A stretch of DNA of 63,483 nucleotides, counting the filler, from Dimargaris cristalligena (lineage: Eukaryota): NCBI GenBank assembly GCA_003614675.1. It is 3 parts of 3 records of this genome, joined end to end, with 100 filler letters (N's around TTAATTAATTAA, not from the genome) between each part and the next. Parts side by side here need not be neighbours in the genome. Positions count along the whole stretch, not along the records: positions 42,394 to 63,483 come from ML002674.1; 2 more parts are not named here. One strand, written 5' to 3'. The notes beneath the pieces are model-generated. The model did not search any database and was not told the DNA's origin. It worked only from the letters and a program-made list of their open reading frames with translations. A program made the translations under genes and the position numbers. This document shows, in pieces, positions 1 through 63,483 of this stretch (position 1 is the first letter of the stretch; every line of letters starts with the position of its first letter).

Positions 1-1940
1 GGCTAAGCCTCAGGGGAAAAATTGAAAAAATCAGACCTATTATTCAGTGAAGGGTAACTCAATGAATGGTCACTTTACTACTGGATGGTGAGCATGGTAA
101 CCTTACCCTCCTAGGTCGGGTTGGACTAAAAGGGCTGAATAGCCAGTCCTTCAGATCCTTACTGTTCAAGCTTATTGGGTTATTGACCTGAATAATTTGA
201 TTTTCCTAAATCTGGGGGGGGGGTTAATTTTAGTTATTACTGATACACTCTAAAACATAGTTCAAATTGCCACAAAAATCTTCAGCTGGAATATGTTGGG
301 TAGTGGTAAGGTGTGTCTCATCACTTTAAAGGGTGGGTAGAAGAAACTTGGAATAGGGCACATTTTATTGGTAAGCTAGATATACACACATGTTACTTTG
401 TCTTTTTGGGGGTATTCATCAAGAAAGAGGATGCATTGAAGTACGTGAAGAGGGATAAATACATCAGGAGAACTCCCTCACCTCGCCCCCAATTTGGATA
501 CCTGAATGAAAAGCCAAAATTTATGATACAGGAGATCTATCCACATCTGGAAATATATAAACAGGCTGCCAAGTTCCTGTTGATTACGTTCAACCCCAAA
601 TAGGCACTCAACAAAGAAGTAGGTTGATTGCTTTTGGAATAGTATAATGGCAATGTCAGATACTCCCATTTAATGGTGGAGGTCCACATGACCTCTATAC
701 CCAGCAACATGTAGGCCCAATTACCTCCTGCTTGGGCAACCAGAACATCTGATTACCTTCTTCCCCCAATTGATTTGGCTGTCAATTTAGGGACAGCTTC
801 AGCAACTGCTGGGAATAAAGTGGATGGATAAAAACATAATAATTAAATGGGGCTACTTAGCCTCTTTATGGCCCAATACCTCAGTTCATTAAGACCCACT
901 TTATATTTGAAAATAAACTTAATTGGTAAATGTAAGCACTTCTACACATAACTTAAAATTATTATAGAAGTGATAATGAACCACAAAGAACAATGCAATA
1001 TTTCCACAGTTGGTTTATTGAGTTAGATAAAAGCAGTGATGGACCATCTAATCCCCCTTAATCTGGATGCCCTCATGCCCATCCCTATTAGGCCTTATAA
1101 CACCATATTAACCTTCCCATAGTCACCCCTAGTACTATGAGATCATCCTATATCATCTAACCCTTCCCCTTCTGGGCTCTGCCTCTTTGCACTAATCATT
1201 CAAGTGCTAATCTGAAGACTCTTCTGGTTACCATCAGAGGCTTATAGATACTAGTGGCTATCCAATTGGTCTATTTACCTATACCATAGCCTTAGTAGTA
1301 ACCTTCTCCCAGGGCCTCCCTCTGGAGTTGTCCCCATATATATATATATAACTGGGCCCCATTGGGACTGGTTAGATTGCTTAACTTATTCCTACCCCCT
1401 GGTTTACCCCTAATAAACCCTATATATACCCATCCCCTCATACTGACTAGTAAGTACACCTGCTGCACATCCCTTGCATATACCTGCACTTAGCCTTTAT
1501 TAGTTAGTACCATGCCTGTACCTAATGCTAGTAGCCCACTTAGCTGAGTCTATGCCCCACCTACTGTTAGAAGCCTACCCTTGGGACTCTTGATAGACTA
1601 AGAGTAGTTAATTAAGGTGACACCCCTTTCTATCTTATCCAATATCTAATATACACCTTACTAATAAAATAGTGTCTGAATTTGCATATAAAAGACACTA
1701 GAATTCTGAATGGAACCCTGGTTATCTACCTATTGGAGTTGACATAAAATTTCTGATACTATTATTCCTTTCAATAAAACCTTAATTTATTTTACTAGTA
1801 TTCCCAAGAACTTCAGTAATTATATTTTCCTTACTACCTAAAAGTATACCTAGAATGTACTGAGAGTACCAGCACCCCTTAGACTACCCACCCTATGTCC
1901 TAGAGCATCCCCAAACCTGTCAAGCTGGAACTTTCCATTC
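1..1940. mobile_element. CpG-depleted degenerate repeat or transposon relic (family not identifiable)
   Basis: By eye only about four CG dinucleotides in 1-1940 and none between ~590 and ~1940, with abundant TA/CTA/TAG. No credible ORF. Normal CpG content resumes after ~1940. Confidence 0.45.
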
Positions 1941-2506
1941 CGACATTAAAGGAACCTGAGAATGGCACCAAGGTCATTTTACAGGTCCCCTAGTCTAGCA
2001 TGACAAAGGTCTAGTCGCCTAATACTACATAAATGATTGTATTCTAGGTCTACTTCACTGTACAGTCGAACCGATTCGCACTCACATCTGACATTTCTTC
2101 CTGATATCAGCGTCAGCCATTAGAAACTAGTTGAGATTATAATGGTTTATTACAGAAAAGAAAAATAGCATACTAAATTATTACTAAAATGACGGCAACA
2201 TAGTTACATGAAAACATCGCCAAGGTCGAACCAGAACTAACCACCGAAACGGCGAATACAATATTGGATAGATTTAAGCGTTAGAGGCGCACTCCAGTCA
2301 ACGGTAGCGCCCTGGGGTCATGAGCAATTATACGAACCTAAAAACAGACTGAATATAATTTCTAATGGGATCAAAAGCAAAATTATCGACCAGACGGCTT
2401 GAAATACTCAGCCAAAAAAAAAAGAACAAAGGTCAATAAGAATGTGAGCGAGATACTTAATTAAATTCGGCCGATTGATACGATTCACCAGGTCGGACAG
2501 CTTTAT

Positions 2507-4545
2507 TTAAGCGGAAGTGTGGCACTCCGCCTTGTCCTCGGGGATGTACTTCTTCATCAGCTGCTGGAACTTGGTGTAGGGGCACTTGGCGAAGTCGCAC
2601 TTGTCGGATTTCAGGAATTCGCCGTTGTAGATCACGCGCACGTAAATCTCACTGGGGTTAGAATCCATGGACCAGAATTCCATGAGGATCTGGGAGGCGT
2701 ACGGGGGCCAGTACATGTTATCCTGACCCATCATGGCGAGGAGGAACGTGATGGTTTCGTCGTGACCCGAGTAGAGTTCCATCTTAGGGGCCCCAGTGGG
2801 CACTGCCTTGATCTGGGGCTTGGCTGGCGCGCTCGTCTGAAAGTGGGCCGGTACCTCCATCACTGTTGCACCGGAGACCGGAGTGTCGGGGGAAGGCACC
2901 GCGGCGGCGGCGGCCGCTACAGGGACGGCCTGGGGCTGGTCCAACTCATTTCGGATTTCCTGGGTGCGGTCGTGCTTGATGCCGAAATTCAGGTTAACGT
3001 TCGTATCCTGGACGCAGCGGCCATCGAGGGTGAAAGTGCAGCTGAGGTTGTACTCGGTGGAGCGGCGGGCCAGCACGGGCTGGGCAGTCTGAGGAACGGC
3101 GGTTTGGGTGTGGCCCGGGTTGGACAGGAAATAATCCCAGCGTTCCGACAGTTCGCGCACCAACCAACCCAAGCCGAGTCGGTTGTACCGGTCGGCGTGA
3201 TCGGCATCACGGCGGGCATAGGCGTATTCCCAGCTACCCATACTGAGCAGGTTCGCGGCCATATGGGCATTGGCGCAATTGCCGCCACCGTTACAGATCT
3301 GGGGCAGATTGTGGCAGTGGCTGACCATGGACAGGTCGGTATAGCCCGAGAAGTTATTCTTGAACACATCGAGGTGGGCCGAATCGTAGAGGTCTTCCAG
3401 GAACGTGCGGACATTACGGAAATGGTTGAGGTATTCCTGCCAGATGGGGCCCTGACGCAGGGCCTGGTCCATTTTCTTAAACTCGGGACAGCCCACATGC
3501 TGGGCCACCAGAGTGTCGGACTGGAGGGGGTACACCACATGGTTAAGCTTGTAGTCAATGTCGCGGTGCTCGGCGGGGTACAAACCGTCCATGAGGCTAA
3601 GGGCCGAAATACGGGTGCGCTGGTAACTGGTACTGCGCACGTACACAGGGTGACCGGCCGAGGCGGTGTACGCATCCATACTGGCAATGGTATCTGGGAT
3701 GGGGATGGTTTGGAGGTGGGAGGGCAAAAAGCCGAGCTTATCCACGTAAATCTTCCGGAGTACCTTGCCGAGCGCACGGTGTTGGGCTTGACCACGTTCG
3801 GTCAGCTGTTCCATTTCACAAGTACCGGGCACAAACACCGACTGGTAGGGCGACCATTTCGTGGTAAAGTAGTTTTGCTCAGCGGCAATGGAGTCGGCCA
3901 GAGGAGTGCCAGGCGCGTCCTTGCTGGTGGATGTCTTCTTGTAATCGTAATCGGTACCACCGCTGTAGTAGCGAACTTCACGCCGTTGGCCGCAGTCAAC
4001 GACGGGGTTGTGTTTGGGAGTGGTGAACAGGAAGTTTCGGTCCCCGTGGCGAATGAAGCCTTGCACCAGACTCAGTGTGGCACCGGGCTATTAGGGCGAA
4101 AACAATCATCATAATAATAATAATAATAGGTAGAATAGTAGATGTTTCGTATATTAGATTGACTATTTCCTACGCAAAAGGGGGAGATAAGAGGGACTCC
4201 AGGAGGTCGGGGTGTATTACAAGGTCCACTTGGTGGGCTAATCTAACTATTGGGTAGGGGTTTACTTAAGTGATAGGGGTGGATGATCACTGTTATTTTA
4301 AGACCACCAATTAGCAGCCCAATTCCAGTATCAAAATAACTAGTATAAGGAAAACTTACCATAGCCTCGTAGGTAGCGGGGTTGGGCATAGTGGGATGGC
4401 AGTACTCATAGTTTTCAGGGGTGGAGAATTGTCTATTGTATCGGTTATTGACAACGGTCTGGGCCGAAATGGGGCGGTCACCCTCGGCGACATGGGAGTT
4501 GGCCACCAACAGGACGGCCAAACCAAGTACACTGACGGTCTTCAT
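2507..4545 (-). CDS. Secreted histidine acid phosphatase (branch 2, ACP6/lysosomal acid phosphatase-like); exons 4545-4360 and 4087-2507
   Basis: Signal peptide MKTVSVLGLAVLLVANS, GTAAGT donor and AATAG acceptor joining ...YEAM|PGATLSLVQGFIRHGDR. Has the RHGxR motif, the RSTxxxRT motif and the C-terminal HD (YSGHDET). Confidence 0.9.
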
Positions 4546-7500
4546 GGTGGATAATTGGTGTAAGGGTCTTAAGAAAAACGAGTCGGTTTCGAAACGACAG
4601 ACGGAGGGATTGGCCGAGTGATTTTTAAAAAACGGAAAGTGGAACCAGCGGGGTAGTCGAAGCAGGGCTCGGCGGTGTGTTGCTACAGAAAGAAAAAAAG
4701 AAGGGGACGAAAGAGGCGATGTACACAGTAAAGATGGTGGTAATGATGTGGTTCGCGTTTTTCTGGAAAGGCGACGAACCTCGCCAATTTATATCACTGG
4801 AATAAAGCGGTGAGCCACATTTCTCTTTAGCGATACCCTTTCACATTTTGGACTCCCCCCTCCTCCTGTGGCTCGCAAAAGTGCCTGCAGGGAATGCGTT
4901 TGTGTACCACATAGCCTACTAACAGGCACCCCTCCCCCTCCCTAGCCACCTAGTTTTAGCTTACTTGAATAGGGCCGTCTGATATTCTGGGACAAGTTGT
5001 TATCGTACTGGGCCTAGGTGGGAGAGAGAGAGAGCGGTAAATTGGCACTGGATAACTAAGCAACTAAATGCTGGTATACCCTGGAGGTTACGCTCGCAGT
5101 CAGGGCCACTCACAGCCGGTAGTGGTGACACCATCCTCTCCCCCCCCCCAACATCTCTCCGCTTTCCCCCTTTTGCATTGGTCTCGGCCTGTCACCTTCC
5201 CCCCGTGTACGGAAGTTAATGTTATGTAGGGCCCTGTTTGATATAGTCTTGCGAGCCCCCATACTATTATTTGACGAATTCCTTTTTTAGTAAGGGGTTT
5301 TCGACAAGGTCCTGGTGGTAGAGCATGCGGTTGTGCAGTGTAACTGTCGCCTCAATTTGAAGAGAAAATGTATACCCTTGTGATGATAGGATGCTGAGCG
5401 GCGGCTAAAATAAAGAGGAGACTCGTCCGGAGTACTGTGCCACGCCAAGGAAGAGGAAGGGAGTGCTACTCTAGCAGGCCGTATTTCCGCCATGAATTAC
5501 CACCACCGTTTGTAAAATCGGCAATGTAATTGGATCGATTCGCTGAGACAGGCCCGATGCAATAATACTTTGGAGAGTCGCTTCGGCCCATGGCACACGT
5601 TCGCCAACTATATGAATCAATTCGGTACTTTTCGGAAGCCCGGGAGCACTTAGAACTACTTCTACCTCTATGGGTTCCCGAAAATAGCGGTGAACAATAC
5701 CCCCTTCAAACAATACCTCTGGATCAAAGACCATCATCGCCCATTGCTTGACCCGTCTTGTGACAGCCACCTATCAGGTACCACACGCTGGTTACTCAAC
5801 TATATTGGCACTGACTATTTTGGGAGAAATCGAGTGGCAGTGCCATTCCAGAGAGGAAGCCAATGGCCCAATGGAGGCAGGTGAGAGAGAGAAGGGCTTT
5901 AAGGATCTTTACTAGGCCGAAACGCGCCATGTAAAACGCTGGTTTAGCAACTCAAAGTCAGGAAAGCCGTACAACTGGCTATATCATAATTTTATTGGTC
6001 CAATTAATCACCCCGTTACACCACCAATTCACGGAAGTGTGAGGTCTGGGAACAGTCTCATGCCAGTCGGCTAAAGCAAAACGCGGAGGAATGGGAGGGT
6101 AAATAAGGATAATGTCTGATTCGGTAAAGAGTATGGTGAGAGGGGAAACGCTCATGTTAACCACACGGCGTAATGAACGGTTTTGATTTCACATGACTGT
6201 TTTATGGCTGAAGCGGAAATGGGGGGGGGGGCGGGGAAAATGAGGGATCTAGTGCTGGTTTACCGTCATGCATGTCAAATGGTAGCGAATATAGCAAGCT
6301 GAACTGACTATTAAGGTTTGGCGTGCCCTGTATCTGATTGCTGGAAATGGGCTTATTGAGAGGTTGCTTCCATCCCAGAATACCCGAGGCGGGTTGGTTT
6401 CCGCTCGGTATGTGGAAGACTAACCTAGGACGTCAAACCGAGGTATCAACTTAAACATTGGCCTGTAAAATAATGAAGAAATGCACATTCTTTTTATTAA
6501 AATGGCTTGGTTTTTGGAATTATTCAAGGAGAGGCTTTGGTTTGTTCGACGGCGTGAGTGGATATTTCAAGCACGCAATGGAGGTTGGTGAATATACCAA
6601 ATGAGATTTTCAGTCCACTAAATCATATGGTTCCACAGACCATCAGCTGCCCCCTACGAATGTGTAGGCTTTTTTCATTTTTTGGGCCGTTCATCGTCTA
6701 TAGAAAAGGGCTAGTCGACTTCAACTGGGGCGCCGCCGTAGTGGCACACTTAGTCGTACGTCCAGCTTAGCAAGGAACAGTCATAAGTGTGCGGACATCA
6801 CACAGTTCCCCATTTTCCATATTCTTGGAAAGTATTTCCGAGCCATGAGTCCAGTCACTTTAGTCTAAGAGGGTGGGGCGACGTATTCGCCGAATAAGGG
6901 GCCTGGCCTATTTATACCTAAAAAGGGGATCGCCAAAATCAGCAAGCCGGCCGAAATGGTGCGACATATTCCCTTTTTTGAAATCGAGGGCTTCTGTTTA
7001 TTAGGTGGATAGGTCGTCAAGTAGAGCTAATGGTGGGTGACTTGGGTAACGGAGCTAGTCAGATGCCGGGAAGGGTACGGTTGACACCAGGTGTCTCTAC
7101 TGCAAGTGAAAAAAGTGATTCTGAATATTGGGATCTGATCCTTGCTGATAAGCACTTAGCCCAAGATAAACTATGTTCTCAGCATCCCCCTTTAATACTA
7201 ATCAAAAAATAAACCAAGTAGAAATCGTTACCTTTGGGTTGGGGCGGGCGTTAGCAAAAATGATCCGGACTGTCCAAATTAACTAGTAAAGCAACGAAAA
7301 TTTAGCCATGTAGCTACCGGTTCTATTAACTAAACGGGAACATGGAGGGAGGGACTGGTAACGGCTACAGTAAGCATTGGAGTGCGGCTAAGAAAATTGG
7401 TGTACTGCAAATAAACCAAGGGAAACTGGCCCAACAGACAGATAATAACCAAGCGGAACTTTTTTTTTACACTAATTCGAATATAGGGCAACATTGCCAT

Positions 7501-8006
7501 CCAACCTGGTTATATAGGGTCTATCGTTGTCTGAACTGCAAATTTTCATCCGGTCATGGATTCGTGTATTTAAAAACCCCCGGATCCCCTTCCTGATAAT
7601 GAACACCGCCTAATAAAATGGATACATGTAAATGGTTATCCGTTTAATTAGAGCCAAAGATACAAATACAACCGAAATTTGTTGGAGTGATATGAATGCA
7701 AACGACTACGAAGCTATTTATTAGATCTTCGAAATGAATGACGGCATCCATTCGGTAGGTTATTTAAGCACTTGGGGGACGATTAAAGACCCATACTATA
7801 TTCAACAAATCGAGTAAAAACTAAATGTGACCCACCATAGATGGCAGTGGGTATCGATATAATTAGATCATCAAACTGGGAAGGTGGGTATGCCAATTTT
7901 TCAGTTAAGGATAATACCGTGAGTTTTTGGTGCACTTGCCAATAAAAAAATACCCTTCGTGAACAAACAAGTGTTGGAGAGGCTAGAGAGCAGCACAAGT
8001 GGGGCT

Positions 8007-9052
8007 CTACTCAGACTTGCTAATATACGTGCGCCAGAAGGCCTCAATGGCCTCAAAATAGCCGTCCTGGATACACGTATCATTATGTTTGCCATCCCGG
8101 AACTCCTTCCAGGTTTTAGGGCAGCCTTCGGCTACGCTATCGTAAAGGGCTCGCATATGGGTGGGCGGTACCAGGTCATCTTTTCCGCCGGATAGGAAAA
8201 GAATGGGCGTGTCCCGGATTTTCGCAATGGCCGACTCGGAGTCCCACAGTTGGTGACAGAAGGCCGTGGTGAATTTGAGCCACGGCATAACGCTGGGGAT
8301 CAATTTACGGAGACTCAAAAAGGTGTTCTCCACGATCAGACCGGCGAACTGGCTCTCCTCCCGCGATACAAGGTCGATGGCCACGGCACCGCCGATAGAT
8401 TGGCCGTAGGCGACAATCTTATTTTTAGAAATGAGGGGGTGCTCACGAATAAAACGAAGGGCGGTAGACGCGTCGATACGGATCCCCTTTTCGTTGGCCT
8501 GGCCCTCACTGATACCATAACCGCGGTAGGAAATCATGAGGATGTTGCAGTTGAGCTGGCGGTACAGGACCTTGGCAATGGGCAGACGGTGCCCCATGTT
8601 ACCGGCATTGGCGTGGAAGTAGAGTACGATGGGGGCCGCCTTGGTTTCTTCATCGGTGGGGCGTCGAATGAGATATCCGTGGATACGGACCCCGTCGGGC
8701 GTACGGAGACGAATATTATCAAATGGCAGGTCATGTTCTTCAGGGGAGGCGACCTAATAAAGGCGGTGGCGGTCCAAGGGGTTGGGTAAAGTGCAGGAAG
8801 TGGTTAGCGTCTGGTATTACTTACTTACTAGCTAGTGAAAGTCGGAGTATCAGGTAATGGGGCAGGATAATGAATGGGTCAAGGGATCAGGGTGGTGAAG
8901 AGTACCTTTTCCCGAGAGCCCTCGGGGTAGCTGGACGGGTAAATGAGGTCGCATTGAAACAGGTAGAGAGCAGCGAGGGCACAAGCGGCGATACCCAAGG
9001 TGGCGACGACGGCGTACTTGGCCACGGACGGCACGTAGTCGAATAGAGTCAT
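8007..9052 (-). CDS. bem46: Bem46/ABHD13-like alpha/beta hydrolase; exons 9052-8906 and 8753-8007
   Basis: N-terminal TM segment plus YLFQCDLIYP, YFHANAGNMGHRLPI, SYRGYGxSEG, GQSIGGAVA nucleophile elbow, DDLVPP and GKHNDT catalytic Asp/His. The phase-0 GT-AG intron restores the frame. Confidence 0.92.
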
Positions 9053-9553
9053 GTTGAGGGCGTCAAGGGTACAAAAGCTAAAGTGGAATGCACAGGGTTG
9101 GAGGGGAATAAGCAACCAAAACAAACAGCATGTGAGGTTCAAGTCCGCCTGGCTTCTGAAACCTTCTCCTTATTCCAATATTCTGCAGGCTGCGTATTTA
9201 GCCAGAGGCGATGACGAGCTATAAGCGGAAGCCCCAGTTTGGGGAGCGGGACGGTAAACACCCCTCCTATTGTTCCAACATGGGAATAATCCCGTTTCGG
9301 GGCGGGAGTTTTTTTAAAAAAAATATATTATTGAAAAAGATACTTTATATTGTCGTTAACTACTTCAGCCACCCTTTTCCATCCTTGGGAAATGAAACGA
9401 CAGGAGTTGGAGAAGATGCGTTGGAGGTTTTGTCGCCCACACCAATACAAGTCTTAGTTTCTAGCTACATTTCCCAGCCCAACTCATTTAAATCGGTGTT
9501 ACTTTGTTGGCTCTTTTCCCGTATATAAATAATTTGTCCAGCTGCCTCTGACC
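9053..9553. promoter_or_regulatory. Probable bidirectional promoter between bem46 and PRP3
   Basis: Head-to-head starts ~500 bp apart, a central A/T tract, and TATATAAA near 9522. Confidence 0.55.
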
Positions 9554-11910
9554 ATGCAGTCTTCGAATACGAACCATGCCGATTCCCCAAAGCCCCCTCA
9601 AGCCAACCCTGGGGGCTCCGACCAACCCCACCTCAAGTCGTTACATCCGAGCCTGGCCCCCCTACCCAAGGCAGACTTTGCTACGTTAAAGGTAAGCATC
9701 GTCAGCCTACAGAGGTACATTTTGAGTACAATCGTGGCAAAACGAGCCTGGATATTCCGCTCAAGTCGCACTATAAATCCCACCCACCCCCATAAACTGA
9801 CTCAATTGACAAAGCATTTACTCCCGCGGGCCCATTCTTGTATAACAGGACCTATAGCATAATTTTAACAGCCGCCAAGTCACGACACCAATCCACCTTG
9901 TCTATTTTATATCGGACTTACTAAATTAACCCCCACATAGGCTAACCAACGGGCCGCTCAAAAACCCTCCAAGATCAAAATCTACTCTGCACCCACTGAA
10001 TTCGCCAATATCGCTAAGAACCCCTATTTTGACCCCGCACTGGGTAGCCACACCGCGGCACCCCATACCCGGAAGCGCCGCGGATTTCACTTTGTTCCGC
10101 AGGGCCGCTATACCCAAGAGGCGAATCAGTTACGCGCGCAGGTAGGCTAACCGCGAACATTTAGTCAAAATCCGTGACTGGCATGCAACAGTCTCCTGTG
10201 TTTATTTTCTAGGTATTATATGGCATTAACAAGTCCATCAAGTACTATCTAACTGGATTTCAACGACCTGGCATCTGCATCTCTTAACCCCATACTAGGC
10301 CTTACTAGAAAAACTGAAAAAAGATATTGCCGAGAAAATCTCCACCGCTGGTATTGAGGGTGACAAGGATACAATGACCGACCGCTGGCTCCGAGTAAGT
10401 CTCGACTATTCCAATGACATAGACCTTGCCTTCACAATGACCATTAACCCGGTTAATGAATTTGGTCTTTGGCGATTCCAACCACCACAGGCCCGAGCCC
10501 ATCGTGCCATTACTGGCTGACTAATTTCTTGATTTATATAATCCGCTTTCCTACCACTATGCTATACTAGAAACCCCCACCACCGGAGGTTGAATGGTGG
10601 GACGCCCCCTTGCTCGCAAACAAGGACTACGCGGACCTGGATAATAATTGTACTCTAATTGATAGCCCCGACTCCCTGATAACGGTGTATGTCCAGCACC
10701 CTATTCCTACCCATTCTGTTGTCCACGAACCCAAGCCAACTAGCCAGCCACTGTTTCTTACGAAGAAGGTAATTATTTGAAAACCTAGCCCTCAGTGTTT
10801 GTATTCGTGAAGAAGTATCACCAAGCCTATTAAGCAAACCATAAGGATTGAATATATATAAAAACACCCGATTGTAATTTCTGCTTTGCAAAATCACTAA
10901 TCGTACTCATCCGGTCTTTAATCTAAACCCCAGGAACGGAAAAAATTGCGCCGACAGCGGCGGGCCGAACTACAACGAGAGCGTCAGGACAAAATTCGAC
11001 TTGGTCTTCTACCGCCTGATCCGCCCAAGGTGAAGCTTAGCAATTTAATGCATGTACTAGCCAATGAATCCGTCCAGGATCCAACCAAGGTTGCCGCTGA
11101 GGTCCGTCGCCAAGTGACCGCCCGTCAAGAGGAGCACGAACGAATCAACCGGGAACGCCAACTGACGGACGAGGAGCGACGCGCCAAGAAGCAGGCCAAA
11201 TTGGCCGAGGATGAAGCGCGGGGGATTAGCTGTCTGGTATTCAAGTAAGTAGTGACATGATTGATATAGGGCCACGGGCCGGCTCATCCGTCTTGCCAAT
11301 ATGGGTTTGTTTGGTGGGGATGATGATCGATTTTTTTAGGCTATCTCACTAATAGTAGCCCCTGGCTTTCATTCCCTGAACTATTGACCAACGTGAAAAA
11401 TATTTGAATTCGCCTCTACACCCTTTTCCGATACCCAGAGTCCAAAATCTCAGCCACCCCCAACACAAGTACAAGGTGGACACAAACGCACAACAACTCA
11501 ACCTTACCGGCGTAGCCATTATGAACCCTATTCAAGGCCTAGTGGTAGTGGAAGGCGGGGCAAAGTCACTCAAGGCCTACAAGAAACTCATGCTACGCCG
11601 CATCGAATGGGACTTGTCCACTGAAAACAGTGACGACAATAGTGACACTGACTCCGAAGACGAGTCCATGCCACCCTCGGGACCCACCGCCGCATCGGGC
11701 AGCCCCGCCCGTGCTACCGGCCCAAATTTTTGCGCCCTGTTATGGGAGGGTCAAGTGCCCGAACGGCGATTTAAACACTTCCGGTTCCGACTCTGTCCCA
11801 CCGAATCCAAGGCCCTCGCCTGCTTGGCATCCGGCCAGGCCGACCAGTTCTGGGCCCTGGGTAAGCAGATTGAGGCGGCGGATTCCGCTCAACACAAGAC
11901 CCAAATATAA
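9554..11910 (+). CDS. PRP3: U4/U6 snRNP protein Prp3; exons 9554-9691, 9941-10141, 10299-10394, 10571-10768, 10934-11244, 11439-11910
   Basis: The spliced product has NPYFDP, PPPEVEWWD, YVQHP, LTKKERKKLRRQRR, LGLLPPDPPKVKLSNLM and KVDTNAQQLNLTG...VVVEGG..KKLMLRRIEW. All five introns are GT-AG and frame-consistent. Confidence 0.93.
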
Positions 11911-12399
11911 CTTTCGCGGTGACGAGGGGACCATAGCTAGACCTTGGATGAGGTTTCCACTACCAATAAATCATGATTATTGTTTTATTTGATCACTACC
12001 TATTTATTTATTTTTTGAGGTCGGATAGGCGTCTATTTCTTTTGTCCCAGATACGTGCGGTGAAATCTCATTAGGGTTACCGTCGCAGAAAGTTGGGCTG
12101 GGAGAGGGGGGTGGTGTTATGCATATAAATCGTGTATATGAATAGTAGTGCTAGTCCAATAGCTCACCCAGTCCATGCCATTGGAGTCACCAAATGAAAC
12201 ACGTATAATAACGCTACAAGGGAATTAGACGCCCGTGAGTGGGTCGAATTGGCAATATCTGCAATAGAAAGAACAATCAGGTGTAGTTATGGGCTGTGCT
12301 AAATATAGCCACAATAGATTGTGAGTATATCTTGGTGTAGCCTGGAGCGGTATGATGTAACTACGGGGATGTGATTGCATAGATTTTTTTTTTTCTAGA

Positions 12400-12424
12400 A
12401 TATATATATATATATATATATATA
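12400..12424. repeat. (TA)n microsatellite
   Basis: Direct reading. Confidence 0.9.
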
Positions 12425-13001
12425 TCAAAATTCCTGCACTCGCTAACGTTCTCACGGACTGTCACTTCTTCGAAACGATTTGATAAGGCTGCTGTGCCTA
12501 TTATGCGTCAGATGCCGATACCATACAATAATAACCTGAAGTGGAAAAAAATAAGCATTGGTTTACTTCATCGACAATAAAGTGCCAAAGTACGGAGGAT
12601 TCTTTACCCGAGACATGTCCAAATATCCCAGTATTTTAGACACACCAGGTTTTTTGTATCTATAAATTCCCGCCTTCCTGTATTTCTAGAGCCCTGCCTG
12701 CAGGAGTCCACTTACCCGATGTCTACGTCTGCAGCACTCTTCCGAAAGTTTCTGGTGTCTCACTAATTCATGGCTGTACAGGCTCTTTCCGAATTTCCAT
12801 TAAACAGGGTGATCATTGGCACAATGGTCAACTCGAGAAACCGCATCACAATAGACAAGCAGGAAAGATTACAAAAAGTGCTAAGGAGATTGTCCAATGG
12901 GCCTTTATTTTGAAGGATAAATAGTTGTATGTCACACAAAAATTACAAAAATCTAATAAGCTATAATCGATTCTAAAAAGAGGGCGCCGAGGCAGGTTCA
13001 A

Positions 13002-13829
13002 CTAGAAGAAGTAGATATTTCGAGAGTGCTGCTTTGGCTTGTGCCGAGTACTTTTGGACTCCTTGAAATCGGGGCCGGCCTTATGGAGACAGTATGGCTT
13101 GATGTTTAATTTACACATGGGGCATATCGAGGACTTCTCGGTGAGCCAGTCGTCGATACAATCCAAGTGGAATACATGGAGACACGGCAATTGCCGAATG
13201 ATCTGTCGCGGCTTAATCTCATTCACACAGATGGGACAGTTTTCTTGCGAATCAAAAATACTGAATTCGTCCTCTACCTTGTCCTGCAGCACACTCGGAA
13301 TGACGGACATGATCCTGTCCATCAGTAGACCCATGGTTGATCGCTTGTTCTCCGTCGGAGCCGCGGTGGCGATCTTCGACGATGGTAATGCAGGAGGATG
13401 CCCATCACTTGTAGATGAAGGCCCCGGATTGTCGTTCGCTTTCTCTACTACATCCCTGGGTGCTGAGGAGGAAGTGGAAGTGGAAGAAGAGGAGGACGAG
13501 GAGAAGGGACCCACGGTCGGTCGTTTCAAGGTCGGCAGGGGCTGTTGCTTAGTGTCGATACGGGGGAGGAAGGCCAATAATTCGGGGCTCAGTGGCTTGG
13601 GGCTAACCTTGGGCAGGGCCAGGGTAAGGGACTCGATGCCCCGCCGACGCTTGGCGGCCCATGTGCGTTCGAAGCGCCTCCGTTGGATGGTAAAATAGAC
13701 GCACAGTCCAATTGAAAATATAATCACGAAACCGATGACCCCCCCTGCGATTGCACCGAAAAACACCGCTTTTTGCTCTTGGCTGAGGCCAGAGTTGGGT
13801 TCCGGGCCGGGGTAATTGCCATCGCTCAT
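13002..13829 (-). CDS. Single-pass membrane RING-H2 E3 ubiquitin ligase (ATL/RNF13-like)
   Basis: N-terminal TM helix (AVFFGAIAGGVIGFVIIFSIGLCVYF) followed by basic residues. C-terminal CPIC...LPCLHVFHLDCIDDWL....CPMCK RING-H2. Confidence 0.88.
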   Translation of the reverse strand: MSDGNYPGPEPNSGLSQEQKAVFFGAIAGGVIGFVIIFSIGLCVYFTIQRRRFERTWAAKRRRGIESLTLALPKVSPKPLSPELLAFLPRIDTKQQPLPTLKRPTVGPFSSSSSSSTSTSSSAPRDVVEKANDNPGPSSTSDGHPPALPSSKIATAAPTENKRSTMGLLMDRIMSVIPSVLQDKVEDEFSIFDSQENCPICVNEIKPRQIIRQLPCLHVFHLDCIDDWLTEKSSICPMCKLNIKPYCLHKAGPDFKESKSTRHKPKQHSRNIYFF

Positions 13830-16240
13830 TTTGGGATTAGTGGGCGAAACGAAACTGGCTGGGCTTAATTTAAGATGAATGAAAACCTAATGTATCGATA
13901 TCGATATCTATGCAATAAATTGAATGCGCCTTCTAGACGGCTATACCTTAGATAATAGGACCGCCCGCGGACAATATATAGAAAATGAAGAAATATTCAG
14001 TGGTCGAAAGTACGAGTGGCTGAGGCGAGGAAAAAATTAGAACATCTATTAAATGCGTTTAAATAAAAATAGGTAAAGTCAACCATGTAGAAAGAGAGGA
14101 ACAGTTGACGTATAAGTTGCTTAGCTAGTTGGGGACTTATTGGACATAGGCTTGTTAATATATGAACTCCTATGACGCTAGTCCAATTTTGCAGACGAAC
14201 AAGTCAAGGGTGTTTAGCTTAGAGTATGTTAATTCTTCAATGATATTGGTGTATATCGACCTATCCGGGCTACACATTTTGCCCCCGTATATTTTATTAG
14301 TTAATCTATTTGAGAATACCAATTTTTCGGGGTCGTTTCCTTCAAAGTAGATCGACGACCAAATGCCCGCTCACAGTAAAGGAACTTCGGTCCGATCTGA
14401 CGGTGATGTTGGGGGCTAATCCCGCTAATAACCTAAGCGAGATGTCTATATCTTGAATAGGGCTATATTGTTGAGAAACTAGGCAACGGGAATTAAACCA
14501 CCTGTTTAGCGATGATTTTTTTGGATACACTGAATACCAAAACACCGTGAGACTGTAAGTTTAGCTATAAATTCATATAAATTTGCAAAATGGTATGCAG
14601 GCCGCAGATATTCCGAAGCAAACTGCTAGTAATGCTAGTTCATCCGAACATTTAAGCGGCTTGCCAACGTCTACCACGTCCTATTTCGGCGATTGGCCAA
14701 TTTGGGGCCTTATTTTGCTGATCAAAGAATAATATCAGGTGAATGATAAAAAAAAAATCCGGCCGGTTAATCCTAACCCATAAATTCGGATTATCAGCTT
14801 TCCCTATTAAATTGACAGTCTTGGTTAGATTCATCTTTGCGAACATTAGGTAGCGAATTGCCTCGGGTAGGATTGGCATAGTATGGGGTGAATGAGCGCT
14901 AGGGTAGCATAGAAATAGTATATTATAGACGCAATATGCAACCCCAGTTATCTAGCAACCAAACATATTGGACTTCCAAACTCTCCGCCATTCAATAGAA
15001 ATACTCCGTTGAATATGCCAGAATGGTTACGCATGGTGCCATGGATGCTGTATAATCTATTATACCTTGAACTAATACATTAACAGGGCACCGATATCCC
15101 CCCCCCCTCTGGAAAAGTTGAACTCAATTTGCTTTACTAAGTTTCCCCGAAGAGCTGTTTCCAAGCCCCAATGCACTTTGCTAGTTTGGCATTTGTTTAA
15201 AGGGGCGGTTGGTCTGTGATGGTCTGGCGTAGCAGCTATGCTCATTTCTAATCCAGGCCTCAGAATTAGCTTTCCTCATATCTAGAATTACCGCTATTAA
15301 CACCAACTACATACATTGCAATACCCCCATGTATACCATGGGCAATCCTTATCCAAACGAGCACACGTCACGTGGATCCATGCAAAAATGGGAAGGTTTA
15401 TCAACCAGGAGATGCGGCGAGGTGGTCACAAGTGGCAACAATGCTGGGAAGAAGACACATCTAGGCTCCCACCGGTTTTCCTTCTTCCTGCCCAAACGTG
15501 CCTTCATTACAAAACCGCGCTTATCTCTAACTGCCTCTTGGCGAGCGGGTTAACGCTCAGCTAGAGGCCCTGGTCTCAATCCCTTGGCAGAATCAGAGAC
15601 TGCCCCATTGCCAAGTGTGTGCATTCTTTAGGGTAGATAATTACCAAAGAGGTTTTGATTTATATGCTTGCTACCGCCAGAGACACGGTAAAAAGTAGTT
15701 TCGAACGTAAGGCATATCCGCCCTAACAATTTTTTATATAATGTTCTCAACCCAACATCGCATTGCCGGTTAATTCTAATAAGGATTGAAATACCATTCC
15801 CATGGCAGCTGATGAACTGCCCAGCTACACGAAGGGTAATGGATTCTTTCAGCATTGTGTCCACCAGTGGATATTCTATGTGGAATGACCCATCTGATTA
15901 TAGAAAGTGTTGACCTGTAGGAACCATAGTGGTCTTCGGTTTCCATATTCAAGCATTACTACACAAATATGTACGTTTATGCATGGTATAAATGGCCACA
16001 GCCCTCCACATGCAAGCCATTTTTTGTATGTTAAAAGGGGAATCCCTTGATTTTGTCAGTAATCAAATTGGCAACTACGTGGTCAATAATTGATTACAAG
16101 CCCAGGTCAGGGGCGGGGCGACCTTTGGATAAGCAGCAGTGCCTACCATTGCCCACTGTTGTCCAACCTATCTGGGCGGCCGCTAAATATACCCTGCCTA
16201 TTCGGTGTTAATGATAAGATAGACAATTCATACATATTTT

Positions 16241-16943
16241 TCAATTGGTACGGAGTGGTGGTATATTTTTATTCGCAATGCCCCAGTGGTGAAAGAATTC
16301 AACTAATATCGGTTGGTTTCCTACAGCAGTGGTCGCTGATTGAGAACACAGATCCACCGATTGGGCCAATTGTTCTATTTGTTCGGGTACTACCAATGCC
16401 TTGTCTTTAGAAACATCTCTCCTGAATACTGGACAAACCAATCAAAGGAACTTTACGTAGCCTGGCGAACCAGCATTGAGGACCCGGCGGGGGTCGGTGA
16501 CATCCCAAAGTAAACAACTACGGGTTGTTTGTAGTCATCAAGGCATGTATTGTAGCCGACCACTCCAAATGGGCCACCGTGGTTATTCTAGAATGATGGT
16601 TCATCTTCCTTGTTATTTTTATTATTATTTATGTCAACAATTCGACTCTTATTTTTATTGTTGACAATTCGTCTTCCTTGGGCCAGCCCTTGAATAGATC
16701 TGCGTATGTGCACTGGCTTCGACCAGTGTGTTGAAGCTGGAAGTTGATGTGTCGTGCACGGTCGATCTGTACGGACAGCCCATTCGTATACGTCCAACGC
16801 CCCACTAAACGCAACGACCATGCCACTCTGCAGCCGACATCGAGTATATGAAGTGGAAGAGGTGCACCTATTTGGTTGGAATGGCGCCCCCCACTGGCTC
16901 TGGACTTTCGTAGATTCATGAGTATCCCCTTCCGGAAATCCAT
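16241..16943 (-). pseudogene. Probable decayed class I SAM-dependent methyltransferase (LaeA/TAM-like)
   Basis: Fragments in several frames: APLPLHILDVGC..W (motif I), YADLFKGWPKEDE (cf. ADVLKGLPFEDN) and RIT..AHLEWV (cf. RVLKPGGYLEWVE), interrupted by stops and frameshifts. Confidence 0.45.
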
Positions 16944-18214
16944 TTATTTCCAACTGTCCCCAGTGGGCGATCCCCTTCCATTTTCTTTATACCCTTTGCC
17001 AAATTATATATAGGTGATTGACTTATAATTAGTCTCACCTCAGCGGCAATCCCACGACTGTTTACGGGTCCACCAAATCCCCAACTAACACAGGCCGATG
17101 GAATAGATTTAGGGTGGGTGGGTGTGCCTTTTTATTTTGTTTTAATTGAAAGCCTTCGAGTTGCTGCCCAAGCATATGTATACTGTATGACGTTGGGCCG
17201 CCATTATAGAGGCTATATAGTATGTCATATACACATGGCCTTGGTTTACCTATAGGGGCACAGTATGGCTAAGCGGCAGGCTGATGAAAATAAGGGAGGC
17301 CGTCGAAACTGAGAAGGAGGTAATCGTACTTCCGCCTTGGAAGATTTCGAAGGCGGACGGAGTGTAACAAAGTAGCTAAGTAGAAGGGGGGCAGTTAATT
17401 CACTCCGCATGCCGCCTCCCTGTCCCCATAGTGGAGACTATTCGCGTAAAGAACACTGCACCCGTGCCATTTTTATAAACTGAATCAGTGTCCGTGGCCA
17501 ATTGTCCTTATGGAGTTCCATTTCAGCGGCTGTGAGAGAATGTGAGTGGGAAAACCCTTTGGGGTACCAGAAGGATTCTCCTAGCCAAACACCCTCAAGA
17601 CTCTACGGGGATTCCAGATATATGTATTGACCAGCTGCCTTTTTATTCTCCCCCGCACACCAGCCTGGCCGTTCTTCAGTCTTTGTGCTTTTTGTTTAAC
17701 TTTCTTCAGCTATTTGCCTATTCTAAATACTACCCGTGTGGCCGTCTGGTTCTCTTTCGCCCTCTTTACTGTTATGTCCCCAAGAATATTTTACTTACCT
17801 TTAACTAATTGTCAACTGCTCCTATTTACCTGAAAGCCGTGTCTGTCCTATTTATTTTTACTCGCCCGTTCCTCGCGTTTCGGTTACTATTGCTGGCCTT
17901 ATATGACCTTCTCCCGCACCCCGAAGTACGTGTCCGTTAAAGCCACTGACTGCTTGCTAGTCTGAAGAGCCCTCCTGTTATCCATCGCTTGTGCCCTCCG
18001 GTGGTTGCGCAACTGCCCCCGAGTCTTACGAAACGTATAGAATTTATACCCCGCTTCAAGCCGTTCGCGAGCCCGTAGCTATACCCGTTATTCAGCCTTG
18101 TTTTGCGGCCTATACCTGCTGACGATAACGTTCTTGGCGTCTTTGCCTAGCACTATTGGCACTCCCTCCCCCTTGCATATCCCTCACTGCTCTCTCTCAC
18201 CCCCCACAAGCCAC

Positions 18215-20176
18215 ATGATGCGTCTCACAGCCTGGACACTTCTAGGCTCCCTGGTGAGTCTCGGCCAGGCTGTCAGTGTGCCCCCACGCCAGGGACACCG
18301 GTCCGCTATCCTTGACGACAAGTTGTACATTATCAGTGGTAAACAGGGCACCGGCTACAACCAGTCCGACTTTCACAACACCTCCCTAGCCCTCGACCTA
18401 TCGAAGCGATTCGATGTCAGTGACCCACCCTGGGACCTATCCGCCGTGACTTCCGATGGCATGCCCCGAGTGGGAGCCCCGACCGTAACCGCCACGAAAG
18501 CCCGGGGATCACCCGAGCTGTTTGTGTTTGGTGGGTCGTCCTATAACGCTGTAGAACGACAAAAACCGGTTCTTCAAGTTTTCAACATTAAAGAAAATTC
18601 GTGGTCGGCCTTAGAATTGGCTAGTGCCCCTCCCCGACGGTTCGAACACACCGCAGTAACCATTAACAATGGTAATCAGGCCCTGGTCTACGGCGGTATC
18701 CTAAACGCGGTGACCGGGACGGACGGCCAAGGAGTTGGCGATGAATTGTACCAACTTAACATCGCGGAGTCCCGGTGGCAGACCTACTCCCGGGGTCTGA
18801 ACTACCCGAGTAACCTGATGCACCATACTGCCGTCATGCTGAATTCCTCCCACATGGCTGTCTTTGGTGGTCTACAAACCACCGACTTGAGTGACATTAG
18901 CACTATCCACCTCTTCGATATGGTCAAGCGTACGTGGTCGATTCAGAACGTGGGTGGCACCGCCCCCGAAAATATCCGCTCCGCTACGGCCGTGGTCTTC
19001 AAGAAGCAAGTCATTATTTTCGGAGGTACCACCCGGAACTGGGATAAATTGTACGACCGCTTGCTGATTATTGACATGCGCACCCCCGAGTGGACCTGGT
19101 CCTCCAAACTCATTGCTGATGCTCCCGCGCCCCGCTACGCCCACACGGCCGAACTGGTGGGTAAATACATGATCATCACATTCGGCTACACCGAGTTCTC
19201 CCCCGTAAACTTCACGGCCGACAACCGCATCTATGTGATGGATGTCGATAATTTTACCATGGTCGATACGTTTGACCCTGTTGAGGCCCGCAACTTCACC
19301 CCCCTGTCGGATGAGGAGGAGGAGCAAACGACGGGTCTGGAAGGTGGGGCCATTGCTGGAATTGTCATTGGCTGTGTAGCATTCCTAGCGCTTATCGCCG
19401 GCTTGGTGGTGTTTTTGATATTCCGGCGTAAACGGCGTGACAACGACAGCGGCTACTACTACAGCCAAGGTGTCAACCCGTTCAAGCGTGGCACGTCCTA
19501 CAGTACCAACTCCCACTCCAACGGACCATCCACCGTTGTGGACCACGGCCGGGATCCGGGCCAAACCCTGACGGCCGCAACCTTCAACCCGAACCGGATG
19601 GACTTGGACGGCAATCCCCAGTCAGCCGCCTCCGTCTCCGTTGCAGCCGCTGGTAATCGCTACCCCCCCATGCTACACGCATTCCTTAAAGCCGACGGGG
19701 ATAATCGCGCGAATTCGGGTTATTACAGCGATGTGCCCCCTATTGTTACCACCCCGACCAACACTACCGTCCCCACGGAGTATCGCAGCAGCGGCCTCAG
19801 CCAAGATTTTGGTCTAGGTGGTGGCCCCGAACGGCTATCCATCCCTTCGCGCTCTAGCGCCATGGCGGGGCCCGGGGGACCCATCTCGGAAAGTATGACA
19901 AATTGGCAAGTACCTGATGGGTTCGGCTCGCCCGTTGATACCTCGCCCATCCGGGTATCCCATTTCCGGTCCAGTTCGGACGGTACCGATCCCGAGAATT
20001 TGCTCGAGGGTATGGAGGTCCAGACCGTGGTTGTACGCCGCAATAAACTCTTCGTGGTGAATTCGGAGGACGTTGAGGAAAAGGATGGACCACGGGGAAT
20101 GCCCCATTTGGTAACAACCTCATCCCCCCCGGCTAGTCCTACACTACCGCCACCCAAGTCCCCGGGAAGTAGTTAA
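18215..20176 (+). CDS. Type I membrane protein with extracellular Kelch beta-propeller and Ser/Pro-rich cytoplasmic tail
   Basis: Signal peptide MMRLTAWTLLGSLVSLGQA (ATG 18215), about six Kelch repeats (PPRQGH, FVFGG, VYGG, VFGG, IFGG, APRYAH), TM GAIAGIVIG...LIF followed by RRKRR. Confidence 0.88.
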   Translation: MMRLTAWTLLGSLVSLGQAVSVPPRQGHRSAILDDKLYIISGKQGTGYNQSDFHNTSLALDLSKRFDVSDPPWDLSAVTSDGMPRVGAPTVTATKARGSPELFVFGGSSYNAVERQKPVLQVFNIKENSWSALELASAPPRRFEHTAVTINNGNQALVYGGILNAVTGTDGQGVGDELYQLNIAESRWQTYSRGLNYPSNLMHHTAVMLNSSHMAVFGGLQTTDLSDISTIHLFDMVKRTWSIQNVGGTAPENIRSATAVVFKKQVIIFGGTTRNWDKLYDRLLIIDMRTPEWTWSSKLIADAPAPRYAHTAELVGKYMIITFGYTEFSPVNFTADNRIYVMDVDNFTMVDTFDPVEARNFTPLSDEEEEQTTGLEGGAIAGIVIGCVAFLALIAGLVVFLIFRRKRRDNDSGYYYSQGVNPFKRGTSYSTNSHSNGPSTVVDHGRDPGQTLTAATFNPNRMDLDGNPQSAASVSVAAAGNRYPPMLHAFLKADGDNRANSGYYSDVPPIVTTPTNTTVPTEYRSSGLSQDFGLGGGPERLSIPSRSSAMAGPGGPISESMTNWQVPDGFGSPVDTSPIRVSHFRSSSDGTDPENLLEGMEVQTVVVRRNKLFVVNSEDVEEKDGPRGMPHLVTTSSPPASPTLPPPKSPGSS

Positions 20177-20777
20177 TTGGTGCTGGGCCCGCTGGATGTG
20201 ATTTTTATGTTAACCCCTTAATGGCTCTTTTATTCGTTTGTTTGTTTGTTTTTTAACCGCGACGTGCTCCCCTTACGGGGGAAGTTGATGGTATCTTAGC
20301 CAATACTAGTAGTTAATACCGCTTTGCCTTTCACTAATTATCTCTACGGTGCCTTTTAGTTTTGTTTTTGTATCAGGGTTTTTTTCCGCAATTATTATGA
20401 CCTAGCCAACTGACTAATCCACACGTCTTTGGCGATATTTTGAAAGTGGCCTTCTTTATCAGTCTCTATTATTATTAATATTCTTAGCTATGTTTGCTTT
20501 CTATCTCCCTAATTTCTTGAATGTCACTTTTAAATAATACTAGCTAAAAGAATGGCTGTCCGCCTTTATTAATATATACCGACCAACTAAAATACTGTTG
20601 GAATGGTAAATTCGATGGTAAACCCAAGTGCCTTCGGATACAACTATAGAAAATTTAAAGAGGAGAGAAAGAACCACAAGGGGCCAAGCTAGATGCCCGC
20701 GGCTGGTTTTATTGGGTTGGAAATAGCAGTAATGATGATTAGGACGAAGTTCCGAGTATAGGAAGATATAATTATAG

Positions 20778-20921
20778 ATATGGGTGGAATTCAGTGCAGC
20801 TGTATAAGGTTTTGGATGATATGTGTACAGGCAAATATATGAGAGATCCATTATTAACCAGTGGCTTTGGCCTCATCCAACGGATTTATTGTTATACAGC
20901 CAGGTTGAACCTTTCCCATAT
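20778..20921. mobile_element. 144-bp MITE, copy 1
   Basis: ~30-bp imperfect terminal inverted repeats (ATATGGGTGGAATTCA...GCTGTATAA / TTATACAGC...TGAACCTTTCCCATAT), TA flanks, and two homologues of the same length in the window. Confidence 0.8.
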
Positions 20922-21100
20922 AGTATAGTCTCGAGTATAGGACGAACCAATGAGAGAGGTAGAATCGGTAGGACGGGGGAAATGAATTTCCAACAAATAC
21001 CATATGATAGGGATGAATTCCATAACTGTATGATGGTGGTTGTAGTGAACTTACCACATTTTTTACCTACTTTTATTTTTTATCTATTTTTTGCACTTAT

Positions 21101-21200
21101 NNNNNNNNNNNNNNNNNNNNNNNNNNNNNNNNNNNNNNNNNNNNTTAATTAATTAANNNNNNNNNNNNNNNNNNNNNNNNNNNNNNNNNNNNNNNNNNNN
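21101..21200. other. Artificial scaffold spacer (N44-TTAATTAATTAA-N44)
   Basis: Six-frame stop linker embedded in Ns, identical in layout to 42294-42393. Confidence 0.95.
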
Positions 21201-21284
21201 TAACACATATCTGTTAATGTCACCTAACATGACCATCAGTCCCATTCCTATTCACCCCTGCCCCTGACCAACCTCTCTTCGCAG

Positions 21285-22682
21285 CGCCCTCTGGTCCTGC
21301 CTTCCCCCATCGCCAACCTTACCAATAACATGTCCAGCAAGCTATTTCTTACCCGCAGCCCCCGGAAGCCCCCCCGGCGGAGCCTGCTGGACTGCCTGAC
21401 TGGTTCACAGTGCCTCGAGCCATTGGAGGACACCTTTATTAAGCGCCAGCGCATGACCCCGCCCAACTGCGACAGTCCGCTTTCGGTGACCGCCCGGTTT
21501 AGCCGCATCTACTCCCCTACCGCCCGGGTGTCCTCGCTACCCTGCGTGCCCGCCCCCCCCACCACCGTCCTCCCCACCGATTCCACTTCGTCGTCCTTTG
21601 CCTCCAACCGGGCCATCAATGCCCGCAAGCCGCCCGTCGGCCGCGTGCTGGCCCGGTGCCGCCCCACCCAGCGGCCCGCCGACCTGTCCCTGGCTTCGTA
21701 TTCGCTTAAGCGGGCCATGACCATGAGCTGCTTGCCCAGCCCTGTGGAACCCCCCTCCCCCGGACTGACTTTGTCCGTCCCTGCTGATCAGCCCCATCGT
21801 CCCTCTTCGACTCCCCCTTCCCCCATGGCCCTGGGCAGTCGCAGCACCAGCCCCGTCGCCGCCCCCGCCCGGATCGCCTCCCATCGGGCCCACGCTTTCT
21901 CGGAACCCCCCGAAGAAGTTCTCGACCTGGCCTCGCCCATGAGCCCCTGCCACCCCAATGCCCTTCTGAAGCGGACCCGCAGTTTCTCCCAGACCACCGG
22001 TGGGGCCGCCCTGGTGGACGCTTTGGCCGCCGAGGACCTGGATTGCCAGTCCTCCCCTGCTACTGCTCCCCAGGCTGCGCCAGTCGCCACTTCCCCGACC
22101 AAGCCCTACGGGTGCCAGATTCTGCCCTGTCTGAGCACGAGCCGCGATCCCCTAAAGCGGATCACCACCGACACCATGGTGCAGGTGATGCACGGCCAGT
22201 TCCGTGATCGTTACGACGAGCTGCTCATCGTTGACTGCCGGTTCCCCTATGCCATCAACGTGACCTCGTCCGACGATCTGGACCTGCATTTCATGAACCA
22301 GCCCGTGACTGACAAGCGTCGCCTGGTGATTTTCCACTGCGAATACTCGTTGCACCGCGCCCCCAACATGGCCATGGCCCTCCGTAATAAGGACCGGCAG
22401 CTGAATGCCGTCAACTACCCCTACCTGCACTACCCCGAGGTGTACGTGCTCCAGGGGGGTTACCGCAACTTCTTCTACAGCAACCAGGCCCTCTGCTACC
22501 CCGAGAAGTACGTCGAAATGAACGATGCCGACCACCGGGAAGACTGCCGTAATCGCATGGCTTCCTTCAAACGAGGCTTCAAGCGCTCCAAGTCTTATAC
22601 CGAAGGCTTCCCTAGCCTCAGTCAACTCGGAAATGGTGGGGACCGCTCGCAACCTATTCGCCGTTCGGACTCCTGGCATTGA
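21285..22682 (+). CDS. cdc25: Cdc25/Mih1 M-phase inducer tyrosine phosphatase (last exon; upstream exon probably lost in the gap)
   Basis: Acceptor GCAG at 21284 in frame with SPIANLTNNMS. SP-rich regulatory region, then IVDCRFPY, active-site FHCEYSLHRAP, RNKDRQLN, YPYLHYPEVYVLQGGY and YVEM. Confidence 0.9.
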   Translation, partial: RPLVLPSPIANLTNNMSSKLFLTRSPRKPPRRSLLDCLTGSQCLEPLEDTFIKRQRMTPPNCDSPLSVTARFSRIYSPTARVSSLPCVPAPPTTVLPTDSTSSSFASNRAINARKPPVGRVLARCRPTQRPADLSLASYSLKRAMTMSCLPSPVEPPSPGLTLSVPADQPHRPSSTPPSPMALGSRSTSPVAAPARIASHRAHAFSEPPEEVLDLASPMSPCHPNALLKRTRSFSQTTGGAALVDALAAEDLDCQSSPATAPQAAPVATSPTKPYGCQILPCLSTSRDPLKRITTDTMVQVMHGQFRDRYDELLIVDCRFPYAINVTSSDDLDLHFMNQPVTDKRRLVIFHCEYSLHRAPNMAMALRNKDRQLNAVNYPYLHYPEVYVLQGGYRNFFYSNQALCYPEKYVEMNDADHREDCRNRMASFKRGFKRSKSYTEGFPSLSQLGNGGDRSQPIRRSDSWH

Positions 22683-25600
22683 TGGTATACCGGTGTCATT
22701 ATCATTTTATATTCCGACCAATATTACACACTTATATTCGCACTTGCTTGATTAATATTTTTTTTTCAGTATTTGTTTCTTGCGATTGACCCCCCGTACA
22801 CCCCACCCTCTTTACCTACCCGGTAACCCTAGATATAACCTCATTTATAAATAATGTATTTTTATAACCCCCGAAACCCCTCAGTTCCCTTATTTTTTTC
22901 TCGTATCAGTAAGGAGTATTTCCAGTACCTCTTTTCTTATGGAGACTTTTAATGGGAGTAAATCTGTGCTTTAATGGTAATTGCGAATTCTTTCAGTATT
23001 CTTACCATCTCTTTGCCTTCAGCTTCTCGACCAATTAAGGATCTTCAGAGATTCACGTACCAAACCGGTACTGGTTAGACAATGACTTTAGCACCCTTAA
23101 TCAGTGTATCTGGATATAGGTTGTTCACCAATAAATACCAGAACCCAACCTCGTGCGTGTTGACCAACTGAATTTGTGTTTATGATGGTTTTATTTCCTT
23201 CCTCCCTGCGTATTGCCGTAATCACTAAGCCCAAATATATATCCGTGAAGATATAATGCCAGAATTGACGATGATCGGCTGTACCGTCTGGGGTTACGTC
23301 TGACTGGAGAGCATTTCCATCAACTTACTGGAATACCACTTTATTCCTAATTTCCACCTCTGTTGCTTCCAATTATACTGAAGCATATGTACTCTACTCT
23401 ATAACCTTGGAGAATCATCTTTTCCTTGAAGGTTTTTTTTTGTTCCCGGGCAATCTATATTGGCCACAGCCAACCGGCCATACTGTGATATATATATTAC
23501 TTGGGCGAGGCCTAGCGTTGCACTAGTAGTAGTAGGTCTAGTGGGCCTGAGTTGAATTTTACTGATAACTAACTATATATCCACTCATTGCCACCCTTCA
23601 TTCTAGTACCTGATCTATCAACTTATTAGGCGGTATTGTAAAAAAAAAAGTATATCCTTTTATGTTTATACAGCTTTATTACAACTCCGCTTGCCGCAAC
23701 TCCCCGGTAATCCCGCTGTCACTAAGATCTTAAAAACAAATAGTAATCAAACTACAGCAACAGCCTGCTCTTTTTTACCCCTATATACTGTGTCAAATTA
23801 GTCGATTAATTATTCTTGGCCGTCTCCAACAGGGGGGATCATCAGCTCCATCTCATTCACCAGATACTATACCCGATCTACACCACTAATGAGACCAGGG
23901 GTGCCACATAATCGATTAAACGAAGCAAAATAAAAACAATGCTACAAATATGAGTAGTTATAAGTGCTGCGGTAAATATACTATAAAATATATTAGGATT
24001 AAAGAGTAACAGATGAATACCAGTCAGGACTTGTCAAAGGCCACATTGGCTATAGTTCTTGGCAGAGTGCTACAGATAATCCGTATTGAATATCTTACTC
24101 TTTTAAAAAGTGGAATAACATACCTAATGCGAACTAGGTGACGGTTGGTCATAGTATAATCGACATCGTAGCATTCGAGCTTGCATACGAAAGTGGCCAG
24201 AATCCTGCGAACAAACCACAGCTGCCGTCCACCCATTGAAGCCCACATCGAATCCGTCATTCTTAATACTCACCAGTGTTTTTTGAGTACTTCGACAGTG
24301 GTTATCCTCTGATTCCTATGGTCTTTTCCATTATCTACCAACTGTTTTAGTACCCCCAAATCCAGATTGTCAGCGTCTTCTAGGCACCGTGTACCTGCTG
24401 GTCGGAAACCCTCCACTTCAATGTCCAAATGTCCTGAGAAGAAAGTCGAGGCCGTATCCCGCACTCACAAACCTAGTGCTCAATGGTGGATCGACCCAGC
24501 TCCACGAATTCAGCCACCATTTTTATAATAGCCGCAAGTTCCCTCGACGCTGCTATTGTGAGATAAATAAACGAAGATTAAAATCTATAGATTTTAAGAT
24601 AACAATATCCGTCAGGTGAAACTTGAACCCTCTACAGATGATATATATACTAGATATACTAGATATACTTTGCCCAATCCGAGGTCCTATTTTGAATGGC
24701 GCAAATATAAAATAATTATATACTTGGATTAAGACGATTCTTCCGCAATAATATCAAATCTTAGCAGCGGAGGATTGGTAAACCAGGACATTGTATAGCC
24801 TTGGATGAGGGGTTAGTGGCCCATTCCCGTAAATACCCCTTTATAAAATTACCAGATACTCGAAGTAGAAGCATTTCTATAATTTTTATACATTTTTCAA
24901 ATTAGGTTATCATGACAGCTACGCTATTTGTGACCTGGGGTCCCTATATTAATACATTTAAAGTTGACATTATCCATCCGCTACGCCTTACCACGTCAAA
25001 AATTAATGTGATAGGGTGTCGTATAAACAAATAACCGACTGAAGTGGCTGTATCTTCGAAATATCTTACAATAGAAATAAGTAACTTGGTAATTTTGGGA
25101 GGCTATTAAAGGCTCGTAGAAGATGTACTGAAGTCAGTAGTCAGATATATGGAAATATAAAGTGAACGCATAAGCTGTCGGAGTTACCAAATGGAAAGAG
25201 GACAGTACCTTTGGATATACAATCTGGATTCGATGAGAATTCTCGGCAGCACCCACTCTTAGCTGCAACCCCCTTCATCACAGAGTTTTAAGATGAAACA
25301 GAGGCCTAAAGGTGTAGTTTAAACATTCGGTAATTCTCGGATCAGTAATAAATTGTTAGGGTTTTGGTGTAATATCCGATGCATCAGGGCAATTGCTGCA
25401 ATATGCTGGGTGTGGTAATAAGCTTTTGACAACTCATTCTTGGTTAGTAGGAAATTTGGCCCAGTGAAATCTACCGATGCAAGGCCAATTCATTAAGCCC
25501 TTTTTTGTACTAACCGTGGCCCTGTGACCCACCTCCCTTGATTACAAAGGTGAGGTATCCTCCTCTAGAGTACTCTATTGGGTTCATAGTAACCGGGCAC

Positions 25601-28600
25601 ACACGGATGTAAAAGCAGGCTTAGGTGCGTTTGGGAAATGTGTTTATCCGGTGGCTTGATTTATTTATAGAGTGAGAATTTCGATGGACGAATAGTTTAC
25701 TCTTCCATCATATGTGGATAGCTACTTAGTAATCTGGTTCAAACTAATTATTATATGTGTAATGATGCTAAAGCGTATGGTCAAATAAACCTACCTTACG
25801 TCCCCCTTCCCTCGGTGTTATTTCAGCTGACTTCTTTACATAGAAACGTCAGTGAAGTTTTTACGCCTTTAACATCCGCATTCAAAACCGACGGATGGGG
25901 TAGGGAGCGGAAAGGCAATGTTTCAGCTAGCATAAGGATTGTTTAAGCATTTCGTTTGATATTCTACTGAAGCCTCTAGAAATTTAAGCGGAAAAGTGTA
26001 GCACTCCTCAGAATCCGATGGCAGACGGTAAAAGAACCCCAAATCCACCCGCTCCTATGCATCTTTGTTGGAGTGCACACTCCCACATTGATGGTTACGA
26101 CCGCCCATTCTCGGCCAAAAGGAGAAGTGCATTTATTACATAGGGTGGCAAGCTTAAAACCAGATTTTGCGGTTATACCCAGAGTGTTCTTCCCTCTGCC
26201 ATTCACCCAGTGAATATTTGGGAGTATCACATCCCCGCTAAATTACATTAACCTAGGGAATCCGACTTATGGCGGCCCGACCCACCTATTGGCATCGCTT
26301 TGGGTTTGAAGCGCTATATATTCACCAGCTTAACATCAAAACTGGTCCTAATCGGGGAAGATTTGTCGGTTCTAATGACCAATTGATTTAACAGGCATTA
26401 TTGAACTACCGGTATGTTCGTAATTTTACCCCCATTTGGAGCTGTACAGGGGTGGCATGTCTCCATGTATGGCAAGATATCACCCTTGAAACCACCTGTT
26501 TCCGAAAAAGAGACAAGTTAGGCGGGGCGTGACTGCCTTTTGCGATAGGCAGGTGTAGTCATTCCGTGGGCTTCAGGGGAGGGGGGGGGTGGCCAATCAT
26601 GCACACCGTAACTGATCACGCGATGGGAGAGTATACAATCGCCATATATTCCAGTTACCTGTCGGTTGGGAACCGGCAGCGGTGGGAAAGAAGAGGAGGT
26701 GTTACGGGCCATTCCCAAGGACTTTCCCTCAAACTTCGTCAAACACAGTTTCGCCGAATCCAAATAGTTAGTCCTTGGCAAGTACGAAATCAATCAATAA
26801 ACAGTCACACTGTCCTGATACTTTAGCCACGCAGGTAACTATTCATGAATATAGAGTTTCGGCAAGGGGTATGCATTATTTCTTCCGACCTGTGCCACCC
26901 CGTAGTGCAACGTATACCTGGCCCTTGTGATGGCAGTACGTCGGTCAGCCGGGTATCTTTGGCCGATTCGTAATGAGGTTAATTGAACCATGGCCCGTTG
27001 GCTAGTGAGTCGTTAGGGCAAGACACGGAAAATCGTTTTAGACCAGTAATATTGCTATTCCACCTGTCTGCTGAACCGGCAACACCTACCCCCCTTGGTC
27101 GTCATCGAGGGACACCGAGCATGGTAAGAATGCCGACAATGACAAACCCAACCAGGGCTGCGTAATATTGGCAGCTTATTAAATCATCACTGTGGGTAGG
27201 GGTTACAAATAGGAAGAATGCCGACAATGTGAATTGGCAGTGATTCCCGGGCCCTAATAAGGTCTAAGTACTGGGGGGGTGGTGCCCTCTCCCCCTCCCC
27301 AATACACACACACACGTGTTCAATTGGTTCGTGAGGTGCTCGCCATTCCATGTCGCAATCTACGGCCGGGTAAAAAAAAACCAGTCACAGTTGGGTGGAT
27401 ATGTGTCTCATGGGGATGGGTTGACTAAGCGACTGTGGAGGAGCGATTCATTAACCCCCCCCCCAGCCATACGACTAGGTAAATCCGTATATCTAATTTT
27501 GGGGTCTATTTATAGATCCGATATTTTTGGGCAGTATGGGGTCAACCTCGACCACCAATGGGCGAACCGATTTTTCAACCCAGTTTGGGGAATGAACGGA
27601 AATTGATGACTAACAGTCGTTGGGGGGGAAGGGGTGGTGGGTTGTACGAACATTAGTAAAAGTGTGATTAGAAAGGAGCAAGGTATGATTAGACCAATAG
27701 AACCAGCCACATGAGATGTGGGCCAATGCTAGGGAGAGGGGGGCCGGCTTTGGAATTTAGCGTCACACAGGCTGAGGCCAAAACGGGAAACAGCCAATTT
27801 AACCGACGGCCGGCTCGAATGGTGCTACCAGGGTGGGAGTGAACTTTTCGGCTAGAGGAGGCAATCATCTACGAGGCGCGCACAGTGGAAGAGGGGCGGC
27901 CGGTTAATAAAACGCCGAGTGGATTGGGTCACGCCATGGCACTGGGAGGGAAGAGTTGAGTGCAGCATGGGCCATATCAAGGTGTATGGCGATATTACTA
28001 CCAAAGCTAGCGAGAAAGGCAGGGTGAGAAGGAGGCGGAGGATTTCACTCGCTCTCAATTTATCAGGTCCGGTAGACAACGTATGGCCCTTCCGCGGATG
28101 TTGGGAGCACAGACCATACGGAGTAAAGGCGGGTGTCTGTAGTTCGCTTTGAGACGCAGAATAGGGAATTCCAAAGGACACATGCCACTCAAGGGTTCGG
28201 ATCCCACCAGCCGGGGGGGAGGGATGAAACACTAGGGCACTATTTGACTCCCGGGGCCGGGTCGGAAGTTGGGGTGGGAGAGAAAGGGAGGGATGCAGCA
28301 GGGCGTGGACGTCGCAAGTTCGGTATCCGATGATGCGATGCAAGGGCGGAACGAGGGGAATGAGCCCAGAAGGGGTGAGTCACAGCCAGGTGCAGACGGG
28401 GTGCTTTCGCTCGAAGCCGAGTGATTGGCCAGTGGCCAACTTTATCGGAGTGTATGCGTGTGTATATTGGGACTGGGCTGTATCACTCTATAACGAACGG
28501 GGGAGGGTGGAAAGTGGAGAGGGGGAGGATTGCTCGGCGGTGCAGTGGAGAAGGAATGTAGTTAACCAATCACTCGACCCAGGCCGTCCATGGTCCAAGT

Positions 28601-29089
28601 GATTTAAAAGGCCCGTCGGGCACGGCTCGAGAGCAATGATCGCAATACCAATCTACTCAACCTGTCATTTCCATCCTTTGGTGCTCACCTGAGCATTCTC
28701 CGCTGCGTATTGTGTGTGTCAATCCCCGTCCATATTGTCTGCGTGGCTCGTACCCCCTCCTCTTCGCCATTATTTTTGCCAGTCACTCTTTTCCCCTTCC
28801 CCGCGTCTCAGTATACGCGCATACATTGGCCCCCCCTCTCCTTTTCGCTCGTTCATTATTGTCCGAATTCTTCATCCATTCTATATATATAATGCCCCCT
28901 TGCTCCGCCTAACCCCGCTCTTTTTATCACTCCCGCCCTTCCCTTTTTACCCTATTACCCAGACCTTTCCTCCCCGTTCATTTTTATTTTGTAAGCATTA
29001 GTGCCCATTAGCATAAACCCCCCTCCGTTCACGGCTCTCGGCCCCTTCTCCCCTCTCACCCTTCCCATCCCCCCTCTATAGTATTCACC

Positions 29090-32000
29090 ATGTCCGCCGA
29101 CCTTGCGCCTGCGACTGCTGACCACAGCTCCGACTACACCGCCAACATTTATGAAGGCAAGCAGGAGCAGATGGTCCGCGTCTCCGGAGTTCTCGAGAAG
29201 ATGGGCTTCATCCCGAAGGAGCTCATCAAGAGCGAGGTGTCCTGGTTCTACAAGTAAGTCCGTCGTTCCTTGGGTACCACTGACGTGGCCTGAGTTTTTG
29301 ATCAAAATTATCGCCCCTATATCCCCCGCCATATCACACAGGGCATGTGGGGGGTCTTCCATTGGGTGGCTGGGCTTAGTTGGTGTTGACCATAGGCGTT
29401 CTCAGCCCCCCTCCTTCTCCCCTCACTACCAATCCCCTACTACCAATGGTGGTGATGTAGCGGGAAACGTAGGAGAGTTACCATGGTCCTATGGTCTTAC
29501 GCACCTCTATCCCAGGCAACTAATGATCCCTTATTTCAAACCAATCGCACGGTTGGATATCCACTTATTCCTCCTCTGATCCCCCTTTTCTATAGCAATC
29601 TCGGCATTGATGACATGTACTTCATGCTGGAGAACGACGAGACCATTGCCAACCATATTCTGGCACTGTATGGCGCTCAAGTCTCATCCTTCACCAAAAC
29701 CGATGCCGGTCTGGACATTAACCTGGAAAAGGAGAGCGACGATGGCGCCGTATTCATCCACACGTCCAAGCCCGGTGTGTCCCAGCTGCACGGGCCCCAG
29801 CATGAGCGTCGCATTGACGAAAACTACTTGGATATCAGCACCCCCAACCTGGCCTATCGCCTGGAATCGTACCGCTCCCGCGGTAATGTATCCGAGAAGG
29901 TCAACGCCCAGCTTCGCTGCTACTTCATCACCCGCTGCGACTTTGTGAACTCTGCCCCGTCCCCCGCCGACCTCAAGGACATTAACCTGGTGTCCGACAA
30001 GACCTTCCTGGGCAAGGCCACCGCCAACACCCTCGAGGTGTACCAGCGCGTTATTAATCATGTTCTGGACCGGGCCGGCCCCGTGCTCGAAATGCATGAG
30101 ATCCCCAACTCCCGCGAGCGCCGCCTGATCATCGGGTACCGCCAGGGTAGCACTCAGAATTTCCTGAGCGCCATGTCCGATTTGTACCACTACTATGACC
30201 TGTTCTCGACCCGCAAATACGTCGAGCAGTTCTCCAACGGCGTGACCATCGTCTCGCTGTACCTGAGCCCCCTGGCCAACTCCACTTCGCCGCCCATTGA
30301 GCACTCCATTCACCAGGTGCTCAAGGAGGCCAGCCTGATCTACTGTATCCCCACCACTCCTCTCCAGAACCTGTTCCAGACCAACCAGCTGAGCGTCCAG
30401 GAAACCACCTACGGTTACGTCGGCTGGATCTTCTCCCAGCACTTCCTCAACCGCCTGGGCAGCGAATACACTTCGCTCGCCACTGTCCTCAACACCCAAG
30501 ACCCCCTTCACGTCGAGGTTCTGGACAAGATCAAGAAGCGCCTCCGTACCGACACCTTCACCCGTGAGTACATTCTGGATATCATCCTGCGTTACCCCGA
30601 GCTGATTAAGCTGCTCTACGTCAATTTCGCCATGGTCCATTACGTGAACCCCACCGCCGACAACTCCCTGCGTCCTACCTTGTCCTACCAGCGTCTGCAG
30701 ACCGGCAAGGTGCTCACCGACGACGAACTCCTGGACAAGATTAAGCGCACCACCACCAACTCGCACGAGCTGATGGTCTTCCAGTCTCTGCTCACCTTCA
30801 ACAAGCACGTCCTCAAGACCAACTTTTACCAGCCCACCAAGGTAGCTCTCAGTTTCCGCCTGAACCCCTCGTTCCTGCCCGATATCGAGTACCCCACTCC
30901 CATGTACGGCATGGTCCTCGTCGTAGGCAGTGAGTTCCGCGGCTTCCACCTGCGCTTCCGTGATGTGTCCCGCGGTGGTATCCGTGTCATTCGTTCCCGT
31001 AACAAGGAAGCCTACTCCATCAATCTTCGCTCCCTGTTCGACGAGAACTACGCTCTGGCCGCCACCCAGCAGCGCAAGAACAAGGACATTCCCGAGGGCG
31101 GTTCCAAGGGTACCATCCTGTTAGACTTTAACCACCAGGACAAGGCCCGGGTGGTCTTTGAGAAATACGTCGATAGTGTGCTCGACCTGCTGCTCGACGG
31201 CCAGACCCCTGGCATCAAGGAGAAGATTGTCGATCTCCACGGTAAGCCTGAGATCCTCTTCTTCGGCCCCGACGAGGGTACCGCCGACTTCATGGACTGG
31301 GCCAGTCAGCACGCCCGGTCCCGTGGTGCGACCTTCTGGAAGGCCTTCACCACCGGCAAGAGCCAGTCCCTGGGCGGCATCCCCCACGACACTTACGGTA
31401 TGACTACCCGGTCCGTGCACCAGTACGTTTTGGGCATCCAGCGCAAGTTGGGTCTCAAGGAGGAACAGGTCACCAAGATCCAGACTGGTGGGCCCGATGG
31501 TGATTTGGGTTCCAACGAAATCAAGATCTCCAAAGACAAGACCATCGCGGTGGTTGACGGCAGTGGTGTGCTCTATGACCCCGAGGGTATCAACCGGGCT
31601 GAACTCACCCGTCTGGCCGAAGCCCGTCGGATGATTTCCGATTTTGACATGAGCACCCTTAGCCCCCAAGGTTTTCGCGTGTTGGTCGATGAGTACAAGG
31701 TCCGTCTCCCCAATGGCGTCCTGGTCCCCGATGGTTTCACCTTCCGGAATGAGTTCCATCTCAACCCTCTCAGCTCCGCCCAGTTCTTTGTGCCCTGCGG
31801 TGGCCGCCCCGAATCGGTGGACGTGAACAACGTGAGCAAGCTATTCGACGCCGATGGCAACCCGCGCTTTAAGTACGTGGTTGAAGGCGCCAACCTGTTC
31901 TTCACCCAGGAGGCCCGTCTCCGCTTGGAGAAGGCCGGCGTGGTGGTGTTCAAGGACGCCTCGGCCAACAAGGGAGGTGTCACCTCCAGCTCCATGGAGG

Positions 32001-32482
32001 TTTTGGCCGCATTGGCCTTTGACGACGAGCGCTTCGAAAGCATGATGACCGTTAAGGGCGGAGTGACCCCGCAGTTCTACTCGGAATACGTCAAGGCCGT
32101 GCACCATATTATCGAGCGCAACGCCGAGCTGGAGTTCGAATGCCTGTGGCGCGAGCACAAGCGGACGGGTAAGCCCCGCTCCCTGCTGTCCGATGACTTA
32201 TCCGTGGCCGTGGTTAAGCTCAACGAAGAGCTCCAGAACACTACCCTGTGGGACGATGTTGCCTTGCGCCACGTGGTTCTGTCCGAGGCCCTGCCCAAGC
32301 TACTGATCGACACCTTGGGCCTCGAAGGCATTCTTTCCCGGGTACCTGAGGCCTACACCCGGGCCATCTTTGGCGCTTATCTGGCCTCCCGCTTTGTGTA
32401 CAAATACGGTACCGAACCTTCGCAGTTCGCCTTTTTTGAGTTCATGACCCCTTACTTCCAGAAGCTGAGCGAGGTCCAGTAG
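29090..32482 (+). CDS. GDH2: NAD-specific glutamate dehydrogenase (large fungal type); exons 29090-29253 and 29596-32482
   Basis: Spliced EVSWFYN|NLGIDDMYF, then FRGFHLRFRDVSRGGIR, KNKDIPEGGSKG, FFGPDEGTA, QTGGPDGDLGSNEI, VEGANLF and KDASANKGGVTSSS. Confidence 0.96.
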
Positions 32483-33244
32483 ATTCTCGAATTTTATGTA
32501 GGGCACCATCTACCCGAAGAGTTCCGTCACCCTCCCCGTGCTACTATTTATAATAGCCCATGGGGATTGGCGCACATCCCAAATTTTGAATTCCGTCATT
32601 ACCTTTTATTGTAAACCCTTTTCTCTCTTTTAACCATTTTCTATATATATATCGGCATCCTAGTTCATATTTTGCTTGGCCTAGTATTTATATTCTTGCT
32701 TCTATTGACCCAGTCAAATTCAAGTCAAACATCATCACATTAAAAAACCATGCCACTTTATGCCCATCTATATGATCCACTAAGTCCTGTAAGATGAGGA
32801 ACCGGCAACTTATCAACGAAGCACTGATAGATTCGCCGTTAAAAAATCCGGGTGTATCTAGGTCGATGGGGCTTCAGTCTGGTGGAGCGGAACGACGCGC
32901 GAGGCGGTAACTACGTTGTTATTGTTCTTTGGTGTTTTTGCATGCCTCCTTGACGGCTGCTTCAATGCTGTAGAGACATTTAGGTAGATTGCTGGTCTCT
33001 AACTAAATGGGTTATAGCTCAGCTATTAGCAATCAGGCATGCTGCCATTTTCCAGGTCTAATTCGCATTGATATACTCCTGATCTAGGTATGATGGCCAC
33101 GAGTGGTAGTTCTCAGTCCAAATACAAAACCTCGTTGGGTAAGTTTTGGTCAAGATGACTCCCGGTGCTGTATTCGTAGAAAATCTACCTATGTTCTCTG
33201 GTTTGGTATTAGAGGGATTAACCACCATACCCCTGTTGAAAAAT

Positions 33245-33420
33245 ATGTCCCGATAGGTCGTTTATCCTATCCTGTTTCCACCAATTATGTTTGTTTATGT
33301 AGTTAACATACGACCACCCATTTTGACCACTTCCAATGCGCCCCACTGATTATATAGTTCAATAAAACTAACCACCTAGAGACACCTACCGTCCTCTAGC
33401 TGCTTTCTTCTCTTTCTTCC
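33245..33420 (+). repeat. Diverged dispersed repeat, copy A (partner 43835-44000)
   Basis: Collinear similarity, e.g. TTCAATAAAACTAACCACCTAGAGACACCTACCGTCCT vs TTCAATACAACTTATCACCTAGAGGTACCTACCGTCCT. Confidence 0.7.
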
Positions 33421-35775
33421 AGTTTTATTTCCTTTAAGTCCTTAGTATACCAGCATTTTGAAGGTGCGGGAGAATATGACTCGATAAAAAGTAAGTTGTG
33501 GTGCGAAATAGTCAACTGAAGCACCAACATGTAAGGTGGTTGATACGTATATAGCTTTTTAGGCGGGGAGGGTACGTGGGTCAAAGGTAGAGGCCCGGGA
33601 GAACAGGGGTACGGAGGGCGTTAGGTTTTCCTACCACCGGAGATGTTAGGAATCATTGGGGGATAAATGATACTCCGAAAGATAAGCTCAAGAAACTGGG
33701 GTTATAATCGGCTGCTTTGTTAATGGATCGGTAACTTCGTCGCTATTTATACTACGGCGGGGATAGCAAAAAGTACTACTAGACCGCAATATCGGCCGCG
33801 ATGGCCGGAGGTTTGTCATGGTTACTGGAGTAAGTTTCGTTATCGTATAGTGAGGCATTGTAATAGCAATGCAGTGGAGGTATCGTCTTGTATAAGCTAG
33901 GTCCGAGTGCAAGCAGATATGGGCTGATATTCGAATAGTGTATACTCGGGGTTTAATGTGGATTATAAAACACACCGTGCATAATAGTGACATTAATGCC
34001 GGGCATACATGAGTAAATACGGTTCAGGAACGATTAGTGAAAACACCAAGACAATAACCTATTAGAATGTCTATATATAAATTTGATACTATTAGGTGCA
34101 CGCCAAACCAACACACTAGGAAAATATAGTGTTTGCATGGAATGGGTAAATGAATAGACAGTGTCCGAGTCAGAAGGAATGTTTGCATAATGCACGGATG
34201 TATACTAATCGCGAGACAAAAGCGATGTCAGTGTGTCAGGACTATTTAAAGTCAAGGTTCAGGTTACATTGGCCGATGGTAGTAGAAGTGGGTTGCCCAC
34301 GGGGTTTGTCATTCCCGGTTCGCTGTCGATGCTTCCTATTTATATAGTCGCAACTTATTTGACTTCTACGACACTCCGTGTTTATCTGCCACATCTATTA
34401 CATTTTCTATCAGGTGTTACCTTTGGACCATTACTTCGATCTGTACATAATCGAATGGGCAGTTCAAGTAAGCTATGCGCACCTAGCTTATTTCAAACAT
34501 GGTACTATCATGAAGTCAACTCATTAACCTGTGCCGGGGCCCAATTATATTTAGCTGGTTGTCTGGATTTTCATTTTCAGTCCTCTCCTTGAGTCTTGTT
34601 CGAGTTGTCTGAATCAAAACCTCTTCATTGTGCTATTTGATATTCAGGCCAAATCCATAACTATGCCGGCCATCCCAATGTAGCGTAACAAATAATACTT
34701 TATCCACTATAAATCATTATTACCCAAGTCGAAGTAATTTACAATATCCATATATATTCCAAATATCATTCGAAATACTTCAGTCCTTCCAGTTCACCAT
34801 CCTTTTTTTTTCATAAACAAGTGGTGAAGCTTGCCACATAATTATTATCTACGGGACTTAGGAACAAATTGCCCGGCAATCTAACTATTTTTAGTATATT
34901 ACATTATACTTGTATCCAGTTTACCAGCGTCCATTTGCTTTATATCACTTATATTCGTTCCAGGTGCTATCAAGAAGAACAATATGGCGTGGAAGTCATC
35001 AGTTATCGAGTGCCGCCGATAGAAAACTCATTGCTGAGTTTAAACCGACGAGCAGCTTCGTTCATAGTTAAATTCTCCACAAACCACCGAATCGAAAAAG
35101 TATTTAAACCCCACGTTTTATCCGGTTTAAAAAAGAATCAGGCCACCTGTCACCTATCATCTATACCGACCGTTTCTATCCACCAAATTTGTATTATCAG
35201 TTTATCATTACCGTTCAGTAAAAGTCGATGCATAGATATTCCGTAATTATCACTCATTATTTAGCTCATTAATCATTGATTACTTTGTTATTATTTAGTT
35301 TCTATACCTTAAAATTAAAACCCCATAGCGCCCCATAGTGTTTGAACTACCCTCGATTATGGCGCCTAGTTGGCAGCCCACACTGACAAAATCCGACGCT
35401 ACGAAGAGTTCAGTTATATAGTCGAACCCTCCAGTGGGTAATCCGGCTATCGCGTCACATATTACAATCACTACTGCTAACACCAGATCACCACGTTCCG
35501 CTGCTATGTAAGTAAAATTCGAATGACTTTAGTAAGTATAGTTTATTCGATGAGGGGCAAGAACAATATAAGCTATTTGCAATTTACAATAATGTGAGTC
35601 GACTGTATTGGCTAACGGAAAGGTAGGCGGGGCTGGATAAGTGTCGTATGCGATGTCGAGACCGTTTGAGAATATCTTGTGGAAGATGGGGAATATGGCA
35701 ATGGTTCTGGTCAAATTTAAATATAGCCAGTGGGTGTAAGCGGGCTTAGATGCGCAGTCAAATGAAGGGAGCTCC

Positions 35776-36245
35776 CAGAAGGTAGTCCTGGCCAGAGACC
35801 ACGCTCCAAGAATATCCTGTTCAGATGAGCAACATTTTAAAAGCAAAATAATTCGGCGAAAAAAATGTAAGTGGAAACCTGGTCAAAAGAAAGGAGAACC
35901 CTCAGAAGGCAGCCTTGGCCAGAGACCACGCTCCAAGAATATCCAGTTCAGATGAACGACATTTAAATAACTAAAGAGTTTGGAGGGAAAAAGAGGATTA
36001 GAAAACCAATGTAAGCGGAAATCTGGTAAAAAATAGAGAAACTCTCAGAAGGCAGTCTTGGCCAGAGACTACCTCCGGAAGCACCAACTTCAGACGGCTT
36101 GCTATAAAAGAAAATGGATTTTGGAAGAAACATAAAATGCGAAGCGGGTTTATAATATAGCCCAGTCAAACAAAGAGGTACTTCTAGAAGGCGGTCTTGG
36201 CCAGAGGCCACCCCCCGAAAGTATCCAGTTCTGCCGACGAGCATA
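35776..36245. repeat. Degenerate tandem array, 4 units of ~125-145 bp
   Basis: Core AGAAGGYAGYCTTGGCCAGAGACCAC...TCCAGTTC recurs at ~35777, 35903, 36046 and 36185. The intervening sequences are also related. Confidence 0.8.
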
Positions 36246-37520
36246 AGGCGTGATACGAAATAGGATCCGAGACTCACGATTACATATGTAAGTAAAATCA
36301 ACGTCGCGATGGCGACCCCGCAGTTATGGAGAGTATACTCATCGTCCGAGGGCGCGGTGGCCTTATATTTTGTACACCCGCCACCATTAACAACCGGGAT
36401 AACCGGAGGGGGCGGCAACCCACGAGTGGTTCCGACGGCCAAGTTATAGAGCGGACCGGTAGATACAGGTTTCTTTTCTGACAATGGTAGTCCCTGGCGT
36501 GACTTTAAACCGGATCCGCGAGTGGAAATGGGTTGGTTTTTAACGGAATTCCCAACAGCCCGGGTTGGCTGAGGGACCGATGCCTTGGTTGCACTGTCTC
36601 GTCTTCCATTATTTGCCGGAGTTTCTTGTCCGGCAGTGCGACCTTTCGCAGACGGACTGGCCCGGATTGGATGAGGGGCGATGGGATTCTTCGCTCGGCT
36701 ATTCTTATCCGCGGTTGAAGAGGCCGCCTGTTTGGAGCGACGAGGACTGCTCGGCGGACTGGAAGGTACATCAGCCTGGGTTGGACGGAGGACGGAGGGA
36801 TTCTTCGCTCGGCTATTCTTATCCGCGGTTGAAGAGGCCACCTGTTTGGAGCGACGAGGACTGCTCGGCGGACTGGAAGGTACATCAGCCCGGGTTGGAC
36901 GGGGGGCGGGGGGATTCTTCACCCGGCTATTCTTATCCACGGCGGAGGGTGCCACTTTTTTGGGATGACGGGGACTGCTTGGTGGGCTGGGCGGTACAAC
37001 AGCCCTAGTTGAACGGGGGACGGGGGGATTCCTCACTCGTCCATCCCTATCCACGGCGGAGTGGGCCGCCTGTTTGGAATGGCGGGGGCTGCTCGACGGG
37101 CTGGGTGGTACAACAGCCTGGATTTGACGGGGAACCGGAAGGGACTGAAAGGCCAAGGCTTCCCAGGTGGTGGACTCGAAGGTATTATCGACCTGGTTGA
37201 TATAGATAAATAGCCAGGCAAGAATTAGATAGGCCAGGCATACAAAAGGCCACAGCTAGATATATAAATGAAGATATAAAATACAGTTAAAAATGATGTT
37301 AGTAACATTTATATAAGAGAATTACCAAAAAATAGTAAATATCGTGATAGTCAAATACGAGGAATAGTTAACATTAATAGTATACTTACACCAGTGTATG
37401 GGAAATGACCACAGCCGGCCATTTTAATTAAGAGCGGCGGAGTTGTAATAACCAGCATTATAATTGAAAGAACGGTACTTGTGAGAATAATGATATACGA
37501 TAGGTAAGCCAAAATATTAC
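35963..37520 (-). CDS. Putative lineage-specific multi-pass membrane protein with a basic Pro/Ser-rich repeat loop (start not defined; 3' end may be degenerate)
   Basis: The long ORF extends upstream to an acceptor at ~37255 (LWPFVCLAYLILAWLFIYI, TM). A GTAAGT donor near 37389 links a further hydrophobic exon (LAYLSYIIILTSTVLSIIMLVI). A third TM is GVAIATLILLTYVIVSLG. Confidence 0.45.
36683..37138. repeat. Coding minisatellite, 4 x 114 bp (38-aa unit VPSSPPSSPRRSKQ...)
   Basis: GGGATT anchor at 36683, 36797, 36911 and 37025 (exact 114-bp period). Confidence 0.92.
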
Positions 37521-38555
37521 TATTTATATGTTTTTATTATCTATTACTTTAGCTGGTCAGTCTCCTCTAGCCCTTGGATCTATTTTAGAAGCCCACTATT
37601 TCACACCGGGAACTAGTTTTCCTAGCACCAAGCCTCGGCAAACCTGTTGCCAAATTCGCAAACCCCTGAGGCCACTGGACTGCCCCAATTTGGATTAATT
37701 ATCTACCTTCATAATGGCATCCCCCATCAACAATGATATCTAAATCAACTCCGATATGCTTTGTTAGAGCAAAGTACAAGTATTATTATCTGCGTGGCTA
37801 CGGCAATAGTTCAATGCTACATGTGCACAGCTACCAGCCATGCACCCACGGTCACTTTGCAGTGGAAGGAAAGCCCCCTACTCCACAGTCGAATACTGCC
37901 GGCATAGCCAGGGGGCTCTGCGGAAGGCCTTCCAATTCCAATTGCGACCACTCCTGTAGTGGGTCACATACAAAGTATGGGCATTCACCTTTTCTAAAGG
38001 TAGCCAGTTGGTACAGCATCGCCCAATTTGAACCAAACCCCCTGGCATTACCCATCCCTCTTAGCCAAGGAGTAGATGTGATTGGGCAGTTAGTCGCCAA
38101 TTTAAATATATAATAATGTATTTATATTTCGATGTAGTTCGACAGGTTTTTAGGGGGTAATGAATCCACTTGGAAGCAAAAAAAATAGATAAAAAGGGAG
38201 GGAGGGGGGTAATTGCATATGGAAGAGATATCGTCCGGCCGTATAACGAAAAATCCGATTGCCGAGCCAGGATTAACCTGGTTAAAACTAGGTATCCTGT
38301 CCATGTTTCCGTCTATGTTTTATTCGATATCTAAATACAGCGGATTTGATAGCTTGGCCTATATGTATTTCACAAGCCCAGTTTTGGCGAGAATCTCCAT
38401 TTGCTTACTATGCCCAACCGATAAACTGATTAAATAATGCCAAATAAAATCGTAAATGAGACAGGCGGGCTCGTATTTAAAGCCTTGGGTGGAGAAGGTG
38501 TATACATATATTCTTGTTACAACCTATACACAGCCCACCCACTATTGTCGCCAAT

Positions 38556-40235
38556 TTACAATTTGGCTGGCTGAAGAAACTGCAGTTCCAACTCCCAGTC
38601 CGCTGCGACAGTACAGGCCGGGTCCACGACTTCACAAATGAATTGACCACCCTGACCCTGGCATCCGAAGTCCGGCTTGCGTGTTGGTGCTGCTGCCGCG
38701 GTGTTGCCTTTCTCGACCGGGGTCGTATCGTGGAGGACAATCAAATGAGGAATGGCGGATAGACCCATGATAACGATGCGTTCTATACGGACCTGGCCCA
38801 AGATCTGGTAAGCTTCGGTTTGTTCGGCCGAGATTTGTAGAGCGGCATCCGTAGGGGGTTGGGGGTCTAACGAAGCGTAGTAGGGGGGAACGATGGATGA
38901 TGATGATTCGGTCGCCGCGGAGGGGGCAGCCAGGCGAGTAGCCCGGAGTCGGTGATCACGGCTATACTGGTAAGTCTGGTGAACCTGGTGGCCAAAGGTG
39001 AAGGCGTAGGTCTCTTCGTCGTCCAGATACACTTCACCACGGGCCTCACTGGACCGATCCAAAGCCACTAGCAGCGTTAAGGGGTCATAGCGCATAAGGG
39101 TAGATGACCGACGGTGACGCATGCGTTGGGGAATGATATTGCCACCCCGAATGAACGCCGGAATGGTATGGAGGGGAGCGGCTACCGTAACCTGAGGTCC
39201 CTTCCCTCCTTCCGTATGTATGGGCTCGTGGGTAAAGTAGTTGAACCAGCTGGCTTCAGGGGGTAAATAAACGGTGGTGGTGGTTTGGCCGGCTTCCACG
39301 ATGGGTTTATAAAGGATGGCCGAGCCGAGCATCGCCTGGTCGTCCATCGCCAAAATGGCGGGGTCAAGGGGGAATTCGTAGAACATGGGGCGCATCACCG
39401 GGGAGTTGCGGATGTAGGCCCCGTGGAAGAGTGTGTAAATGTACGGCAGCAGGTAGTAGCGCGTACGGATAGCCGCTCGGATATGACTTAGGTAAGGTTC
39501 GCCCATAAGCCAGGGTTCGCGCCGGCGGGTGTCAATGTGGGCGTGGGCCCGGAAAAAGGGTTGGAAGGTTCCGGCCTGGTACCAACGGGTGAGCAGTTCG
39601 GCGTCGGGGTTGCCAAAGAAGCCGCCCACGTCGGCTCCGATAAAGTGGAGACCGGCTAGGGTGTTACTTAGAATCATGGGGATACTGGCGGCCAGGTGAT
39701 CCCAGCTGGCCTTGTTATCACCCGTCCAGACGGCACTGACCCGCTGGGTTCCAGCGAAGTACGCCCGGCTTAGCACGAAGGGACGACGCTGGTAGTGGTT
39801 GATGGGCAGTTGCGTGAGGCTGGGCTGGTCCTGCGGCACCTGCCGGTAGCGGACACCTTCATTCGTGGCGTTATGGAACATCAGCCCAAAGACGTTGTGT
39901 ACCTCGCGGTGCTCCACATGACCGTGGTGGATGGCGTCTTTTTCCAGGGTAATTTCGGGACCGTTGAACACTGAGGGCTCGTTCATGTCATTCCAAATAA
40001 AGAGGTCGGGGGTGGACCCCTTGTAGTGGTCGAACCGGAACAGGTCGGCCCACCAAGCAGCGGCCTGGGGGTTATGGTAGTCGACCCACTGGGAATTGCC
40101 AGGCCAGCACCAGCCCTGGAAGTCGGTGGTGCCGTCGGGTTTCTTGATGAAATAACCGTAGGACGCGCCCTGCTGCGAAACCGAGTAGGACGCGTCATTT
40201 TTGATATGGGGGTCCACGATGGTTACTAGCTTGCG
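38556..40235 (-). CDS. ROT2: Glucosidase II alpha subunit (GH31), C-terminal half
   Basis: RKLVTIVDPHIK, GWCWPG, catalytic IWNDMNEPSVF, WTGDN, GADVGGF, RWYQAG.FQPFFRAHAH and PVMRPM. Confidence 0.9.
   Translation of the reverse strand, partial: RKLVTIVDPHIKNDASYSVSQQGASYGYFIKKPDGTTDFQGWCWPGNSQWVDYHNPQAAAWWADLFRFDHYKGSTPDLFIWNDMNEPSVFNGPEITLEKDAIHHGHVEHREVHNVFGLMFHNATNEGVRYRQVPQDQPSLTQLPINHYQRRPFVLSRAYFAGTQRVSAVWTGDNKASWDHLAASIPMILSNTLAGLHFIGADVGGFFGNPDAELLTRWYQAGTFQPFFRAHAHIDTRRREPWLMGEPYLSHIRAAIRTRYYLLPYIYTLFHGAYIRNSPVMRPMFYEFPLDPAILAMDDQAMLGSAILYKPIVEAGQTTTTVYLPPEASWFNYFTHEPIHTEGGKGPQVTVAAPLHTIPAFIRGGNIIPQRMRHRRSSTLMRYDPLTLLVALDRSSEARGEVYLDDEETYAFTFGHQVHQTYQYSRDHRLRATRLAAPSAATESSSSIVPPYYASLDPQPPTDAALQISAEQTEAYQILGQVRIERIVIMGLSAIPHLIVLHDTTPVEKGNTAAAAPTRKPDFGCQGQGGQFICEVVDPACTVAADWELELQFLQPAKL
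40186..40235 (-). repeat. Left arm of an exact 50-bp inverted repeat (right arm 42238-42287)
   Basis: CGCAAGCTAGTAACCATCGTGGACCCCCATATCAAAAATGACGCGTCCTA is present on both strands. Confidence 0.95.
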
Positions 40236-40641
40236 ATTTTCTGGCGACGCTGGTCTTTTTGTTGTCCAAAGGGGAAGAATGTTCAGACGCGGTGGAACTG
40301 GAAGCTAATATAGAGTCACGTGCCATATACGAGTTATCTAGAAAGATGGTGGACTAGGGGGCTAATAATTAAACCTTTGGTAATCCATTATCCAGCTCAC
40401 TCTGCGGAGCTTTATCATAAGGAATGGACAGTGGCCCCTCTCCTGCCTTACTCAGTTCGATGCTGACAGGAAGGGTCGTCCCCACACAGTCACCATAACC
40501 AGATAGAATAGCCCGAGTGCTCTCTCCTTGCGCGCTTATTGCCCTCCATCGCCCTCATCCCATATCCACCATTGCGCTCTTCTGTGCCATTCTAACTACA
40601 AGCCTGCTATAACCTAACCACTTCTTACTTATTGTCTAGTC

Positions 40642-42288
40642 ATGTTGTTCAAATACTCGGTGTTGGGCTGCCTCCTGGCCCTTCCCGCCTACATTGAGGC
40701 TGTCAAACAGGAGGACTTTAAACTGTGCCACCAGGCATCCTTTTGCCGCCGCAACCGTGGCTTCGCTGACCTAGTCCGTAGCGGGGTCAGACCCTCCGCC
40801 GGTTCCGCCATGCCGGACTGGGCCGTACCATCCCCCGCCGCTACACCGGAGACCGTTGCTACGGGCAACCATCTCTCCGCCTACTCCCTCCAACCCGACT
40901 CGGCCCATCTTACCGAGGGTCTATTCGAGGCTGACGTTACCAACGAACTTTTCGGTACTCCACTCCGGCTTACGGTGGAGTGTCTCACGTCAGGCGTCGC
41001 TCGGGTGCAGCTCGTGGAACCCAAAGACAAGGCCCTGCGCCCCCGCTACGACGGACTGGACCACTTTGTTCTGGTGTCCGAACAATACCGGCCCCGCGAT
41101 AAAAACGCGCAACTGGTCCGCCGTAGTGCGGAATCCACGGGCGCAGAGGACCGGGCAACCGGCGAAGTTTTGGAAATTACCTATGCCCAGCGCCCCGCCG
41201 GAGGCCAGACCCCCGGCAGTGCGGTGTTGGCCCGTATCCAAAGCAGCCCACTGGCCATTACCTTTATCCAACGCCATTACCACGTCGATTCCGCCCCGGG
41301 CCCGGATGGCCAGTCCTGGACCGACGAAGTTCTCCTGGCCATTAATCGCGATGGTTTCCTCAATTATGAACATTACCGTACCCCCGAGACTGACGAATCC
41401 CTCCTAAAAACCCTACGTAACCCTGACACTGCTGAACAGGGCCGCTTCCGCGTCGCCCAACCCCTCGCCGATGAAGACGGCCGCTGGCGGGAAACTTTCC
41501 GGTCCTGGACGGATGCTAAACCCCACGGCCCCGCTTCAATCGGCGTGGATATCAGTTTCCCCGGTTTCGCCCACGTTTACGGTATCCCCGAACACGCCAC
41601 CGGTCTGAGCCTCAAGACCACCCGGGGCCCGGAGGCCCCCTACAGCGAACCCTACCGCCTCTACAATCTTGACGTGTTTGAGTACATTATGGATAGCCCC
41701 ATGGCCCTCTATGGGTCGATCCCGTTCATGACCGCCCACCGGCCCGGAACCTCCGTGGGCGTATTCTGGCTTAATTCGGCCGAGACCTGGGTCGATATTG
41801 AGAAGTACCGGGTCTCCTCCTTGTCCCCATCCTTGAAGGCCCGGCTTTCACAGCTCATGGCCTTAGGTCACCACGATTCGAAGGCCGAATTGACCGCCGT
41901 TACCACCAGCACCCATTGGATGAGCGAATCGGGGCACCTTGATATTTTTGTCCTCCCCGGCGGTGGCCACCCCGCTGACGTGCTAACCCAGTACGGGGGT
42001 CTGACCGGTACCACCGCCCTTCCCCCCACGTTTTCCCTGGCCTACCACCAGTGCCGTTGGAACTACAACAGCCAGGCCGATGTCCTCGATGTTGACGCTC
42101 ACTTTGATGAACACGATATTCCCTACGACGTGATTTGGCTGGATATCGAACACACCGACGACAAGCGCTACTTCACCTGGGACCCCAACCACTTTGCCGA
42201 CCCAGTGGCCATGCAAACCGCCCTGGCCGCTAAAAAGCGCAAGCTAGTAACCATCGTGGACCCCCATATCAAAAATGACGCGTCCTAA
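40642..42288 (+). CDS. ROT2: Glucosidase II alpha subunit (GH31), N-terminal half
   Basis: Signal peptide, VKQEDFKLCHQASFCRRNR, WRETFRSWTDAKPHGP, VYGIPEHA, PYRLYNLDVFEY, YHQCRWNY and IPYDVIWLDIEHTD. Ends in KRKLVTIVDPHIKNDAS at the contig edge. Confidence 0.92.
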   Translation: MLFKYSVLGCLLALPAYIEAVKQEDFKLCHQASFCRRNRGFADLVRSGVRPSAGSAMPDWAVPSPAATPETVATGNHLSAYSLQPDSAHLTEGLFEADVTNELFGTPLRLTVECLTSGVARVQLVEPKDKALRPRYDGLDHFVLVSEQYRPRDKNAQLVRRSAESTGAEDRATGEVLEITYAQRPAGGQTPGSAVLARIQSSPLAITFIQRHYHVDSAPGPDGQSWTDEVLLAINRDGFLNYEHYRTPETDESLLKTLRNPDTAEQGRFRVAQPLADEDGRWRETFRSWTDAKPHGPASIGVDISFPGFAHVYGIPEHATGLSLKTTRGPEAPYSEPYRLYNLDVFEYIMDSPMALYGSIPFMTAHRPGTSVGVFWLNSAETWVDIEKYRVSSLSPSLKARLSQLMALGHHDSKAELTAVTTSTHWMSESGHLDIFVLPGGGHPADVLTQYGGLTGTTALPPTFSLAYHQCRWNYNSQADVLDVDAHFDEHDIPYDVIWLDIEHTDDKRYFTWDPNHFADPVAMQTALAAKKRKLVTIVDPHIKNDAS

Positions 42289-42293
42289 TCAGG

Positions 42294-42393
42294 NNNNNNN
42301 NNNNNNNNNNNNNNNNNNNNNNNNNNNNNNNNNNNNNTTAATTAATTAANNNNNNNNNNNNNNNNNNNNNNNNNNNNNNNNNNNNNNNNNNNN
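42294..42393. other. Artificial scaffold spacer (N44-TTAATTAATTAA-N44)
   Basis: Same linker as 21101-21200. Confidence 0.95.
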
Positions 42394-43550
<1,157 letters not shown>

Positions 43551-43834
43551 TAGTAGACTCAAGCGCTGATAATTACTACACTATGGGATACCCTAATGAT
43601 CCTTACTCAGCGGGGACTACCATATATGCGCCATGCATTTACTAACAGACCCGCGGCAGCTGGTAAACTGATTATATAAAGGGTGTTTGGGCAGCGCGCC
43701 ATTGTCTCCTTAGTTTACTAGCAACCCCATCGCTGCTACCTCCACTATTATTAACTATTACTATTATACCCGCTCAATTAATAAACCACGCTCATTCTCA
43801 TTCGCTTTTAACAAACAGAAGGAAAACATGTACT

Positions 43835-44000
43835 ATCCTGGATAGGGCTCTTTCCTGTTTCTGACTAATTGTTTTAGATTATTTAGTTACACTATATCCT
43901 TTCATGTTAGCCACTTAAAAAGCACCCAGTCGACTATATTATTCAATACAACTTATCACCTAGAGGTACCTACCGTCCTACACCTGCTTTTTCTCCTTCC
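43835..44000 (+). repeat. Diverged dispersed repeat, copy B (partner 33245-33420)
   Basis: See copy A. Confidence 0.7.
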
Positions 44001-45234
44001 ACAGAGGTATATCGATAAATCTCGAGTATTTCCAAAGGACGCTGCTTATAAGCGCTGATAGAAAATATGGCGTATAGCTATTGAGCAGGTAGCTTATGAA
44101 GGCAAAAGCTTATTAGATGAAACTCCATCGCTCGCCAAATTTTTGCACCTCACTGGTGATTATAGGGTGGTTGGGAAATTGAAGCCCAAGAGGTATTCGC
44201 TTTAATCAACTTCAAAGGTCGGAGTGTATGGGCTCGTCCCAATTCCCTCGGCTTAATATTATATCACTTCCAAAGCTCAGTTGCCGTCGTCGGCCACAAT
44301 AATATAGTTCGTATCACGGCCTTTTCTTTAGAACCAATCCAATGGTTTGAATCATTGTATTATTTTAACGCTGAAGTGAGTACCGTCCCACCATTGTCAT
44401 CAATGGCCACCGCCTTTCTGCTCCTCGCTTGGGAAATTAAAAAAAACCCTGCCCTTAACCAGGCTGACTTCGTCAACTCCTCGCATATTCCTTCCCACCT
44501 TCAAGTAGAGGGAGGTTACTAATGGGGAAATGTCGATATCCAACCTCTATTACCTTGTCCTACATAGGATGAAAGGGAAATAACCATGGTAGGAAAGGAA
44601 TTGTGCGACTATAGTCCGATAGTCGTCGTTATATTCACAGACGTGAGGAAGAGGTGAAGTCAATGGGAAACACATTGCGTGACACAGATTATGGTGGTCA
44701 AATCAACTGTTAGGGGACTGTGCTCGATGGTGATAGTTGTTTAACGTAATGATGGCCACCTGAACAACCAACCTTGTCTCCTGGGTGAAAATAGGTGCCT
44801 TGCTATGATGCAGCATGACTTTAAATAATAATACAGCAATATAGCTCTAACAGTATTTGCCTTCCTATTTATTTTTTTGAGACTCCCGCCTGGTTTAGCA
44901 CATATTGCACCCCCTGCAACAGTTTATCTTTGTCGGCTCCATTTATAATGCGAAACGCAAAAACACACGAACATATATAAGTGTGCCAGCCAGCTGCCCC
45001 CACAGGACGAACCTCACCCCTCATCGTCCGACTTGGAGCCTGTTGTTTCAAGTTTTCTACTCCTACCTCATTTACCCATATCTCCAGCCAGCCATATCTA
45101 TCTGTAAAGGATAGCCCTATTTCACGAGTCTTACTCTCGACTTTGCCATTGTAAGACATCGTTAATCTACCCATTGATACCCCCCACCCCGACTTCTACA
45201 CGGTTCTTAGCACTACTATCTAGCACCTGCTATA

Positions 45235-46101
45235 ATGGGGTCGTCAATCAAGGATATTCTATTTCTGGCCGTGGTTTGAAGTCTCTTCTCGGCCAGCTTC
45301 GCGACTGAGGACTTACGCTCTGGTGCTCTACGCCCGACTGCCACCCACTACCCGTCTCCCATCGGGGGCAATGCTATCGCCAATGATGTTTCGCAAGGCC
45401 AGTCTAACCACCGAGGGCCGCTGGCCAACTACGCCGGCCACTTCGGATTACCAGCAACTGTAACCAGCTCCGCAACAGCTAGCACTCCCACCCCAAGCTC
45501 AGCCCTGCCGAACAGCTCGTCCCGTAGGCGTATCCCCATTACGAAGGCGGCATCGTCTAGATCCGATCGTAAAGTAGCCAAGATGAACAGGCTAATAGGT
45601 AAACAGGTGTGTCACATTTGCAACCGCCGGCTCTCCGACGACACTGGTGCGGACAATCACTATGCGTTACATGCCGCGGGAGGGGGCGTGTCCTGTGAAA
45701 AATGCGGGGGCCTGTGGGCCAGTCAAGGGTTACTCGATAACCACCAAAAAGTCCCCTGCGACACTACTTGTCCGAGCTGTAAGAGGTATTTTAAAAAAAT
45801 GGACAAACTTTACCGTCACCAGCGCACCGTAGAGGGCTGCCTATTCACGAAGAACTGTACTGAATGCAAGAAGTATTTCACTGATCCCGCCAAATACAAC
45901 AATCACGTAAAAAAAGGCTGTGCCGAAACCCCCGGTTTATGCGGGCATTGTGGAAAAGATTTTAAGTTCGCGGCTGATTTAAAAGTGCATCAACACCCGG
46001 GCAAATATGCCGGAAAATACACCTGTTTTAAATGCCATGATTCATTTGAAAACAACTGCCTGAAATGGATCCATCAGGATCCATGCGATGATTCTGCTTA
46101 A
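45235..46101 (+). CDS. Signal peptide + Ser/Thr-rich linker + six C2H2/C2HC zinc fingers; in-frame TGA at 45277-45279 (open ORF from ATG 45583)
   Basis: ATG 45235 is in frame with 45583: MGSSIKDILFLAVV*SLFSASFA... with no other stop. Six C-x2-C-x12-H units follow. Confidence 0.75.
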
Positions 46102-47717
46102 ACGTCCAGGACCCGGTATGTCTAATCGGGCATCCCGTTTGATTACTATTACACTGTATCCGCAAAACTCGCCTTCTCCAATACAATGTTTTTATGCCAT
46201 ACCTGCTTATATATCAGATTTGGATAATAACCACGTTTCCAATTTGAGTATTCTCAATAATTACATAGACAGCAAATCCGGCCATTATTTTATCAACCAG
46301 TAGGTGAGCCTGTTTTTTTAAAAAAAAATCTTTTGGTTGAAGCACCGGGTATTGGGATATTAACTCAACCATTGCTTGTCCAATGTTAGCTATAATATTC
46401 CAATTAAAATGGCTATCGATTCTGCAAGCACCTCTTTAGTGTGAAACCTACTTTACGGTTAAATAAACCAGACTAGAGCTATTACAATTATCTAGGCCTT
46501 GGTTTGGAAATATACCAGCTATCCTAGTGGTGGCTGACAATGGCCCAAAAATCACCTGCTTTGTATGATGGACTTGAAGCCCTCTCTTCACATCGTATAG
46601 GCCAATTGCCAAATCAGGTCTCGGCAATATTAACCATTTGGGGAAGTATCGCATAAGGCTTTTACAAAATAACAGTTATTTCCGAACATCGACAGAGTAT
46701 TAGGGGTGTAGTGGTGGAATCAACATTCGACATTACTATTCTTGGAAACACGTTTATGCAGCCAGATATTAAATGTCCCGATTTTCGCCAAAAGCTGCTG
46801 TAATGACTTATGGCTTACCCAGAATCCTTATGGATCGAACAGAATGACTTCAAATCATATGCAGTCCATTTTGAGTAGAATAGAGTCAGGGCATTACAAG
46901 CGAAATGTCGGTTAAAAACTAATGAGACCTGACTTAACCAACGGAGTATGCATGGTATAATCGGGCTGAGATGATTAAACAGGTTATTGAATAATACACT
47001 AGCGGTTATTTCTGATATTACCAAAGCAAGAGATTTCAGCGACGTAGTGGGAAATAAGAGATGGTGAAGTCCTTTAGGCCAGGGTTGATACAAAGGGTTT
47101 GGCCATGTACTACAGCAGCCAATAAGTCAAAACCATACCGGCGAGTTTGAGGATATCAGTGATTGGAAGCTATAGCAGGATCCTCCCGGTGGTTGGTATT
47201 TTGACCAATGCCCCCCTCCTTCCCCTCCCAATGGCCAAACGGGTTTCCACTATGCGCTAGTTTTTTGTATGCCAATGATGCCCCGAGCTCTCCTGATATC
47301 CAAGATGCTTACAAGGAAGGGGGGTGAGGGACCAGTGTAACTCATCCCGTTTGCCGTACTTATATTCTAGGCTATGGTCCGCATTAGTTCATCGACCTCA
47401 CACGGTCGGCTCTTCGATGAATCCGGGAAGGAAGCTCATTAAAAGAACAACTACAGATAGTTACTAATACTCCTTGAACCATGCCATCTCTATTTCCTTT
47501 GGTACTTCCGCTCCTTTTTTCAATTAATTTTCGACCTTGACACACGGTCATGTTGATCAGTTAACCACAGCCTACTTCGGTTACCTATCACTCCACACTA
47601 AGACGCTCAACTTTAGAAGAGACGGCCCCCAAGCAAAGAAATGGGGGCGAATCCGATTCGAAATGGTAAGGTCTGATTGAAGCCGAACCCGACATTCGTA
47701 TATATATATATATATAT

Positions 47718-47861
47718 ATAAGGGTGAAGTTCGGCTCGACTGTATAAGGTTTAAACTAGTATGTGTATGGGAAAATCGTCGGGATGATTATTTTCAACTG
47801 GTAGTATTTGCCTCATTAAATGGATTTTTCGTTATACAGCCTTGTTGAACTACTCTCGTAT
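47718..47861. mobile_element. 144-bp MITE, copy 2 (inserted in or next to a (TA)n tract)
   Basis: AGGGTGAAGTTCGG..CTGTATAAGG ... TTATACAGCCTTGTTGAACTACTCTCGTAT. Same length and internal motifs (GCCTCAT..TGGATTTTTC) as the other copies. Confidence 0.75.
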
Positions 47862-48597
47862 GTATATCATTCTTACCGCATGGGTTACACATGAGTGAAG
47901 TGGACATGTCCATGAGAACCTGTCTTCTAACCGCCCTTAAAGGCATGGGCAATGATCGGGTCTATCGGCTGGATACCATCCCATGCCGACTTGGACTGTA
48001 GTTGTCTAACGGGAAGCGTTGCTAGGTGTAGCCTGTACGCCATTCTTATGGAAGGCCAATTGCCCTTTAAAATGGCACTCCATTGACTGTCCTTTTCTTC
48101 ATGACGCCAAGAGAATGGCCCTGCCGGCTTCCGGATATAAAGCGAGTTATGTCTGAGTAAGGGCGGTGCGGTGGGGCTTGTCATTGACCAGCATTTGTCA
48201 TTCGTACGAATGCACAATGTACTACCTGGGCATAATATTTTCCCATACGTTTAGTGGAAGTAGTCTTCACTTTAAAGGTTTATGTCATTTTAATTCTTGG
48301 GGCACGCATTATGCTTTATGAGTTGTAGGTTGGCCTGATTTTCTTTTCTTTAAAAGACCCCCCAATTAGGCTGCCAACGGTATTACTACTGCAACCTAAA
48401 CAACGGGATATCCATTGAAATGGGCAGGGTCTCACGAAGCGATGGCTGAGAGAGGTCAGCTGACGAGAAGGGATATGAGAAGAGGGGAACAACAGCAAGT
48501 CGGGTTATCATGATAACATAATGATCAAAATATGGATCAATAATGGGTGTAGAATAATGAAGCGCAGATGTACAAGTGCCTGATTTGAAGAGGATGG

Positions 48598-48741
48598 ATA
48601 TGGGTGAAATTCAAACCAGCTGTATAAGATTTTACATAATACGTGTATGGGTGAATATATAAGAGAATAGCTTTTAACCAGTCATATTGGCCTCATACAG
48701 TGGATTTTTCATTATACAGCCTGAATGAACTTCTCCCATAT
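48598..48741. mobile_element. 144-bp MITE, copy 3
   Basis: ATATGGGTGAAATTCAAACCAGCTGTATAA ... TTATACAGCCTGAATGAACTTCTCCCATAT terminal inverted repeats. Confidence 0.8.
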
Positions 48742-50408
48742 TCTAATCAACCTCGGTGGTGATAGTTTAATGTAGGAGCGACAAGGAGCCCATCTCCACC
48801 GGCACAGCCTGGTGAAGGTCATTCACTGCAGTGGCCTGAATCGCTATTCTAGGCTGAGAGGGAGGGTGGGCTAGTCGACTCCCGCGACTGGGGCAAAAGT
48901 GGAATTACCCGACTGGGATCTAGGACCCTAGTTTAACCAAACTAAGCGAAAGAAAAAAATACATATAGAAGCCGGTCTATGTACATGTGCTCGCTTCTTT
49001 GTTTTCTGAAATAGTTGATCGAATCCTCCCAACTGGGATACACATGCCATGGTTTGTGCGCTATGGACTCCCAAACTATAACGTGTCTCTGAAACATTGA
49101 TATAGGCCTGTGTGGCCAGGCTAACTACTCTAATACGGAACCAAAGTCCTTGTGGGTAGGTTTCCCAAAGATGTAGCACCAGAAATTACCCCAACCAGAA
49201 AATATCGATGGGGTTTAACATAAGAGGGGGGGGCTACTAATACATTAGAGCACCGTAGTGCGGGGACTAGCCGGGAGGATGAGTATATCAGGGTGTATTG
49301 GGGTAAAACCAGAAAATGACCAGTCGTAGCTTGGAGAGTATTTTTGACGCAGGAACAAAGCCGAAGAACCGACCAAGAGTTAAAGTGATGGTATTTCAAT
49401 GTATCCACGGGTATTCCTCAAGGCTCTAATAGATTCTGGGGGTGCTTTCGGCTCAATGGAGAAAGTGTAGCATAGGAGTCCTTTAAGTATCGACTGGGTT
49501 GGGTAATTGTCCACCATGGCACTAGGTGCTACCACGGGAAAGGCAAACTGATATAAAGTGGCCCAGCTCGGTGGTCAGCGGATACAAAGGCCTAGCCGAA
49601 TTAGTTCAGGTTATTCTGCGCGGCGAGTTGCATTGTGACATTGTCCTACACCTCTTGGCTTTTTAAATGAGGCGTATCGGGAATATCTGATTAAAACCCC
49701 TTTTAACAAGCCACTAGCTAAGCAACTGAATGAGTGATGGGAATATTTGTCAGTATTGTGGCCTATTAACTTTGCTCATAGATGTTACACTAGGCGCCAG
49801 AGAGTCACCAGTTATACATATCTGCATTACGACTATAGGATAAATGGACCGTTGTTAGAGTCTGCTACTCCCACTATTTCCAGCATTTAGCCGCGTACCA
49901 CACTAACAACTCCATCCATAGATCCACATGGTTTTGAAATAAGCAATCTGAAGTTTCGTCGGAATGCTCGCCCCCAAATCCGGATTCCACATCAAGAATA
50001 CTACTTGTAACCTGCGGCACTCTCAATAGTGACCCGAGAATCAAAAAAAGGCGACCATCAGCTGATTACATTGGTATCATCTACGCGAGGGGGAGGGACC
50101 GGCCAATCCAAGGCCCACTCGATCCGTCGCTAATATTCATAGCATAATGAACTGAGCGGACACAGCTTTGTATAGAAACACCAAGTTACAAATGGGCCAC
50201 TAGATTATATAAAGTCTCACGACATTCCCCCTCCAAGATCAGACACCAACAGACAACCGCCGGGCTAATATATATACCTCCTGCTTCGCTTTACGTCCTC
50301 CGCCCTCCCAGTCACCTTTATTGACGTTTACACGCGCCAACCAACTCATCCATCCTCGCTACCAGTCCACCCAATACCATCACCCCTCTTGTACCCTCGC
50401 TCCTAGCC

Positions 50409-50660
50409 ATGCAGCTCCCCAGTTTGTCCTTGGTGGCCGTGACCGCCGCCGCCGCTATTGCCTTCGCCACCGCGGCCGTCCTACCCACTGCTGCCATGGA
50501 TAAGGTCGCCAGCAGTCCACCTGAAAACTTAGCCCATGCCTCCAACGGAGCTCAGGATAACCCTGTGAATCGTGATGATAACGATATACCATATACGTGT
50601 GAATGTGGTTTAAAGTTTTACAATCGTATGCAGTACAATGCCTGTTACCATTCGCACTAG
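50409..50660 (+). CDS. Small secreted protein (83 aa) with a C-terminal C2H2-like zinc finger
   Basis: Strong signal peptide MQLPSLSLVAVTAAAAIAFATA, GC3-rich codons, GCCATG start context, TATA boxes near 50206 and 50269. C-terminus YTCECGLKF.......CYHSH with C-x-C-x12-C-x3-H spacing. Confidence 0.7.
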   Translation: MQLPSLSLVAVTAAAAIAFATAAVLPTAAMDKVASSPPENLAHASNGAQDNPVNRDDNDIPYTCECGLKFYNRMQYNACYHSH

Positions 50661-51945
50661 AAACCCTGGCCCTGTGGAAATCGACCTACCCTGAATACGT
50701 AGTGTCGTCCGGCATGTCACTATCAATTGTCAGCAGTAGATATCAAATACCTCCAAAGATTAATACATCCATCCTATATCTAGATTTCATTTGTCCCATC
50801 GACATCAATTTCGACAGATTTCTATTGCAAATGTAGCGATTAATCCCTGCTGTTCATCTATTATAGGTTTTGCTTACAATCATTTGTATATCCCTTTTGT
50901 TGAACAATTGGTGCTCTCGTAGTCTTCGAGCTGGGATATAAAAGTTGTTGGAATTCTGGAAAGGAATCATAACAGGCATCTACCCATTGAGGATCACATT
51001 TCGAGAGCATCATTTCTAAAATAAAAAGGTTATTATTTATTTCGCCTACATTTTCAGAATGTTTTGGCCATTGGAATCCCTTGATTTCTAATCCGCCATC
51101 TATCTACAAGTATGAGTTCTGCCGTCTGTGAATCTAGCCTGTTTGTGTCCTTACGCAATTCTGCATGTGTTGGCTGGGAACCCTCGATTTCAACGCCTAG
51201 ATTGTCCAAAGAAGAAATCCGAGGCCATTTCGCGCACTCCTAAGCCTGATACGGCAAAGGTAAAGCAACATAGTACTTCAAATCTTTTGATGAAGTCACC
51301 TGCCCCCATTACCCTATCATCCACTCTAAAAGGGTTTAGTAGAGCGTTAAGTACTAATGAGGGCCAAAAGGGATAAGCGTAAAAACGGTTTATTGTGAAG
51401 CAAATATTTAAGGAGGGGCCCCCCCAGAACTAGGGGGAGACGGGAGCTCTTGGTCTTAATAATCACCAGGGGGTGGGGTAGATCCCCACCCATCCTACTG
51501 GTCATTATCTAAAGCTGACCCAAATCCTATAGTCACCACCCAGTTAATTAGTCGCACCTCAAACCCCCTGTTACTAGTTAAGTTGCCCTGATAAAAAATA
51601 CCCAACACTGATGTTTCTACAAAGTGCCCTTTGCCATCCTATTTAAAGTATCCTCCTCAATTACTTCACCTACACGCGGGGATTCAAGCATTGCCGAGGA
51701 TTTTAGTGCTCATCAGCCAATAGCACCCTAACCTTACCATACCTAGCAGTGAAGTATAAACACTTCAATAGTTACACTCATTTTCTTTTTGCATACGCAC
51801 TACACTACCCATATTACTGGGAGAAATTTATTACGGCTGTATCGGCCCAGCCGTAAATTGGTTTATTGGCCATATCTATCAGCAACCAAACAGCGGCCTT
51901 GGCCAACGTGGAACAGACAGAGGCCAAGCCTGAAATTGAAAATAA

Positions 51946-54044
51946 TTAGGGTTCGACATTCATATTTTCGTTGGTAAATTTAATAGTGAGTGACAGACTA
52001 ACGGGTAGTGACTTGTCCGTAACAACCAGCTCAGTTCCCGACGCCATGAGGTCACCCAACCGCTTGGTTAGATTGGGGTGGGTAACGGCCTCCAGCTGGG
52101 GCGGACTTTGCAAGTATAGGGATAAGCCAGTGGCGCCCGTCTTAGGCGCCGTGTTCGTCGCCATGCGCAGATTAGGGCTCTGTAGCCGCAGGTCGGGCAT
52201 CTCCCCCAGTTGTTCAATGAGTTCTGCTAGCTGTAGGGAAGCCGAAACGGTCAAGGTGCGTACTTCACCGCCACACACGGGACAGTCCGGGCGAGAAGCG
52301 TGGTTGTAGGTGTAAGTGTAGACCCCGTCGGTGCCCGTGTACATCATGTAATTGTCCAAATAGGGATGGCAGCCGGTGGTGAGTTTAAGGGCCTCGTTGA
52401 CACAGGCGGCCGCGATGATGGCATTGGTCGAGGCGATGGCTGGAATGATGTTCTTGACCACCCCTTGGGTAAGCATATAAGTCACCCCGGGGATCTGGAA
52501 GGTGCTGGCCCGGGCCAATGCCTGCTTATAGACCCACTGAAGGTGCACTGGATTATCGGTATCTAGCACTTCATCTAAAGGCATAGACGGCCCAGCGGGG
52601 ATTGAAATGAGGGGTTGAATAGGGGTATATGTAGGTGTGAGACTATGCGTATCCAATACTTCATGCGACTGGTAATAACTGGTGTTGTTTGTTTTAGGTA
52701 CTCTTAAATGCCAATAAATTTAACTATGGGCGATGGACAGGTGTGGGAGCTTCTCTGCTAGAAAGTACCTGGTTTTACTTCGGGCCATTTAATCATGGAG
52801 GCCCATTCTATGCAATGCTCGGGTAAACGCGGGGTGTTGGCTATGGTACAGATGGGATAGACCACTTGCTTTTTGAGTAGGCTAAGCGAACATTCGTAGC
52901 AGGAAGTGATTCGGGGGATAATAACACGGGCTTGACCATCGAAACCTAGTACAGTACAAACCGGAATGCAAGTCGGTTTACACAGGTGAATAGTATAAGG
53001 CATATACAACAAAATGGATAAATTTATAATCAGCGGGCTGGTGAAAGGTAGTGAAGCAGAGTTCGGGCACCTGCAGAGGTATACAACCTCCAAGAAGATA
53101 GGATTCCTTCCTACCTTCGGTACCACCGTCGACCAGGGGTATAATGGAATCGGGGTCATCGAAGTCGGCCATGTCGATTAAGAATGCGTTCATCCACCGC
53201 CGGGCTTCCACGGAGTCTAAACCACAAATGACGATTTGGAATTTTGAATAAAAATCCCAATCTTTGTCTTGGATTTTACAGTGGTATCTTCAGGGACCGA
53301 GTCATTCACCAATCCATCAACATTAGCAATTGAGTAAATGATAATAGGACATCACAGCACCATCTACATTGGCCGAATATATGGGTAAGGTGACAGAAGG
53401 ACTACACCCGATTAATCTTGCGGCTAAGCAAGCCGAAATTCTTCACGGTTCAAGCCAGTAGCTGCTACCCAGTGCTATATCATAAAATAATCCCAATGGC
53501 TCAATATTAAATGCGCGCTGTGACCAGCTGCCATCGGGGAATACCCCATCAGTAGCCACACCACGTACTCGCAGGTTTTGGGCACTTACGGAGTCACTTT
53601 AACATCATCGATTCGTTCGGTCACAAACGCCGCGGCGGTATAGGCCTTGGACTGGCCAACGTCTTTGGGTCGGAACAAGAACTGGCGGTTCAGGTTACTC
53701 ACGTCGATGGTATCCATATCAATAACTGAAATATCCCGAAATCCCGACAGGGCTAAGTCCTTGAGAATTTCGCACCCCAAGCCGCCTGCGCCCACCACTA
53801 ACACTCGACAGGTGTGCAGGAGCTGCCGGGCCGAGTCCGTTGTGGAGGTGGGATTACCTTCGGAGCCGACCTCATGGGAGGGCTCCGGACCGCTGGAGTT
53901 GGCCTGGGTATCAGTGGAGGGAGTGTCACCGTCCGCCTCGGCGCAAAAACCAAACGTCTCGGCGGGAAGTTTGGGGATAGTCACGGGCTGTATACAACGG
54001 TAGAGGGTTTCAAAGCGAGGGTAGCGGTGTTCAAATTCGGCCAT
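51946..54044 (-). CDS. UBA3: NEDD8-activating enzyme E1 catalytic subunit; exons 54044-53590, 53287-53115, 52945-52769, 52574-51946
   Basis: [58 protein letters not shown], catalytic [17 protein letters not shown] and [16 protein letters not shown]. Introns are frame-consistent GT-AG. Confidence 0.94.
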
Positions 54045-54521
54045 AGTGGGCAAGGCGAGTATTACGACAGCAAACTGGGCAGTGGGAGGTTGGGCAGTAC
54101 AAAGGAAAATGCAATGGGAATAGGTTACGAATAGCCAAGCAGCGGACTCTTAGTTACGCGGGAAAAAAGGGAAAGGGGCATTGTCTAAGTTTATTAAACG
54201 GTGGGCAACTCAGCCCAATAGGCCCCCTTCACCTTTTTCACTCGCACCCATTAGTACCCGATTCCATTGAACACCCTTACATGGGAATCCCCCCCCCCCT
54301 TTTCAGCCTTATCGCTTACCAAGTGGCCTAATTCGTCGTTAACTTTGTACATAGCTATTCGATTTTACGTTTCAAAGCCTAGACCTACCTCACCCATTAG
54401 CCGCCACGACAGCCTGATCCTTGCAACAGTCCACTCCGCAGTTCTAGTCTCTTAAACCTTATTTTGTTCTAAAACTCCCCATTTCCTAGCCCTTCCAGCC
54501 TTCACCCCCTCCCCGCCAACG
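54045..54521. promoter_or_regulatory. Probable bidirectional promoter between UBA3 and UXT
   Basis: Head-to-head starts ~480 bp apart. Confidence 0.55.
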
Positions 54522-54953
54522 ATGGAGGAACTCAATGCACAAATCCACAAATACGAAGAGTTCGTCAGTCATAAACTACAACCCGACCTAGCGACGGCCC
54601 TAACCGAACGGGACGCCGTATACAACCAAATCTCGGAATACCTCAAATTACGCAACACCATTGAGGTCTTCGACCAGAAAAAACTAACCTCTCTGAAAAC
54701 CCAAATCGACTTGGGGTGTAATTTTTACGTACAGGCCCGGGTCCCCGACACGACTTATATTTTCGTCAGTGTAGGCCATGGGTTTCACCTCCAAATGACC
54801 CACCCGGAGGCCCTCGGCTATATTACCAGGCGGGAAGCCCAACTGCAGCGCAAGGCGGACCAACTCACTGAAACGGCCAACCGGATAAAAGCCCAGATCA
54901 AGACCGTCTACCTGGCCATTGCGGAGATTATGCAGCTACAAAGCACGGGGTAA
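54522..54953 (+). CDS. UXT: Alpha-type prefoldin-like protein UXT
   Basis: KYEEFV..KLQPDL coiled coil, IDLGCNFYVQARVPDT..IFVSVGHGFHLQMT..EAL beta-hairpins, and a C-terminal coiled coil. Confidence 0.85.
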   Translation: MEELNAQIHKYEEFVSHKLQPDLATALTERDAVYNQISEYLKLRNTIEVFDQKKLTSLKTQIDLGCNFYVQARVPDTTYIFVSVGHGFHLQMTHPEALGYITRREAQLQRKADQLTETANRIKAQIKTVYLAIAEIMQLQSTG

Positions 54954-56233
54954 CTTCTCTGGAGGCGTAGGTGGTGGGGGAGCTGGCCTGTCTAGGCTGG
55001 TGGGACGGGCCTCTATTTATGATCGTGGGTTGTGGTCTTTACTAAGTCCGGTTTAGATTGTTGGCGCGGCCTCGAGGGGATGCTCTTTTAGTCGTCTTCG
55101 CTATCCACCAGCGAGGGCGTCGGTGTCAAATATGATAATTTATTTGCTGTGCGTTCGCACCAACCCACGTTTTAAATAGTCTAGTTACTGGCCCTCCAAA
55201 TACCTTCATTACTAAATCTAAATATACATTTTTTGTCCGAACATGCCCTCTACTAGTATATTATGGTTGGCATTTATTCCTTATCTAATAATGCACCCGA
55301 CTACTAATGATTACATATAACTGTGAGGGTATATACGGGAACGGGGTCTCATTTGTGACTAAATCTCCCATGTAAAATTAGGGACGGTTACAGATAGAGA
55401 AAATTACATGTTCCATTTGACCATGCCATGAACAGCTCATATAGGAGACGTGTTTGGGGCTGTTCAAATGATTGACTGGCGTAAACAGGGCACTATATTT
55501 AAGAATGGGGTTCGACCACTTGAACAAATGGATTATGGAAGGGGGGGCCAGTAAAATAATAAGCACATAATTATGAAGACTTGGTAACTATTGAGTCTCT
55601 TAACATAACCAACGGTTGCTCAAATAGGCAGGGATACTGACGATGACCAATCAGTGAGATGCCAATAAAACTAATGTCTATCCGCCCACCATGACCCTAA
55701 GGCCAGTCCGGGCATGTGTTAGAAATGCATTTCAAAATATCTTAAAGGAAATGACCCATGAGGATACTAATGAAACAACCACTAACCAGCGGAGAGAAAC
55801 CCTAATTCTAAGCAAATCATTAAAAATATTCTTATATTTACTTTCATAGACCAGAGAAGGAGGACTGTGTGCAGGGATTGGTGTGAACCACATAAATCGA
55901 AGGGAAAATCAACATAGCTAAACGAAGGGTGTGGAAAAGGAAAGGGAGAGGGGAGATATATGTATTTATATAGGAGGGAAGGGGACAATAGGGACAACAG
56001 GACTCGCGTGAACTTCACTTTGGTTGGCCAAGCCAGGTCGGCCGACAGAATATAAGAAAAGGATATCTATGTCTGGAAAAAATATGAGTTTAATCTTGAA
56101 ACTGCTCTAAACAAAATGGAAAACTCCGACCAACCCTTGTTCTATCCACCCAATCCATCTTCAAAGAACGAAGTAATCCACGCGGGCTTATATCCAAATA
56201 CCCCCACAAGAGGTCAGTCACCCATCCAATTTC

Positions 56234-57918
56234 TTAAAGGTGCTTGATGATTTCGTTGGTGAAGGCAGTGTTAGTCGAGCGACCGCCCAGATCACCGGTA
56301 AGCACCTCACCGTTGGAGATGGTCTTCAGGACAGCAGCCTCGATACTATCGGCCTTCTCGTAAAGACGCATGTGACGCAGCATCATAACAGCGGACAGCA
56401 GCAGGGCAGTGGGATTAGCCTTATCCTGACCGGCGATATCGGGAGCGGTACCGTGGACGGACTCGAAGATGGAAGCGTCCCGACCAATGTTACCGGAGGG
56501 CGTGAGACCCAGACCACCAATCAGACCGGCGCACATGTCACTCAGAATATCACCATACAGGTTGGGCATCACCATGACGGTGTTGCTGAAGTTGGTCGGG
56601 TCCTGGGTGACATGGAGACAGGCCCGGTCGAGAAGGATGTCGTCGAACTTGACGTCGGGGAATTCGGCGGCCAGATCCTGGCAGGCGCTCAGGAAGAGAC
56701 CGTCGGAAAGCTTCATGATGTTGGCCTTGTGCACGGCCGTGACGTGGTTGCGGCCGGTGGTCCGGGCGAATTCAAAAGCGAAACGGGCGCACCGCTCGGA
56801 AGCCTGGCGGGTGATGAGCTTGATGCTCTGAACCACCCCATCGACAACCTCGTGCTCAATACCACTGTACTCCCCCTCGGTATTCTCACGGATCAACACG
56901 GTGTCGACGTTTTCGTAGGGGGTCTTGTAGCCCACAATGCTCTTGCAGGGACGCACGTTGGCGTACAGGTTGAAGGTCCGGCGCAGGGTCAAGTTGAGCG
57001 AGACGTGACCCTTACCAATAGGAGTGGCCAAGGGACCCTTGAGGGCAATGGTGTTCTTCTGGATGGAGTGCAGGGCATCGTCGGGGATGACGGTGCGGCC
57101 GTTGCGGATCACGGGGGTGACATCGACTGACTCCCACTCGATGGGGACCTAATAGCAAGGAAGAGGTGTATCGTGCGAGTGGTGGTGGTAATTGGGTTGG
57201 GTTAGAACCGATGGGCTTAAATAACCGAGGGTTTAACCCATGATGCCGGGATAAGAGTAATAAAAGGGGAATATTTCATCACGATTCTAGTGACCAAAAA
57301 TGCTACTGATGTTTGAACTAACCTTAGCCGCGGCAAAGACACGCTCGACCGACTTGGAGATCTCGGGACCGATACCGTCACCGGGAATCATGGTGACTTC
57401 GTAGTTACCCTGTAATTGGGACGCATTGGTATTAAAGCAAATATGAATTATTCAATACAAAGATGTGAGTAAGGCAGCCTAATAATATATATATATGGCA
57501 CGAGAGTGTGGTATGCCACTAGAATCGAGCCGGGGGTGAATGGGTTCCAGTACTGGCGAGTAGTATTTGTAGGCATATGGTATAATTAAGCTAGTGAATG
57601 TATATATATATATATCTAGTACTTACATTGCTGTTCTTCTGGCCGGCGTAGGTACCGATGGCCGAAGAAGTGGCAGTGGCCATGGTGCGGGCCAGCTAGA
57701 AAGGTGTTCAAGAAAACGAGGCATACCAATGGATAAAAGAGCAAGCAGGAGGGCATTAGGAAACTATTGGCGGCACACATGACTCGGGAATTACTCGATT
57801 GGGTGGTAAGTGGAATGTGCCCCGGTAAAGCAGGCTCGGGGATTGAGGGTATTGGCGACCAACTTACGTTCTTCTGGGCAAGCATGCCGAACAGGGAGGA
57901 GGAGCGAGTGATAAACAT
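56234..57918 (-). CDS. IDH2: Mitochondrial NAD-dependent isocitrate dehydrogenase catalytic subunit (IDH3A orthologue); exons 57918(or 57885)-57868, 57695-57627, 57409-57323, 57148-56234
   Basis: [59 protein letters not shown] and [13 protein letters not shown]. Short N-terminal exons resemble a targeting peptide. Confidence 0.93.
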
Positions 57919-59247
57919 GTTTAAATCTAGGGAATATGAAGTGTGCGTGGCATGTCAGCAGTGGTGGGGATAAATTAGAAGAGGGGCGTGTGTGATTCAC
58001 ACAGTAGGCTAGTCTAGTAGCAGAATGGGGGCAGAGTAAGCAACCAAAGTGAAGGGCCTGAAAAGTTAAGAACCCACTGAACTCGATCCGAGACAGTTCC
58101 AGCACCGGGCGGGTTGCTCTATATGGAAGGAGGGTTACCTGAAACAACAAGGGCGGCTAATTGCGAACAACGAAAGGCTTACAGTAGCGGCTAAGCAAGG
58201 AACAAAGTGAGGTTGAGGGAATTAAATAGACAAAGGAATCAATCAATAAGAGCACGAAGAGGTGTAAGTAATGCGGCAACTAAAGAAAGGGGGGTTTGGG
58301 TAAATAAGGTGGGAGAAGTATTATAGCAGGAGGGCTTCGTTGGGAGATAGGCCGCGTTGGTTGGGTTGTGCAGACTGACGTACTGAGGGGAGGAGAGGGC
58401 AGCCACTTATTACTCTATTGGGGACGAGAATACTAGCGGTTGTAATCTATGGTGTCCCACACTCTCATAACAGCCAAAACTGTCTGTATAGTATATTCAT
58501 CACCCGATATATGACGATGCACACGTACCCTTCTTTTATTATCTCTGCCACCTTATTTAACTAGGCTGAATGAGTGCGAAGCTGAGACAGTGTGTGGAGT
58601 TCCTTACCTTCTCCACTAGCCACTGCCAAACCAGTGCCGTGGCATCTCCTATTGGGTGCATCATATAGCAAAGAGGTGGAAGGCCATCCAACCAGTCGAC
58701 GATCTTGGTGATAGATAACCGGGGCTAACAGATAATATATACGGGGATGCGCGTCATAATCAGTAGTAGACCTCTTCTCCCTCAAATACATTGGTGCCTC
58801 CATGACAACTATAATTCACGGGTGATATAAAATACACCACCACCCGCACTCACTTTTCCGTACGACAGACTCCTGGCAACTCCTCGGCATCCGGACTTTA
58901 TTCATATTCCAACAAATAATTATACCCCGGACAGAAGGTTGGTATATTAGGCAGAAATAGGGGGTTTGGGATGTAGGAAATACAGCGTTCGAATGAGAAT
59001 AGAAACAAGCCACACGCCTAATGTGCCATAAGTATTGTTATAAAAATGGCAATTAAAAATACACTAAAAATAAATAAGACATAGGTGGCTGATATAATGA
59101 AATACGAAATGAAGAGCAACAGTATGGTACTCAGTGAAGGCATTAAATCGTTAATGAATGTGGTATAGAAAGATACAGTCGAAAAAGAATGCTGGCTCGG
59201 TGATAGATTGAGCCTCACCGCAGGCGGAATAGTGACAGTCCAAGATG

Positions 59248-59293
59248 ACTACTACTACTACTACTACTACTGCTACCACTACTACTACTACTA
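59248..59293. repeat. (ACT)n trinucleotide microsatellite abutting a stop codon
   Basis: Direct reading. Confidence 0.9.
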
Positions 59294-59990
59294 AACCCGG
59301 CGGCTTCTTACTTCGTCCACCCGGCCGTCGAGATAATAGTCGACCCCATGGAAATCGCCCCGCTTGGTAAATTTATTATCCAGTGCTGTCGACCTATCGT
59401 AGGCATCGGTAGGGCTCTGACCAACGAGTGTGGCCGTGCTGTCCCGGCGGGGTAGGACGCCCCCCTCCCTCCTTGATTCCAGGCCATAGTAATAATCGGT
59501 ATCCCGACCATCACCATCAATCATTGACCGTGGTTCGGGACAGTGGTAATGCAGTAAGCGCATGGAATCCAAAGGTACTATCCCGACTCGTCCACCGAAT
59601 AGGGCCGCTTTAAGTTGGTCTACTAGGGCGTCGGCCGCCTCCTCTTCGCTCAAGGCAGTCGATCGGTTGGGAGAGGAAGAAGTGGTCCACAAATCGACTA
59701 GCCGGTTGTACCAGTTGGTGGGGGGCTACGAAACCAATGAAACAGGTGGCCGTTAGTTGGTCGAGTAAATAAATGGGTTGGCCTGGACTGAGGCGAAGGT
59801 GCGGGAGAAATGAAACGGGGCGGCTCTTGACGCGGGCGGTAGCGATCGCTTGGCCCCGGATGCGCGGGTTACGCGCATAATGGACGATAAGGTCGTAGAG
59901 GGAAGTAAACACGGGGAGGCTTCGATAGTCCAGTGTGGAATCTTCCCCACTGTAGTCTGATGTGCGGCTCAGGGTATTCGGGAAAATCAT
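59291..59990 (-). CDS. SH3-like domain protein, one ORF interrupted by a single frameshift in a C6 run (plus-strand G 59720-59725)
   Basis: Frame A gives ATARVKSRP...HLRLSPGQPIYLLDQLT..CFIGFV and frame B gives ...GGRVGIVPLDSMRLL. Removing one C joins them as FVAPTNWYNRL. Confidence 0.6.
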
Positions 59991-61077
59991 GCTTGCGGCA
60001 GTTTAAAAAGTGACTGCTAATATATATATATATAATGTCGCCCTAGCAAAGGGAGCAGCTGATGAGGAAGATATGGGGTGGTAATGTTGCAACTAAAACT
60101 ATGGGAAGGGATTTAAGCGAGGTAGGGGGGTATAGCTATATTTAAGTAGGAATATTTCTCATGTAGAAGGCACGGGTACCCAGAAACTAGCACGGAGCAG
60201 TACAGCGGCGATAGATTCCGTTTGTAGAAAACAACAAAAGGACAACGAAGTCGGAAAATAAAGAAAATGGACTACCATATAATGCCGTCAAAATGGAAAT
60301 AATAGAAGACTCTATTTTCTACCATCTTTATATTCCCCACACGACATAAAGAGCACCATCGCCCAAAGTCCCCAAGATCCTTCCTTTTCCTCTTACTCCT
60401 CCTCCCCCTCCTTCCCTCCCCTCCCGGTGGGGATTTGGTGCTATTGGAGTGTCTCCCTTGTGTAGCCCTGACTAGAGTAATGATAATAAAATAAAAAGGG
60501 CAGCGGCGCGTAAGGACGGACACAGGGAGGCAAGGGGTGAAAAAAAATAGTAATTGAAGGAGAAGAGGAGAGGAGAGGGCACAGAGCGAACACCAACCCC
60601 GAGACGGGGAGAGAGTGTGTGTGAGGGAAGGGAAAGGGATGGACGACGCAGACCCTGGCGGGTGTTCGTATAACGTAGGTCAAAGCCGCCGGCATGGGCA
60701 CTAGTTGGAGTCCCAATGACCGGAGTGATTCGACCAAGACGAAGCAATGTACTACAATGGGCAGAGGCATGTTAGGAAAAAGTCGCATAATTCAACTAGG
60801 AAAACCAGTCTGGGAAGGCGGGCCATGTCAACAACCATCTAGTTAAAGGTTTTAACTACCTACGTACCCTGATGACCATATTTGGGCAAGCCGTATGGGT
60901 CGCTGAGGAACCGACATTACATCCGATAATTCGAACCTGTTGATAGTCTATGCAGCCCGCAGAACCAGTGATTCCGTCCCACACGGCCATCCTCCCGCGG
61001 TTGCCATCCGCATCTTTGGGTTTTATACATTATCTAACCAACAGAGAAAGGGAGAGGGGGGAAAGGAGGGGTTGCAG

Positions 61078-61100
61078 TAATAATAATAATAATAATAATA
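61078..61100. repeat. (AAT)n microsatellite
   Basis: Direct reading. Confidence 0.85.
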
Positions 61101-63454
61101 TGGATACTCCCCTTTCTTCGCTGGCCGAACGGTAACATACCTTATTGTAGGGCACATGTGAGCCAAGTACGCCGTGGAGCTATGTGGTTGTTGCCACTGT
61201 GTTTCGGGAAAATATACACACACCCAAACCTGTATCTATCGGTCTACCCCTTTATTCAATGAGAGGAGAGGTACAACCGGTGTAACCAACCTGGTGGACG
61301 ACACCCACGCCCAATAAACACCCGAAAAAAATGCAAGGGAAAGTCGAGGTTACAATGGCCGCTCTAGTTCTGGTAGATGCGACTGCATTTGTTGTTGTTG
61401 CTGTTGTTCACTCTCGCATAACACCCTTTTCTCTCTCCCTCTCTCTCTCTCTGATAGCTGGCCTTCCTAGCCGCTCCTCGTCTTTGCTATTATAATCCAT
61501 AACTATTATCCAAGCAAATAAGCCACATAGGAATGGCAGTTCATGCCTCAGCTTTGGATATAATTGTTCGGGGACGGATATTAAACATTATGTAAAGGGA
61601 TTGCTTGACCTTAACAGGGCGGTTTAGACTGGACACTATACCAAGTGTACGGCCGGGATGGTTTAAACAGCGGTATACCTCCTATTTCGCCACTAGTACT
61701 TATATCCCCGGATTAGAGTGATAGGCCAGGCCAATAAGCACCCCAGTACCGAGGCCGGGGCTGCAACGTCGCCGAAACGCCGTAGATTGATACTCCGCAT
61801 TGAAGATAATTGAAAGGAGGTTGGTTAAAGGTTCCAGTCCAGACCTTCGATCAGCCCACCCGTCCTTACCACTGATTATGGTTGAGTGGGGGTTTTTTTT
61901 GGTTCCCACCGGTAAAGGTACGTCGGTAATGAATTAAATGAACTGATAGCATAACACACACACCCTCCCCCATTGTGGACATACCAGCAGACATATATGA
62001 ACAACGTCCTGAGTGAAACCCCCAGCCGAGCCATAGACCGTGGCATGTATGTGCTGATATCATACTCAGATGGCTTTTATGCCTTTGGAATGTGTTACGA
62101 CACTACAAGTGCAATTACGTGAGAATAATCACCACCACATCCTGGTCAGCGAAGCAGACATGAAATGGCCCAATTCACTAAGGCTAATTCGATGGCCAAT
62201 CTTCGCATAATATAGAGGGGACTTGGAGATGAATTGCGGATTACTACCCCTCCATATACCCCTTAGCATCATCTCGTAGTATACCATATACAGCCCAACT
62301 CCTGGACAGATGATAATGAAAAAAAAAACTAGGACCACTACACACATCCTCCTCTAGAATACTTCCCCAGACGGTAGATAGATAGACCCTGACTATGCCC
62401 ATACCAATTACCGATTCAATAACTAGCTGGACAATGCTCAGGGACTCACAACCATTGATTACGAGACTCCTGAAGTAATGACTATTTCTTGATGGTATAC
62501 CAATGTGAACAGTCCGAATGGGAAACCAGGGGTGGGCGGTTGTACTATAGATTTAGAAGTAAAAAGATAAAAATAGGGGGGAGAGGGCGGGGAAATAGCG
62601 GAGTAGTAAGCAAACCAATAGACCTCCTTAACCGCGTTGACCCCTGAAGGCTTATCATATGAGAGAGGGGGGAAGCAGTAATCAGCATCTTAGCAGCGAT
62701 TTATCCTCAGCCATATGAACTAATAACGAAAGGCCCAACAACAGCTAAAGACCTTATTGAATGTATAATGAGAGGGCCACTCCTTTCCAACTCGCCATCT
62801 CTCGCGCATCCCAAATAAGGGGACCCTGCGCATTATCGCCAAATGATTACTACAGTATTAACTACTAGCCCAACTAGGTGAATGGGGGAGTATGGTTGTG
62901 TGTTGCAGTTGCAGTCGACTATTAGCAATGCTGATCCAGGAGCGATCACACAGACAAGGTAAAGGGCGGTGGGGTAGGTGAAAGCAAGAGCGAGATAACC
63001 GGCTTTTGGAGTAGCCGAATTGGCCTGAGGCATACGGTGTCTAGCGAAGGACCGGTCTCACCAAACACCTCCAACAAAAACAAACCCCCCCACGTTGGCA
63101 ATATGGTGAAGATACTCTCCCCTTCGGAACAATGGCAGCAAACCGCAATAGTATAAAACGATAGAGCAATCCACTTCAAAAAAACTTCAGATCATCATCT
63201 AACCATCTCATTGTTACCATTGCATTTGCAAATACACGCCGCTTGGCCTAGCGCCCTTCATCCATATCTGCCTACGACCCCACTCTTTCTACCATTACCC
63301 ACCAACAATCCTACATTCTGCTACCCCGTACTCTTCCTTATTACCAATATTACATTCATTAATTTTCCTCATCTCCCAATTACCTAATCCTTTCAAGCTA
63401 ATCAATCCCCCTCTCCTCCCATCAACATTTTTCCATTTCATTCGAAAAAAAAAT

Positions 63455-63483
63455 ATGAAGGTCCACGCTGCTCTCTTCCTCGC
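63455..63483 (+). CDS. 5' start of a probable secreted protein (MKVHAALFL...), truncated by the window end
   Basis: ATG after an A-rich context and a pyrimidine-rich leader, with an MK+hydrophobic signal-like start. Confidence 0.45.

Follow-up and report, generated by a model that had tools for sequence, protein, structure and literature searches.

The window, a 63,483 nt stretch of DNA from Dimargaris cristalligena, contains two genes with signal-peptide-like starts and zinc fingers, here termed gene 1 and gene 2. They lie in a gene-poor, MITE-bearing interval, as was stated in a preliminary description of the sequence; the MITE is there in two copies. The features of interest are the following.

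44974–44980, + strand: TATA-like box, ~260 nt 5′ of gene 1 (from sequence)
45235–46101, + strand: gene 1, 288 codons, subfamily D; signal, S/T/P linker, basic patch and six zinc fingers
45235–45303, + strand: signal-peptide-like segment that opens gene 1 (23 codons), with small residues at −3/−1
45277–45279, + strand: in-frame TGA, codon 15 of gene 1, compared across sequencing runs X1, X2, X4 and X5
45520–45603, + strand: basic patch of gene 1, N-terminal to the fingers (from sequence)
45610–46086, + strand: six beta-beta-alpha zinc fingers; one C2H2, four C2HC and one with three conserved ligands
45737–50569, + strand: block duplicated on contig C1249, 62–86% identity in pieces
47718–47861, no strand assigned: MITE copy, 144 nt, 73–77% like the second copy
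48598–48741, no strand assigned: MITE copy, 144 nt, with 30-nt terminal inverted repeats
50206–50213, + strand: TATA-like box, ~200 nt 5′ of gene 2 (from sequence)
50409–50660, + strand: gene 2, intact 83-aa open reading frame, subfamily E; signal, short linker and one finger
50598–50657, + strand: single finger of gene 2, C-x1-C-x12-C-x3-H

Two zinc finger genes and their surroundings

The frame of gene 1, with its signal-like start, S/T/P linker, basic patch and six fingers, is as first described. The signal is not joined to the fingers in this DNA, as had been claimed, because an overlooked TGA inside the signal separates it from the rest of the frame. Runs X1, X2 and X4, which come from one study and possibly from the source of this DNA, carry the TGA; run X5, from a different sample and study, has a different letter at 45277 that produces a sense codon, and shows 5 differences over 3248 nt. 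The TGA is thus a strain-level nonsense allele: in this isolate gene 1 cannot yield the secreted form, and in another its frame is open. The agreement of three runs rules out a sequencing error, and recoding of the TGA is unnecessary given the sense codon in another sample. An intron that would excise the TGA is also ruled out, the closest GT..AG span found by eye being only 26 nt.

The signal of gene 1 reaches a 9-residue hydropathy of 2.7 by a hydrophobicity heuristic. It shares 64% identity with the uninterrupted signal of a paralogue on C379, with pN 0.21 vs pS 0.73, and over 1.26 kb (44222–45475) the identity to that paralogous locus is 67%. The basic patch has a possible role in nuclear localisation or nucleic-acid contact; AlphaFold places a low-confidence helix there (residues 94–105 of P0002).

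The six fingers of gene 1 were examined with Pfam and AlphaFold, as had been proposed. Pfam matches to zf-C2H2_4 (E 2.7e-10) and zf-C2H2 (2e-7) are above the curated cut-off, and AlphaFold predicts six beta-beta-alpha fingers at a pLDDT of about 80. Alignment of the array shows 16 Cys/His positions invariant across 10 paralogues. The ‘classical spacing’ assigned to the array applies to finger 1, which is C2H2, and the remaining five fingers depart from it. Fingers 2, 3, 4 and 6 read C-x2-C-x12-H-x3/6-C, and finger 5 is without a conserved fourth ligand, for which Cys260 may be a candidate. The pattern C-x2-4-C-x12-H-x3-5-H is therefore found in one of six fingers in gene 1, and not in the lone finger of gene 2. 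The linkers of the gene 1 array are short, and none is of TGEKP type.

Gene 2 has the intact frame reported for it, with a finger that is not classical and whose match to Pfam zf-C2H2_7 (E 0.023) falls under the cut-off. Its paralogue on C1249 is intact and 55% identical, and has a canonical C2H2 finger (C-x2-C-x12-H-x3-H); pN is below pS in each of three parts of the pair. Gene 2 has no basic patch. Acidic flanks adjoin the lone finger and the net charge is +1; with such a finger the product would more likely bind a protein than DNA.

The C1249 duplicate carries a broken copy of gene 1 and an intact copy of gene 2, and the MITE at 48598–48741 is missing from the corresponding place. The interval had been termed an accessory island, which finds no support beyond the low gene density and the duplicated block. 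The MITE is no island marker, as there are about 993 first-look candidates across the genome. For the same reason the MITE was rejected as a vehicle specific to the zinc finger family, as was a contig-end repeat, which is also genome-wide (about 340 first-look candidates).

A family of signal-plus-finger genes

The expansion predicted for these genes is borne out by a census of 324 kb of D. cristalligena DNA. A hydrophobic N-terminus opens 30 of 103 finger-bearing frames (27 firmly), and these 30 further signal-plus-finger ORFs are accompanied by about 30 interrupted copies, i.e. about half of the family loci are interrupted. Several subfamilies can be distinguished (A–E are named), and some have Krüppel-type arrays. 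Most members have two to eight fingers, and one contig-truncated member has nine. TGEKP-type linkers are found in subfamilies A–C, and the Krüppel-type arrays in signal-bearing members have such linkers and six to eight tandem fingers. Every finger of subfamily B follows the C-x2-4-C-x12-H-x3-5-H pattern, and AlphaFold predicts a beta-beta-alpha fold for each finger of subfamily A. Subfamilies A–C have a common helical module after the signal. This module was looked for in gene 1 and gene 2 and was not found; judged on sequence, the two genes are tied to subfamilies A–C by architecture only.

Of 32 members, 31 have net basic finger regions and 27 have acidic linkers, and only 15 match a simple NLS pattern. 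His and Cys exchange at ligand positions among paralogues, which fits zinc and not disulfides. The CpG observed/expected ratio is at least 0.60 in all 30 intact members and below 0.5 in 12 of the 30 interrupted copies. Duplication, drift of recognition helices and pseudogenisation account for the gain and loss of members. C14 and C474 were considered as alleles, which was rejected on their unrelated flanks.

The signal calls are based on a hydrophobicity heuristic and on selection, not on a validated signal predictor. The signal is the most constrained part of the proteins, whereas linkers and fingers change rapidly. Its dN/dS lies at 0.21–0.37 in five of six groups and is 0 in the other; this range leaves out the C13/C642 pair because C642 is frameshifted near its start. 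Values are 0.22–0.86 for linkers and 0.34–1.35 for finger bodies, and many approach 1. Positive selection is not evident at base-contact positions (dN/dS 0.45–1.07), where relaxed constraint accounts for the variation equally well. Under simulated random drift of 20–40%, such a signal survives in only 23–5% of trials. All 24 hand-picked ordinary transcription-factor finger ORFs fall under the hydropathy threshold (maximum 1.58), a contrast that is partly circular as signal and control groups were sorted after the score was seen; a Fisher test was discarded as circular. The threshold is loose, and 30 of 110 fingerless background ORFs pass it, some of them fragments of broken members. The hydrophobic core of the signal is short, frequently preceded by basic residues and ends in small residues, and no 19-residue membrane segment was found after it. 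Neither a second membrane segment nor an HDEL/KDEL end was found in the signal-plus-finger members. A purine is at position −3 of the ATG in 26 of 30 signal-plus-finger ORFs, and a TATA-like word lies within 400 nt in 24 of 28 members vs 11 of 24 controls.

The family is easily overlooked. Among 19 signal-bearing ORFs that were looked up, just 2 have an exact public protein, and three public models retain just the fingers or begin downstream of the signal. In searches with family members, no hit outside D. cristalligena went further than generic fingers. At E<=1e-5 gene 1 had no homologue among 522 candidates, and the first 232 residues of a protein from subfamily B had none among 1606. A search with alignment A1 (2417 candidates) gave one protein of D. 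cristalligena and two with generic fingers. Long finger proteins dominated a profile search of 1.84 billion representatives; among the best 150 matches, of which three sequences were read, a single near-full-length stretch was seen only for P0108, a D. cristalligena member of the family. All of these searches are too insensitive to exclude relatives in other Dimargaritales. No relatives of subfamily A were found in metagenomes, nor was a published paper on this zinc finger family found. ESM Atlas look-alikes include viral and archaeal finger clusters, with low recognition. A giant-virus capsid gene has been reported in D. cristalligena (PMC13533422); a viral origin of the family is unsupported, no relative having been found in viral contigs.

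A possible role in the host mould

D. cristalligena is a haustorial parasite of other fungi (PMC9866270), in agreement with the parasitic or symbiotic lifestyle suggested at the outset. On balance, the genes probably belong to a family that has expanded and whose secreted products act as effectors on host nucleic acids, much like the single-finger MoHTR proteins discussed below. The short signal would route the protein to the secretory pathway and then be cleaved, as its sequence and the selection on it suggest. Release at the haustorium and entry into the host hypha would follow, by analogy with lifestyle and the MoHTR precedent. The fingers, with a predicted fold and conserved ligands, would bind zinc and fold as beta-beta-alpha units, and the basic array might then bind host nucleic acid. 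The target of the two-finger and TGEKP subfamilies would most likely be promoter DNA, and that of the C2HC arrays, gene 1 included, DNA or RNA. The mostly acidic, disordered linker could act on host transcription.

Counted in favour of the effector reading are family size, constraint on the signals, the start context and TATA-like words, the lack of a further membrane segment or HDEL/KDEL end, His/Cys swaps, TGEKP linkers, charge, CpG content, lifestyle and the MoHTR precedent. Counted against it are the loose threshold, the post-hoc sorting, the NLS pattern in fewer than half of the members and the lack of clear positive selection. Gene 1 adds its short non-TGEKP linkers, mostly C2HC fingers and low TM-scores, and both genes in the window are without the N-terminal module of subfamilies A–C. 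In addition, many Cys residues would have to traverse the oxidising ER unbonded.

The fingers of secreted, host-entering proteins might instead bind proteins, e.g. ubiquitin or host regulators, or act as decoys. Gene 2 and the C2HC arrays are the likeliest cases: the acidic-flanked finger of gene 2 is unlike the basic-flanked MoHTR1/2, and subfamily D, besides having no TGEKP linkers, has one additional invariant Cys in finger 6. As an explanation it is nevertheless unlikely; against it, subfamilies A and B retain TGEKP-type linkers and Arg-rich recognition helices near those of the parasite's own transcription factors. A little less probable still is that the proteins are retained by the parasite, the hydrophobic start being an ER anchor or cofactor-binding helix and the arrays serving as its own regulators or KRAB-like silencers of repeats. 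The tandem finger genes of the family evolve by birth and death in a genome rich in repeats, which is the KRAB pattern too; the helical module follows the signal throughout subfamilies A–C, and P0108 is annotated from an internal Met. However, the core is short, with basic residues often before it and small ones at its end, no 19-residue membrane segment follows it, and the same type of start is found in subfamilies with otherwise unrelated N-termini. No Pfam match to the KRAB domain was found in P0001 or P0002, nor in the precomputed domains of P0011 (three proteins).

We consider it improbable that the proteins are secreted and stay extracellular, as zinc scavengers or disulfide-bonded interface proteins. 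Signal peptides do imply transit of the oxidising ER, and the gene 1 array has 17 Cys, but the invariant His, the conserved aromatic and Leu core, the His/Cys exchange and the TGEKP linkers are features of intracellular nucleic-acid binding. Most improbable of all is that the family consists of duplicated DNA in decay that now has no function, with gene 1 and gene 2 as remnants. Many loci are interrupted, gene 1 has a stop in this isolate, many dN/dS values are near 1 and neither gene 1 nor gene 2 has an exact sequence in the protein collection. Against this stand the constraint on signals and zinc ligands, and two members that are identical over their full length in a second public assembly. 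Furthermore, gene 1 is open in X5 and has a CpG observed/expected ratio of 0.94, like intact genes, vs 0.30 and 0.0 in two broken paralogues.

Returning to effectors that act on host nucleic acids, a more far-reaching version has somewhat less than an even chance of being correct. Haustoria would deliver dozens of multi-finger DNA readers to host-mould nuclei and rewire transcription there, the readers being derived from the parasite's own stress factors or of a single-site Krüppel type. The post-signal module of subfamilies A–C may serve in delivery or activation and carry finger arrays that are exchanged for one another. If true, a eukaryote would make its own reprogrammable counterpart of TAL effectors, and there would be a first set of candidate nuclear effectors for the parasitism of fungi by fungi. 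Very little has been described at the molecular level of how biotrophic mycoparasites control living fungal hosts; the genome papers for this lineage deal with proteases, chitinases and NRPS, and their main text does not contain ‘zinc’ or ‘C2H2’. There are about 30 candidates, whose targets could be read by protein-binding microarray, and a protein route into fungal nuclei would serve as a research tool.

Comparison with known systems

TAL effectors of Xanthomonas and Ralstonia consist of tandem 33–35-residue helical repeats with RVDs and are delivered by type III secretion. The Dimargaris proteins are like them in the proposed logic only, i.e. a modular DNA reader made by a parasite and active in host nuclei. 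They differ in fold, repeat type and delivery and share no homology, the product here being a zinc finger array in a fungus. The arrays of PRDM9, CTCF, ZFP568 and Zif268 are alike in their tandem beta-beta-alpha fingers and, for subfamilies A–C, in TGEKP-type linkers; unlike the Dimargaris proteins they have no signal peptide, and the gene 1 array differs in its mostly C2HC fingers and short linkers. Foldseek matches of the gene 1 model to PRDM9, CTCF and ZFP568 have TM-scores of only 0.12–0.21.

Three of the parasite's own transcription factors (C78, C1 and C155) are presumably Crz1-like, from their helix signatures. Among own factors the finger pair of subfamily A scores best on these three (62–69 bits) and groups with them with weak support (80/82). 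This link holds for subfamily A, and not for gene 1 or gene 2. Unlike Crz1-like factors, subfamily A proteins are short and signal-bearing, and their recognition helices vary among paralogues.

PbZFE1 of Plasmodiophora brassicae is, by the title of its report as given in the references of PMC13294368, a secreted transcription-factor-type effector that alters host gene expression; as far as a title allows comparison, it differs in being a protist effector with plant hosts.

The logic proposed for the two genes, put forward as the best candidate for an ‘undescribed system’, has already been described in its closest parallel. MoHTR1, MoHTR2 and MoHTR3 of Magnaporthe oryzae are C2H2 effectors that are secreted, pass into the nuclei of the host and bind promoters there (PMC7672089, PMC10189765). 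In rice, MoHTR1/2 enter the nucleus and their binding sites are defined 8-mers (PMC7672089), and basic residues flank their finger. The MoHTRs have a signal peptide, a disordered middle with basic residues and a C-terminal C2H2 finger, and are likewise lineage-specific proteins of a parasite with a biotrophic interface; secretion in Dimargaris is predicted only. A C2H2-type finger in the mature part is found in gene 1 by Pfam and fold, and in gene 2 as a sub-cut-off match with a canonical paralogue. MoHTR1/2 were modelled on the single-finger GAGA factor, whereas most Dimargaris members are multi-fingered, and about 10 C2H2 candidates were listed for the M. oryzae genome, against some 30 intact loci and a similar number of broken ones in Dimargaris. 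The host of rice blast is a plant and that of Dimargaris a fungus, and Dimargaris belongs to a different phylum from Magnaporthe. The likeness probably reflects convergence, and would mean that secreted finger effectors re-arose in a distant fungal phylum and expanded there to multi-finger arrays.

Two zinc-finger genes and a nonsense allele

Both genes lie wholly on one contig (C467); the N runs at 21101-21200 and 42294-42393 join separate contigs.

45235-46101, +, gene 1 (product P0002): reading frame for a signal-like start followed by an S/T/P-rich linker, a basic patch and six fingers
45277-45279, +, in-frame TGA at codon 15 of the gene 1 reading frame
50409-50660, +, gene 2: uninterrupted frame of 83 aa

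The preliminary description assigned gene 1 a signal, linker, basic patch and six fingers. All these parts are present, but the TGA at codon 15 was overlooked. This TGA occurs in contigs from sequencing runs X1, X2 and X4 (study P1, from which the present DNA may come), with no alternative letter. Run X5 (sample S4, study P2) has five differences over 3248 nt, one of which, at 45277, gives a sense codon. The stop is therefore a genuine allele of the present isolate, and another isolate has gene 1 open. The allele probably arose recently, since gene 1 keeps a CpG observed/expected ratio of 0.94, compared with 0.30 and 0.0 in the broken paralogues on contigs C1249 and C379.

Pfam places zf-C2H2_4 (E 2.7e-10) and zf-C2H2 (E 2e-7) in gene 1, both above the cut-off, and an AlphaFold model with 10 paralogues aligned has six beta-beta-alpha units (pLDDT about 80), with residues 8-92 disordered. 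The relative placement of the fingers is undefined in the model (pTM 0.25). Top Foldseek matches are the DNA-bound arrays PRDM9, CTCF and ZFP568 (E about 1e-8, TM-scores 0.12-0.21). The classical spacing claimed for the fingers applies to finger 1, which alone is C2H2, but not to the four C2HC fingers or to finger 5, with three conserved ligands. Finger 6 of subfamily D has an extra invariant cysteine (Cys260 of P0002, 46057-46059), and this residue and finger 5, which lacks a fourth ligand, might form a cross-braced two-zinc unit. The target of the array could be DNA, RNA or protein.

Gene 2 had been described as a signal joined to one classically spaced finger. The frame is intact and there is one finger, but its spacing is C-x1-C-x12-C-x3-H and Pfam finds zf-C2H2_7 only, at E 0.023. 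The paralogue has C-x2-C-x12-H-x3-H at the same place; ligand positions thus swap His and Cys between paralogues, which favours zinc binding over disulfides. Gene 2 is an atypical small family member, and its lone finger, with acidic flanks, is more likely to bind protein.

Family size and the putative signal

The sequence gathered through own-genome searches amounts to 324,208 bases from 90 contigs, roughly 1% of an assembly of 30.65 Mb. It contains at least 103 finger-bearing frames, among them at least 30 signal-plus-finger ORFs (first-ATG ORF no shorter than 200 aa, with a 9-residue hydropathy peak of 1.9 or more; the 93-aa gene 2 paralogue was also admitted, and two short off-frame rows that passed the hydropathy rule were left out). 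The expansion of such proteins that had been predicted is therefore found. Twenty-seven of the 30 are firm, and one, C106:23127, ends after two fingers. The other three (C378:3503, C880:8137 and C883:7701; 560-590 aa) have transcription-factor-like fingers and hydrophobic but less certain starts, and are possible intermediates or chance upstream ATGs; C880 matches the A-C N-terminal profile weakly (E 8e-7, or 0.04 once the signal is left off). N-terminal homology adds at least 29 interrupted or start-less loci and one more that a contig end truncates; with the C1249 copy of gene 1 the interrupted total is at least 30, and frame-changed loci may hold introns. All family counts are lower bounds, because one of the own-genome searches scored only 150 of its 270 candidates.

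Subfamilies of the signal-plus-finger family
A: two fingers, length 220-290 aa
B: arrays of 6-8 C2H2 fingers joined by TGEKP-type linkers; a contig-truncated member has 9
C: four fingers
D: C2HC arrays, gene 1 included
E: one finger; members are gene 2 and its paralogue

The first 91 columns are common to A and B/C (hhalign probability 99.4, E 7.5e-22), with low-confidence helices predicted; this module was not found in D and E. About 50 residues past the signal, A-C members have a predicted helical motif, [IV]xQ[LF]DxxE[LF] (e.g. L070:647-946, L014:1724-2053 and paralogues), which in sequence searches matched finger-family loci only and is a candidate delivery or activation element. Two finger-less ORFs with signal-like starts, possibly secreted, adjoin family members on C106 and C374 (L189:5878 and L035:4544, both minus strand).

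The hydropathy rule is weak alone, because 30 of 110 finger-less background ORFs also pass it; 24 hand-picked ordinary transcription-factor finger ORFs score at most 1.58, a contrast with the signal set that is partly circular. Evolution provides stronger evidence, as the putative signal is the most constrained part among paralogues. By simple counting, with dS pooled over the gene, dN/dS in the first 22 codons is 0 in one group and 0.37, 0.23, 0.21, 0.27 and 0.37 in the other five, compared with 0.22-0.86 in linkers, 0.34-1.35 in finger bodies and 0.45-1.07 at base-contact positions. For the signal, pN and pS are 0.21 and 0.73 between gene 1 and its C379 paralogue, and 0.18 and 0.31 between gene 2 and that on C1249. 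Under simulated random drift of 20, 30 and 40%, start, open frame and hydrophobic core survive together in 23, 11 and 5% of trials. A purine is at -3 of the ATG in 26/30, and 24/28 have a TATA-like word no more than 400 nt away (11/24 controls). No signal-bearing ORF has a second membrane segment or an HDEL/KDEL end. Effectors usually combine a conserved secretory-type N-terminus with a fast-changing mature part.

Public annotation mostly misses family members. Two of 19 signal-bearing ORFs are exact public proteins, each in a cluster with a 'partial' model of 51 or 55 aa; similarity search found one more at full length (public protein P0011), and one public model begins at residue 19, past the putative signal. 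The literature on Dimargaris and Dimargaritales zinc fingers, with subscription papers mostly outside its scope, yielded no paper on this family; picture-form supplements or data portals could still list these genes.

Surroundings and turnover

Between QTRT1 and UBA3 there is no ORF >101 aa beyond the two genes, and no further family member was found there, in agreement with a gene-poor interval. The interval was also said to be MITE-bearing, and a 144-nt MITE with 30-nt terminal inverted repeats is confirmed by sequence, but the element has about 993 first-look candidates genome-wide, the best 40 of these at 91-100% identity.

47718-47861, MITE copy
48598-48741, MITE copy
20778-20919, MITE copy outside the interval

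The block that holds both window genes has a duplicate on C1249, from which the MITE is absent.

Elsewhere, the paralogues C14:6026-7336 and C474:15694-17001 are 91% identical in the linker and 57% in the finger half, with pS of 0.08 and 0.36, respectively, and their flanks are unrelated; such a mosaic could arise by gene conversion or by swapping of finger arrays. A second high-copy repeat (340 candidates) occurs at the ends of many contigs and intrudes into or adjoins four broken family copies: L034:1-150 (C379), L208/L209 (C1426), L218 (C1280) and L171 (C1646). One broken family gene is mirrored at both ends of C1426 (140-463 and 4976-5299) with identical scores, either an inverted duplication or an amplification artefact. 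On C73, a gene for an ordinary transcription factor with four fingers is present as near-identical tandem copies (13582-14655 and 14798-15748), which may be an assembly artefact.

Possible function and known systems

Finger regions are net basic in 31/32 proteins, linkers are acidic in 27/32, and a simple NLS pattern occurs in 15/32. The TGEKP-type linkers suggest that subfamilies A-C bind DNA. The subfamily A finger pair is closest to own-genome factors on C78, C1 and C155 (62-69 bits), with a tree support of only 80/82; the helix signatures of these factors suggest that they are Crz1-like. Recognition helices vary widely among paralogues, but base-contact dN/dS of 0.45-1.07 gives no clear sign of positive selection. 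The family is real and large, and its products are very probably secreted; on a modest balance of the evidence, they probably work as effectors in host cells, with nucleic acids as their targets. As gene 1 carries a nonsense codon here and gene 2 is atypical, intact A, B and D members on other contigs are the best test objects.

Two public proteins that cluster with a family member carry the name Dimargaris cristalligena. Dimargaritales are described as parasites of Mucoromycota and some Ascomycota, via an appressorium and biotrophic haustorium (PMC9866270). In rice blast, MoHTR3 has a signal, an NLS and a finger, with similar candidates in M. oryzae only among the fungi its authors compared (PMC10189765); that genome has 20 secreted DNA-binding candidates, half with C2H2, and MoHTR1 and MoHTR2, in which a signal is joined to a C2H2 finger, enter the nuclei of rice cells and bind specific 8-mers (PMC7672089). 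The effector logic is thus already known, which argues against the undescribed system suggested in the preliminary description. PbZFE1 of Plasmodiophora brassicae is, judging by a paper title, a secreted effector of transcription-factor type that alters host gene expression. The present family resembles the MoHTRs in its presumed working, an analogy that need not imply membership in that group, and differs in its multi-finger arrays, family size and turnover, phylum and fungal host.
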